Source: Escherichia coli
GTDB lineage: Bacteria > Pseudomonadota > Gammaproteobacteria > Enterobacterales > Enterobacteriaceae
Direction: 5' to 3' (one strand)
NCBI RefSeq assembly: GCF_003334315.1
Contig: NZ_QOWR01000001.1
DNA length: 64,000 nucleotides
Part shown: positions 1-64,000 of the stretch, one piece after another
How the letters are laid out: every line of letters begins with the position of its first letter
Position numbering within the stretch: the stretch's first letter is position 1
The notes under the pieces: model-generated
What the model was told of the DNA's origin: nothing
Databases searched by the model: none
The model's input: only the letters and a program-made list of their open reading frames with translations
Position numbers and translations under genes: made by a program

Positions 1-269
<269 letters not shown>

Positions 270-282
270 TTAACCCTTAGGC

Positions 283-2409
<2,127 letters not shown>

Positions 2410-2493
2410 TTATCTTTTAGGCGTTCAATTTAAGTAGCCCAAAGCGGGCTGCTTACTGGAAGCGCCCGCCTGGTGACTAAAACTCCGAAGGGA

Positions 2494-3534
<1,041 letters not shown>

Positions 3535-3560
3535 TCAAGAAATATACAACGATCCCGCCA

Positions 3561-3848
3561 TCACCAGGCCATCTGGCTGGAGTGCTTAACCGTAAGTCTG
3601 ACGAAATCAGTATAGTCAATGAGAATGATGTCGTTCGAAATTTGACCAGTCAAACCGCGGGCAATAAGGTCTTCGTTCAGGGCATAGACCTTAATGGGGG
3701 CATTACGCAGACTTTCAAGGTAGCGGTTACCGTCAACTGCGGCAGTTACGCCATCTTGCAATAACAGCAGTTCGTCGCCTTCACTGAGCAGACGCAGCAG
3801 CGCAGCAAAATCCGTCAGCCAGGGTGAGCGATGTAATGTGTGCAGCAT
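3561..3848 (-). CDS. tusB: Sulfur-relay protein TusB
   Basis: 95-aa ORF, last gene of the yheO-tusDCB run immediately upstream of rpsL. Confidence 0.85.
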
Positions 3849-3855
3849 AAACGCC

Positions 3856-4214
3856 TCAAAACCTCAAAATTACATCGTAGTTGCCAAGTTCGCGGCGTAA
3901 GGCATCTGCTTCGAGCGGCGTGGCTTCGACAACAAAGGGTGTCTGCGGACCTAACCCGCGTTCGCGCAGTGAAGCCGCACAAACCCAGCACTGTTCAATG
4001 TCGTACAGACCCAACAATTTAAAAGTGGCAATGTAATCACGCGCCAGCACTGCATCGGGCTTTTGTCCTGGCAGCAGCTGAAAAACGCCATCAGCAATAA
4101 AGAAGACACCCAGATCGTCAGTTAATGCGGAAGTTGCCAGTAAAGCATCTAAACCTTCCCGGCCTGCGGCTGTACCATGAGGTGCAGTAGAAAAAACAAA
4201 CGCAATTCGTTTCA

Positions 4215-4215
<1 letters not shown>
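3856..4215 (-). CDS. tusC: Sulfur-relay protein TusC
   Basis: 119-aa ORF; start overlaps the tusD stop by 1 nt (TGATG). Confidence 0.85.
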
Positions 4216-5323
<1,108 letters not shown>

Positions 5324-5448
5324 GAAAAAAAACACTCCTTTTCAGGAGCCTGTCGTTAACTTTTCAGGGCAGGCTCATTAATGATGCGGGTAACTAAATT
5401 AATACAGCGGAGGTTCCGCTTTCCAGCACTAATTATATCCGGCCTGTA

Positions 5449-5481
5449 ATAAAAAAACCGCCGCCTGGTCAGGCGGCGGTT
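5449..5481 (-). terminator. Rho-independent terminator downstream of fkpA
   Basis: GC stem AACCGCCGCC/GGCGGCGGTT followed on the minus strand by a T7 tract. Confidence 0.7.
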
Positions 5482-5489
5482 CTTAATGC

Positions 5490-6302
5490 TTATTTTTTAG
5501 CAGAATCTGCGGCTTTCGCATCAGCTTCCGGCTTTGCATCAGCCTTCGGCGCTGGTTTCACATCCAGCAGCTCTACGTCAAACACCAGGGTAGAATTCGG
5601 TGGGATCCCCGGAACACCCGCTTTGCCGTAAGCCAGTTCTGGTGGAATAACCAGTTTGATCTTACCGCCTTTCTTGATGTTCTTCAGACCTTCTGTCCAA
5701 CCCGGGATAACACCGTCCAGACGGAAAGAAAGCGGTTCACCACGGGTGTAAGAGTTGTCGAACTCTTTACCGTCGATCAGCGTACCTTTGTAGTTCACTA
5801 CAACAGTATCGCTGTCTTTCGGTGCTTCGCCTTTACCGGCTTCTACTACCTGATAAACCAGACCAGTTGAAGAGGTTTTCACACCTTTCTCTTTGGCAAA
5901 TTTCTCGCGGTACTCTTTACCTTTTGCTTCGTTATCAGCCGCGTCTTTTTCCATCTTCGCCTGAGCAGAAGACTTCACGCGAGCTTCGAATGCTTGTAGA
6001 GTCTGTTCGATCTCTTGGTCGGAGAGTTTGCTCTTATCAGCAAATGCATCCTGAACACCAGCGATCAGCTGATCTTTATCCAGTTTGATGCCCAGTTTTT
6101 CTTGTTCTTTTAGAGAGTTTTCCATGTAACGACCCAGCGAGGCACCCAGTGCATAAGCTGATTTCTGATCGTCATTTTTGAACGCTGCTTTGCTGTCAGC
6201 AGCTGTAGCAGGTTTTGCAGCTTCAGCAGCAAAAGTGATTGGTGCATGCAGGGCAACGGCCATTGTGGTCGCCAGCAGCGTTACTTTAAACAGTGATTTC
6301 AT
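5490..6302 (-). CDS. fkpA: Periplasmic FKBP-type peptidyl-prolyl isomerase
   Basis: 270-aa ORF with signal peptide and C-terminal FKBP domain; Lys/Ala-rich tail. Confidence 0.9.
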   Translation of the reverse strand: MKSLFKVTLLATTMAVALHAPITFAAEAAKPATAADSKAAFKNDDQKSAYALGASLGRYMENSLKEQEKLGIKLDKDQLIAGVQDAFADKSKLSDQEIEQTLQAFEARVKSSAQAKMEKDAADNEAKGKEYREKFAKEKGVKTSSTGLVYQVVEAGKGEAPKDSDTVVVNYKGTLIDGKEFDNSYTRGEPLSFRLDGVIPGWTEGLKNIKKGGKIKLVIPPELAYGKAGVPGIPPNSTLVFDVELLDVKPAPKADAKPEADAKAADSAKK

Positions 6303-6522
6303 CCATATCTCCAGGATCGGGGCATCTCACCCCAGGGTTAACTATTATCAGAAGGGTACTATAAAGCGTTGTCGAACAAATCTACATACAGACACGCCCT
6401 ATTATCATCTATTTTCAGACTCTTTTTGTTTAAATTAGTTTCGATGACCGCGAAATGAGTGCTGTCTCGGGCAGCAAAGTTAAGTAGAATCCGCGGCGAC
6501 CATTCGACAAAAGAGGTGAATC

Positions 6523-6741
6523 ATGCAGGATTTATCATTGGAAGCACGCCTGGCAGAGCTGGAGAGCCGACTGGCTTTTCAGGAAATCACCATTGAAGAA
6601 CTGAACGTCACGGTGACCGCTCATGAAATGGAGATGGCGAAACTGCGCGATCATCTGCGTCTGCTGACCGAGAAGTTAAAAGCCAGCCAGCCGTCGAACA
6701 TCGCGTCGCAGGCTGAAGAAACGCCACCGCCACATTATTGA
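6523..6741 (+). CDS. slyX: Protein SlyX
   Basis: 72-aa coiled-coil-like ORF divergent from slyD, followed by a hairpin. Confidence 0.8.
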
Positions 6742-6746
6742 GGCGT

Positions 6747-6774
6747 AAAAAAAGCGGGGATTCCCCGCTTTTTT
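6747..6774. terminator. Bidirectional terminator between slyX and slyD
   Basis: A-tract, GCGGGG-ATT-CCCCGC hairpin, T-tract. Confidence 0.7.
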
Positions 6775-6789
6775 GTCACTTTTTCGGTA

Positions 6790-7380
6790 TTAGTGGCAAC
6801 CGCAACCGCCGTTGCCTTTACCGCCACAGCAGCCTTCGCCACCGTGTTCATGACCGTGATCGTGGCCATGACCGCCGCAGCAACCGTCGTGGTCGTGATC
6901 GTGGTGGTGATCGTGCGCGCCGTGAACGTGACCATGAGCCAGTTCTTCTTCAGTCGCTTCGCGAATCGCCACAACTTCAACGTTGAATTTCAGGTTCTGA
7001 CCGGCCAGCATGTGGTTACCATCAACCACGACGTGATCGTCTTCAACCGCAGTGATTTCAACCGGTACCGGACCCTGGTCGGTTTCAGCCAGGAAACGCA
7101 TACCTACCTGCAGTTCATCAACGCCCATAAATACGTCTTTAGGAACACGTTGCACCAGGTTTTCGTCGTACTGACCGTAAGCGTCGTTCGCGCCAACAGC
7201 GACATCAAATTTGTCGCCAACTTCATGACCTTCCAGCGCCGTTTCCAGGCCAGAGATCAGGGAACCGTGACCATGCAGGTAGTCCAGCGGCGCACTCACC
7301 GGAGACTCATCAACCAACACACCGTCTTCTGTACGTACCTGATAGGCCAGGCTGACCACCAGGTCTTTTGCTACTTTCAT
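6790..7380 (-). CDS. slyD: FKBP-type peptidyl-prolyl isomerase / metallochaperone SlyD
   Basis: 196-aa ORF: FKBP domain plus C-terminal His/Cys/Asp/Gly-rich tail (HGHVHGAHDHHHDHDHDGCCGGHGHDHGHEHGG...). Confidence 0.92.
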   Translation of the reverse strand: MKVAKDLVVSLAYQVRTEDGVLVDESPVSAPLDYLHGHGSLISGLETALEGHEVGDKFDVAVGANDAYGQYDENLVQRVPKDVFMGVDELQVGMRFLAETDQGPVPVEITAVEDDHVVVDGNHMLAGQNLKFNVEVVAIREATEEELAHGHVHGAHDHHHDHDHDGCCGGHGHDHGHEHGGEGCCGGKGNGGCGCH

Positions 7381-7474
7381 GATATCTCCTGAGCATGGGA
7401 AGAATAGTGGCGCAGATTGTAGCGGAATTCTGCAGCCGTGTACTCACTAGCTTAAAAAAACTCGGCGCATATCG

Positions 7475-7675
7475 CTAGTCCGGATGAAAAATCCCGATCA
7501 CTTGCTCATCTTTGCGAACGTGATCGCGGGCTTCTTTGTCTGCTTCTCGCATCTGATGTCCGCACTTAACACATTCAACAATATCAATATTATTTTCGCG
7601 CCACATCGCCATTGAATCCTGCGCCTGACAGGCCGGGCATTTTGCGCCCGCAATAAAACGTTTTCGGATTGCCAT
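7475..7675 (-). CDS. yheV: Small zinc-ribbon-like protein YheV
   Basis: 66-aa ORF with CPAC...CVKC cysteine pairs; between slyD and kefB. Confidence 0.75.
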   Translation of the reverse strand: MAIRKRFIAGAKCPACQAQDSMAMWRENNIDIVECVKCGHQMREADKEARDHVRKDEQVIGIFHPD

Positions 7676-7684
7676 CTTTACCCT

Positions 7685-9490
7685 CTACTCAAATTCATCC
7701 CAGCCGTCCAGCTGGCGTCGTTCTTGTTGCATTTCACGCTGGAAAATCTCTTCCAGTTCGCGTCGGGCTTCCCTGGCGCGAGAAATTTGTACGGTATCGG
7801 CATGCATTGGGATGAGCTCTCGCAGCATCCGCATATCCAGGCGGCGAAAATGCAGTTGCGCTCGCTGTGCCTGATGCGGATGCATGCCAAGCGTGACCAG
7901 CGTCTTGCGCCCCAGCTCTAACGCACTGGAGAATGTTTCACGGGAAAACTGCGTCACCCCTGCCTGTAATAACTCATGCGCTTCCACACGTCCGCGCGCT
8001 CGCGCAAGAATATGCAAATGCGGAAAGTGCTGTTGGCATATTTCCACCAGCTTCATGGTGTCTTCCGGCTCGTTACAGGTAATGACGATAGACTCAGCGG
8101 CCTCTGCACCCGCAGAACGTAAAAGATCGACCTGCGTGGCGTCGCCGTAATAAACTTTGTAGCCGTATTTACGCATCAGGTTAACGGCGCTGATATCCCG
8201 CTCCAGCACGGTAATGCGCATTTTATTTGCCATCAGCAAACGACCAATCACCTGACCAAAACGCCCGAAGCCCACGACAATGACCTGGGGTTTATCATCG
8301 TTGACCCACGGTTTTTCGTCTTCTTCTTCCGGTCCGTTAAACTGGCGGGATAGCCATTTATCCACCAGCTTCATCAGCAACGGCGTGGTCATCATGGAAA
8401 GCGTCACCGTCACCAGCAACAACGCCATCTGGTCGCCCTGGAATAAGCGTTGTGAAGAAGCGGTAGAAAAGAGGACAAAGGCAAACTCACCACCCTGACT
8501 CAACACGCCAGCAAACTGCATCCGCTCTGAGCTACGCACGCCATACAATCGCGCCAGCAGATACAGCACGAGAATTTTCACCGCCACCAGCACAACCACG
8601 CTTATCACTACCCACAACAGATGGGTATAAAGCACCCCGAGGTTGAGTGACATGCCGACAGAGATAAAGAACAAACCGAGCAGCAAGCCTTTGAAGGGAT
8701 CGATAGCCGTTTCCAGTTCATGGCGATATTCACTTTCCGCCAGCAGCACGCCCGCAATAAATGTACCGAGCGCCATCGACAGCCCCAGCGCATCCATAAA
8801 CAATGCGGAACCCAACACCAGCAGCAGCGTCGCGGCGGTGAACACTTCCCGCACGCCAGAAGCTGCAATAAAGCGGAATACCGGACGCAGTAAATAGCGC
8901 CCACCAATCAGCATGCCGACAAACGCCAGCACCTTCATGCCGACCTTCATCCAGTCGAAATGTTCGTCTGCCGACCCCGCCAACAACGGCACTAACGCCA
9001 GTGCTGGGATTACTGCCAGATCCTGAAACAGCAGAACCGAAAACCCGAGCTGGCCGGATTCGCTGCGATTCATCCCTTTCTCACGCATCAATTGCAACGC
9101 CATTGCAGTTGAAGACATCGCAAGGCCAATGCCACCGACCACCGCCGCCTGCCAGGCGAAATCCGTCAGCATCAATAATCCCGTCAGCAACGCCGCGCTT
9201 AACAGCACCTGTGCCGCGCCTACGCCAAAAATCGAACGCCGCAGTTGCCAAAGTTTGGAGGGATTCAACTCAAGGCCGATGATAAACATCAGGAATACCA
9301 CGCCGAGTTCCGAAAAGTGGAGGATCTCATCGACGTCGCTAATAAACCCCAGCCCCCACGGGCCAATTGCAATCCCTGCCAGCAAATATCCCAACACAGC
9401 GCCAATACCCAGCCGCGATGCCAGCGGCACCGCAGCCACCGCCGCGAAGAGAAACAGCACTCCTGCGAGTAAAAAATCGGAACCTTCCAT
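7685..9490 (-). CDS. kefB: Glutathione-regulated K+ efflux system protein KefB
   Basis: 601-aa ORF: multi-TM antiporter domain plus C-terminal nucleotide-binding domain (GFGRFGQ). Confidence 0.92.
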
Positions 9491-10044
9491 CAGCGGCCTC
9501 CTGGAGACAGCGGATTTGCCAGCCAGTCACCGTAGGCTCTGGCGTGGCTCGCCAGCTCCTGTGCGCTTTGCCGTCTCGCCCAGTAAATAATGATGGGACT
9601 TAACCAATGCATCCGGCACATGCCCGCCGCCAGTTCAAAGGGGCGCAGCACATCGCTCATCGGGTAGCGATTCAGCGCGTCATAACGGTAAGCACTTTCC
9701 GGCTCGCCGGTGGTAATCACGCTACGCCAGTACTTTCCCGCCAGTTGGTTTCCTCCCGGCCCGCTGGCAAAACCACGACTTAATACCCGGTCCAGCCACT
9801 CTTTCAGTAGCGCCGGGCAGCTATAGGTATAAAGAGGATGCTGAAAGACAATCACCTCGTGCTCGCGCAGTAATGCCTGCTCACGGGGGATATCAATAAA
9901 AAAATCGGGATAGTGCGCGTAAAGGTCGTGCACGGTAACATTGCTGAGCTGCGTGGCCGGTTTAAGCAGTACCCGGTTTGCCACCGAGTCCTGAGATTCC
10001 GGATGGGCATACAGCAGCAAAACTTTCGCTGGCTGAGACATCAT
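9490..10044 (-). CDS. kefG: KefB ancillary protein (quinone oxidoreductase-like)
   Basis: 184-aa ORF; stop overlaps kefB start by 1 nt. Confidence 0.85.
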
Positions 10045-10171
10045 CCCCCTCCCGGTATGGTTTTTGTGTATAGTCGCTGTTTTGGGCTACCATTGCGCCC
10101 GGTGCGGCTGCTCGCCCATACATTACATTATCATAATGATAAGTTAACATAGTCTGAACATACGGCACCTT

Positions 10172-12085
10172 ATGATTGTTTTCTCCTCGTTACAAATTCG
10201 TCGCGGCGTGCGCGTCCTGCTGGATAATGCCACCGCCACCATCAACCCTGGGCAGAAAGTCGGCCTGGTGGGTAAAAACGGCTGTGGTAAATCTACCCTG
10301 CTGGCATTGCTGAAAAATGAAATCAGCGCCGACGGCGGCAGCTACACCTTTCCGGGAAGCTGGCAACTGGCGTGGGTGAATCAGGAAACGCCGGCGTTAC
10401 CGCAAGCGGCGCTGGAATATGTCATTGACGGCGACCGTGAATATCGTCAACTAGAAGCGCAGCTACACGACGCCAACGAACGTAACGACGGGCACGCCAT
10501 TGCGACCATTCATGGCAAGCTGGATGCTATTGACGCATGGAGTATTCGCTCCCGTGCTGCCAGCCTGCTGCACGGCCTCGGTTTCAGCAATGAACAACTG
10601 GAGCGCCCGGTAAGTGATTTTTCCGGGGGCTGGCGTATGCGTCTTAACCTTGCCCAGGCGCTGATTTGCCGTTCAGACTTGCTGCTGCTCGACGAACCGA
10701 CTAACCACCTCGATCTCGATGCCGTTATCTGGCTGGAAAAATGGCTGAAGAGCTATCAGGGCACGCTGATCCTGATCTCTCACGACCGCGACTTCCTCGA
10801 TCCGATCGTCGATAAAATTATTCATATCGAACAACAAAGCATGTTCGAGTACACCGGCAACTACAGTTCGTTTGAAGTACAGCGCGCCACCCGTCTGGCG
10901 CAGCAACAAGCGATGTACGAAAGCCAGCAGGAACGCGTAGCGCATCTGCAAAGTTATATCGACCGTTTCCGTGCCAAAGCCACCAAAGCGAAGCAGGCCC
11001 AGAGCCGCATTAAGATGCTCGAGCGTATGGAGCTAATTGCCCCCGCGCACGTCGACAACCCGTTCCGCTTTAGCTTCCGCGCGCCGGAAAGCCTGCCAAA
11101 TCCGTTACTGAAGATGGAAAAAGTCAGCGCGGGCTATGGCGATCGCATTATTCTCGACTCGATTAAACTGAACCTGGTGCCCGGCTCGCGTATTGGTCTG
11201 TTAGGCCGCAATGGCGCGGGTAAATCGACATTAATCAAACTGTTAGCCGGTGAACTTGCGCCAGTCAGCGGTGAAATTGGTCTGGCGAAAGGGATCAAAC
11301 TCGGCTACTTCGCCCAGCATCAACTTGAATACCTGCGCGCCGACGAATCACCTATTCAACATCTGGCACGTTTAGCGCCGCAGGAGCTGGAACAAAAACT
11401 GCGTGACTACCTCGGCGGCTTTGGTTTCCAGGGCGATAAAGTAACCGAAGAAACGCGCCGCTTCTCCGGTGGGGAAAAAGCCCGCCTGGTGCTGGCATTA
11501 ATTGTCTGGCAGCGGCCGAATCTGCTGCTGCTCGACGAACCGACTAACCACCTTGACCTCGACATGCGTCAGGCACTCACCGAAGCATTAATCGAGTTTG
11601 AAGGCGCGCTGGTTGTCGTTTCGCACGACCGTCATTTGCTGCGTTCCACCACTGACGATCTCTACCTGGTTCACGATCGTAAAGTCGAACCGTTCGACGG
11701 CGATCTGGAAGATTATCAACAGTGGTTGAGCGACGTACAAAAGCAGGAAAACCAGACCGACGAAGCGCCAAAAGAGAATGCGAACAGCGCCCAGGCACGT
11801 AAAGATCAGAAGCGTCGGGAAGCTGAGCTGCGTGCGCAAACCCAGCCACTGCGTAAAGAGATTGCCCGTCTGGAAAAAGAGATGGAGAAGCTGAACGCGC
11901 AACTGGCGCAGGCGGAAGAGAAACTCGGCGACAGCGAACTGTATGACCAGAGCCGTAAAGCGGAGTTGACCACCTGCCTGCAACAGCAAGCCAGCGCCAA
12001 ATCCGGCCTGGAAGAGTGCGAAATGGCATGGCTGGAAGCCCAGGAGCAGCTTGAGCAGATGCTGCTGGAAGGCCAAAGCAACTGA
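10172..12085 (+). CDS. yheS: ABC-F family ATPase (two tandem ABC domains, no TM domain)
   Basis: 637-aa ORF with two Walker A motifs (GKNGCGKST, GRNGAGKST), two LSGG signatures and a charged coiled-coil C-terminus. Confidence 0.9.
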   Translation: MIVFSSLQIRRGVRVLLDNATATINPGQKVGLVGKNGCGKSTLLALLKNEISADGGSYTFPGSWQLAWVNQETPALPQAALEYVIDGDREYRQLEAQLHDANERNDGHAIATIHGKLDAIDAWSIRSRAASLLHGLGFSNEQLERPVSDFSGGWRMRLNLAQALICRSDLLLLDEPTNHLDLDAVIWLEKWLKSYQGTLILISHDRDFLDPIVDKIIHIEQQSMFEYTGNYSSFEVQRATRLAQQQAMYESQQERVAHLQSYIDRFRAKATKAKQAQSRIKMLERMELIAPAHVDNPFRFSFRAPESLPNPLLKMEKVSAGYGDRIILDSIKLNLVPGSRIGLLGRNGAGKSTLIKLLAGELAPVSGEIGLAKGIKLGYFAQHQLEYLRADESPIQHLARLAPQELEQKLRDYLGGFGFQGDKVTEETRRFSGGEKARLVLALIVWQRPNLLLLDEPTNHLDLDMRQALTEALIEFEGALVVVSHDRHLLRSTTDDLYLVHDRKVEPFDGDLEDYQQWLSDVQKQENQTDEAPKENANSAQARKDQKRREAELRAQTQPLRKEIARLEKEMEKLNAQLAQAEEKLGDSELYDQSRKAELTTCLQQQASAKSGLEECEMAWLEAQEQLEQMLLEGQSN

Positions 12086-13107
12086 TGGCGCAGATAACGA
12101 CGACCGATGCCAATGAATTCAGCAGCAGTGCTGAATTCATCCCCATGCGCGGCTTTAGCAATTGTCATCTGCAAACCATGCTGCCGCGTCTGTTTCGTCG
12201 TCAGGTGAAATTCACCCCGTACTGGCAGCGGCTGGAGTTGCCCGACGGCGATTTTGTCGATCTTGCGTGGAGTGAAAACCCTGCACAGGCGCAACATAAA
12301 CCTCGTCTGGTGGTGTTTCACGGGCTGGAAGGCAGTCTCAACAGCCCTTACGCCCACGGTCTGGTTGAGGCGGCGCAAAAGCGCGGCTGGCTGGGCGTGG
12401 TGATGCATTTTCGCGGATGCAGCGGTGAACCAAACCGTATGCACCGCATTTACCATTCGGGCGAAACCGAAGACGCCAGTTGGTTTTTACGCTGGCTGCA
12501 ACGCGAATTTGGTCATGCGCCAACGGCTGCCGTCGGCTATTCGCTCGGCGGTAATATGCTGGCCTGTTTGCTGGCAAAGGAAGGCAATGATCTCCCGGTT
12601 GATGCGGCGGTGATTGTCTCTGCGCCGTTTATGCTGGAAGCCTGTAGCTATCATATGGAAAAGGGCTTTTCCCGCGTTTATCAGCGTTACTTGCTGAACC
12701 TGTTAAAAGCCAATGCCGCGCGCAAGCTGGCAGCCTACCCCGGAACGCTGCCGATTAATCTCGCGCAGTTAAAATCGGTACGTCGCATCCGTGAATTTGA
12801 CGATCTCATCACCGCCAGAATTCACGGCTACGCCGACGCTATCGACTATTATCGTCAGTGTAGCGCCATGCCGATGCTGAACCGGATCGCCAAACCGACG
12901 CTGATTATTCACGCCAAAGACGATCCGTTTATGGATCATCAGGTGATCCCGAAACCGGAAAGTCTCCCCCCGCAGGTGGAGTATCAACTGACTGAACATG
13001 GCGGTCATGTTGGCTTTATTGGCGGTACATTACTTCATCCGCAAATGTGGCTGGAGTCACGCATTCCTGACTGGTTAACAACGTATCTGGAGGCGAAATC
13101 ATGTTGA
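12085..13107 (+). CDS. yheT: Alpha/beta hydrolase fold protein YheT
   Basis: 340-aa ORF with GYSLGGN nucleophile-elbow motif; 1-nt overlap with yheS stop. Confidence 0.8.
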
Positions 13108-13319
13108 TTCCGTGGCAAGACCTCTCCCCCGAAACTCTGGAAAATTTAATTGAAAGCTTTGTGTTACGTGAAGGCACCGATTATGGTGAACATGAGCGTA
13201 CACTTGAACAGAAAGTCGCCGACGTCAAACGCCAGCTACAGTGCGGAGAAGCGGTGCTGGTATGGTCGGAGCTGCACGAAACGGTCAATATTATGCCGCG
13301 CAGTCAGTTTCGCGAATAA
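13101..13319 (+). CDS. yheU: Small protein YheU
   Basis: 72-aa ORF overlapping yheT end by 7 nt. Confidence 0.75.
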
Positions 13320-13372
13320 CCTGCAACCGTCGGCGGACGAGATAATAATGATAGCTAAGTCATGGAGTTACT

Positions 13373-14242
13373 ATGTCTGCCAAACATCCGGTCATTGCGG
13401 TAACAGGATCCAGCGGCGCGGGGACCACCACCACCAGCCTCGCGTTTCGTAAAATATTCGCGCAGTTAAATCTGCATGCAGCTGAGGTGGAAGGCGACAG
13501 TTTTCACCGTTACACCCGCCCGGAAATGGACATGGCGATCCGCAAAGCGCGCGACGCCGGGCGGCATATCAGCTACTTCGGCCCCGAGGCTAACGACTTC
13601 GGCCTGCTGGAACAAACCTTCATTGAATACGGTCAGAGCGGCAAAGGGAAATCTCGCAAATATCTGCATACCTACGACGAAGCCGTACCGTGGAATCAGG
13701 TACCGGGGACATTCACCCCCTGGCAACCTTTACCGGAACCCACTGATGTACTGTTTTATGAAGGTTTACACGGCGGCGTAGTCACGCCACAGCATAACGT
13801 TGCGCAGCATGTGGACTTACTGGTCGGCGTGGTGCCTATCGTTAACCTTGAGTGGATTCAAAAACTGATCCGCGACACCAGCGAGCGCGGGCACTCACGA
13901 GAAGCAGTGATGGACTCAGTAGTGCGTTCAATGGAAGACTATATCAACTACATCACACCGCAGTTTTCCCGCACCCATCTTAACTTCCAGCGCGTTCCCA
14001 CCGTCGACACTTCAAACCCGTTCGCGGCAAAAGGTATCCCGTCGCTCGATGAAAGCTTTGTGGTGATCCATTTTCGTAATCTGGAAGGGATCGATTTCCC
14101 CTGGCTGCTGGCGATGTTGCAAGGCTCATTCATTTCCCACATCAATACGTTAGTGGTACCGGGCGGCAAAATGGGTCTGGCAATGGAATTAATTATGCTG
14201 CCGCTGGTGCAACGATTGATGGAAGGAAAGAAAATCGAGTAA
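13373..14242 (+). CDS. prkB: Phosphoribulokinase homolog
   Basis: 289-aa ORF with P-loop (AVTGSSGAGTTT). Confidence 0.85.
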   Translation: MSAKHPVIAVTGSSGAGTTTTSLAFRKIFAQLNLHAAEVEGDSFHRYTRPEMDMAIRKARDAGRHISYFGPEANDFGLLEQTFIEYGQSGKGKSRKYLHTYDEAVPWNQVPGTFTPWQPLPEPTDVLFYEGLHGGVVTPQHNVAQHVDLLVGVVPIVNLEWIQKLIRDTSERGHSREAVMDSVVRSMEDYINYITPQFSRTHLNFQRVPTVDTSNPFAAKGIPSLDESFVVIHFRNLEGIDFPWLLAMLQGSFISHINTLVVPGGKMGLAMELIMLPLVQRLMEGKKIE

Positions 14243-14254
14243 CTCTGCTATTAC

Positions 14255-14276
14255 GCCGGATAAAATACTATCCGGC
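14255..14276. terminator. Hairpin between convergent prkB and yhfA
   Basis: GCCGGATA...TATCCGGC inverted repeat; weak T-tract. Confidence 0.4.
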
Positions 14277-14296
14277 TTCACAACGGGATAGTTAAG

Positions 14297-14701
14297 TCAC
14301 GCGGCAACCACTTCATACGAGTGAGTAATATTCACCGCTTTTTCCAGCATCAACGCCACTGAACAATATTTCTCGGCAGAGAGATCAACCGCACGCGCAA
14401 CCGCTGCGTCTTTCAGGTCGCGACCGGTGACGATAAAATGCAGATTAATGTGCGTAAACAGGCGTGGTGCCTCTTCGCGGCGTTCAGAGGTCAATTTTAA
14501 TTCACAATCGACCACATCCTGACGCCCTTTTTGCAGGATCGAAACCACATCGATGGCACTGCAACCACCCGCCGCCATCAACACCATTTCCATCGGACTT
14601 GGTGCTTTATCGCCTGAGTTGCCGTCCATTAAAATCTGATGACCAGAGGCGGATTCGCCCAGAAAAGTTAACCCTTCGACCCACTTCACTCGCGCTTGCA
14701 T
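14297..14701 (-). CDS. yhfA: OsmC-family protein YhfA
   Basis: 134-aa ORF divergent from crp. Confidence 0.8.
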   Translation of the reverse strand: MQARVKWVEGLTFLGESASGHQILMDGNSGDKAPSPMEMVLMAAGGCSAIDVVSILQKGRQDVVDCELKLTSERREEAPRLFTHINLHFIVTGRDLKDAAVARAVDLSAEKYCSVALMLEKAVNITHSYEVVAA

Positions 14702-15002
14702 TTTTGCTACTCCACTGCGTCAATTTTCCTGACAGAGTACGCGTACTAACCAAATCGCGCAACGGAAGGCGACCTGGGTCATGCTGAAGCGAGACACCAG
14801 GAGACACAAAGCGAAAGCTATGCTAAAACAGTCAGGATGCTACAGTAATACATTGATGTACTGCATGTATGCAAAGGACGTCACATTACCGTGCAGTACA
14901 GTTGATAGCCCCTTCCCAGGTAGCGGGAAGCATATTTCGGCAATCCAGAGACAGCGGCGTTATCTGGCTCTGGAGAAAGCTTATAACAGAGGATAACCGC
15001 GC
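14702..15002 (+). promoter_or_regulatory. crp 5' regulatory region (divergent from yhfA)
   Basis: 301-bp intergenic region upstream of crp; individual promoter elements not resolved by eye. Confidence 0.45.
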
Positions 15003-15635
15003 ATGGTGCTTGGCAAACCGCAAACAGACCCGACTCTCGAATGGTTCTTGTCTCATTGCCACATTCATAAGTACCCATCCAAGAGCACGCTTATTCACCA
15101 GGGTGAAAAAGCGGAAACGCTGTACTACATCGTTAAAGGCTCTGTGGCAGTGCTGATCAAAGACGAAGAGGGTAAAGAAATGATCCTCTCCTATCTGAAT
15201 CAGGGTGATTTTATTGGCGAACTGGGCCTGTTTGAAGAGGGCCAGGAACGTAGCGCATGGGTACGTGCGAAAACCGCCTGTGAAGTGGCTGAAATTTCGT
15301 ACAAAAAATTTCGCCAATTGATTCAGGTAAACCCGGACATTCTGATGCGTTTGTCTGCACAGATGGCGCGTCGTCTGCAAGTCACTTCAGAGAAAGTGGG
15401 CAACCTGGCGTTCCTCGACGTGACGGGCCGCATTGCACAGACTCTGCTGAATCTGGCAAAACAACCAGACGCTATGACTCACCCGGACGGTATGCAAATC
15501 AAAATTACCCGTCAGGAAATTGGTCAGATTGTCGGCTGTTCTCGTGAAACCGTGGGACGCATTCTGAAGATGCTGGAAGATCAGAACCTGATCTCCGCAC
15601 ACGGTAAAACCATCGTCGTTTACGGCACTCGTTAA
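15003..15635 (+). CDS. crp: cAMP receptor protein
   Basis: 210-aa ORF: cNMP-binding domain plus C-terminal HTH ([22 protein letters not shown]); hairpin terminator downstream. Confidence 0.97.
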
Positions 15636-15647
15636 TCCCGTCGGAGT

Positions 15648-15678
15648 GGCGCGTTACCTGGTAGCGCGCCATTTTGTT
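15648..15678 (+). terminator. crp terminator
   Basis: GGCGCGTTACC-TGGTAGCGCGCC hairpin followed by ATTTTGTTT. Confidence 0.7.
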
Positions 15679-15685
15679 TCCCCCG

Positions 15686-17776
15686 ATGTGGCGCAGACTG
15701 ATTTATCACCCCGATATCAACTATGCACTTCGACAAACGCTGGTGCTATGTTTGCCCGTGGCCGTTGGGTTAATGCTTGGCGAATTACGATTCGGTCTGC
15801 TCTTCTCCCTCGTTCCTGCCTGTTGCAATATTGCGGGCCTTGATACGCCTCATAAACGTTTTTTCAAACGCTTAATCATTGGTGCGTCGCTGTTTGCCAC
15901 CTGTAGCTTGCTGACACAGCTACTACTGGCAAAAGATGTTCCCCTGCCCTTTTTGCTGACCGGATTAACGCTGGTACTTGGCGTCACTGCTGAGCTGGGG
16001 CCATTGCACGCAAAATTGCTTCCTGCATCGCTGCTCGCCGCCATTTTTACCCTCAGTTTGGCGGGATACATGCCGGTCTGGGAACCGTTGCTCATCTATG
16101 CGTTGGGCACTCTCTGGTACGGATTGTTTAACTGGTTTTGGTTCTGGATCTGGCGCGAACAACCGCTGCGCGAGTCACTAAGTCTGCTGTACCGTGAACT
16201 GGCAGATTATTGTGAAGCCAAATACAGCCTGCTTACCCAGCACACCGACCCTGAAAAAGCGCTGCCGCCGCTGCTGGTGCGCCAGCAAAAAGCGGTCGAT
16301 CTAATTACCCAGTGCTATCAGCAAATGCATATGCTTTCCGCGCAAAATAATACTGACTACAAGCGGATGCTGCGTATTTTCCAGGAGGCGCTGGATTTAC
16401 AGGAACATATTTCGGTCAGTTTGCATCAGCCGGAAGAGGTGCAAAAGCTGGTCGAGCGTAGCCATGCGGAAGAAGTTATCCGCTGGAATGCGCAAACCGT
16501 CGCCGCTCGCCTGCGCGTGCTGGCTGATGACATTCTTTACCATCGCCTGCCAACGCGTTTTACGATGGAAAAGCAAATTGGCGCACTGGAAAAAATCGCC
16601 CGCCAGCATCCGGATAATCCGGTTGGGCAATTCTGCTACTGGCATTTCAGCCGCATCGCCCGCGTGCTGCGCACCCAAAAACCGCTCTATGCCCGTGACT
16701 TACTGGCCGATAAACAGCGGCGAATGCCATTACTTCCGGCGCTGAAAAGTTATCTGTCACTAAAGTCTCCGGCGCTACGCAATGCCGGACGACTCAGTGT
16801 GATGTTAAGCGTTGCCAGCCTGATGGGCACCGCGCTGCATCTGCCGAAGTCGTACTGGATCCTGATGACGGTATTGCTGGTGACACAAAATGGCTATGGC
16901 GCAACCCGTCTGAGGATTGTGAATCGCTCCGTGGGAACCGTGGTCGGGTTAATCATTGCGGGCGTGGCGCTGCACTTTAAAATTCCCGAAGGTTACACCC
17001 TGACGTTGATGCTGATTACCACCCTCGCCAGCTACCTGATATTGCGCAAAAACTACGGCTGGGCGACGGTCGGTTTTACTATTACCGCAGTGTATACCCT
17101 GCAACTATTGTGGTTGAACGGCGAGCAATACATCCTTCCGCGTCTTATCGATACCATTATTGGTTGTTTAATTGCTTTCGGCGGTACTGTCTGGCTGTGG
17201 CCGCAGTGGCAGAGCGGGTTATTGCGTAAAAACGCCCATGATGCTTTAGAAGCCTATCAGGAAGCGATTCGCTTGATTCTTAGCGAGGATCCGCAACCTA
17301 CGCCACTGGCCTGGCAGCGAATGCGGGTAAATCAGGCACATAACACTCTGTATAACTCATTGAATCAGGCGATGCAGGAACCGGCGTTTAACAGCCATTA
17401 TCTGGCAGATATGAAACTGTGGGTAACGCACAGCCAGTTTATTGTTGAGCATATTAATGCCATGACCACGCTGGCGCGGGAACACCGGGCATTGCCACCT
17501 GAACTGGCACAAGAGTATTTACAGTCTTGTGAAATCGCCATTCAGCGTTGTCAGCAGCGACTGGAGTATGACGAACCGGGTAGTTCTGGCGATGCCAATA
17601 TCATGGATGCGCCGGAGATGCAGCCGCACGAAGGCGCGGCAGGTACGCTGGAGCAGCATTTACAGCGGGTTATTGGTCATCTGAACACCATGCACACCAT
17701 TTCGTCGATGGCATGGCGTCAGCGACCGCATCACGGGATTTGGCTGAGTCGCAAGTTGCGGGATTCGAAGGCGTAA
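15686..17776 (+). CDS. yhfK: Inner membrane protein YhfK
   Basis: Track ORF starts at TTG 15674; ATG at 15686 gives 696 aa starting MWRRLIYHPD; multi-TM. Confidence 0.8.
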   Translation: MWRRLIYHPDINYALRQTLVLCLPVAVGLMLGELRFGLLFSLVPACCNIAGLDTPHKRFFKRLIIGASLFATCSLLTQLLLAKDVPLPFLLTGLTLVLGVTAELGPLHAKLLPASLLAAIFTLSLAGYMPVWEPLLIYALGTLWYGLFNWFWFWIWREQPLRESLSLLYRELADYCEAKYSLLTQHTDPEKALPPLLVRQQKAVDLITQCYQQMHMLSAQNNTDYKRMLRIFQEALDLQEHISVSLHQPEEVQKLVERSHAEEVIRWNAQTVAARLRVLADDILYHRLPTRFTMEKQIGALEKIARQHPDNPVGQFCYWHFSRIARVLRTQKPLYARDLLADKQRRMPLLPALKSYLSLKSPALRNAGRLSVMLSVASLMGTALHLPKSYWILMTVLLVTQNGYGATRLRIVNRSVGTVVGLIIAGVALHFKIPEGYTLTLMLITTLASYLILRKNYGWATVGFTITAVYTLQLLWLNGEQYILPRLIDTIIGCLIAFGGTVWLWPQWQSGLLRKNAHDALEAYQEAIRLILSEDPQPTPLAWQRMRVNQAHNTLYNSLNQAMQEPAFNSHYLADMKLWVTHSQFIVEHINAMTTLAREHRALPPELAQEYLQSCEIAIQRCQQRLEYDEPGSSGDANIMDAPEMQPHEGAAGTLEQHLQRVIGHLNTMHTISSMAWRQRPHHGIWLSRKLRDSKA

Positions 17777-17791
17777 TGCAGGCTAAACCAT

Positions 17792-17817
17792 CGGATAAGG
17801 CATTCACGCCGCATCCG
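17792..17817. repeat. REP (repetitive extragenic palindrome) element
   Basis: CGGATAAGGCATTCACGCCGCATCCG between convergent yhfK and argD. Confidence 0.7.
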
Positions 17818-17842
17818 ACATCTTTTGCCTGATGCTTCGTAT

Positions 17843-19078
<1,236 letters not shown>

Positions 19079-19148
19079 TTACGCATAAACAAATGTGAAA
19101 TTATAACCACAAAATATGCATAAAAAATCACTAAATGGCAATCAGAAA

Positions 19149-19712
19149 TCAGCGATGCAGGAAATTAGCCAGCAGTTGATGTCCTTGTTCGCTAAGAATA
19201 CTTTCTGGATGGAACTGCACACCTTCCAGATCCCACTGGCGATGGCGAATCCCCATAATCTCGCGGGTTTCGCTCCAGGCCGTCACGTCAAAGCACGCTG
19301 GTAATGAGTCAGGTTCCACCACCAGCGAATGGTAGCGTGTCACGGTAAGTGGATTTGCCAGCCCCCGAAATACGCCCTCACCGTTATGTGTAATCGGCGA
19401 GGTTTTGCCGTGCATGACCTTTGCGGCGCGCACAACTTTACCGCCAAATGCCTGCGCCATTGCCTGATGACCGAGGCAGACGCCAAGAATCGGCAAGCGC
19501 CCGGCATAGTGGCGAATAACGTCAAGGGAGATCCCGGCTTCATCTGGCGTACAGGGGCCAGGTGAGATGACAATTTTTTGTGGTTTAAGGGCGTCGATAT
19601 CCGCCAGCGTCAACGCATCGTTGCGCTTAACCAGCACATCCGCCCCCAGTTCACAAAAGTACTGGTAGAGGTTCCAGGTAAAAGAATCGTAGTTATCTAT
19701 AAGCAGGATCAT
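19149..19712 (-). CDS. pabA: Aminodeoxychorismate synthase, glutamine amidotransferase subunit
   Basis: 187-aa class-I GATase with catalytic Cys in GVCLGHQ. Confidence 0.9.
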
Positions 19713-19743
19713 GGCGGCTCCGGTACAAAAGAACCGCGCTATT

Positions 19744-20346
19744 TTACTCAGATTCCCCGGCTTCGCTTACCACTTTGCTAAATATCATCTGCAGTGCGGT
19801 GAGATCCCCCATTGCCCCACTCTGATTTGCCTGATTCCAGGCCTCTTTTTCGATACCCTGCCAGCTCAGTTGATATCCGGCATGAATCGCCAGTTGCTCG
19901 AAGAAGATCCGCTGTGCCAGACCACTTCCCACCCGGAAGGGATGCAGCACGTTGATTTCACAATAGTAATGCGCCAGCCGCTCGACGAACTTCGCTTTCT
20001 CCAGGCCAACCAGATAACCTTCTTCCTCCAGATCCTGCATCAGGGCATTGCCCTCTTTTTCGATATAAGCAAAGTGGCAGAACGGCGTATCACCCTGATA
20101 AATATCAACTTCACGCAGTTGCCCTGCCCAGTCGAAAATATCCTGATACAGCTGGCGATGGATAGTTCGCAAATGCGGTAAACCGCGCACCAGCGGACCA
20201 AGCTCAATGGTCGCAGCACGCAGCGCCGTCATTTCGTAAGCGGCCTGTTCCAGCCGCTGCTGCTGGCGGATGTTCAGCCGGTTACGCATGATATCAAGGC
20301 CTGGATAAAGATACGGATCGCGCCCTTCGCCGAATTTATCGCTCAT
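19744..20346 (-). CDS. fic: Fic-family protein with degenerate active-site motif
   Basis: 200-aa ORF; motif region reads [12 protein letters not shown] (hand-checked from DNA at 19921-19944) versus canonical HPFx[DE]GNGRxxR. Confidence 0.88.
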
Positions 20347-20503
20347 AGTGACTCCTCAGCTCTTCAAGGCGCGCTAAAGCCTCTGCGGCAGTAAGAGTGA
20401 CTAAAGGCATCTCGACGCCTTCAAGACGGCGACTGGCCTGAAAATTACGATTACGCTGAAGCTCCCAGAGACGGGACTTTTGCTTATCGGTGAGTTTCTT
20501 CAC
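20336..20503 (-). CDS. yhfG: Small Fic-associated antitoxin-like protein
   Basis: Not in ORF track (55 aa). Hand-translated: GTG start at 20501-20503 with GGAGG upstream, stop TAA at 20336-20338, 11-nt overlap with fic start; contains SRRLEG. Confidence 0.7.
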
Positions 20504-20607
20504 TTGATGCCTCCCTGAACGTGTCCATTTGCCACAAGTATAAGCGGCAAATCCGGGTTACGCCGGGAGAGCAGAAGCGCGGGCAAGATTGCCCGCGCGA
20601 GAAATCA

Positions 20608-21189
<582 letters not shown>

Positions 21190-21450
21190 TTAACAAACAG
21201 AGCAGAAAAAAAGCAAGTGAAGAGATTCTAAATAGCCTTCAAGAACAAGGCCATCCCTTTACCTAATTTTACGTATCTGAAATATATGTAACCTGACGAT
21301 CACTTTTTATTCCGTGATCAAAATCACCTCTTAAAATGCAATTTAGCAACCGATTGCAATAAAACATTTAAACAGATCACAAAATCACCTAAAATCGCCC
21401 GCTCGCGGCATATCCCGCTATGCCATTTTATTTTTGAACGCAGGCCAATC

Positions 21451-22632
21451 ATGACTAACAGCAATCGCATCAAGCTCACATGGATTAGCTTTCTCTCCTA
21501 CGCACTGACTGGTGCGTTGGTTATTGTCACCGGGATGGTGATGGGAAATATCGCCGATTATTTCAATCTGCCTGTTTCCAGTATGAGTAATACCTTCACC
21601 TTCCTCAACGCCGGCATTTTAATCTCTATCTTCCTCAACGCCTGGCTGATGGAAATCGTCCCGTTGAAAACGCAGTTACGTTTTGGCTTTCTCCTGATGG
21701 TGCTGGCGGTTGCCGGTTTGATGTTCAGCCACAGCCTGGCGCTGTTCTCGGCGGCGATGTTCATTCTCGGGGTGGTCAGCGGCATCACCATGTCGATTGG
21801 TACATTCCTGGTAACACAAATGTATGAAGGGCGTCAGCGCGGTTCCCGCCTGTTATTTACCGACTCCTTCTTCAGTATGGCTGGGATGATTTTCCCAATG
21901 ATCGCCGCGTTTCTACTGGCGCGCAGCATTGAGTGGTACTGGGTTTATGCCTGCATCGGGCTGGTGTATGTCGCTATTTTTATTCTGACCTTCGGCTGTG
22001 AGTTCCCGGCGCTGGGCAAACATGCGCCAAAAACGGATGCTCCGGTAGAGAAAGAAAAGTGGGGGATCGGCGTACTGTTTCTCTCTGTTGCGGCGCTGTG
22101 CTACATCCTCGGTCAGTTAGGTTTAATCTCCTGGGTGCCTGAGTATGCCAAAGGCCTGGGCATGAGCCTGAACGACGCGGGCACGCTGGTGAGTAACTTC
22201 TGGATGTCATACATGGTCGGCATGTGGGCGTTCAGCTTTATTCTTCGCTTCTTTGATTTGCAACGCATTCTGACCGTACTGGCTGGTCTGGCTGCGATTC
22301 TGATGTACGTCTTTAACACCGGAACACCAGCACATATGGCGTGGTCAATTCTCGCTCTGGGCTTCTTCTCCAGCGCGATCTATACCACCATCATCACCCT
22401 GGGTTCACAGCAGACCAAAGTACCGTCGCCAAAACTGGTTAACTTTGTCCTGACCTGCGGAACCATCGGTACTATGTTGACCTTTGTGGTTACCGGCCCG
22501 ATTGTTGAACATAGCGGTCCGCAGGCGGCACTGCTTACAGCAAACGGTCTGTACGCTGTCGTCTTTGTGATGTGCTTCCTGTTAGGTTTCGTCAGCCGTC
22601 ACCGTCAGCATAACACCCTGACCTCTCATTAA
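21451..22632 (+). CDS. tsgA: MFS-type membrane protein TsgA
   Basis: 393-aa multi-TM ORF; hairpin terminator at 22641-22671. Confidence 0.8.
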
Positions 22633-22640
22633 TTGCTAAT

Positions 22641-22671
22641 GCCGGACGGCACTATCGTCGTCCGGCCTTTT
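22641..22671 (+). terminator. tsgA terminator
   Basis: GCCGGACGGC...GTCGTCCGGCC hairpin followed by TTTT. Confidence 0.6.
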
Positions 22672-22792
22672 CCTCTCTTCCCCCGCTACGTGCATCTATT
22701 TCTATAAACCCGTTCATTTTGTCTATTTTTTGCACAAACATGAAATATCAGACAATTCCGTGACTTAAGAAAATTTATACAAATCAGCAATA

Positions 22793-22808
22793 TACCCCTT
22801 AAGGAGTA
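22793..22808 (+). promoter_or_regulatory. Candidate NarL/NarP 7-2-7 site in nirB promoter
   Basis: TACCCCT-TA-AGGAGTA inverted heptamers, about 22 bp upstream of the FNR site. Confidence 0.65.
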
Positions 22809-22821
22809 TATAAAGGTGAAT

Positions 22822-22835
22822 TTGATTTACATCAA
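22822..22835 (+). promoter_or_regulatory. FNR binding site of the nirB promoter
   Basis: Perfect TTGAT-N4-ATCAA palindrome (TTGATTTACATCAA) about 60 bp upstream of the nirB ATG. Confidence 0.8.
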
Positions 22836-22893
22836 TAAGCGGGGTTGCTGAATCGTTAAGGTAGGCGGTAATAGAAAAGAAATCGAGGCAAAA

Positions 22894-25437
22894 ATGAGCA
22901 AAGTCAGACTCGCAATTATCGGTAACGGTATGGTCGGCCATCGCTTTATCGAAGATCTTCTTGATAAATCTGATGCGGCCAACTTTGATATTACCGTTTT
23001 CTGTGAAGAACCGCGCATCGCTTATGACCGCGTACACCTCTCGTCTTACTTCTCTCACCACACCGCCGAAGAGCTGTCGCTGGTGCGCGAAGGCTTCTAC
23101 GAGAAACACGGCATCAAAGTTCTGGTCGGCGAACGCGCTATCACCATCAACCGTCAGGAGAAGGTGATTCACTCCAGCGCCGGACGTACCGTTTTTTATG
23201 ACAAGCTGATCATGGCAACCGGTTCCTACCCGTGGATCCCACCAATCAAAGGTTCTGATACTCAGGACTGCTTTGTCTATCGCACCATTGAAGACCTCAA
23301 CGCCATTGAATCCTGCGCCCGTCGCAGCAAACGCGGTGCCGTTGTTGGTGGCGGCCTGTTAGGTCTGGAAGCCGCTGGCGCGCTGAAAAACTTAGGTATT
23401 GAAACCCACGTTATCGAATTTGCCCCTATGCTGATGGCGGAACAGCTTGATCAGATGGGTGGCGAGCAGCTGCGTCGCAAAATCGAAAGTATGGGCGTGC
23501 GCGTTCACACCAGCAAAAACACCCTTGAGATTGTGCAGGAAGGTGTCGAAGCGCGTAAAACCATGCGTTTTGCCGACGGCAGCGAACTGGAAGTCGACTT
23601 TATCGTCTTCTCTACCGGTATCCGTCCGCGCGATAAGCTGGCAACCCAGTGTGGTCTGGACGTTGCTCCGCGTGGGGGTATTGTCATTAATGATTCCTGC
23701 CAGACTTCCGATCCGGATATCTACGCCATCGGTGAATGCGCAAGCTGGAGCAACCGTGTATTTGGTCTGGTAGCACCAGGCTACAAAATGGCGCAGGTCG
23801 CCGTTGACCATATTCTCGGTAGCGAAAACGCCTTTGAAGGTGCTGACCTTAGCGCCAAGCTGAAACTGCTGGGCGTAGACGTAGGCGGTATTGGTGATGC
23901 GCACGGTCGCACGCCTGGCGCACGTAGCTACGTTTACCTCGACGAAAGCAAAGAGATCTACAAACGCCTGATTGTCAGCGAAGACAACAAAACCCTGCTC
24001 GGTGCGGTACTGGTGGGCGATACCAGCGACTACGGCAACCTGCTGCAACTGGTGCTGAATGCTATCGAGCTGCCGGAAAACCCGGATTCTCTGATTCTGC
24101 CGGCGCACTCGGGTAGCGGTAAGCCGTCTATCGGTGTTGATAAACTGCCGGACAGCGCGCAAATCTGCTCCTGCTTCGACGTCACCAAAGGTGATCTGAT
24201 TGCTGCCATCAACAAAGGCTGCCACACAGTTGCGGCGCTGAAAGCTGAAACCAAAGCGGGTACTGGCTGCGGTGGCTGTATCCCGCTGGTCACTCAGGTA
24301 CTGAACGCGGAACTGGCGAAACAGGGCATCGAAGTTAACAACAACCTGTGCGAACACTTTGCTTATTCGCGTCAGGAACTGTTCCATTTGATCCGCGTTG
24401 AAGGCATTAAAACCTTCGAAGAACTGCTGGCGAAACACGGCAAAGGCTACGGTTGTGAAGTTTGTAAACCAACCGTCGGTTCGCTGCTGGCCTCCTGCTG
24501 GAACGAATACATTCTGAAGCCGGAACATACTCCGCTGCAGGATTCTAACGACAACTTCCTCGCTAACATCCAGAAAGACGGCACCTACTCGGTGATCCCG
24601 CGTTCTCCGGGCGGTGAAATCACCCCGGAAGGGCTGATGGCAGTGGGTCGTATCGCGCGTGAATTTAATCTCTACACCAAAATCACCGGCTCCCAGCGCC
24701 TGGCGATGTTTGGCGCACAGAAAGACGATCTGCCGGAAATCTGGCGTCAGCTGATTGAAGCCGGTTTCGAAACCGGTCATGCCTATGCAAAAGCACTGCG
24801 TATGGCGAAAACCTGCGTGGGTAGCACCTGGTGCCGCTACGGTGTTGGCGATAGCGTCGGCCTCGGCGTGGAACTGGAAAACCGCTACAAAGGCATCCGT
24901 ACGCCGCACAAAATGAAGTTCGGTGTCTCCGGCTGTACCCGTGAATGTTCAGAAGCTCAGGGTAAAGACGTGGGTATTATCGCCACTGAAAAAGGCTGGA
25001 ACCTGTATGTTTGCGGTAACGGCGGCATGAAACCGCGTCATGCGGATCTGCTGGCAGCGGATATCGATCGCGAAACGCTGATCAAATATCTCGACCGCTT
25101 CATGATGTTCTACATCCGTACCGCCGACAAACTGACGCGTACCGCACCGTGGTTAGAAAACCTTGAAGGCGGCATTGATTACCTGAAAGCAGTGATCATT
25201 GACGACAAACTGGGGCTGAACGCTCATCTGGAAGAAGAGATGGCGCGCCTGCGTGAAGCGGTAGTGTGTGAGTGGACTGAAACGGTCAATACGCCGTCTG
25301 CGCAGACTCGCTTCAAACACTTCATCAACAGCGACAAGCGTGACCCGAACGTGCAGATGGTGCCAGAGCGCGAACAGCACCGTCCGGCAACGCCATATGA
25401 ACGTATCCCGGTAACTCTGGTGGAGGACAACGCATGA
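22894..25437 (+). CDS. nirB: NADH-dependent nitrite reductase large subunit
   Basis: 847-aa ORF with FAD/NAD Rossmann motif (IIGNGMVG), Cys clusters and siroheme domain; FNR site upstream. Confidence 0.96.
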   Translation: MSKVRLAIIGNGMVGHRFIEDLLDKSDAANFDITVFCEEPRIAYDRVHLSSYFSHHTAEELSLVREGFYEKHGIKVLVGERAITINRQEKVIHSSAGRTVFYDKLIMATGSYPWIPPIKGSDTQDCFVYRTIEDLNAIESCARRSKRGAVVGGGLLGLEAAGALKNLGIETHVIEFAPMLMAEQLDQMGGEQLRRKIESMGVRVHTSKNTLEIVQEGVEARKTMRFADGSELEVDFIVFSTGIRPRDKLATQCGLDVAPRGGIVINDSCQTSDPDIYAIGECASWSNRVFGLVAPGYKMAQVAVDHILGSENAFEGADLSAKLKLLGVDVGGIGDAHGRTPGARSYVYLDESKEIYKRLIVSEDNKTLLGAVLVGDTSDYGNLLQLVLNAIELPENPDSLILPAHSGSGKPSIGVDKLPDSAQICSCFDVTKGDLIAAINKGCHTVAALKAETKAGTGCGGCIPLVTQVLNAELAKQGIEVNNNLCEHFAYSRQELFHLIRVEGIKTFEELLAKHGKGYGCEVCKPTVGSLLASCWNEYILKPEHTPLQDSNDNFLANIQKDGTYSVIPRSPGGEITPEGLMAVGRIAREFNLYTKITGSQRLAMFGAQKDDLPEIWRQLIEAGFETGHAYAKALRMAKTCVGSTWCRYGVGDSVGLGVELENRYKGIRTPHKMKFGVSGCTRECSEAQGKDVGIIATEKGWNLYVCGNGGMKPRHADLLAADIDRETLIKYLDRFMMFYIRTADKLTRTAPWLENLEGGIDYLKAVIIDDKLGLNAHLEEEMARLREAVVCEWTETVNTPSAQTRFKHFINSDKRDPNVQMVPEREQHRPATPYERIPVTLVEDNA

Positions 25438-25760
25438 GCCAGTGGAAAGACATCTGCAAAATCGATGACATCCTGCCTGAAACCGGCGTCTGCGCGCTGT
25501 TAGGTGACGAGCAGGTAGCAATTTTCCGCCCGTATCATAGCGACCAGGTGTTTGCGATCAGCAACATCGACCCGTTCTTCGAGTCCAGCGTGCTGTCACG
25601 CGGGCTGATTGCGGAACACCAGGGCGAGCTGTGGGTCGCCAGCCCGCTGAAAAAACAGCGTTTTCGCTTAAGTGATGGCTTGTGCATGGAAGACGAACAG
25701 TTTTCCGTCAAACATTACGAAGCACGAGTGAAAGACGGCGTGGTGCAGCTGCGCGGTTAA
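25434..25760 (+). CDS. nirD: Nitrite reductase small subunit (Rieske-like)
   Basis: 108-aa ORF; ATGA overlap with nirB stop. Confidence 0.9.
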   Translation: MSQWKDICKIDDILPETGVCALLGDEQVAIFRPYHSDQVFAISNIDPFFESSVLSRGLIAEHQGELWVASPLKKQRFRLSDGLCMEDEQFSVKHYEARVKDGVVQLRG

Positions 25761-25885
25761 TGTTTTAACGGGAGGCGCAATGCCTCCCCTTTTTGCATGG
25801 TCCTGTAATGACCTTCGGTATATTGCAGGACATTTTTTAAACTTTTTGTTTTATTTTTTGTTTTTATTTTTTAAAGGATAATCAA

Positions 25886-26692
25886 ATGTTTACAGACACT
25901 ATTAATAAGTGTGCGGCTAATGCTGCGCGCATTGCACGCCTGTCGGCAAATAACCCGCTCGGCTTTTGGGTCAGCTCCGCCATGGCGGGCGCATATGTGG
26001 GTCTTGGGATCATCCTGATTTTCACGCTCGGTAATTTGCTCGACCCGTCCGTACGTCCGCTGGTGATGGGCGCGACCTTTGGTATCGCCTTAACGCTGGT
26101 GATTATCGCCGGTTCTGAACTGTTCACCGGACACACCATGTTCCTCACCTTTGGGGTAAAAGCGGGCAGCATCAGCCACGGGCAAATGTGGGCAATCCTG
26201 CCGCAAACCTGGCTGGGTAACCTGGTCGGTTCCGTCTTCGTTGCCATGCTCTATAGCTGGGGCGGCGGTAGCCTGCTGCCGGTAGATACCAGCATCGTTC
26301 ACTCCGTCGCGCTGGCTAAAACCACTGCACCGGCAATGGTACTGTTCTTCAAAGGTGCATTGTGTAACTGGCTGGTTTGCCTGGCTATCTGGATGGCGCT
26401 GCGCACTGAAGGGGCGGCGAAATTTATCGCTATCTGGTGGTGTCTGCTGGCATTTATCGCGTCCGGCTACGAGCACTCCATCGCTAACATGACGCTGTTC
26501 GCCCTCTCCTGGTTCGGCAACCACAGCGAAGCCTACACGCTGGCGGGTATTGGTCATAACCTGCTGTGGGTGACGCTGGGTAATACTTTATCAGGTGCCG
26601 TATTCATGGGATTGGGTTATTGGTATGCTACGCCGAAAGCGAATCGTCCGGTTGCGGACAAATTTAATCAAACTGAAACGGCTGCCGGTTAA
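25886..26692 (+). CDS. nirC: Nitrite transporter (formate/nitrite transporter family)
   Basis: 268-aa multi-TM ORF downstream of nirD. Confidence 0.9.
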   Translation: MFTDTINKCAANAARIARLSANNPLGFWVSSAMAGAYVGLGIILIFTLGNLLDPSVRPLVMGATFGIALTLVIIAGSELFTGHTMFLTFGVKAGSISHGQMWAILPQTWLGNLVGSVFVAMLYSWGGGSLLPVDTSIVHSVALAKTTAPAMVLFFKGALCNWLVCLAIWMALRTEGAAKFIAIWWCLLAFIASGYEHSIANMTLFALSWFGNHSEAYTLAGIGHNLLWVTLGNTLSGAVFMGLGYWYATPKANRPVADKFNQTETAAG

Positions 26693-26710
26693 TTACTAAG
26701 GGGTTTTTAC

Positions 26711-28084
26711 GTGGATCATTTGCCTATATTTTGCCAATTACGCGATCGCGACTGTCTGATTGTCGGCGGTGGTGATGTCGCGGAACGCAAAGCAAGGTTG
26801 CTGTTAGACGCAGGCGCTCGCTTAACGGTGAATGCATTAGCGTTTATTCCACAGTTCACCGCATGGGCAGATGCAGGCATGTTAACCCTCGTCGAAGGGC
26901 CATTTGATGAAAGCCTTCTCGACACCTGCTGGCTGGCGATTGCAGCGACGGATGATGACGCGCTTAACCAGCGCGTCAGCGAAGCCGCTGAAGCTCGTCG
27001 CATCTTCTGTAACGTAGTCGATGCGCCGAAAGCCGCCAGCTTTATTATGCCGTCGATTATTGACCGCTCACCGCTCATGGTCGCGGTCTCCTCTGGCGGC
27101 ACCTCTCCGGTTCTGGCACGCCTGTTGCGCGAAAAACTCGAATCACTGCTGCCGTTGCATCTGGGCCAGGTAGCGAAATACGCCGGGCAATTACGCGGGC
27201 GAGTGAAACAACAGTTCGCCACGATGGGTGAGCGTCGCCGTTTCTGGGAGAAATTGTTCGTTAACGATCGCCTGGCGCAGTCGCTGGCAAACAACGATCA
27301 GAAAGCCATTACTGAAACCACCGAACAGTTAATCAACGAACCGCTTGACCATCGCGGTGAAGTGGTGCTGGTTGGTGCAGGTCCGGGCGATGCCGGGCTG
27401 CTGACGCTGAAAGGACTGCAACAAATTCAGCAGGCAGATGTGGTGGTCTACGACCGTCTGGTTTCTGACGATATTATGAATCTGGTACGCCGCGATGCTG
27501 ATCGCGTTTTCGTCGGCAAACGCGCGGGATACCACTGTGTACCGCAGGAAGAGATTAACCAGATCCTGCTGCGGGAAGCGCAAAAAGGCAAACGCGTGGT
27601 GCGGCTGAAAGGTGGCGATCCGTTTATTTTTGGCCGTGGTGGCGAAGAGCTGGAAACACTGTGCAACGCGGGTATTCCGTTCTCGGTGGTTCCGGGTATT
27701 ACCGCAGCTTCTGGTTGCTCTGCCTATTCGGGTATTCCACTCACGCATCGCGATTATGCCCAGAGCGTACGCTTAATTACCGGACACTTAAAAACCGGTG
27801 GCGAGCTGGACTGGGAAAACCTGGCGGCAGAAAAACAGACGCTGGTGTTCTATATGGGGTTGAATCAGGCCGCGACTATTCAGCAAAAGCTGATTGAACA
27901 CGGTATGCCTGGCGAAATGCCGGTGGCAATTGTCGAAAACGGAACGGCAGTCACGCAGCGCGTGATTGACGGTACGCTCACGCAACTCGGTGAACTTGCT
28001 CAGCAAATGAACAGTCCATCGCTAATTATTATTGGTCGGGTTGTTGGCCTGCGCGATAAACTGAACTGGTTCTCCAACCATTAA
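26711..28084 (+). CDS. cysG: Siroheme synthase
   Basis: 457-aa ORF starting at GTG 26711 (MDHLPIF...); N-terminal Rossmann domain plus C-terminal methyltransferase domain. Confidence 0.9.
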
Positions 28085-28330
28085 TTTAACCCGGGCCAGA
28101 GAATTCTGGCCTTCTTAATGACTCTTTTTATATATTCAGCAAATAAAACATAGCCCCTTAATAAATATTATCTGCTAATGGGTTATATTCACCGTTACAG
28201 CGACTTACAAAATTAAGTCATTCGCTCACTGACGCCAATTAAATATTCCTGTATCGTTCTTAACGAGCAGTCTGCTTATATTCATATAATCAATGAATAT
28301 TAATTAATATATAATACATAGGGAATGTAA

Positions 28331-50856: not shown

Positions 50857-51635
50857 CAGTACGCCTTCCCAAGCGCCAGCCCCAGCGCGATGGCAAAGTC
50901 TCCACCTGGCGGCGGTAGCGGCGGCTGACGAACAGAAACGGCCTCCCAGGGATCAAATCCGCCTTCGCCACATATCGCGACGCTTTCGGGATCAACGGAT
51001 AACGCTGCCGCCAGCTCCTTCGCGCTAGTCATCCCCACCGCCAGTTTGCGCCCCCAGCTATAGCGCGTCGCCCACAGCCACTGTTCGTTATCACGCCAGG
51101 CCAGACATTGCTGATGAGAAGGTAAAAAAGGCAGGAATCGCTGTAATGCACTGGCATCCGGGGTGATCGCGCTCACATGAACACGCAACCTTTCTGCCAG
51201 AGTAAGCAGCGTTGCCAGCTCTTTGCTTTGCGCGGCAGTCACGTTATAGGCGGGACTGAGTGAGTCTTCGCTGTAATCGAAGCGCAGGGAGTCCGGATCC
51301 ATATCCAGCTCGCGGGCCATCGTCCCTGACAGCCAGGCCGTTTGCTCCCGCTCACCAAGGGACATCGACGGGCGCGGAAATGACCGCTGTAATGTGCGAC
51401 TGGCGGGAAACGCCAACATAATGTGATGACGCTGCGGCAGTTCGCGACTCCACGGTAACAACGTTTTAGCCAGCTGCTGCGCATCAACAATCCGCCCATC
51501 TTTGATAATGTCGTTCTCCAGCGGCAACCGCCACCAGCGTTGCAAAAAGCATTCTTTTGCGCCCCGCACGATCGCAACCGCTACCGCTTCTTGCTGTTGT
51601 AAATGCAAACCAATTTGCCAGATCTTAAATGCCAT
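50856..51635 (-). CDS. hofM: Pilus/DNA-uptake assembly protein HofM (PilM-like)
   Basis: Track ORF starts at 51662; ATG at 51633-51635 gives 259 aa starting MAFKIWQIGL. Confidence 0.75.
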   Translation of the reverse strand: MAFKIWQIGLHLQQQEAVAVAIVRGAKECFLQRWWRLPLENDIIKDGRIVDAQQLAKTLLPWSRELPQRHHIMLAFPASRTLQRSFPRPSMSLGEREQTAWLSGTMARELDMDPDSLRFDYSEDSLSPAYNVTAAQSKELATLLTLAERLRVHVSAITPDASALQRFLPFLPSHQQCLAWRDNEQWLWATRYSWGRKLAVGMTSAKELAAALSVDPESVAICGEGGFDPWEAVSVRQPPLPPPGGDFAIALGLALGKAY

Positions 51636-51754
51636 TGTGATGATCTCCTTATCACCCGTCACTCTGACGGGTATATCAATGCGTCTGGCTTGCCTTTATA
51701 CTACCGCGCGTTTGTTTATAAACTGCCCAAATGAAACTAAATGGGAAATTTCCA

Positions 51755-54307
51755 GTGAAGTTCGTAAAGTATTTTTTGATCCTTGCAGTCTGTTGCATTC
51801 TGCTGGGAGCAGGCTCGATTTATGGCCTATACCGCTACATCGAGCCACAACTGCCGGATGTGGCGACATTAAAAGATGTTCGCCTGCAAATTCCGATGCA
51901 GATTTACAGCGCCGATGGCGAGCTGATTGCTCAATACGGTGAGAAACGTCGTATTCCGGTTACGTTGGATCAAATCCCACCGGAGATGGTGAAAGCCTTT
52001 ATCGCGACAGAAGACAGCCGCTTCTACGAGCATCACGGCGTTGACCCGGTGGGGATCTTCCGTGCAGCAAGCGTGGCGCTGTTCTCCGGTCACGCGTCAC
52101 AAGGGGCAAGTACCATTACCCAGCAGCTGGCGAGAAACTTCTTCCTCAGTCCAGAACGCACGCTGATGCGTAAGATTAAGGAAGTCTTCCTCGCGATTCG
52201 CATTGAACAGCTGCTGACGAAAGACGAGATCCTCGAGCTTTATCTGAACAAGATTTACCTTGGTTACCGCGCCTATGGTGTCGGTGCTGCGGCACAAGTC
52301 TATTTCGGAAAAACGGTCGACCAACTGACGCTGAACGAAATGGCGGTGATAGCCGGGCTGCCGAAAGCGCCTTCCACCTTCAACCCGCTCTACTCGATGG
52401 ATCGTGCCGTCGCGCGGCGTAACGTCGTGCTGTCGCGGATGCTGGATGAAGGGTATATCACCCAACAACAGTTCGATCAGACACGCACTGAGGCGATTAA
52501 CGCTAACTATCACGCGCCGGAGATTGCTTTCTCTGCGCCGTACCTGAGCGAAATGGTGCGCCAGGAGATGTATAACCGTTATGGCGAAAGTGCCTATGAA
52601 GACGGTTATCGCATTTACACCACCATCACCCGCAAAGTGCAGCAGGCCGCGCAGCAGGCGGTACGTAATAACGTGCTGGACTACGACATGCGCCACGGCT
52701 ATCGCGGCCCGGCAAATGTGCTGTGGAAAGTGGGCGAGTCGGCGTGGGATAACAACAAGATTACCGATACGCTGAAGGCGCTGCCGACCTATGGTCCGCT
52801 GCTGCCTGCCGCAGTCACCAGCGCCAATCCTCAGGAAGCGACGGCAATGCTGGCGGACGGGTCGACTGTCGCATTGAGTATGGACGGCGTTCGCTGGGCG
52901 CGTCCTTACCGTTCGGATACTCAGCAGGGACCGACGCCGCGTAAAGTGACCGATGTTCTGCAAACGGGACAGCAAATCTGGGTTCGTCAGGTCGGCGATG
53001 CATGGTGGCTGGCACAAGTGCCGGAAGTGAACTCGGCGCTGGTGTCGATCAATCCGCAAAATGGTGCCGTTATGGCGCTGGTCGGTGGCTTTGATTTCAA
53101 TCAGAGCAAGTTTAACCGCGCCACCCAGGCACTGCGTCAGGTGGGTTCCAACATCAAACCGTTCCTCTACACCGCGGCGATGGATAAAGGTCTGACGCTG
53201 GCAAGTATGTTGAACGATGTGCCAATTTCCCGCTGGGATGCAGGTGCCGGTTCTGACTGGCAGCCGAAGAACTCGCCGCCACAATATGCCGGTCCAATTC
53301 GCTTACGTCAGGGGCTGGGTCAGTCGAAAAACGTGGTGATGGTACGCGCAATGCGGGCGATGGGCGTCGACTACGCTGCAGAATATCTGCAACGCTTCGG
53401 CTTCCCGGCACAAAACATTGTCCACACCGAATCGCTGGCGCTGGGTTCAGCGTCCTTCACCCCAATGCAGGTGGCGCGCGGCTACGCGGTCATGGCGAAC
53501 GGCGGCTTCCTGGTGGACCCGTGGTTTATCAGCAAAATTGAAAACGATCAGGGCGGCGTGATTTTCGAAGCGAAACCGAAAGTAGCCTGCCCGGAATGCG
53601 ATATTCCGGTGATTTACGGTGATACGCAGAAATCGAACGTGCTGGAAAATAACGATGTTGAAGATGTCGCTATCTCCCGCGAGCAGCAGAATGTTTCTGT
53701 ACCAATGCCGCAGCTGGAGCAGGCAAATCAGGCGTTAGTGGCGAAGACTGGCGCGCAGGAGTACGCACCGCACGTCATCAACACTCCGCTGGCATTCCTG
53801 ATTAAGAGTGCTTTGAACACCAATATCTTTGGTGAGCCAGGCTGGCAGGGTACTGGCTGGCGTGCAGGTCGTGATTTGCAGCGTCGCGATATCGGCGGGA
53901 AAACCGGGACCACTAACAGTTCGAAAGATGCGTGGTTCTCGGGTTACGGTCCGGGCGTTGTGACCTCGGTCTGGATTGGCTTTGATGATCACCGTCGTAA
54001 TCTCGGTCATACAACGGCTTCCGGAGCGATTAAAGATCAGATCTCAGGTTACGAAGGCGGTGCCAAGAGTGCCCAGCCTGCATGGGACGCTTATATGAAA
54101 GCCGTTCTTGAAGGTGTGCCGGAGCAGCCGCTGACGCCGCCACCGGGTATTGTGACGGTGAATATCGATCGCAGCACCGGGCAGTTAGCTAATGGTGGCA
54201 ACAGCCGCGAAGAGTATTTCATCGAAGGTACGCAGCCGACACAACAGGCAGTGCACGAGGTGGGAACGACCATTATCGATAATGGCGAGGCACAGGAATT
54301 GTTCTGA
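51755..54307 (+). CDS. mrcA: Penicillin-binding protein 1A (glycosyltransferase + transpeptidase)
   Basis: GTG at 51755 gives 850 aa; an in-frame ATG at 51731 gives 858 aa. SxxK transpeptidase motif (SNIK) present. Confidence 0.9.
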   Translation: MKFVKYFLILAVCCILLGAGSIYGLYRYIEPQLPDVATLKDVRLQIPMQIYSADGELIAQYGEKRRIPVTLDQIPPEMVKAFIATEDSRFYEHHGVDPVGIFRAASVALFSGHASQGASTITQQLARNFFLSPERTLMRKIKEVFLAIRIEQLLTKDEILELYLNKIYLGYRAYGVGAAAQVYFGKTVDQLTLNEMAVIAGLPKAPSTFNPLYSMDRAVARRNVVLSRMLDEGYITQQQFDQTRTEAINANYHAPEIAFSAPYLSEMVRQEMYNRYGESAYEDGYRIYTTITRKVQQAAQQAVRNNVLDYDMRHGYRGPANVLWKVGESAWDNNKITDTLKALPTYGPLLPAAVTSANPQEATAMLADGSTVALSMDGVRWARPYRSDTQQGPTPRKVTDVLQTGQQIWVRQVGDAWWLAQVPEVNSALVSINPQNGAVMALVGGFDFNQSKFNRATQALRQVGSNIKPFLYTAAMDKGLTLASMLNDVPISRWDAGAGSDWQPKNSPPQYAGPIRLRQGLGQSKNVVMVRAMRAMGVDYAAEYLQRFGFPAQNIVHTESLALGSASFTPMQVARGYAVMANGGFLVDPWFISKIENDQGGVIFEAKPKVACPECDIPVIYGDTQKSNVLENNDVEDVAISREQQNVSVPMPQLEQANQALVAKTGAQEYAPHVINTPLAFLIKSALNTNIFGEPGWQGTGWRAGRDLQRRDIGGKTGTTNSSKDAWFSGYGPGVVTSVWIGFDDHRRNLGHTTASGAIKDQISGYEGGAKSAQPAWDAYMKAVLEGVPEQPLTPPPGIVTVNIDRSTGQLANGGNSREEYFIEGTQPTQQAVHEVGTTIIDNGEAQELF

Positions 54308-54314
54308 TTAAAAA

Positions 54315-54337
54315 GGCGCTTCGGCGCCTTTTCAGTT
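54315..54337 (+). terminator. mrcA terminator
   Basis: GGCGC-TTCG-GCGCC hairpin flanked by AAAA and TTTTCAGTTT. Confidence 0.7.
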
Positions 54338-54361
54338 TGCTGACAAAGTGCACTTGTTTAT

Positions 54362-54392
54362 GCCGGATACGGCGTGAACGCGTTATCCGGCT
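54362..54392. repeat. REP element
   Basis: GCCGGATACGGCGTGAACGCGTTATCCGGCT between convergent mrcA and nudE. Confidence 0.7.
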
Positions 54393-54472
54393 AACAAAAT
54401 CGTGAAAACTCAATAAATTGCAGAAACCCCATAAGCCTGATAAACATTGTGCATCAGGCAAACTTCACGCAT

Positions 54473-55033
54473 TTACACTCGCCCCTGCCCTTTCAACCAT
54501 TCGCGCACGAGGAACAGCGCACTGACATTGCGCGCTTCATTGAAGTCAGGGTCTTCCAGCAAATCCATCATATGCGCCAGCGGCCAGCGCACCTGTGGTA
54601 GCGGCTCTGGCTCATCGCCTTCCAGTGATTCCGGGTAGAGATCTTGCGCTACCACGATATTCATTTTGCTGGAAAAGTAAGACGGTGCCATGCTGAGCTT
54701 CTTCAAAAAAGTCAGATCGTTCGCTCCAAATCCAACCTCTTCTTTTAGCTCGCGGTTAGCGGCTTCGTAGACGCTTTCACCCGGATCAATTAATCCTTTC
54801 GAAAAACCTAATTCGTAGGATTCAGTTCCCACTGCGTATTCGCGGATCAGGATCAGGTGATCGTCCACAATCGGCACAATCATCACTGCTTCCCGGTTGG
54901 TTGGACGCATTCGTTCATAAACACGCCGCACGCCATTGCTGAACTCCAGATCCACGCTCTCGACGGTAAACAGTCGGGAACGGGCTACAGTTTCAACATT
55001 CAGAATGGTGGGTTTTTGTAATGATTTGCTCAT
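54473..55033 (-). CDS. nudE: Nudix hydrolase (ADP-sugar diphosphatase)
   Basis: 186-aa ORF with Nudix box (GLIDPGESVYEAANRELKEEVGF). Confidence 0.85.
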   Translation of the reverse strand: MSKSLQKPTILNVETVARSRLFTVESVDLEFSNGVRRVYERMRPTNREAVMIVPIVDDHLILIREYAVGTESYELGFSKGLIDPGESVYEAANRELKEEVGFGANDLTFLKKLSMAPSYFSSKMNIVVAQDLYPESLEGDEPEPLPQVRWPLAHMMDLLEDPDFNEARNVSALFLVREWLKGQGRV

Positions 55034-55352
55034 CGTGGGATCTATGCTGTGAAATCAGCGGTTATTGTGCGATATCGGACACGCTTTCGGCAATGTGAAT
55101 TGCATGTTATTTACATTTATGTAACTTAATAAATAATCGTCCTCAAATCAAATTAAAAGTCAATAGGTTGAAATAACTCCAGGAATTTGCTGATATTCCG
55201 CCTTCAGAGGGTTTGCTATGATCAGCGGTTACTGTGATGTGCTTAATGATGCTCAAGTTAAACTCCACGCTTGCCGATAGCCAACCGCAGAATCATGTAT
55301 TGTGTCCGGTGCGACTGACCACGCCTGACAGACTAAGTAAGATGGGGAAAGC

Positions 55353-57488
55353 ATGAGCACCATTGTGATTTTTTTAGCTGCTTTGCTGGCCTGCTCACTA
55401 CTTGCGGGATGGCTGATAAAAGTGCGATCCAGACGGCGTCAGCTGCCCTGGACCAACGCCTTCGCGGATGCGCAAACGCGTAAACTCACACCTGAAGAAC
55501 GTAGCGCCGTTGAAAATTATCTTGAGAGCCTGACGCAGGTATTACAGGTGCCTGGCCCAACGGGAGCCAGCGCGGCACCGATCTCTCTGGCGCTGAATGC
55601 CGAAAGCAACAACGTCATGATGCTGACACACGCTATCACGCGTTACGGCATCTCTACCGACGATCCGAATAAATGGCGTTACTACCTCGATTCGGTAGAA
55701 GTCCACCTGCCCCCTTTCTGGGAACAGTACATCAACGATGAGAATACCGTTGAACTGATTCATACCGATTCGCTGCCGCTGGTTATTTCACTCAACGGTC
55801 ATACGCTGCAGGAGTACATGCAGGAAACTCGCAGCTATGCCTTGCAACCTGTTCCGTCAACGCAGGCGTCGATTCGCGGGGAAGAGAGTGAGCAAATCGA
55901 GCTACTCAATATTCGCAAAGAAACGCATGAAGAATATGCGCTGAGTCGTCCGCGCGGGCTGCGTGAAGCGTTGCTGATCGTCGCCTCCTTCCTGATGTTC
56001 TTTTTCTGCCTGATTACCCCGGATGTATTTGTTCCGTGGCTGGCAGGCGGCGCGTTACTGCTGCTGGGCGCAGGTCTGTGGGGGCTATTCGCGCCCCCGG
56101 CAAAATCCTCCCTGCGGGAAATTCATTGTCTGCGCGGTACACCCCGTCGTTGGGGATTGTTTGGCGAAAACGATCAGGAACAGATCAACAATATTTCACT
56201 CGGTATTATCGACCTGGTCTATCCCGCACACTGGCAGCCATACATTGCTCAGGATCTCGGTCAACAAACCGATATCGATATCTATCTCGACCGCCATGTA
56301 GTGCGTCAGGGACGATATCTTTCGCTGCATGATGAAGTAAAAAACTTTCCGTTACAGCACTGGCTGCGCAGTACGATTATCGCTGCGGGCTCGCTGCTGG
56401 TGCTGTTTATGCTGTTATTCTGGATCCCGCTGGATATGCCGCTGAAATTCACTCTCTCATGGATGAAAGGCGCGCAGACCATTGAAGCCACCAGCGTAAA
56501 ACAACTGGCTGACGCTGGCGTGCGGGTAGGCGATACATTGCGTATTAGCGGTACGGGAATGTGTAATATTCGAACTTCCGGAACCTGGAGCGCGAAAACC
56601 AATTCACCTTTTTTACCGTTTGACTGCTCGCAGATCATCTGGAACGACGCCCGCTCATTGCCATTACCAGAATCTGAACTGGTCAACAAAGCGACGGCAT
56701 TGACTGAAGCAGTTAATCGCCAGCTGCACCCTAAACCGGAAGATGAATCTCGCGTCAGTGCCTCATTACGTTCAGCAATTCAAAAATCCGGCATGGTATT
56801 GCTTGATGATTTTGGCGACATTGTACTGAAGACAGCGGATTTATGTTCTGCCAAAGATGACTGTGTGCGACTGAAAAATGCGCTGGTCAATCTCGGCAAC
56901 AGTAAAGACTGGGACGCGCTGGTAAAACGCGCCAACGCCGGGAAGCTCGATGGCGTGAATGTGTTATTACGCCCGGTGAGTGCGGAATCGCTGGATAACC
57001 TGGTGGCAACCTCCACCGCGCCGTTTATCACGCATGAAACGGCGCGAGCGGCACAATCACTAAACAGTCCGGCCCCCGGCGGATTCCTGATTGTCAGCGA
57101 CGAAGGCAGCGATTTTGTTGATCAGCCCTGGCCTTCGGCATCACTTTACGACTACCCGCCGCAAGAACAGTGGAACGCTTTCCAGAAACTGGCACAAATG
57201 CTGATGCATACGCCGTTTAACGCCGAGGGTATCGTCACAAAAATCTTCACTGACGCCAATGGTACGCAGCATATTGGCCTTCATCCGATCCCGGATCGTT
57301 CCGGCCTGTGGCGCTATCTCAGCACCACATTGCTGCTACTGACGATGCTGGGTAGCGCCATTTACAATGGCGTACAGGCCTGGCGTCGTTACCAGCGTCA
57401 TCGCACTCGCATGATGGAGATTCAGGCCTATTATGAAAGCTGCCTGAACCCGCAACTGATCACCCCTTCAGAAAGCCTTATCGAATAA
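55353..57488 (+). CDS. igaA: Inner membrane protein IgaA (Rcs phosphorelay attenuator)
   Basis: 711-aa ORF with several TM segments and large soluble domains. Confidence 0.85.
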   Translation: MSTIVIFLAALLACSLLAGWLIKVRSRRRQLPWTNAFADAQTRKLTPEERSAVENYLESLTQVLQVPGPTGASAAPISLALNAESNNVMMLTHAITRYGISTDDPNKWRYYLDSVEVHLPPFWEQYINDENTVELIHTDSLPLVISLNGHTLQEYMQETRSYALQPVPSTQASIRGEESEQIELLNIRKETHEEYALSRPRGLREALLIVASFLMFFFCLITPDVFVPWLAGGALLLLGAGLWGLFAPPAKSSLREIHCLRGTPRRWGLFGENDQEQINNISLGIIDLVYPAHWQPYIAQDLGQQTDIDIYLDRHVVRQGRYLSLHDEVKNFPLQHWLRSTIIAAGSLLVLFMLLFWIPLDMPLKFTLSWMKGAQTIEATSVKQLADAGVRVGDTLRISGTGMCNIRTSGTWSAKTNSPFLPFDCSQIIWNDARSLPLPESELVNKATALTEAVNRQLHPKPEDESRVSASLRSAIQKSGMVLLDDFGDIVLKTADLCSAKDDCVRLKNALVNLGNSKDWDALVKRANAGKLDGVNVLLRPVSAESLDNLVATSTAPFITHETARAAQSLNSPAPGGFLIVSDEGSDFVDQPWPSASLYDYPPQEQWNAFQKLAQMLMHTPFNAEGIVTKIFTDANGTQHIGLHPIPDRSGLWRYLSTTLLLLTMLGSAIYNGVQAWRRYQRHRTRMMEIQAYYESCLNPQLITPSESLIE

Positions 57489-57552
57489 CACGTTTGCGCG
57501 GCAGGTTATGCTACCCTGTCGCGCAAATTGCTTCACTCTGGAGATTTCCCTC

Positions 57553-58221
57553 ATGCATATCAACATTGCCTGGCAGGACGTAGATACCGTTCTGCTGGAT
57601 ATGGACGGCACGTTGCTCGACCTCGCCTTCGATAACTATTTCTGGCAAAAGCTGGTGCCTGAAACATGGGGCGCGAAAAACGGGGTTACGCCACAGGAAG
57701 CGATGGAATATATGCGCCAGCAATATCACGACGTACAGCATACGCTAAACTGGTACTGTCTTGATTACTGGAGTGAGCAACTGGGTCTGGATATCTGTGC
57801 GATGACCACCGAGATGGGACCGCGTGCCGTACTGCGTGAAGATACCATTCCGTTTCTTGAGGCACTGAAAGCCAGCGGTAAGCAGCGAATTTTGCTCACC
57901 AATGCGCATCCGCACAACCTGGCGGTAAAACTTGAGCATACCGGTCTGGACGCACACCTTGATTTATTACTTTCCACCCACACATTTGGTTATCCGAAAG
58001 AGGATCAGCGGTTATGGCATGCGGTGGCCGAAGCTACGGGTCTGAAAGCTGAAAGAACGCTGTTTATTGATGACAGCGAAGCGATTCTCGATGCTGCCGC
58101 GCAATTTGGTATTCGTTACTGCCTCGGCGTGACTAATCCTGATTCCGGGATTGCCGAGAAACAGTATCAACGCCATCCGTCACTGAATGACTACCGCCGC
58201 CTGATCCCCTCGCTAATGTGA
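57553..58221 (+). CDS. yrfG: HAD-family nucleotidase YrfG
   Basis: Track ORF starts at 57508; ATG at 57553 gives 222 aa with DMDGTL motif near the N-terminus. Confidence 0.8.
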   Translation: MHINIAWQDVDTVLLDMDGTLLDLAFDNYFWQKLVPETWGAKNGVTPQEAMEYMRQQYHDVQHTLNWYCLDYWSEQLGLDICAMTTEMGPRAVLREDTIPFLEALKASGKQRILLTNAHPHNLAVKLEHTGLDAHLDLLLSTHTFGYPKEDQRLWHAVAEATGLKAERTLFIDDSEAILDAAAQFGIRYCLGVTNPDSGIAEKQYQRHPSLNDYRRLIPSLM

Positions 58222-58231
58222 AGGAGACGCC

Positions 58232-58633
58232 ATGAAAGAAAAACCTGCTGTTGAGGTTCGACTGGATAAATGGCTATGGGCTGCCCGTTTTTATAAAACC
58301 CGCGCGCTGGCCCGTGAAATGATTGAAGGCGGTAAGGTGCATTACAACGGGCAGCGCAGCAAGCCGAGCAAAATCGTCGAGCTGAATGCCACGCTCACTC
58401 TGCGCCAGGGAAATGACGAACGCACGGTGATTGTAAAGGCGATTACTGAACAGCGTCGCCCCGCCAGCGAGGCAGCCTTGCTGTATGAAGAGACTGCGGA
58501 AAGTGTAGAGAAACGCGAAAAAATGGCGCTGGCACGTAAACTTAATGCCTTAACCATGCCGCACCCGGACCGACGCCCGGACAAAAAAGAGCGCCGCGAC
58601 CTGTTACGATTTAAACACGGCGACAGTGAATAA
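58232..58633 (+). CDS. hslR: Heat-shock protein Hsp15 (S4-like RNA-binding)
   Basis: 133-aa basic ORF (VRLDKWLWAARFYKTR). Confidence 0.85.
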   Translation: MKEKPAVEVRLDKWLWAARFYKTRALAREMIEGGKVHYNGQRSKPSKIVELNATLTLRQGNDERTVIVKAITEQRRPASEAALLYEETAESVEKREKMALARKLNALTMPHPDRRPDKKERRDLLRFKHGDSE

Positions 58634-58651
58634 CTGTCACCTGCAAGAGAG

Positions 58652-59536
58652 ATGATTATGCCGCAACATGACCAATTACATCGCTATCTGTTTGAAAACT
58701 TTGCCGTGCGCGGCGAACTGGTAACCGTTTCGGAAACCCTGCAACAGATCCTTGAGAACCACGATTATCCGCAGCCCGTTAAAAACGTGCTGGCAGAACT
58801 GCTGGTTGCGACCAGCCTGTTAACCGCTACGCTGAAGTTTGATGGTGATATCACCGTACAGCTGCAGGGCGACGGTCCGATGAATCTGGCGGTTATTAAC
58901 GGTAACAATAACCAGCAGATGCGCGGTGTGGCGCGCGTGCAGGGCGAAATTCCAGAAAATGCCGACCTGAAAACGCTGGTCGGCAATGGTTACGTGGTGA
59001 TCACCATTACCCCGAGCGAAGGCGAACGCTATCAGGGCGTAGTTGGTCTGGAAGGTGATACCCTGGCGGCCTGCCTGGAAGATTACTTTATGCGTTCTGA
59101 ACAGCTGCCGACGCGCCTGTTTATTCGCACCGGCGACGTAGACGGCAAACCGGCTGCAGGCGGTATGTTGTTGCAGGTAATGCCTGCGCAAAATGCCCAG
59201 CAGGACGACTTTGACCACCTGGCGACGCTAACCGAAACCATCAAAACCGAAGAACTGCTGACCTTACCGGCAAACGAAGTGTTGTGGCGTTTGTATCACG
59301 AAGAAGAGGTGACGGTTTACGATCCGCAGGATGTGGAGTTCAAATGCACCTGCTCGCGTGAACGTTGCGCCGATGCGCTGAAAACGCTGCCTGATGAAGA
59401 AGTTGATAGCATCCTGGCGGAAGATGGCGAAATTGACATGCATTGTGATTACTGCGGTAACCACTATCTGTTCAATGCGATGGATATTGCTGAAATCCGC
59501 AACAACGCGTCTCCGGCAGATCCGCAAGTTCATTAA
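58652..59536 (+). CDS. hslO: Redox-regulated chaperone Hsp33
   Basis: 294-aa ORF (start may be 58658, MPQHD...) with C-terminal CxC...CxxC zinc centre (CTCSRERC...CDYC); hairpin terminator follows. Confidence 0.9.
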
Positions 59537-59544
59537 TGAGTATG

Positions 59545-59572
59545 TCCGGCAGAGAGGGCTCTGCCGGATTTT
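59545..59572 (+). terminator. hslO terminator
   Basis: TCCGGCAGAG-AGGG-CTCTGCCGGA hairpin followed by TTTT. Confidence 0.7.
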
Positions 59573-59598
59573 ACGACTAATACACCTGATGCGCTTTG

Positions 59599-61323
59599 TC
59601 ACTCATTCAGATTCACATTCAGCCTTTCACCATCCACTACAAGATCGCGCCACGCTTTAGGCTTCGTCCCCAGTTTTCCATCCTTCGCAGCTGTGAGTAA
59701 TTTTTCTTTCGTTATTTCGTTCGGAAGTAAACTCATATCAAGCGCGTCCCATTCTTTTCTGTCTGAGTCAAAGCCATAGACAATGACTCTGTCATCATTA
59801 AAAGCAAACAGGATCCGCTCCGCCTGACCATCACTATTCAGATCTTGCTCGACCAGGACGCAGGCGTCTTTTTCAATACAGGTCATCACGTTATAGCGAT
59901 CCTGGATTAAGGCCGACCAGAATGTCGCATCAGGTTTAACAGAACCAGGGGCAATTAACACATTATCGGCTAATACTTTTTCCGATACCTGTTGCTGAAG
60001 ATGTTGCTCTCCATCTAACGCCATCAGCAGATCCCGCGCGCGTTTCGGGTCTTTCATAAACCCGGCATCGCTTTTCAGCGACTCAAGCGCAGCACGTCCA
60101 TAGCGACCGCTCTGCTCGAGCATGTAGATAGTTACCTGGTCTGACGTGTTTTTGCCGCTCTGATAACGCGCCATATGGCTGTTCACGCTAATGCGCATAC
60201 TGTCCAGCACCGGCGAATTAAGAAGCACCAGTATCACCAACACCAATAACGAAACCGCGAGGTTCACTTTGCCCTGAAGAACAACGGGATTTTGCCCTTT
60301 ACGCCAGACGATGCTGACAAAATACCCCAGCGACCACACCAGTAACACCAGCACCGCCAGCACGCCCTGCAAGCGGTCGACAGTCCAGCCGTACTGAGCG
60401 ACCCGCAGCCATAACGCCCAGGCGGCGACGAACACATACAGCGGAGCAACCAGCAAAGCGGTTTTAATCAGGCAACGCAACGGCCCTGTCCAGGGAAGTG
60501 ACGCTTTTTGCGGATCGCGGACAATAGCCATTAAGATCAATTGCAAAAAGGCCAGCGTCAACAGCAACCCGGCGGCGGAGATGTGGCGAGAAATCGCGCT
60601 CAGGCCCGTAAACGGCAGGGTGATGATAAACATCAGGGTTAGCAATGATACTAACGGCAGCAACCCCGTGGCGATTAACGTGAACAACTTTTGAATAGAG
60701 TCGATTAAACGTGACTGTGTTCGCGCGAGGATCACCGCCAGCGCGGTAACCAGACCTAACGTGAGATAAATAAACCAGTCGGTTGCAAAAAAGAGCGTAT
60801 TGAAAAACGTGATGCCAACAAGTTTAAACAACTCACTCCACAGTAAAAGCACCAGCCACGTCAAGCCATTGGCGAGAAAAATCACCAGTAATATAAGTAC
60901 GTTATGCCATACTGACTGGTAAAAATAGCGATAGCGGCTACTGTCATTGCGGATGCGAAGGCTTTGTTGTATCCACGGTAGCAACAACATTGCCATCAAC
61001 AGCAGATAGCAACCAAAATCCCAAAGCGCCTTTTCAGCTCTCCAGGGGTTCATGCCATCAGTTTGCCACTTCAGCCAGCCGCTCATCCCCAGCGTGGCAA
61101 TAAACACTAGCGCCAGCCATCCCCAAAGGCGCTTCTGTTTAAAAGAGATCACGGAGAAGAGTAAAACGGATGAAAACGCGACGGTCGCAGGCACGCCATA
61201 AACAATCCAACTGTGATTTTTTCCGGAAAGCCAGGCGATCAGCAGGTAGCAAACCAGACCCTGAAGTAATCCGGTAGCAATCATCCCCCAGCGTGTTGCG
61301 GGTGAAAGTTCAACGTTATCCAT
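59599..61323 (-). CDS. yhgE: Polytopic inner membrane protein YhgE
   Basis: 574-aa ORF: many TM segments plus a C-terminal soluble domain. Confidence 0.75.
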
Positions 61324-61701
61324 GTTGGTTATCCAGAATCAAAAGGTGGGTTAATTATCGCATCCGGGCAGTAGTATTTTGCTTTTTTCAGAAAATAATC
61401 AAAAAAAGTTAGCGTGGTGAATCGATACTTTACCGGTTGAATTTGCATCAATTTCATTCAGGAATGCGATTCCACTCACAATATTCCCGCCATATAAACC
61501 AAGATTTAACCTTTTGAGAACATTTTCCACACCTAAAATGCTATTTCTGCGATAATAGCAACCGTTTCGTGACAGGAATCACGGAGTTTTTTGTCAAATA
61601 TGAATTTCTCCAGATACGTAAATCTATGAGCCTTGTCGCGGTTAACACCCCCAAAAAGACTTTACTATTCAGGCAATACATATTGGCTAAGGAGCAGTGA
61701 A

Positions 61702-64000: not shown

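What the first reader, a model, noticed from the sequence alone, without database searches (positions are those of the whole stretch)
10172..12085. YheS, an ABC-F ATPase with a long charged C-terminal extension
Two complete ABC cassettes with no membrane domain, and a Lys/Glu/Gln/Ala-rich coiled-coil tail (from about residue 520). ABC-F proteins act on the ribosome; the specific role of this paralog is not obvious from sequence.
Basis: partly seen in the sequence, partly recalled or inferred. Interest (0 to 1): 0.25.

Follow-up and report, generated by a model that had tools for sequence, protein, structure and literature searches.

The report
E. coli yheS, a known ribosome-acting ABC-F ATPase
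This is the ordinary Escherichia coli gene yheS, a soluble twin-ATPase translation factor whose ribosome-bound structure and ability to release SecM-stalled ribosomes are already published, so the finding is correct but not new.

Summary
Window 10172..12085 (+) is a 637-aa ORF with two complete ABC cassettes, an ~80-residue helical linker, no membrane segment, and a Lys/Glu/Gln/Ala-rich C-terminal tail that models as an antiparallel two-helix coiled-coil hairpin.

It is E. coli yheS. The DNA is 99.9% identical to RefSeq genomes and is present in 5426 of 5426 complete E. coli genomes. The protein differs from the K-12-type protein only by A601T.

However, every check it proposed has already been published:
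- cryo-EM structures of YheS in the ribosomal E site (PDB 9vvi, 9nlh);
- an alanine scan of the linker;
- growth and translation inhibition by the ATPase-dead EQ2 mutant;
- release of SecM-arrested ribosomes in a purified translation system;
- loss of that activity when the C-terminal tail is deleted.

Two questions remain open in the literature: what the tail does (it is required, yet invisible in both cryo-EM studies), and what the physiological clients are (a yheS deletion has no phenotype and does not change SecM arrest). My analyses add only small details.

Verdict: already known, low interest.

The parts
10172..12085 (+). yheS coding sequence (637 codons plus TGA)
   Evidence: ORF list. 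Megablast 99.9% identity, annotated yheS, present in 5426/5426 E. coli genomes. NF007921 scores 1406.7 bits against a cut-off of 917.
10172..10858 (+). Nucleotide-binding domain 1 (residues 1-229). Contains Walker A (residues 34-41, nt 10271-10294), signature FSGGW (nt 10619-10633) and Walker B plus E175 (nt 10679-10696).
   Evidence: Motif scan. Pfam ABC_tran 17-178, E 2e-23.
10439..10534 (+). Arm subdomain (residues 90-121), the L1-stalk contact
   Evidence: Boundaries from the cryo-EM paper PMC13249984. Helical in the AF2 model, at low to moderate confidence (pLDDT about 56-71).
10859..11107 (+). [quoted passage not shown]
   Evidence: Pfam ABC_tran_Xtn 217-299, E 1.7e-29. Boundaries from PMC13249984. 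Net charge +5. Aligns best with the yeast ARB1 linker (E 2.7e-12), then YbiT (5.9e-7).
11108..11749 (+). Nucleotide-binding domain 2 (residues 313-526). Contains Walker A (nt 11204-11227), signature FSGGE (nt 11462-11476) and Walker B plus E456 (nt 11522-11539).
   Evidence: Motif scan. Pfam ABC_tran 328-459, E 1.2e-24.
11750..12082 (+). C-terminal extension (residues 527-637): an acidic spacer followed by a helical hairpin
   Evidence: Not visible in cryo-EM (PMC13249984; bioRxiv 10.1101/2023.06.15.543498). Its deletion abolishes activity (PMC11162784). Pfam ABC_tran_CTD 560-622, E 8.2e-7.
11777..11932 (+). Tail helix 1 (residues 536-587), basic at its N-terminal half, with heptad repeats at 551-587
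   Evidence: AF2 tail model. Heptad score 0.875, reached by 0/500 shuffles. Charge by segment.
11948..12079 (+). Tail helix 2 (residues 593-636), acidic. Carries the only difference from K-12-type YheS (A601T, G>A at nt 11972).
   Evidence: AF2 tail model. Charge. Substitution.
12085..13107 (+). yheT, a soluble alpha/beta-type hydrolase. Its start overlaps the yheS stop (ATGA).
   Evidence: NF008218 scores 647 bits against a cut-off of 267. No TM segment.
13101..13319 (+). yheU, a 72-aa protein of unknown function that overlaps the end of yheT
   Evidence: NF003438 scores 146.6 bits against a cut-off of 86. No TM segment.

Best explanation

Shown in the literature for a protein 636/637 identical to this one:
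- ATP-bound YheS enters the vacant ribosomal E site.
- Its Arm (residues 90-121) holds the L1 stalk.
- This loosens the contacts of an arrest peptide (SecM) in the exit tunnel.

Proposed by those authors: ATP hydrolysis, in which the two sites are not equivalent, then releases YheS so that elongation resumes.

The C-terminal extension (residues 527-637) is required for arrest-release activity. I infer that it is a flexibly tethered antiparallel coiled-coil hairpin of the Uup-CTD type. Its binding partner on or off the ribosome is unknown.

The SecM activity was demonstrated in vitro and on overexpression. The physiological clients are not established.
For: Identity:
- 99.9% DNA identity to RefSeq E. 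coli genomes, found in all 5426, annotated yheS.
- Single A601T difference from the K-12-type protein.
- NF007921 equivalog 1406.7 bits against a cut-off of 917; ABC-F model NF000355 428.7 against 380.
- PDB chains 9vvi_W and 9nlh_H are YheS.

Architecture:
- Two ABC cassettes, ABC_tran_Xtn linker and ABC_tran_CTD.
- No TM segment and no permease neighbour.

Mechanism, from papers:
- Cryo-EM of EQ2-YheS on the SecM-arrested ribosome, with mutational analysis (PMC13249984).
- SecM arrest release in the PURE system, abolished by linker-helix deletion, by CTE deletion and by E456Q. The EQ2 mutant strengthens the arrest. Alanine scan of residues 227-326 (PMC11162784).
- EQ2-YheS inhibits growth and translation (PMC6723617; bioRxiv 10.1101/2023.06.11.543863).

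Tail as a hairpin:
- Heptad periodicity.
- AF2 tail model, pLDDT 85.8 and pTM 0.70.
- Foldseek top matches are all antiparallel helical hairpins.
Against: - The physiological relevance of SecM release is doubtful. Deleting yheS did not change SecM arrest, and single knockouts show almost no growth or proteome phenotype (PMC11162784). A yheS deletion has no competitive-fitness defect.
- The role of ATP hydrolysis (release of the arrest versus only dissociation of YheS) is unresolved according to the authors.
- The tail is invisible in both cryo-EM studies. Its hairpin fold here rests on a single-sequence AF2 model, a Pfam match at E 8e-7 and heptad statistics, not on a solved structure.
- Foldseek gave no match at E <= 0.001.
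Confidence: 0.93

Rival explanations
1. SecM release is a side activity. [quoted passage not shown] It may act together with the co-transcribed YheT hydrolase and YheU. This rival concerns the clients only; the protein is still an E-site ABC-F.
For: - The authors themselves argue that YheS predates SecM in evolution, is normally repressed, and is not fully specialised for SecM, because some linker mutations increase activity (PMC11162784).
- There is no deletion phenotype.
- yheS, yheT and yheU overlap head to tail in the window. They are reported as co-transcribed and frequently adjacent in other organisms.
Against: - No alternative client has been identified. YheS had minimal effect on the other arrest peptides tested: TnaC, SpeFL, ApdP and an artificial arrest peptide.
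- Nothing links YheT or YheU biochemically to ribosomes; both carry only generic family names.
Confidence: 0.4
2. YheS is an antibiotic-resistance (ARE-type) ABC-F that protects the ribosome from drugs targeting the peptidyl-transferase centre or the exit tunnel.
For: - It shares the architecture of ARE ABC-Fs (linker plus C-terminal extension).
- An overexpression screen listed yheS as giving a 3-fold rise in streptomycin MIC (PMC12924614).
- The quadruple ABCF knockout is more drug-sensitive.
Against: - Every curated ARE model scores far below its cut-off: Sal 321.5 against 725, OptrA 310.7 against 1450, Msr 263.8 against 680, Vga 260.6 against 725, Lsa 216.5 against 750, CplR 249.4 against 780.
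- The single yheS knockout shows minimal change in sensitivity to translation inhibitors.
- No attenuator or leader RNA was found upstream (no Rfam family at gathering score; intergenic gap only 127 nt).
- Streptomycin binds the 30S decoding site, not the region the PtIM reaches (established knowledge).
Confidence: 0.04
3. YheS is the ATPase subunit of a membrane ABC transporter, as the RefSeq product name 'ABC transporter ATP-binding protein' suggests.
For: Only the generic product name and weak sub-threshold matches to transporter ATPase models, which any ABC domain gives.
Against: - The two fused NBDs have no TM segment (maximum KD19 of 1.22).
- The neighbours YheT, YheU and KefG are soluble. 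KefB is a K+/H+ antiporter on the opposite strand, not an ABC permease.
- Cryo-EM places YheS in the ribosomal E site.
Confidence: 0.01
4. YheS acts mainly in 50S ribosome assembly rather than in elongation.
For: Expressing YheS in a bipA deletion strain at 18 C causes a strong, specific growth defect (PMC6723617).
Against: - The interaction is a toxicity, not a suppression.
- YheS binds mature 70S complexes carrying P-site tRNA, with higher affinity for elongator-tRNA complexes.
- It acts on programmed 70S ribosomes in the PURE system.
Confidence: 0.07

Closest known systems
E. coli K-12 YheS (UniProt P63389; PDB 9vvi chain W, 9nlh chain H)
   Same: The same protein: 636 of 637 residues identical, and the same locus (kefG | yheS-yheT-yheU).
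   Different: One conservative substitution, A601T, in the acidic second helix of the tail (G>A at window 11972).
Saccharomyces cerevisiae Arb1 and human ABCF1 (eukaryotic ABC-Fs)
   Same: The best non-YheS matches over the whole protein (E 9.5e-97 and 1.1e-93). ARB1 is also the best match for the linker alone (E 2.7e-12). This agrees with the phylogeny that places YheS as the bacterial group closest to eukaryotic ABC-Fs (PMC6723617).
   Different: The match to both ends at about YheS residue 516-518, so it does not extend into the YheS C-terminal hairpin. Arb1 was captured on 60S quality-control/biogenesis particles (from memory, not tested here).
E. coli Uup
   Same: An ABC-F with a C-terminal domain of about 100 residues of the same Pfam family (ABC_tran_CTD, PF16326). 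That domain is likewise invisible in cryo-EM. [quoted passage not shown]
   Different: A different subfamily: the Uup model NF050005 scores 360.7 bits against a cut-off of 900. It has a different client (poly-proline stalls, overlapping EF-P) and promotes rather than disturbs PTC geometry.
EttA and YbiT (the other E. coli ABC-Fs)
   Same: The same E-site binding mode and twin-NBD plus PtIM architecture.
   Different: Neither has a long C-terminal hairpin. Their model scores are far below cut-off (EttA 338.9 against 599; YbiT-type NF011646 363.8 against 762). Their clients differ: early-elongation acidic sequences for EttA, poly-basic and poly-acidic sequences for YbiT.
ARE ABC-Fs such as VmlR, LsaA, MsrE
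   Same: A linker inserted toward the PTC that shifts the P-tRNA, and a C-terminal extension needed for function.
   Different: They dislodge antibiotics rather than nascent-chain arrests. YheS fails all curated ARE cut-offs, and its linker aligns only weakly with VmlR (E 0.0021).

Membership tests
ABC-F ATPases | Two ABC nucleotide-binding domains fused in one polypeptide, each with Walker A, signature, Walker B plus catalytic Glu, and H-switch | tested here: met
   Motif scan. Pfam ABC_tran twice.
ABC-F ATPases | No transmembrane domain in the protein and no cognate permease gene | tested here: met
   Maximum KD19 of 1.22 with 0 windows >= 1.6, against KefB as control at 3.04. Neighbours are kefG/kefB (divergent), yheT, yheU and prkB.
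ABC-F ATPases | Helical inter-domain linker of about 80 residues (PtIM; Pfam ABC_tran_Xtn) | tested here: met
   PF12848 at residues 217-299, E 1.7e-29. The linker aligns with those of ARB1, YbiT, VmlR and EttA.
ABC-F ATPases | Score above the curated cut-off of the NCBIfam ABC-F model | tested here: met
   NF000355 scores 428.7 bits against a cut-off of 380.
ABC-F ATPases | Binds the ribosomal E site and contacts the P-site tRNA | not testable with these tools
   Shown experimentally for the K-12 protein, which is 636/637 identical: PDB 9vvi and 9nlh, PMC13249984, bioRxiv 10.1101/2023.06.15.543498.
YheS subfamily | Full-length match above the curated cut-off of the YheS equivalog model | tested here: met
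   NF007921 scores 1406.7 bits against a cut-off of 917, covering residues 1-636 of 637.
YheS subfamily | Arm subdomain in NBD1 plus a C-terminal extension of about 110 residues | tested here: met
   Helices at 78-122 in the AF2 model, at low to moderate confidence. Tail 527-637 with ABC_tran_CTD. Boundaries as in PMC13249984.
YheS subfamily | Conserved yheS-yheT-yheU gene order | tested here: met
   Overlapping co-oriented ORFs at 12085-13107 and 13101-13319. Equivalog matches for YheT and YheU.
ARE (antibiotic-resistance) ABC-F | Score above the curated cut-off of any ARE model (Sal, OptrA, Msr, Vga, Lsa, CplR, producer type) | tested here: not met
   All fall at 20-45% of their cut-offs.
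ABC transporter ATPase subunit | Associated transmembrane domain or permease partner | tested here: not met
Uup-type C-terminal coiled-coil domain (Pfam PF16326) | Sequence match to the family profile, and a two-helix antiparallel hairpin | tested here: met
   PF16326 at residues 560-622, i-Evalue 8.2e-7, 29.6 bits. AF2 hairpin with pLDDT 85.8. Heptads. Nucleic-acid binding was not tested.
Valyl-tRNA synthetase C-terminal tRNA-binding arm (Pfam PF10458) | Significant profile match | tested here: inconclusive
   Only 26 residues matched (561-586), i-Evalue 0.036. Murina et al. report E 3.6e-3 in CDD. The seryl-tRNA synthetase arm appears among the non-significant Foldseek hits (rank 44, TM 0.69, E 0.92).

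The most novel reading that the evidence does not exclude
The published SecM-release activity may be incidental. On this reading, the required but structurally invisible C-terminal hairpin (basic first half-helix, acidic second helix) is a mobile arm that recognises a still unknown feature, such as a tRNA, mRNA, a 30S element or a partner protein. That feature would define the true clients of YheS, possibly in a functional module with the co-transcribed YheT hydrolase and YheU. My evidence does not exclude this, but it also provides nothing positive beyond the operon structure and the charge asymmetry of the hairpin.
Probability: 0.3. Interest if true: 0.4.

Novelty: already known. Interest (0 to 1): 0.08.

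Why it matters
As a scan result it matters little. The gene, its family, its ribosome-bound structure and an in vitro function are all published, and the window's copy differs by one residue.

The only live questions belong to the field rather than to this window. One is what the C-terminal hairpin binds. The other is which stalled ribosomes YheS serves in the cell. Answering them would help explain why bacteria keep several ABC-F paralogs.

A practical point: the RefSeq product name 'ABC transporter ATP-binding protein' is misleading for this gene.

Tried and rejected
- Full-length AlphaFold2 without an alignment gave an unusable model (mean pLDDT 43.2, pTM 0.25). Only the tail was confident, so I re-modelled the tail alone.
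- Foldseek of the tail against the PDB gave 644 weak matches and none at E <= 0.001. All were generic helical hairpins (HlyD, LSD1 tower, SMC/Rad50 arms, seryl-tRNA synthetase). The fold therefore says 'antiparallel coiled coil' and nothing more specific.
- phmmer of the tail against PDB sequences found only YheS itself, plus insignificant keratin/GCN4-type coiled coils.
- The consensus promoter scan found no + strand sigma-70-like site upstream of yheS, and the number of sites did not exceed that in shuffles, so it is uninformative.
- Rfam found no family at gathering score anywhere in the window, so there is no evidence for an attenuator leader.
- The 40-nt direct repeat inside the gene was considered as a possible sign of something unusual. 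It is simply the identical Walker B/D-loop peptide of the two cassettes.
- I deliberately did not spend the large database searches (homolog search, representative search, metagenome or genome scans), because identity and function were settled by cheaper evidence.

Full report
**1. Observation**

The ORF list shows a single long ORF at exactly 10172..12085 on the + strand (ATG to TGA, 637 aa). The ATG is the first possible start after the preceding in-frame stop.

A motif scan finds two complete ABC cassettes:
- Walker A at residues 34-41 and 345-352;
- signature FSGGW at 150 and FSGGE at 431;
- LLLLDE (Walker B plus catalytic Glu) at 170-175 and 451-456;
- the H-switch histidines at 204 and 485.

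Pfam gives ABC_tran at 17-178 and 328-459, ABC_tran_Xtn at 217-299 (E 1.7e-29) and ABC_tran_CTD at 560-622 (E 8.2e-7).

There is no membrane segment. The highest 19-residue Kyte-Doolittle mean is 1.22. The adjacent KefB, used as a positive control, reaches 3.04 with 93 windows above 1.6.

The tail (520-637) is 52.5% K+E+Q+A against 25.4% for the body.

The coiled-coil claim holds on three lines of evidence:
- The strongest heptad a/d periodicity in the whole protein is at residues 551-587. None of 500 shuffles of residues 540-637 reaches it.
- AlphaFold2 of residues 530-637 alone gives pLDDT 85.8 and pTM 0.70, with helices at 536-587 and 593-636 joined by a five-residue loop.
- The best Foldseek matches are antiparallel two-helix hairpins, none significant.

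Two refinements apply. Residues 520-535 are an acidic non-helical spacer. The tail is net acidic (-8), with a basic N-terminal half of helix 1 (+4) and an acidic helix 2 (-5).

**2. Identity**

The 2.2-kb query around the ORF matches all 5426 complete E. coli genomes at 95-99.9% identity, and the feature under the match is annotated yheS.

The first 32 kb of the window aligns collinearly with the E. coli tufA-to-frlC stretch at 99.6% identity. From the reference annotation, the window should span tufA to envZ. The second half was not aligned directly.

The protein equals the K-12-type YheS except for A601T (G>A at 11972).

NCBIfam places it in the YheS equivalog NF007921 (1406.7 bits, cut-off 917) and in the ABC-F model NF000355 (428.7, cut-off 380). 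The models for Uup, EttA, YbiT-type and all antibiotic-resistance ABC-Fs fall far below their cut-offs.

The PDB holds two YheS chains, 9vvi_W and 9nlh_H.

**3. Context**

yheS is divergent from kefG-kefB across a 127-nt gap.

Downstream, yheT (a soluble hydrolase) starts on the yheS stop codon (ATGA), and yheU overlaps the end of yheT.

None of YheS, YheT or YheU has a predicted transmembrane segment, and no ABC permease or binding-protein gene is nearby.

No Rfam family reaches gathering score anywhere in the window, so there is no sign of a leader RNA of the kind that regulates many resistance ABC-Fs.

**4. What it does**

This comes from the literature, for an essentially identical protein.

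Murina et al. 2019 (PMC6723617) defined the YheS subfamily. They predicted coiled coils in its Arm, linker and C-terminal domain, and noted weak similarity of the C-terminal domain to the tRNA-binding arm of valyl-tRNA synthetase. They also showed that ATPase-dead EQ2-YheS inhibits protein synthesis, and found a genetic interaction with bipA.

Chadani et al. 2024 (PMC11162784) showed that purified YheS releases SecM-arrested ribosomes in the PURE system, even after the arrest has formed and independently of the signal sequence. Further results from that paper:
- Deleting the linker helix, or the C-terminal extension, abolishes the activity.
- E456Q abolishes it, while the first-site mutant retains a little.
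- EQ2 strengthens the arrest.
- An alanine scan of residues 227-326 identifies the helix-tip residues (R265, F266, K272) and structural phenylalanines.

Iso et al. 2026 (PMC13249984) solved a 2.8 A structure of EQ2-YheS on the SecM-arrested ribosome:
- YheS sits in the E site.
- The Arm (90-121) lies on the L1 stalk.
- The PtIM (230-312) reaches toward the PTC.
- A76 of the P-tRNA shifts by 2.2 A.
- The density for the SecM chain in the tunnel is lost.
- Residues 527-637 are invisible.

The Columbia/Hunt-lab preprints report an independent YheS/70S initiation-complex structure. In it the ~100-residue C-terminal domain is also not seen. They further report low affinity for initiator-tRNA complexes but high affinity for elongator-tRNA complexes, no fitness defect of a yheS deletion, and co-transcription of yheS-yheT-yheU.

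**5. My own linker comparison**

The YheS linker aligns best with yeast ARB1 (E 2.7e-12), then E. coli YbiT (5.9e-7). It aligns only weakly with VmlR (0.0021) and EttA (0.0029 for the M. tuberculosis protein; 0.36 for the E. coli one). This is consistent with the published placement of YheS next to the eukaryotic ABC-Fs.

**6. What remains open**

Two things, both acknowledged in the papers.

(a) The function of the C-terminal hairpin. It is needed for activity but unseen on the ribosome.

(b) The physiological clients. Deleting yheS does not alter SecM arrest or growth, expression is said to be normally repressed, and YheS homologs predate SecM.

An overexpression screen reports a 3-fold rise in streptomycin MIC. 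That is weak evidence and mechanistically unexpected for an E-site/PTC factor.

The most novel reading not excluded is that the hairpin is a mobile recognition arm for still unknown clients, possibly linked to YheT and YheU. I give this about 0.3 probability and moderate interest.

**7. Verdict**

The object is already known in detail. The window's copy is an ordinary allele with one conservative substitution in the tail. Interest is low.

Noticed in passing
window 10680-10719 and 11523-11562: A 40-nt direct repeat inside yheS, 38/40 identical and 843 nt apart, encodes the identical LLLLDEPTNHLDLD (Walker B plus D-loop) of both cassettes. The two copies share non-preferred codons (CTC three times, ACT): 10 of 14 codons are the same inside the block, against 20 of 53 for identical residues elsewhere in the two domains. 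The repeat probably explains the 'median 2 places per genome' in the megablast. It could reflect intragenic conversion or chance.
   Followed up: partly
window 11972: The single difference from K-12-type YheS is G>A, giving A601T in the acidic second helix of the tail. It is probably a neutral strain polymorphism.
   Followed up: partly
window 12082-12088 and 13101-13107: The yheS stop overlaps the yheT start (ATGA), and yheT overlaps yheU by 7 nt, which suggests translational coupling in a yheSTU operon. YheT is a soluble hydrolase of unknown substrate, and YheU is a 72-aa protein of unknown function. No functional link to the ABC-F is known.
   Followed up: partly
window 10131-10171: No recognisable Shine-Dalgarno sequence precedes the yheS ATG (...ACATACGGCACCTTATG). 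The consensus scan found no + strand sigma-70-like promoter in the 127-nt kefG-yheS gap. This fits the reported low expression of yheS.
   Followed up: no
window 13373-14242: prkB (phosphoribulokinase homolog) is an intact 289-aa ORF in the window. It is annotated as a frameshifted pseudogene in the reference strain ER1709 used for comparison.
   Followed up: no
window 10172-12085 (annotation): RefSeq/PGAP names this gene 'ABC transporter ATP-binding protein', and the NCBIfam equivalog NF007921 carries the same generic name. This persists despite published ribosome-bound structures; the name is misleading.
   Followed up: yes
window 1-64000: No Rfam family reaches its gathering score anywhere in the 64-kb window.
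   Followed up: no

Follow-up and report, generated by a model that had tools for sequence, protein, structure and literature searches.

An intact inhibitory helix beside a conserved, variant Fic active site in the yhfG–fic locus of Escherichia coli

The closest described system to the locus we discuss here is the locus itself. In 2016 Stanger, Harms, Dehio, and Schirmer reported in PLoS One (PMC5033356) crystal structures of the Escherichia coli Fic protein and its small partner YhfG under the names EcFicT and EcFicA (Protein Data Bank [PDB] codes: 5JFF and 5JFZ), and nothing of substance separates that pair from ours. The two proteins form a stable 1:1 complex with a Tm of 63 °C, which the E28G substitution in YhfG lowers by 10 °C. 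The sequence SRRLEG, at the end of the first YhfG helix, protrudes into the Fic active site, where S24 and E28 both bond R146, the Fic signature's second arginine (R2); the bond from E28 is a salt bridge. R25 of YhfG bonds T40 of Fic. No auto- or target-adenylylation by EcFicT was detected, and mutation of the inhibitory motif (E28G) did not change this. The same authors recorded how far the signature has moved from consensus: the first arginine (R1) is leucine, a hydrophobic residue occupies the D/E position, and roughly half of the homologues have Ser for Asn. They found close homologues in the Enterobacteriaceae only, syntenic and inherited vertically, termed EcFicT ‘toxin-like’ and closed with the question of what it catalyzes (PMC5033356). 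Later papers, in the literature searchable to mid-2026, still call its mechanism elusive. A literal search of papers for the signature-motif string found no match.

Two other pairs are the natural points of comparison. Fic-1/AntF of Pseudomonas bijieensis 2P24 (PDB code: 8WT0; PMC13327609) is the closest solved canonical homologue of EcFicT (E=2e-49). The two systems share length and numbering (H135 and R146 in the Fic protein, S24 and E28 in the partner), and AntF is a small upstream protein of the YhfG family, deposited as a DUF2559 protein. The Fic-1 motif is the canonical HPFREGNGRAQR, whereas EcFicT has V139, S141, and L143 at the corresponding positions. Fic-1 AMPylates GyrB and its complex with AntF deAMPylates, an activity that requires E28 of AntF and a divalent metal together with an acidic cleft formed with E29, E36, and E139 of Fic-1 (PMC13327609). 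VbhT/VbhA of Bartonella schoenbuchensis (PDB codes: 3SHG, 3ZC7, and 3ZCB) is a class I FicTA pair with the same fold (E=6e-33) and an inhibitory Glu that touches R2. Unlike EcFicT, VbhT is encoded on a plasmid, has the canonical HPFREGNGRTLR and a C-terminal BID domain, and is a proven toxin that AMPylates gyrase and topo IV. VbhA has three helices, whereas YhfG has two and an 8-residue deletion (PMC5033356). Further afield, the Doc kinase and the phosphocholine transferase AnkX show that an altered motif or pocket can retarget the Fic fold with the catalytic His kept (PMC5033356, introduction). Doc and AnkX differ from EcFicT in having known substrates and in a basic residue kept at R1 or close to it. 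EcFicT, hydrophobic at both the D/E position and R1, has no characterized counterpart.

The locus we analyzed lies on the minus strand of a window that is, at its full length, 64,000 nucleotides of E. coli DNA. A preliminary description of it, made from the letters alone, had given yhfG as a 55-residue gene with a GTG start and an 11-nucleotide overlap with fic, and so it is: yhfG, which encodes the FicA-type partner, runs over 20336–20503, and the open reading frame calls place its stop across the fic start in the shared stretch ATGAGCGATAA at 20336–20346, an arrangement suggestive of translational coupling. The fic gene (19744–20346) has an ATG start and encodes a class I Fic-domain protein of 200 residues. 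The co-oriented pabA (19149–19712) begins 31 nucleotides after the fic stop. Each of the two genes has a Shine–Dalgarno sequence, GGGAGG at 20510–20515 for yhfG, 6 nucleotides before the GTG and part of an AGGGAGG conserved across species, and GAGGAG at 20352–20357 for fic, within the 3′ end of yhfG and 5 nucleotides before the ATG. The yhfG–fic DNA is 100% identical to that of E. coli K-12 MG1655, where the genes are annotated fic and yhfG, and the locus sits between ppiA and pabA in 5426 of 5426 complete E. coli genomes. A gathering-threshold Rfam scan of the whole window gave zero matches, so no RNA element is involved.

The identity of both proteins is secure. Fic matches Pfam Fic PF02661 over residues 58–152 (E=1.5e-13), which places it in the Fic/DOC superfamily, and the NCBIfam equivalog NF007672 at 430 bits (cutoff 181); YhfG matches Pfam YhfG PF10832 over residues 2–55, effectively full length (E=5.4e-24), and NCBIfam NF007573 at 126.9 bits (cutoff 77). 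Fic also matches 5JFZ_A and 5JFF_A at E=1e-133 or better, and YhfG matches 5JFF_B and 5JFZ_B. The crystallized Fic differs from the Fic of the window only in Gly at residue 2 (S2G, probably a cloning remnant), His at residue 27 where the window has Arg, and the engineered G55R. In YhfG the sole difference is the engineered E28G of 5JFZ. The window chains thus match those of 5JFF, in which the partner Glu contacts R2 as in class I Fic proteins (PMC5033356).

The signature loop of Fic, residues 135–146, is encoded at 19909–19944 (minus strand) and read by direct translation. Compared with HPFx[D/E]GNGRxxR, its D/E position is V139, its Asn position S141, and its R1 position L143, the three replacements that the preliminary description had read by hand; H135, F137, G140, G142, and R146 (R2) are kept. 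The loop thus falls outside the canonical AMP-transferase signature HxFx[D/E]GNGRxxR. The window Fic has all the traits of subgroup 3 of Stanger et al. 2016: A36, T40, Y67, F71, a hydrophobic residue at both 139 and R1, and an N-terminal DPY. We surveyed 80 loci from different enterobacterial species to see these residues in a wider frame. A36 occurs in 67, T40 in 80, Y67 in 72, and F71 in 75, and the DPY residues are almost fixed (D10 80, P11 79, Y12 79). Position 139 is I, L, V, A, or F in 78 species, with a single Thr and a single Asp; at position 141, 41 species have N, 38 have S, and one has T; position 143 is L, I, M, or V in 72 and Arg in the remaining eight. Around these positions very little moves. 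H135, P136, F137, R138, G140, G142, Q145, and R146 of the loop are invariant, as are N132 (80/80) and G55 (80/80), and the catalytic His, the anion-nest glycine, R2, and the residues of the docking flap are the same across the survey. R143, where it occurs, covaries perfectly with E36 and F67 (8/8) in place of A36 and Y67; this covariation was described earlier by Stanger et al. (PMC5033356), and our survey reproduces it. The Fic active site is therefore a conserved, derived variant, in which the Mg2+-binding acidic residue has become V, I, or L, the β-phosphate-binding R1 has become L, I, or M, and the R1 partner E36 has become Ala. That this Fic looks catalytically compromised, as the preliminary description put it, is borne out by the loss of ATP/Mg2+-binding residues and by the adenylylation that could not be detected (PMC5033356).

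A motif with three catalytic positions off consensus could, in principle, belong to an inactivated toxin–antitoxin module that is drifting toward loss and whose motif changes are neutral, and fic knock-outs are viable (PMC5033356). The gene order ppiA–yhfG–fic–pabA is kept in nearly all of the 80 species, the same 11-nucleotide overlap is found in 78, and pabA lies about 33 to 37 nucleotides downstream of fic in most. The reading frames are intact in 80/80 species for fic and 79/80 for yhfG, and in essentially all of the 5426 E. coli genomes. Across the 190 species pairs whose dS was usable, the median Nei–Gojobori (NG86) omega came to 0.085 in fic and 0.122 in yhfG, to be compared with 0.069 in pabA and 0.027 in ppiA. 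Both yhfG and fic are under strong purifying selection, about as strong as that on the neighboring enzyme gene pabA. With omega this low, the word ‘degenerate’ can describe only the distance of the motif from the family consensus, not decay. The replaced positions are, moreover, constrained and covarying. We rejected decay of yhfG–fic, which the omega analysis effectively refutes and to which we give next to no credence.

Where did the variant come from? A HMMER scan of 1.84 billion representatives at 50% identity gave 5205 relatives, of which we examined the best 150. Among these, 128 had the motif region and 106 of them were strictly canonical; the D/E position was E or D in 118, the Asn position N in 119, and R1 was Arg in 116. 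Variants resembling EcFicT appeared among the best 150 only at about 65% identity or above, leaving aside one artefactual sequence and one unrelated 511-residue protein. Outside the clade, the canonical HPFREGNGR predominates overwhelmingly among the nearest relatives, whose identity is 45% or lower, from which it follows that the EcFicT variant derives from AMPylases. The enterobacterial variant is, as far as these sequences go, a small derived island amid canonical FicT enzymes. The preliminary description had called an intact inhibitor next to an altered target unusual. That is right for the wider FicT family but not within the Enterobacteriaceae, where the combination is the rule.

The inhibitor itself is encoded where a class I partner should be. 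SRRLEG, residues 24–29 of YhfG (20417–20434, minus strand, by direct translation), fits [S/T]xxxE[G/N], and it belongs to a separate small protein encoded directly upstream of fic. Taken by itself the pattern [ST]xxxE[GN] is weak evidence, since about 3.4 to 4% of random or shuffled 55-mers contain it by chance; what lends it weight is homology together with position. Homology was there to be found. A phmmer search with YhfG alone returned its own PDB entries only, and a profile of 23 YhfG orthologues matched the antitoxin AntF (8wt0_B, E=1.1e-3), aligning NYAASLRLEG so that S24 and E28 correspond; VbhA was not detected by the same profile. The preliminary description had proposed SRRLEG as a FicA-type inhibitory motif, and both this alignment and the insertion into the active site seen in 5JFF/5JFZ (PMC5033356) vindicate it. 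The alignments to FicT/FicA and VbhT/VbhA pairs that it suggested gave VbhT at E=6e-33 and Fic-1 at E=2e-49 for Fic, and AntF rather than VbhA for the YhfG profile. The motif is intact in YhfG of 75 of the 80 species. In the orthologue alignment S24 never varies and E28 reaches at least 90% conservation, and E28 is kept in every full-length YhfG whose paired Fic lacks R1. Among the exceptions elsewhere, three Trabulsiella genomes have Arg for Gly29, and Edaphovirga has Asp for Glu, its YhfG sitting beside a canonical Fic. One further exception is of another kind. In the type strain of Escherichia albertii, codon 13 of yhfG is TGA in place of TGG, next to an intact fic of 94% identity. Unless the TGA is a sequencing error, that strain tolerates Fic in the absence of full-length YhfG, and there at least gating by YhfG is dispensable.

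The E. albertii allele bears on the reading of yhfG–fic as a cryptic toxin–antitoxin pair, in which EcFicT would be a topoisomerase toxin that transfers AMP or another NMP and becomes active only once YhfG is removed, for example under heat with cAMP. Several features fit such a reading. The architecture is that of class I FicTA, with an inhibitory Glu that locks R2 (PMC5033356). The historical fic-1 allele, G55R (the G55 codon, GGT, lies at 20182–20184 on the minus strand), is a gain-of-function allele that blocks division, with filamentation in the presence of cAMP at 43 °C (PMC5033356). According to a 2024 review, growth of E. coli is strongly inhibited by ectopic EcFicT (PMC10886550), and YhfG/EcFicT figures as a toxin–antitoxin system in several later papers. 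The E. albertii nonsense codon beside an intact fic, if genuine, fits the absence of detectable toxin activity and is awkward for the growth-inhibition statement. Against the toxin stands the failure of the very group that characterized FicT toxins to see auto- or target-adenylylation even with the motif mutated (PMC5033356). EcFicT has lost R1 and E36 as well as the acidic residue. Moreover, the locus differs from mobile type II modules in being strictly vertical, syntenic, and part of a housekeeping operon. The patchy, mobile distribution typical of type II toxin–antitoxin modules, a feature that does not strictly define the class, is not what we found. In a tblastn search of a plasmid collection, hits of at least 69% identity fell only in records of chromosome or near-chromosome size (multi-megabase or very large) or in an odd 11-kb record; with the former taken as mislabeled chromosomes, this test of mobility gave no evidence for a plasmid-borne EcFicT-like variant, and genuine plasmid homologues reached at most 48% identity. 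We think it very improbable that EcFicT is a toxin in waiting.

The recent work on Fic-1 raises another way for the pair to earn its keep. By analogy, the YhfG–Fic complex might strip a modified protein of AMP or a related group, with E28 as a catalytic residue and the forward reaction with ATP alone having been lost. The homologous Fic-1–AntF complex is a deAMPylase that needs E28 of AntF, at identical numbering (PMC13327609). Tyr-AMP has no β- or γ-phosphate, so R1 would be dispensable for such a reaction, and E28 is present in all full-length partners of Fic proteins that lack R1. The catalytic H135 of a deAMPylase complex is likewise present and conserved in EcFicT. The YhfG–Fic complex is highly stable (PMC5033356). 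The difficulty lies in the rest of the machinery. DeAMPylation by Fic-1 requires metal and E29, E36, and E139, whereas EcFicT has Q29, A36, and V139, so that the acidic residues on the Fic side, the metal ligand among them, are missing. Because these three residues stand in place of the acidic cleft, we rate a Fic-1-like deAMPylase role for EcFicT as unlikely. K-12 has no known cognate AMPylating Fic whose work the complex would undo, and no deAMPylase activity has been reported for EcFicT–YhfG. On balance, a complex that acts purely as a hydrolase has little to recommend it, and we would be surprised if it proved correct.

A more serious contender is that EcFicT has lost catalysis altogether. 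It would then be a binding or regulatory protein, YhfG its obligate structural partner, and the conservation a matter of fold, stability, and interface. BepC of Bartonella has a Fic domain that reportedly works by binding GEF-H1 and not by catalysis. Three nucleotide- and metal-binding positions are replaced in EcFicT, and attempts to find an activity came up empty (PMC5033356). Given the 10 °C that E28G costs the complex, E28 could persist for stability alone; conserved patches on the EcFicT surface also lie away from the active site (PMC5033356). What troubles this explanation is the pattern of conservation within the site: not one of the 80 species shows a change at His135, at either glycine of the motif, at R146, or at N132. 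In pseudoenzymes the general base usually drifts. The positions that were replaced are, in turn, narrowly hydrophobic and covary with the pocket, which looks like remodeling and not abandonment. We regard a pseudoenzyme as unlikely, while taking it seriously.

Upstream of yhfG, comparison among species brought out signals for expression. Across 76 distinct upstream regions a 22-nucleotide block, TTGCCGCTTATACTTGTGGCAA (20529–20550, minus strand), is nearly invariant and the remaining spacer is variable. The block contains a TATACT −10 element at 20537–20542 and inverted arms, TTGCC and GGCAA. A scan with the sigma-70 consensus found no promoter upstream of yhfG; the block came from the comparative alignment. 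An RpoS-dependent, stationary-phase promoter of fic with the −10 element TATACT and no −35 was described by Utsumi in 1993 (as tabulated in PMC5650638), and the block is probably this sigma-S-dependent yhfG–fic promoter. That the 5-bp inverted arms around TATACT form an operator is speculation. Between the block and ppiA lies a GC-rich hairpin, GCGCGGGCAATCTTGCCCGCGC (20577–20598, minus strand), whose stem is conserved and whose loop varies among species. A strict terminator scan that requires a T-run did not call it; it is likely to be the ppiA terminator that would separate ppiA from the yhfG–fic unit. On the other side, the 31 nucleotides between fic and pabA, and an adjacency kept in nearly all species, are consistent with co-transcription.

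The explanation we favor, and hold with a good deal of confidence as a joint account, is that yhfG–fic is a domesticated, vertically inherited class I module whose active site has been remodeled away from ATP and is maintained by selection, with YhfG gating the site through E28 and R146 and His-dependent chemistry likely kept. Set out as a mechanism, the chromosomal yhfG–fic, which is a class I FicTA-type pair, would be co-transcribed with pabA from a TATACT promoter of the sigma-S type, and the 11-nucleotide overlap would couple translation of the two genes. EcFicT would have lost ATP-dependent AMPylation of topoisomerases and would not be a classical toxin. The invariance of the catalytic His and the anion nest makes catalysis of something else the preferred inference: EcFicT most likely retains His-dependent chemistry, directed at a different phosphate-containing substrate and a different target. 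Stanger and colleagues pointed to a hydrophobic groove of A36, F71, and V139, edged by Y67 and T40 and made of subgroup-specific residues, that may house an alternative substrate (PMC5033356). In our account that is where such a substrate would sit, and YhfG would still govern access to it through the E28–R146 lock. The step to an alternative substrate draws on conservation and the shape of the pocket. Three observations count against the favored account. The metal-binding acidic residue is lost, which is hard to reconcile with most known Fic phosphotransfer reactions; the growth inhibition ascribed to EcFicT (PMC10886550), if accurate, fits residual toxin activity; and the yhfG nonsense codon of the E. 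albertii type strain speaks against a need for gating there.

There is a bolder version, which we offer as a long shot. The working enzyme might be the stable YhfG–Fic complex and not free Fic, with E28 kept for its chemistry, whether removal of a modification by hydrolysis or transfer from a diphosphate that is not a nucleotide and bears a hydrophobic moiety suited to the remodeled groove, and with a role linked to pabA in stationary-phase p-aminobenzoate or folate metabolism. This suggestion draws on conservation, operon structure, and analogy, and it has, to our minds, only an outside chance of being correct. If it were true, the conserved co-transcription with pabA would reflect a link to p-aminobenzoate and folate.

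What, then, does the locus tell us? That EcFicT and YhfG combine a degenerate motif with an intact inhibitory helix is correct and has been known since 2016; the comparison with VbhT/VbhA and the assays of a Glu mutant that the preliminary description proposed had essentially been done and published already (PMC5033356). It also named two outcomes that would have counted against it, transfer activity with the native motif and a YhfG that stays clear of the Fic active site: none of the former has been demonstrated, and the structure shows the contact (PMC5033356). To that body of work our survey adds independent counts, omega values, the conservation of the promoter block, and a comparison with the 2026 deAMPylase work. 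The fic gene is the one from which the whole Fic family took its name. Its omega of about 0.09, the invariant His135 and R146, and the presence of E28 in every lineage without R1 support a variant site that is functional and not decayed. At the same time, Q29, A36, and V139 provide an argument from sequence against a simple transfer to E. coli Fic of the 2026 model in which a toxin–antitoxin complex serves as a deAMPylase.

In MG1655 the counterpart of this stretch begins near envZ/pckA and runs past prkB; nowhere in its 64 kb (1-64000) did an Rfam family reach its gathering score. Upstream of yhfG (20336-20503, minus strand) lies a 22-nt block on the same strand, TTGCCGCTTATACTTGTGGCAA (20529-20550), which is near-invariant in 76 enterobacterial spacers. 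Within it a TATACT -10 element sits between the inverted arms TTGCC and GGCAA, in agreement with the RpoS-dependent fic promoter on record; the arms beside TATACT may constitute a candidate operator. The crp gene is only about 4 kb from fic, a proximity we treat as coincidental.

On the other side of the pair, the gap between fic and pabA is not always empty. In Enterobacter sp. kpr-6 (L027, one of the ppiA-yhfG-fic-pabA loci in our survey of 80 enterobacterial species; locus positions 3643-4429) it holds two opposite-strand open reading frames of 159 and 117 amino acids, the latter with a helix-turn-helix-like segment. The insert resembles a small mobile module of two genes, possibly a genuine toxin-antitoxin pair, that settled beside the domesticated yhfG-fic pair. 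The gap at a further surveyed locus, L035, resembles it.

The same survey turned up departures from the usual motifs of the two partners. In Trabulsiella (L039, L046 and L081), YhfG carries SRRLER, with Arg in place of the Gly that follows the Glu, and is paired with a Fic lacking R1, the first Arg of the canonical motif. The Fic of Edaphovirga cremea (L080) is canonical (HPFRDGNGRAQR) and its partner reads STALDG, with Asp for Glu. In Escherichia albertii NBRC 107761 (L005), codon 13 of yhfG has changed from TGG to TGA (NZ_BBMY01000054.1, about 2880-2882), leaving a product of 12 amino acids, and the fic gene 3' of it is intact, encoding 200 amino acids at 94% identity. This single genome is possibly a natural knock-out of yhfG in which fic has been kept; as the TGA codon comes from one genome only, it could also be a sequencing error.

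On the toxicity of the E. coli Fic the literature conflicts. A 2024 review (section 4.2, citing Harms 2015; PMC10886550) states that ectopic EcFicT, the fic product, strongly inhibits the growth of E. coli, whereas a 2016 paper from the same group as Harms 2015 calls the protein 'toxin-like', with no demonstrable adenylylation activity (PMC5033356). The constructs in crystal structures 5JFF and 5JFZ carry His27, whereas codon 27 of fic here (20266-20268) encodes Arg, the DNA being identical to that of MG1655; the difference is one of strain or construct.

Some database relatives have to be read with care. The plasmid collection, which also includes several multi-megabase E. coli records filed as plasmids, contains an 11,338-bp Klebsiella oxytoca 'plasmid' (NZ_CP069919.1, tblastn match H11) whose fic and yhfG products are 100% identical to those of E. 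coli K-12. Because the orthologue on the K. oxytoca chromosome itself reaches only about 84% identity, this record probably reflects contamination, or else a piece of chromosome that was misassembled. Among the relatives found by our HMMER scan, the EcFicT-like P0010 (212 amino acids) shows a systematic exchange of R, P, A, H and T for C, F/L, V, Y and I/M, as C-to-T conversion of the coding strand would produce. The sequence seems to have been assembled from reads that were bisulfite-treated or deaminated, and we therefore regard P0010 as a database artefact. The 200-amino-acid P0003 has a YhfG-like N terminus running in frame into Fic from about residue 40, with the motif HPFFVGSGRAQR. Apparently a deletion has fused yhfG to fic here, giving a layout that would mimic that of a class II Fic; the fusion may be genuine or an artefact of assembly. 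Finally, P0117, a distant and longer Fic protein (511 amino acids, 36% identity), carries HPFRRGNGLAIR, with Arg at the D/E position, and here the replacement of R1 by Leu may have arisen independently, outside the enterobacterial clade.

What the first reader, a model, noticed from the sequence alone, without database searches (positions are those of the whole stretch)
22793..22835. nirB promoter with textbook FNR and NarL/NarP sites
A perfect TTGAT-N4-ATCAA FNR half-site pair and an upstream 7-2-7 heptamer pair are both intact. This confirms the promoter is unaltered and serves as a positive control for reading regulatory sites in this window.
Basis: partly seen in the sequence, partly recalled or inferred. 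Interest (0 to 1): 0.15.

Follow-up and report, generated by a model that had tools for sequence, protein, structure and literature searches.

The report
E. coli nirB promoter, common natural allele
This is the well-studied Escherichia coli nitrite-reductase (nirB) promoter with its oxygen-sensor (FNR) and nitrate/nitrite-sensor (NarL/NarP) binding sites intact; it is ordinary, except that it differs by one harmless-looking base from the laboratory K-12 sequence on which all the published work was done.

Summary
TACCCCT-TA-AGGAGTA lies at 22793-22808 and TTGAT-TTAC-ATCAA at 22822-22835. Each pattern occurs once in the 64-kb window (0.00 and 0.08 expected). Their centres are 28 bp apart, as for -69.5 and -41.5, and the FNR site ends 58 nt before the nirB ATG (22894).

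The gene order is ppiA, tsgA, nirBDC-cysG, and the window is 99.71% identical to E. coli K-12 MG1655.

The claim that the promoter is "unaltered" is only partly right. Position 22798 (-72, position 6 of the upstream heptamer) is C here and A in K-12 (TACCCAT). Both fit the consensus TACYYMT.

TACCCCT is the majority E. coli allele (3833 of 5426 complete genomes). The K-12 allele is in 1206, and other Escherichia species also have C. The difference sits on an 8.4-kb stretch of dense differences (22096-30541, 1.3% against about 0.13% elsewhere), probably a recombination tract.

The same site layout precedes nirB in 92 species-representative Enterobacterales genomes, where position 6 is C in 47 and A in 45.

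Verdict: a known promoter and a valid positive control, of low interest. No binding or expression was tested.

The parts
22641..22666 (+). Intrinsic terminator-like hairpin followed by a T-run after tsgA. It marks the upstream limit of the nirB regulatory region.
   Evidence: 10-pair stem, 8 G-C pairs, T-rich tail. The tsgA ORF ends at 22632.
22781..22786 (+). Conserved block AAATCA (-89 to -84), inside the region where the literature places the IHF I site (-88). The assignment to IHF is inferred.
   Evidence: At least 95% conserved in 88 aligned nirB promoters. IHF at -88 is stated in PMC10853779. No binding was tested.
22793..22808 (.). NarL/NarP 7-2-7 site TACCCCT-TA-AGGAGTA, centred at 22800.5 (-69.5).
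   Evidence: unique in the window, 0.00 expected. Consensus TACYYMT from PMC4886647. NarL at -69.5 from PMC10853779.
22798..22798 (+). Single-base difference from K-12 (C here, A in K-12). This is position 6 of the upstream heptamer, -72.
   Evidence: alignment; allele counts; other Escherichia species have C.
22822..22835 (.). FNR site TTGATTTACATCAA, a perfect match to the consensus, centred at 22828.5 (-41.5).
   Evidence: Consensus and the -41.5 position for nirBDC-cysG from PMC3688515. Identical in every E. coli sequence aligned.
22846..22863 (+). Conserved core GCTGAATCGTTAAGGTAG containing the weak -10 hexamer TAAGGT (22857-22862). By recollection it overlaps the Cra site of pnir.
   Evidence: High conservation. 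No sigma-70 consensus promoter is called in 22600-22900, which fits an activator-dependent promoter. The Cra assignment comes from memory of Tyson et al. 1997, which is only seen listed as a reference.
22870..22870 (+). Inferred transcription start (+1), 41.5 bp downstream of the FNR site centre.
   Evidence: Inference from the published -41.5 and -69.5 positions and the indel-free alignment with K-12. Not measured here.
22894..25437 (+). nirB (847 aa), the first gene of nirBDC-cysG.
   Evidence: It differs from K-12 at 35 nucleotides and 2 amino acids.
25434..28084 (+). nirD (25434-25760), nirC (25886-26692) and cysG (26711-28084), the rest of the operon driven by this promoter.
   Evidence: all differences from K-12 in these genes are synonymous.

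Best explanation
This is the promoter of the nirBDC-cysG operon (pnir) of a natural, K-12-like E. coli. The mechanism is taken from published K-12 work and inferred here by sequence identity. Without oxygen, an FNR dimer binds the perfect TTGAT-N4-ATCAA site centred 41.5 bp upstream of the start and recruits RNA polymerase to a promoter whose own -35 and -10 elements are weak. IHF (-88), Fis and H-NS hold this activation down. With nitrate or nitrite, phosphorylated NarL or NarP binds the 7-2-7 heptamer pair at -69.5, displaces IHF and relieves the repression. The single difference from K-12 inside the site (C instead of A at heptamer position 6) keeps the consensus, is the commonest E. coli allele and is most likely neutral or nearly so. 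It arrived as part of a different nir-operon allele spanning 22096-30541.
For: The sites are present, unique and correctly spaced. The locus is ppiA-tsgA-nirBDC-cysG, and the whole window is 99.71% identical to K-12 in one collinear alignment. From 22799 to the ATG the sequence is identical to K-12 with no indels. No consensus sigma-70 promoter is found, as expected for an activator-dependent promoter. The published mechanism and positions come from PMC3688515, PMC10853779 and PMC4886647. Allele counts are TACCCCT 3833, TACCCAT 1206, TACCACT 128, TACCTCT 51, TACCTAT 7 and CACCCCT 4 of 5426 genomes. In 92 nirB promoters of other Enterobacterales, position 6 is C in 47 and A in 45 and never G or T, although the search left that position free. 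The SNPs against K-12 cluster in 22096-30541, and the coding changes there are almost all synonymous.
Against: Nothing here tests protein binding, the transcription start or expression in this strain. The -41.5 and -69.5 positions are carried over from K-12. The cross-species set was collected with a pattern that required the fixed bases of both sites, so it shows how free positions vary but not how often the layout is absent. Another 197 of 5426 E. coli genomes carry some further variant in 22786-22809 that I did not resolve. Neutrality of the -72 change is an inference.
Confidence: 0.95

Rival explanations
1. The -72 A/C difference, and the other alleles at positions 4-6 of the upstream heptamer, are functional. 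They would tune the affinity or the NarL-versus-NarP preference of the -69.5 site, so E. coli lineages would differ in how strongly nitrate or nitrite induces nirB. K-12, the reference for all pnir work, would then carry a minority setting.
For: In the E. coli sequences aligned, variation in the 7-2-7-to-ATG stretch (22793 to the ATG) falls almost entirely in heptamer positions 4-6 (at least six alleles plus a rare position-1 change). From 22800 to the ATG only one other SNP was seen (22816, strain 3059). The C allele makes the two heptamers more alike (TACCCCT against TACTCCT on the other strand). One strain, PK12, has a perfect palindrome. PMC5434802 reports that promoter sequence divergence between K-12 and pathogenic strains changes regulation at the sister promoter pnrf.
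Against: Positions 4-6 are the degenerate YYM positions of the consensus, so relaxed constraint explains the pattern without any function. Across 92 species A and C are equally frequent at position 6. The SNP sits on a stretch of 114 mostly synonymous differences, as expected for a hitch-hiking neutral change. No expression or binding data are available.
Confidence: 0.2
2. The two motifs are chance matches in an AT-rich intergenic region and carry no regulatory meaning.
For: The FNR pattern alone appears at least once in 8 of 100 shuffled windows.
Against: The heptamer pair was never seen in shuffles. The two sites have exactly the published 28-bp centre spacing. The sequence equals the experimentally dissected K-12 promoter apart from one base. 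The layout is kept 57-59 nt before the nirB start in 92 species.
Confidence: 0.01

Closest known systems
E. coli K-12 nirB promoter (pnir), as in NC_000913.3 upstream of b3365
   Same: Same locus, gene order and FNR site. Same right-hand heptamer, spacing, -10 region, 5' UTR and distance to the ATG. 42 of 43 bases of the finding and 258 of 261 bases of the intergenic region are identical.
   Different: Upstream heptamer is TACCCCT instead of TACCCAT (22798, -72). There are two further intergenic SNPs (22638 and 22713). The operon allele differs at 1.3% of positions over 22096-30541.
E. coli nrfA promoter (pnrf)
   Same: According to the literature it is also FNR-activated from -41.5 (PMC3688515), further induced through NarL/NarP, and held down by nucleoid-associated proteins (PMC5434802 abstract).
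   Different: It is a different operon (periplasmic nitrite reductase) at a different locus and is not in this window. By recollection its NarL/NarP site is at -74.5, which I did not check here.
NarL-only promoters yeaR and ogt
   Same: They use the same 7-2-7 recognition element for NarL (PMC10853779).
   Different: There NarL sits at -43.5/-44.5 and recruits RNA polymerase directly. At pnir it sits at -69.5 and acts by removing IHF/Fis repression of an FNR-dependent promoter.

Membership tests
FNR-activated class II promoter (pnir type) | Inverted repeat matching TTGAT-N4-ATCAA | tested here: met
   A 10 of 10 match at 22822-22835, unique in the window. Consensus from PMC3688515.
FNR-activated class II promoter (pnir type) | Site centred about 41.5 bp upstream of the transcription start | not testable with these tools
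   The start was not mapped here. The sequence from the FNR site to the ATG is identical to K-12 with no indels, and in K-12 the site is listed at -41.5.
FNR-activated class II promoter (pnir type) | Weak core promoter that depends on the activator | tested here: met
   The consensus scan finds no sigma-70-like promoter in 22600-22900. The -10 hexamer TAAGGT matches TATAAT at 3 of 6 positions (read).
FNR-activated class II promoter (pnir type) | Drives nirBDC-cysG | tested here: met
   ORFs of 847, 108, 268 and 457 aa follow on the + strand, collinear with K-12 nirB, nirD, nirC and cysG.
NarL/NarP 7-2-7 site | Two TACYYMT heptamers in inverted orientation separated by 2 bp | tested here: met
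   TACCCCT-TA-AGGAGTA, where the reverse complement of the second heptamer is TACTCCT. Consensus from PMC4886647.
NarL/NarP 7-2-7 site | Centred at -69.5, 28 bp upstream of the FNR site centre | tested here: met
   Centres at 22800.5 and 22828.5. The -69.5 position is from PMC10853779.
NarL/NarP 7-2-7 site | Bound by phosphorylated NarL and NarP, and needed for nitrate/nitrite induction | not testable with these tools
   This needs footprinting or EMSA and reporter assays.
Identity with the published (K-12) nirB promoter | No mismatch to the K-12 sequence within the sites | tested here: not met
   One mismatch in 43 bases (22798 C against A) and three in the 261-nt intergenic region.

The most novel reading that the evidence does not exclude
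The YYM positions of the upstream NarL/NarP heptamer of pnir are a natural tuning point. The majority allele TACCCCT, and rarer ones such as the perfect palindrome TACTCCT, would give a different NarL/NarP occupancy and induction profile from the K-12 allele TACCCAT. The quantitative picture of nirB regulation drawn from K-12 would then not represent about 78% of E. coli.
Probability: 0.15. Interest if true: 0.3.

Novelty: already known. Interest (0 to 1): 0.08.

Why it matters
It matters little beyond quality control. It shows that regulatory sites in this window can be read reliably. It also shows that "matches the textbook consensus" is not the same as "matches the K-12 reference". The one small point of wider use is that the K-12 pnir, the model for FNR/NarL/IHF/Fis interplay, carries a minority allele of the NarL/NarP site (22% of complete E. 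coli genomes). Whether the majority allele behaves the same has, as far as I could find, not been tested.

Tried and rejected
1. Full-text searches for the exact site sequences (TACCCATTAAGGAGTA, TACCCCTTAAGGAGTA, TTGATTTACATCAA) found no paper printing them; only the consensus TACYYMT was found. The 7-mers matched thousands of unrelated papers.

2. The primary papers are not held (Tyson 1993, Browning 2004, Wang and Gunsalus 2000; one search was a rejected query). I therefore used the K-12 MG1655 genome as the "published" sequence, and I could not check whether -72 was ever mutated experimentally.

3. The 43-mer and 81-mer megablast identity bands gave only bounds, because end-trimmed alignments count as 100%. 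I replaced them with 32-mers centred on the variable pair, so that the 28-nt seed must span it. The control with the window allele (3833) falls within those bounds.

4. The chance-match explanation was rejected.

5. I considered whether the window might be K-12 itself. It is not: there are 184 SNPs and one indel.

Full report
**What is in the sequence**

Reading 22500-23200 shows, on the + strand:
- TACCCCT (22793-22799), TA, AGGAGTA (22802-22808);
- 13 bases;
- TTGAT (22822-22826), TTAC, ATCAA (22831-22835).

The finding's coordinates bracket these two elements exactly. TTGATNNNNATCAA occurs once in the 64-kb window on either strand, with 0.08 expected from dinucleotide-preserving shuffles. 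The heptamer-pair pattern TACYYMTNNAKRRGTA also occurs once, with none in 100 shuffles.

The centres of the two elements (22800.5 and 22828.5) are 28 bp apart. That is the difference between the published positions -69.5 and -41.5.

**What surrounds it**

- An 847-aa ORF starts at 22894, 58 nt after the FNR site. ORFs of 108, 268 and 457 aa follow it.
- A 393-aa ORF ends upstream at 22632, followed by a terminator-like hairpin at 22641-22666.
- A 261-nt query covering the intergenic region hits all 5426 complete E. coli genomes, and the feature under the match is annotated nirB.
- The K-12 MG1655 record gives the same order: ppiA, tsgA, nirB, nirD, nirC, cysG.
- The whole window aligns to K-12 coordinates 3471118-3535116 in one piece at 99.71% identity, with 184 mismatches and one 1-bp indel.
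- A 22-kb stretch around the promoter is essentially identical to many E. coli isolates from humans, animals and sediment.

The window is therefore chromosomal DNA of a natural E. coli close to K-12, but it is not K-12.

**Comparison with the published promoter**

The primary pnir papers are not in the held library, and no held paper prints the site sequences. I therefore used K-12 MG1655, the strain on which that work was done, as the reference.

The tsgA-nirB intergenic region differs from K-12 at three positions:

| Window position | Window | K-12 |
|---|---|---|
| 22638 | A | C |
| 22713 | T | C |
| 22798 | C | A |

The third difference lies inside the finding. It is position 6 of the upstream heptamer, -72 if +1 is 22870. 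K-12 has TACCCAT and the window has TACCCCT.

From 22799 to the ATG the two sequences are identical with no indels. That stretch holds the second heptamer, the FNR site, the -10 region and the 5' UTR.

Both versions nevertheless fit the heptamer consensus TACYYMT, where M is A or C (PMC4886647).

**How common the allele is**

Identity bands from 81-mer and 43-mer queries gave only bounds. I therefore used 32-mers with the variable dinucleotide in the centre, so that the 28-nt megablast seed must span it.

Counts among 5426 complete genomes:

| Upstream heptamer | Genomes |
|---|---|
| TACCCCT (this window) | 3833 |
| TACCCAT (K-12) | 1206 |
| TACCACT | 128 |
| TACCTCT | 51 |
| TACCTAT | 7 |
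| CACCCCT (breaks the fixed T at position 1) | 4 |
| Some other change in 22786-22809, not resolved | 197 |

Two of the unresolved kind turned up in sampled sequences. Strain PK12 has TACTCCT, which makes the 7-2-7 a perfect palindrome. Strain 3059 has a G-to-A change at 22816, between the two sites.

In every E. coli sequence I aligned, the second heptamer, the FNR site, the -10 region and the UTR were unchanged. Four genomes of other or divergent Escherichia lineages (L016, L080, L084, L118) have TACCACT, so C at position 6 is probably ancestral and the K-12 A is derived.

The window thus carries the majority allele, and K-12 carries a minority one (22%).

**Why it differs from K-12**

The 184 SNPs are strongly clustered:
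- 114 lie between 22096 and 30541, a density of 1.3%. This stretch covers the 3' end of tsgA, the promoter, nirBDC-cysG, yhfL and the start of frlA.
- The rest of the window differs from K-12 at about 0.13%.
- Within the stretch, nirB has 35 nucleotide differences but only two amino-acid changes (N286S and L791V). The differences in nirD, nirC and cysG are all synonymous.

This is the usual signature of an allele exchanged by homologous recombination. The promoter difference is part of it. I did not determine which of the two strains is the recombinant.

**Conservation beyond E. coli**

I scanned one genome per species with TACNNNTNNANNNGTA-N13-TTGATNNNNATCAA.

In 92 of these loci, an ATG opening a reading frame with at least 24 of 40 residues identical to the NirB N-terminus lies 57-59 nt downstream. 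They come from Citrobacter, Klebsiella, Raoultella, Enterobacter, Kosakonia, Kluyvera, Buttiauxella, Cedecea, Pantoea, Erwinia, Pectobacterium, Serratia and others.

At positions the pattern left free in the upstream heptamer:
- position 6 is C in 47 and A in 45, never G or T;
- position 5 is C in 47, T in 34 and A in 11;
- position 4 is C in 74 and T in 18.

An alignment of 88 of these promoters shows further conserved blocks:
- AAATCA at 22781-22786;
- ACTTA at 22763-22767 and AAAA at 22770-22773, parts of ACTTAAGAAAA (22763-22773);
- GCTGAATCGTTAAGGTAG at 22846-22863, which contains the -10 hexamer TAAGGT;
- most of the 5' UTR with its ribosome-binding site.

There is a caveat. These loci were selected by the pattern, so they show how free positions behave, not how often the layout is lost.

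**How it works**

This part rests on established knowledge and is inferred here by sequence identity.
- PMC3688515 gives the FNR consensus TTGATnnnnATCAA and lists nirBDC-cysG as FNR-activated from -41.5. [quoted passage not shown]
- PMC10853779 places NarL at -69.5 and IHF at -88. It describes the same anti-repression mechanism, in contrast to direct recruitment at yeaR and ogt.
- The consensus scan finds no sigma-70-like promoter in 22600-22900. This fits a promoter that needs FNR.

Placing +1 at 22870 puts TAAGGT (22857-22862) at -13 to -8. It puts the conserved AAATCA block at -89 to -84, within the region assigned to IHF. The overlap of the conserved core with a Cra site is my recollection of Tyson et al. 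1997, which I saw only as a listed reference.

No step of binding, start-site choice or induction was tested here.

**Rival readings**

A chance match is excluded by uniqueness, spacing, near-identity to the dissected K-12 promoter and conservation across species.

The one reading with some novelty is that the alleles at heptamer positions 4-6 tune NarL/NarP binding. Variation in the 7-2-7-to-ATG stretch does concentrate there, and PMC5434802 reports that promoter divergence alters regulation at the sister promoter pnrf. However, these are the degenerate positions of the consensus. A and C are equally frequent across species, and the SNP sits on a stretch of mostly synonymous differences. Relaxed constraint is the simpler account.

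**Verdict**

This is a known promoter, correctly recognised and correctly located. It is intact in the sense that both sites fit their consensus. It is not identical to the K-12 reference: it differs by one consensus-preserving base that is the commonest state in E. coli. It is suitable as a positive control. Interest is low.

Noticed in passing
window 22096-30541: Dense block of differences from K-12 MG1655: 114 of the window's 184 SNPs, 1.3% against about 0.13% elsewhere. It covers the tsgA 3' end, the nir promoter, nirBDC-cysG, yhfL and the frlA 5' end. Coding changes are almost all synonymous. It looks like a homologous-recombination tract, and I did not determine which strain is the recombinant.
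   Followed up: partly
window 2495-4330, 45389-49060, 52786-53290: Three further SNP clusters against K-12. By coordinate transfer they lie in rpsG/tusBCD, in damX to hofQ and in mrcA. They suggest more mosaic segments in an otherwise near-identical background.
   Followed up: no
window 28588-28637: A 1-bp insertion (T at 28588) relative to K-12, followed by six SNPs within 50 nt. By coordinate transfer this is the yhfL-frlA intergenic region.
   Followed up: no
window 22796-22798 and loci L122-L125, L128-L130: The upstream NarL/NarP heptamer of pnir has at least seven alleles among E. coli genomes: TACCCCT, TACCCAT, TACCACT, TACCTCT, TACCTAT, TACTCCT and CACCCCT. Among ten E. coli sequences aligned, the only other change between 22800 and the ATG was the 22816 G-to-A in strain 3059. 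TACTCCT (strain PK12) makes the site a perfect palindrome. CACCCCT breaks the fixed T and occurs in 4 genomes.
   Followed up: partly
loci L002-L121 (92 nirB-linked ones): Heptamer position 5 is A in 11 of 92 upstream and 27 of 92 downstream heptamers of nirB promoters. The published consensus TACYYMT therefore looks too narrow at that position for this promoter family.
   Followed up: no
window 22763-22773 and 22781-22786: Short blocks upstream of the NarL/NarP site are conserved across 88 Enterobacterales nirB promoters: ACTTA and AAAA within ACTTAAGAAAA, and AAATCA. They lie where the literature places IHF (-88). By recollection a Fis site (about -97) also lies there. The assignments were not tested.
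   Followed up: no
NZ_AP027533.1 (86-kb record labelled plasmid, E. coli LR-45), positions 19755-19786: One record classed as a plasmid carries the start of nirB and the end of the promoter region. It is probably a chromosomal fragment or an assembly oddity.
   Followed up: no

What the first reader, a model, noticed from the sequence alone, without database searches (positions are those of the whole stretch)
25761..25885. Phased T-tracts in the nirD-nirC spacer
After a hairpin (GGGAGGCGCAATGCCTCCC followed by CTTTTTG at 25769-25796) the spacer has TTTTTTAAACTTTTTGTTTTATTTTTTGTTTTTATTTTTTAAAGG, with T-runs at roughly helical-turn spacing, a strong composition switch inside an otherwise GC-balanced operon. 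Candidates are an attenuator plus internal promoter for nirC-cysG, or intrinsically bent DNA.
Basis: seen in the sequence. Interest (0 to 1): 0.3.

Follow-up and report, generated by a model that had tools for sequence, protein, structure and literature searches.

The report
U-rich nirC leader after nirD terminator
The T-runs between nirD and nirC of E. coli are real and extreme, but they are not bent DNA or a promoter: they are the U-rich untranslated leader of nirC, lying between an operon-internal terminator and the binding site of the small RNA NarS, a control region already worked out in Salmonella.

Summary
A hairpin (25770-25788, tail CTTTTTG) and six T-runs (25833-25872) sit in the 125-nt nirD-nirC spacer of E. 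coli. This is the most T-rich 45 nt of the 64-kb window (32/45 T). The runs repeat about every 6 nt, as degenerate TTTTTR units, not every 10.5. A wedge model predicts the array core to be straight.

The spacer corresponds to the Salmonella region studied by Wang et al. 2020 (PMC7038943): an operon-internal intrinsic terminator plus uridine track, RNase E processing into nirBD and nirC-cysG, no primary nirC start site, and NarS pairing at the nirC Shine-Dalgarno.

- Hairpin 1 shows covariation across 26 enterobacterial sequences.
- E. coli NarS has a perfect 15-nt complement to 25873-25887, which starts right after the last T-run.
- T exceeds A on the coding strand in 40 of 43 nirC leaders, which points to an RNA-level role.
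- Published E. coli K-12 data show a 24-fold RNA drop across the junction, 6-fold with Rho inhibited.
- No sigma-70 match was found.

Escherichia-specific details are a second terminator-like hairpin (25800-25831) and the hexamer regularity.

Verdict: the attenuator is supported; the promoter and bent-DNA readings are not. Low novelty.

The parts
25434..25760 (+). nirD coding sequence (stop TAA at 25758-25760)
   Evidence: ORF list. Identical to K-12 b3366.
25770..25788 (+). Hairpin 1: GC-rich stem-loop of the operon-internal intrinsic terminator/attenuator (7-8 bp, dG -13.6 kcal/mol)
   Evidence: Terminator scan hit and fold. Across 26 enterobacterial sequences 97% of cells are paired, 4 of 7 pairs show changes on both sides, and 0 of 500 shuffles reach the observed covariation. 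The Salmonella counterpart was tested by deletion (PMC7038943).
25789..25795 (+). Short U tail of hairpin 1 (CUUUUUG)
   Evidence: Sequence. Most loci that keep the GGGAGGC-type hairpin have 4-7 T in the first 8 nt after it.
25800..25831 (+). Hairpin 2: Escherichia-specific second stem-loop (dG -16.2 kcal/mol), followed by A + U6. Terminator-like, or a 5' protective stem for the processed nirC mRNA.
   Evidence: Folds. Kept in E. albertii, E. whittamii and other Escherichia with different inner-stem sequences, dG -9.7 to -17.8, each followed by a T-rich tail. Absent from other genera.
25833..25872 (+). T/U array: six T-runs forming degenerate (TTTTTR)n hexamers. This is the U-rich, G-poor untranslated leader of nirC.
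   Evidence: Seven RN|WUU RNase E consensus matches fall in 25828-25872 against 0.8 expected (motif from PMC5222698). T-rich leaders occur in most nirC-bearing genera. Array length is unchanged in 5424 of 5426 E. coli genomes.
25851..25860 (+). Predicted cis anti-Shine-Dalgarno segment UUAUUUUUUG, pairing with 25872-25881 (hypothesis only)
   Evidence: Partition-function folding gives P(SD unpaired) of 0.01, against 0.15 for leaders shuffled with the same composition and 0.57 for random leaders. A recurrent UAUUU/UGUUU partner appears in other genera.
25873..25887 (+). NarS sRNA target: AAAGGATAATCAAAT, covering the nirC Shine-Dalgarno and the first two bases of the start codon
   Evidence: Perfect 15-nt complement to E. 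coli K-12 NarS (b4813), found only once in the 64-kb window. The pairing was demonstrated in Salmonella, where the footprint covers -12 to +1 (PMC7038943).
25886..26692 (+). nirC coding sequence (nitrite transporter)
25914..25914 (+). Reported peak position of a Rho-dependent termination region in K-12 (MG1655 3497031). The resolution is that of 800-nt windows.
   Evidence: PMC7815308 supplementary file 2: untreated 586 reads upstream and 24 downstream; with BCM 920 and 149; Rho score 3.95; p = 6e-12. Coordinates mapped.

Best explanation
The nirD-nirC spacer is a compound post-transcriptional control region that works on the RNA, and the T-tracts are its U-rich leader.

Proposed order of events:
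1. Transcription from the nirB promoter meets a conserved intrinsic terminator/attenuator directly after nirD (hairpin 1 plus a short U tail). In Escherichia it then meets a second hairpin followed by U6. Most transcripts therefore end as nirBD. The hairpins also protect the nirBD 3' end.
2. Read-through RNA carries a 40-nt, G-poor U-rich stretch, (UUUUUR)n. This stretch is the tail of hairpin 2. It is also a ribosome-free entry and cleavage zone for RNase E, since every unit matches RN|WUU, and cleavage there would yield a processed nirC-cysG mRNA. It is probably also a landing platform for Hfq and/or ribosomal protein S1, immediately 5' of the ribosome-binding site.
3. The Hfq-dependent sRNA NarS, derived from the narK 3' UTR, pairs with the 15 nt that begin right after the last U-run. 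This blocks nirC translation and destabilises nirC-containing mRNA. Rho adds polarity when nirC is poorly translated.

What is shown here: the anatomy, the conservation and covariation of hairpin 1, the NarS complementarity, the strand-specific T-richness across genera, and the RNA drop across the junction in published E. coli data.

What is shown elsewhere, in the Salmonella counterpart: terminator function, RNase E dependence, absence of a primary nirC start site, NarS pairing, and the requirement of the stem plus U track for NarS regulation.

What is inferred: that the E. coli array is the positional equivalent of the Salmonella uridine track, and which protein (RNase E, Hfq or S1) uses it.
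For: - Locus identity: E. coli nirBDC-cysG; the spacer is present in 5426 of 5426 complete genomes.
- Hairpin 1: terminator scan hit, covariation, and a GC hairpin plus T-run after nirD in most nirC-bearing genera.
- Whole-spacer RNA fold: z = -5.3 against shuffles.
- Hairpin 2 is conserved in Escherichia with a T-rich tail.
- NarS: a perfect 15-nt complement at 25873-25887, unique in the window. narS is annotated in K-12, and its 3' part is found in 5415 of 5426 E. coli genomes.
- Salmonella experiments (PMC7038943):
  - Northern blots show nirBD at 2.8 kb and nirC-cysG at 2.5 kb.
  - All nirC 5' ends map in the U-rich region.
  - The nirC-cysG species is lost in rne-ts.
  - Deleting the stem and U track lowers nirBD and raises nirC-cysG.
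  - The same deletion cuts NarS repression from about 30-fold to about 5-fold.
  - The paper cites RIL-seq support for NarS-nirC pairing in E. coli.
- E. coli K-12 DirectRNA-seq: 586 versus 24 reads across the junction, 920 versus 149 with bicyclomycin (PMC7815308).
- RNA-level signature: mean T 0.52 against A 0.20 in the 40 nt before the SD, with T above A in 40 of 43 loci. Where an ERIC-like repeat is inserted, the T-rich tract stays next to hairpin 1.
- RNase E motif density: 7 against 0.8 expected.
- A/U-rich, G-poor sequences upstream of SDs are known S1-binding enhancers or standby sites (PMC2176067).
Against: - No E. coli 3'-end or 5'-end map of this spacer under nir-inducing conditions was available. 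The curated aerobic Term-seq list has no 3' end here.
- The tail of hairpin 1 has only five U's, so its intrinsic efficiency is unknown. Part of the polarity is Rho-dependent.
- Hfq-CLIP gave no peak in the Salmonella spacer. The authors attribute this to low expression.
- The RNase E motif enrichment follows automatically from T-richness, so it is not independent evidence.
- The primary sequence of the T-rich leader is not conserved between genera, and two E. coli strains tolerate insertions of 30-36 nt. Any requirement is therefore compositional and loose.
Confidence: 0.75

Rival explanations
1. Internal promoter: the AT-rich spacer contains a promoter, with the T-tracts acting as an UP-like element, that transcribes nirC-cysG independently of the nirB promoter.
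For: The region is 83-88% A+T, and AT-rich DNA often holds promoter-like hexamers. A separate 2.5-kb nirC-cysG RNA exists in Salmonella.
Against: No sigma-70-like site at the scan threshold on either strand in 25300-26800. In Salmonella the nirC 5' ends are multiple, lie in the U-rich region, and the nirC-cysG species disappears when RNase E is inactivated while the full-length RNA accumulates. In aerobic E. coli only 24 reads fall in the 800 nt downstream, against 586 upstream. The known secondary promoter of the operon is the cysG promoter inside nirC.
Confidence: 0.04
2. DNA-level element: intrinsically bent or unusually rigid A/T-tract DNA that binds nucleoid proteins (H-NS, Fis, IHF). It would act as a roadblock or boundary and help Rho stop transcription in both directions.
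For: The highest A+T content in the window (53 of 60). RNA drops 22- to 24-fold on both strands at this spot, and both drops are partly relieved by bicyclomycin. Moderate predicted curvature, 13 degrees per turn (92nd percentile), at the 5' edge of the array.
Against: The tract period is about 6 bp, so successive bends largely cancel. The resultant at 10.5 bp is 0.21, and the array core is predicted straight at 2-7 degrees per turn, whereas a phased A6 control gives 27. The wedge parameters were recalled from memory, so only the relative result should be trusted. A DNA-level property should be indifferent to strand, yet T exceeds A on the coding strand in 40 of 43 genera and species. No binding data were found.
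Confidence: 0.08
3. Non-functional slippage product: the hexamer array is a neutral microsatellite that drifted to T-richness in an untranslated spacer. Only the hairpin and the SD/NarS box matter.
For: Degenerate TTTTTR repeat units. Two strains carry (TTTTTA)n expansions of 30-36 nt with intact genes. The leader sequence is not alignable between genera, and the spacer accepts REP and ERIC-like insertions.
Against: T-richness of the leader recurs in lineages whose sequences are unrelated, and it is strand-specific. Array length is the same in 5424 of 5426 E. coli genomes despite its slippage-prone sequence. In Salmonella, deleting the stem together with the U track changes both transcript pattern and NarS control. 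That deletion does not separate the stem from the U track.
Confidence: 0.12
4. Cis anti-Shine-Dalgarno: a segment of the U array (25851-25860) pairs with the purine-rich SD box and masks the nirC ribosome-binding site. The U track would then itself be a translational repressor, displaced by or competing with NarS and S1.
For: Predicted P(SD unpaired) is 0.01, against 0.15 for leaders shuffled with the same composition and 0.57 for random leaders. A UAUUU/UGUUU partner recurs in many genera. In Salmonella-type spacers the ERIC-like hairpin brings the U track next to the SD. This is consistent with the U track acting as a cis repressor, and acting at a distance, in Salmonella.
Against: The helices are A-U and G-U only, so they are weak and easily melted by S1. 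The cross-genus effect is modest: mean accessibility is 0.25 against 0.35 for shuffles, lower in 34 of 46 related sequences. Any U-rich leader will tend to pair with a purine-rich SD. There is no predicted temperature response between 25 and 42 C. No probing data cover this segment.
Confidence: 0.2

Closest known systems
Operon-internal nirD terminator, uridine track and NarS target of Salmonella enterica nirBDC-cysG (Wang, Chao, Matera, Gao, Vogel 2020, NAR; PMC7038943)
   Same: Same genes and the same position directly after the nirD stop. Nearly the same hairpin (GGGAGGCGCAAYGCCTCCC) followed by T's. A T-rich stretch after it. The same SD box, AAGGATAATCAAATG, complementary to the NarS seed.
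   Different: In E. coli the spacer is 125 nt and the U-rich stretch abuts the NarS site. In the Salmonella enterica subsp. arizonae sequence examined here a dispersed ERIC-like repeat of about 120 nt separates the two, which matches the roughly 200 nt reported for Salmonella. Escherichia has an extra hairpin (25800-25831), and its U stretch is a regular hexamer array of 75-78% T. None of the functional tests were done in E. coli.
Intrinsic (Rho-independent) terminators used as operon-internal attenuators
   Same: A GC-rich stem-loop followed by a T-run, placed between cistrons, with lower RNA levels downstream.
   Different: The U tail of hairpin 1 is short (5 U), and part of the polarity is Rho-dependent. 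Two hairpin-plus-U units lie in tandem.
A/U-rich S1-binding translational enhancers and standby sites upstream of Shine-Dalgarno sequences (for example the rnd U-rich sequence and boxA-type enhancers; PMC2176067)
   Same: A G-poor, U-rich stretch directly 5' of the SD of a gene that must initiate independently, 125 nt after the previous stop codon.
   Different: No translation data exist for nirC. Here the stretch is predicted to pair with the SD rather than keep it open.
Phased A-tract bent DNA (kinetoplast-type, upstream curved promoter elements)
   Same: Several A/T runs of 4-6 bp lying close together.
   Different: The period is about 6 bp, not 10-11 bp, and predicted curvature is low.
FourU RNA thermometers (runs of U pairing with the SD; recalled from memory: Salmonella agsA)
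   Same: U-runs predicted to pair with AGGA of the SD through U-A and U-G pairs.
   Different: No predicted opening between 25 and 42 C. No known link between nirC and temperature.

Membership tests
Intrinsic terminator / operon-internal attenuator | GC-rich stem-loop immediately followed by a U-run on the transcribed strand | tested here: met
   Hairpin 1 at 25770-25788 has 6 GC pairs, dG -13.6, and tail CTTTTTG. Hairpin 2 at 25800-25831 has dG -16.2 and tail ATTTTTT.
Intrinsic terminator / operon-internal attenuator | The structure is maintained in evolution (compensatory changes) | tested here: met
   97% of cells paired, 4 of 7 pairs with changes on both sides, 21 such cells, and 0 of 500 shuffles reaching the observed score. 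Slid controls give 55-66% paired.
Intrinsic terminator / operon-internal attenuator | RNA 3' ends at the U-run and reduced downstream transcription, independent of Rho | tested here: inconclusive
   Published E. coli data show 586 versus 24 reads across the junction and still 920 versus 149 with bicyclomycin, but at 800-nt resolution. There is no curated Term-seq 3' end in aerobic cultures. Deletion of the Salmonella counterpart supports terminator function.
NarS sRNA target site | Complementarity between the conserved NarS seed and the nirC SD/start region | tested here: met
   15 consecutive Watson-Crick pairs, 25873-25887 against K-12 NarS. This is the only complement of 13 nt or more in the window.
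NarS sRNA target site | NarS is present in the same species | tested here: met
   narS is annotated as b4813 in K-12. Its 3' part is found in 5415 of 5426 E. coli genomes. The narK locus lies outside this window.
NarS sRNA target site | Hfq-dependent repression of NirC synthesis by NarS | not testable with these tools
   Shown in Salmonella. For E. coli only RIL-seq chimeras are available, as cited in PMC7038943.
RNase E processing zone | Single-stranded AU-rich RNA with RN|WUU motifs | tested here: met
   7 motif matches in 45 nt against 0.8 expected, tied for the densest in the window (motif). The enrichment follows from T-richness. Mean P(unpaired) of the array is 0.49.
RNase E processing zone | RNase E-dependent 5' ends in vivo | not testable with these tools
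   Shown for Salmonella by 5' RACE and an rne-ts strain.
Phased A-tract bent DNA | A/T tracts repeated in phase with the helical repeat (10-11 bp) | tested here: not met
   Start spacings are 10, 6, 5, 7 and 6. The resultant is 0.21 at 10.5 bp against 0.62-0.69 at 6-6.5 bp.
Phased A-tract bent DNA | High predicted curvature or anomalous gel mobility | tested here: not met
   The wedge model gives 2-7 degrees per turn in the core and 13 at the 5' edge. The window's 99th percentile is 18.8 and a phased A6 control gives 27. Gel mobility cannot be tested here.
Sigma-70 promoter | -35 and -10 hexamers with 16-18 bp spacing | tested here: not met
   0 sites on either strand in 25300-26300 and in 25600-26800.
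Sigma-70 promoter | Primary (triphosphate) 5' end downstream | not testable with these tools
   Salmonella 5' RACE found multiple nirC 5' ends in the U-rich region, read by the authors as processed ends of the operon transcript. No E. coli start-site table could be read.
A/U-rich S1 translational enhancer | A/U-rich, G-poor sequence directly upstream of the SD | tested here: met
   25833-25872 holds 32 T, 5 A, 2 G and 1 C. The general property is described in PMC2176067.
A/U-rich S1 translational enhancer | Stimulates translation; binds S1 | not testable with these tools
   No data found.
Contingency (phase-variable) microsatellite | Frequent repeat-number variation among strains | tested here: not met
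   Only 2 of 5426 complete E. coli genomes carry an expanded array; all others listed have the standard length. One sampled strain has a single extra T.
FourU-type RNA thermometer | U-run:SD helix that melts within the physiological temperature range | tested here: not met
   Pairing is predicted, but P(SD unpaired) stays at 0.00-0.01 from 25 to 42 C. This is an in-silico result only.

The most novel reading that the evidence does not exclude
The U array may not be just a passive tail. It may contain a cis anti-SD segment, 25849-25860 UUUUAUUUUUUG, which is a wobble-degenerate copy of the NarS seed GAUUAUCCUUUG. This segment would keep the nirC ribosome-binding site closed.

E. coli and S. enterica subsp. 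diarizonae would then show the uninterrupted layout, presumably ancestral, in which the U track abuts the NarS/30S site. In Salmonella and Citrobacter an inserted ERIC-like palindrome folds back on itself and restores that juxtaposition.

This would explain how a U track about 200 nt away is needed for NarS control, a question Wang et al. 2020 left open. It would also make the hexamer copy number, expanded in strains A4 and 04-00955, a tuning knob for nitrite uptake.
Probability: 0.18. Interest if true: 0.45.

Novelty: already known. Interest (0 to 1): 0.2.

Why it matters
The spacer decides how much nitrite transporter is made relative to nitrite reductase from one operon, which protects the cytoplasm from nitrite during nitrate respiration.

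Assigning the E. coli T-tracts to the known terminator/U-track/NarS module removes a false lead (bent DNA or a promoter). It also shows that E. coli has the compact, uninterrupted version of the module. That makes E. coli a simpler system than Salmonella for asking what the U track does: Hfq platform, RNase E entry site, S1 standby site or anti-SD. In Salmonella an ERIC-like repeat separates the parts.

Beyond that the finding is ordinary.

Tried and rejected
- Rfam scan of 25300-26300 at E up to 10 gave only sub-threshold chance hits: sroE at 22 bits against a gathering score of 51, and IsrM at 18 against 376. No known RNA family matches.
- Sigma-70 scans found nothing. A manual look for an FNR box around ATCAA at 25881-25885 found a left half-site matching only 2 of 5.
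- The curvature model rejected the phased-bend idea.
- RNAduplex with full-length NarS and a 170-nt target gave a meaningless end-to-end duplex. I redid it with the 3' 70 nt and an exact-complement search.
- The phase-variation idea was rejected by population data.
- The fourU thermometer idea was rejected in silico.
- Literature dead ends:
  - Harborne 1992 and Thomason 2015 are not held.
  - No supplementary text is held for Melamed 2016, Dar & Sorek 2018 or Wang 2020.
  - The search for the historical 'nirE' ORF found nothing relevant.
  - The EHEC HnrS preprint mentions nirBD only as indirectly regulated genes.

Full report
**What is there**

The window is E. coli chromosome. The genes are nirB (22894-25437), nirD (25434-25760), nirC (25886-26692) and cysG (26711-28084), all on the + strand. 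The 125-nt spacer is present in all 5426 complete E. coli genomes searched.

Reading the spacer 5' to 3':
- Hairpin 1, GGGAGGCG-CAA-TGCCTCCC, at 25770-25788, followed by CTTTTTG.
It is followed by A and T6.
- Six T-runs between 25833 and 25872.
- The box AAAGGATAATCAA and the nirC ATG.

The whole spacer RNA folds far better than shuffled versions, with z = -5.3.

Yes for composition.
- GC falls to 0.167 in 25820-25879.
- 32 of 45 bases are T, the highest count in the 64 kb. The next best is 25 for T on this strand and 26 for A, and Markov simulations reach at most 28.
- Six T-runs fall within 45 nt, against at most three anywhere else.

No for the claim of roughly helical-turn spacing.
- The run starts are 10, 6, 5, 7 and 6 nt apart.
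- Tandem Repeats Finder calls a period-6 TTTTTG unit, with 13 as the double unit.
- The tract-centre resultant is 0.62-0.69 at 6-6.5 bp but 0.21 at 10.5 bp.
- A Bolshoy/Trifonov-type wedge model predicts 2-7 degrees per turn in the array core. The window median is 6.6. It predicts 13 degrees per turn at the 5' edge, which is only the 92nd percentile. A phased A6 control gives 27 and (TTTTTG)20 gives 0.2.
- The wedge parameters were recalled from memory, so I use the result only relative to these controls.

The array is therefore a degenerate hexanucleotide microsatellite, not a phased bend.

**What is already known about this spacer**

Wang et al. 2020 (PMC7038943) dissected the same spacer in Salmonella.
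- Northern blots show full-length RNA at 5.4 kb, nirBD at 2.8 kb, nirC-cysG at 2.5 kb and cysG at 1.4 kb.
- 5' RACE finds no primary end for nirD, and multiple nirC 5' ends, all in the uridine-rich region. The authors read these as processing of the operon transcript.
- The nirC-cysG species disappears and full-length RNA accumulates when RNase E is inactivated.
- Deleting the stem and U track lowers nirBD and raises nirC-cysG. Unexpectedly, it also reduces repression by the sRNA NarS from about 30-fold to about 5-fold.
- NarS is cut from the narK 3' UTR and depends on Hfq. It forms a 14-bp duplex over the nirC Shine-Dalgarno, with a footprint from -12 to +1.
- The paper cites RIL-seq as support for the same pair in E. 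coli.
- The authors leave open how a U track about 200 nt from the NarS site can matter, and suggest Hfq binding.

**Does E. coli have the same parts?**

Hairpin 1 is the same element.
- In 80 enterobacterial loci fetched with NirD, most loci that keep nirC have a GC hairpin plus T-run directly after the nirD stop.
- On 26 homologous hairpins, 97% of cells pair, four of seven pairs show changes on both sides (for example A-U to G-C at the fourth pair in 10 sequences), and no shuffle of 500 reaches the observed covariation. Slid controls pair at 55-66%.

The NarS site is the same.
- narS is annotated in K-12 as b4813.
- Its seed, ATTTGATTATCCTTT, is the perfect complement of window 25873-25887. 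This is the only complement of 13 nt or more in the window.
- The NarS 3' part is found in 5415 of 5426 E. coli genomes.
- The NarS site begins at the base immediately after the last T-run.

**Where the T array fits**

Spacer length varies from 67 to 402 nt across genera. Two blocks are conserved: hairpin 1 with its T's, and the SD box AGGATAATCA. The middle is variable.
- In the 43 loci without an ERIC-like insert, the 40 nt before the SD average 52% T and 20% A. T exceeds A in 40 of the 43.
- This holds in Leclercia, Silvania, Kosakonia, Huaxiibacter, Buttiauxella and Cedecea, although their sequences are not alignable.
- Escherichia is the extreme case at 68-78% T.
- In S. enterica subsp. 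arizonae, several Citrobacter and Phytobacter, a roughly 120-nt repeat sits between the T-rich stretch and the SD. That repeat is dispersed, with a median of 4 copies per E. coli genome at unrelated loci, and resembles ERIC (name from memory). The T-rich stretch stays with hairpin 1.
- S. enterica subsp. diarizonae lacks the insert and has an 81-nt spacer with the T-rich stretch running up to the SD.

The E. coli T array is therefore the positional equivalent of the Salmonella uridine track, uninterrupted and more regular. The consistent excess of T over A on the coding strand argues for a role in the transcript rather than in duplex DNA.

Genera that lack nirC between nirD and cysG (Enterobacter, Kluyvera, Lelliottia and others) lack the array.

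**Evidence from E. coli itself**

Adams et al. 2021 (PMC7815308, supplementary file 2) list a Rho termination region whose best position is MG1655 3497031 (+). That maps to window 25914, 28 nt into nirC.
- Untreated cells: 586 reads in the 800 nt upstream and 24 in the 800 nt downstream.
- With bicyclomycin: 920 and 149. The Rho score is 3.95 and p = 6e-12.
- There is thus a 24-fold drop across the junction. About 6-fold persists without Rho, which is consistent with intrinsic termination and/or processing and decay. About 4-fold is Rho-dependent, which is consistent with an untranslated leader and poor nirC translation.
- The resolution is coarse. The curated aerobic Term-seq list has no 3' end in the spacer.
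- The low downstream signal argues against a constitutive promoter in the spacer. No sigma-70-like site is found on either strand.

**Most likely mechanism**

1. Hairpin 1 attenuates transcription and protects the nirBD 3' end. In Escherichia, hairpin 2 with its U6 probably does the same. Hairpin 2 is kept in all Escherichia species sampled, with different inner-stem sequences, dG from -9.7 to -17.8, and a T-rich tail each time.
2. The U array is the ribosome-free leader of read-through RNA. Every RUUUUU unit matches the RNase E core motif RN|WUU (PMC5222698), giving 7 matches against 0.8 expected. This enrichment is not independent of T-richness. The leader fits the multiple RNase E-dependent 5' ends seen in Salmonella.
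3. The array is probably also the binding platform for Hfq, as the Salmonella authors proposed, and/or for ribosomal protein S1, which binds A/U-rich, G-poor sequences upstream of SDs (PMC2176067). I cannot separate these.
4. NarS pairs with 25873-25887 and shuts off nirC.

Steps 1 and 4 rest on direct sequence tests here plus experiments on the Salmonella counterpart. Steps 2 and 3 are inference.

**A less ordinary reading that is not excluded**

Partition-function folding predicts that 25851-25860 (UUAUUUUUUG) pairs with 25872-25881 (UAAAGGAUAA).
- P(SD unpaired) is 0.01, against 0.15 ± 0.13 for leaders shuffled with the same composition and 0.57 for random leaders. It does not change between 25 and 42 C.
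- The segment 25849-25860 resembles the NarS seed, with C replaced by U. U still pairs with G as a wobble.
- In 46 enterobacterial leaders the SD is less accessible than in shuffles in 34 cases (mean 0.25 against 0.35). The partner is often a UAUUU or UGUUU 20-35 nt upstream.
- In the ERIC-bearing spacers the partner lies about 160 nt upstream (up to about 240 nt in one Citrobacter), across the predicted long ERIC-like hairpin.

This could explain the action at a distance reported for Salmonella. However, the helices are A-U and G-U only, the sequences are related, and any U-rich leader tends to pair with a purine-rich SD. I give it about 0.2.

**Population data**

The array is stable in length. 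Using the expanded allele of strain A4 as the query, only A4 (+30 nt) and 04-00955 (+36 nt) carry (TTTTTA)n expansions among 5426 genomes. Both also share a C-to-T change in hairpin 1. One sampled strain has a single extra T. The array is therefore not a phase-variable locus. The expansions show that extra units are tolerated.

**Verdict**

- The hairpin-plus-T-tract observation is real, but the phasing is not.
- The promoter and bent-DNA halves are not supported.
- The feature is the E. coli version of a known operon-internal terminator, U-track and NarS-target module. It has two species-specific details: a second hairpin and a regular hexamer array abutting the NarS site.
- Novelty is low. 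The main value is that E. coli offers a compact form of the module for testing what the U track does.

Noticed in passing
window 25738, minus strand (MG1655 3496855): Adams et al. 2021 list a Rho-dependent region antisense to the end of nirD: 262 reads upstream and 12 downstream, against 405 and 66 with bicyclomycin. An antisense RNA over the 5' part of nirC therefore also stops at the spacer, which makes the spacer look like a boundary in both directions. No sigma-70 match for its promoter was found in 25600-26800.
   Followed up: partly
L014:1887-2007 (S. enterica subsp. arizonae); also L015, L019, L020, L024, L065, L073: A repeat of about 120 nt is inserted between the T-rich stretch and the nirC SD. 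It is dispersed, with a median of 4 copies per E. coli genome at unrelated loci such as near nudB, and it folds as a long imperfect hairpin. It resembles ERIC/IRU (name from memory). It accounts for the roughly 200 nt between the U track and the NarS site in Salmonella.
   Followed up: partly
L013, L016, L017, L021, L022, L025, L026, L030-L032, L034 (Citrobacter spp.): REP-like palindromes (GCCTGATAAGCG.., GCCGGATGGCGGC..) are inserted in the same spacer, between hairpin 1 and a shorter T-rich pre-SD stretch.
   Followed up: no
L036-L042, L047-L049, L051-L053, L055-L058, L060-L064, L067, L072, L076, L082, L083: In Enterobacter, Kluyvera, Lelliottia, Pseudocitrobacter and others, nirD is followed by cysG with no nirC in between. 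These loci lack the T array, and most also lack the GGGAGGC hairpin. A few keep it or a variant of it (L035 Intestinirhabdus, L053 Lelliottia nimipressuralis, L072, L083).
   Followed up: partly
L002:488-643 (strain A4) and L089:70-230 (strain 04-00955): Only these two of 5426 complete E. coli genomes have the array expanded, by 30 and 36 nt of TTTTTA units. Both also carry a C-to-T change that turns one G-C pair of hairpin 1 into G-U.
   Followed up: yes
window 25798-25809: A three-codon ORF, ATG GTC CTG TAA, overlaps the 5' arm of hairpin 2. Early papers named a small 'nirE' ORF between nirD and nirC (from memory; the papers are not held). There is no sign that it is a gene.
   Followed up: no
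window 22725 and 22892: The wedge model puts two of the ten highest predicted curvature peaks of the window (26.5 and 23.8 degrees per turn) in the nirB promoter and start region. That region, unlike the nirD-nirC spacer, would be a candidate for bent DNA.
   Followed up: no
L088:2338-2521 (E. coli K-12 narS): E. coli NarS is 184 nt as annotated. It contains a piece resembling the same ERIC-like repeat (CCCCAGTCAC...CCTGGGA), which matches the 170-nt insertion noted by Wang et al. The sRNA and its target spacer have thus each picked up this repeat, but in different lineages.
   Followed up: no
window 28289-28348 and 28112-28171: After the T array, these are among the most A+T-rich 60-nt stretches of the window (51 and 47 of 60). 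They lie just downstream of cysG.
   Followed up: no
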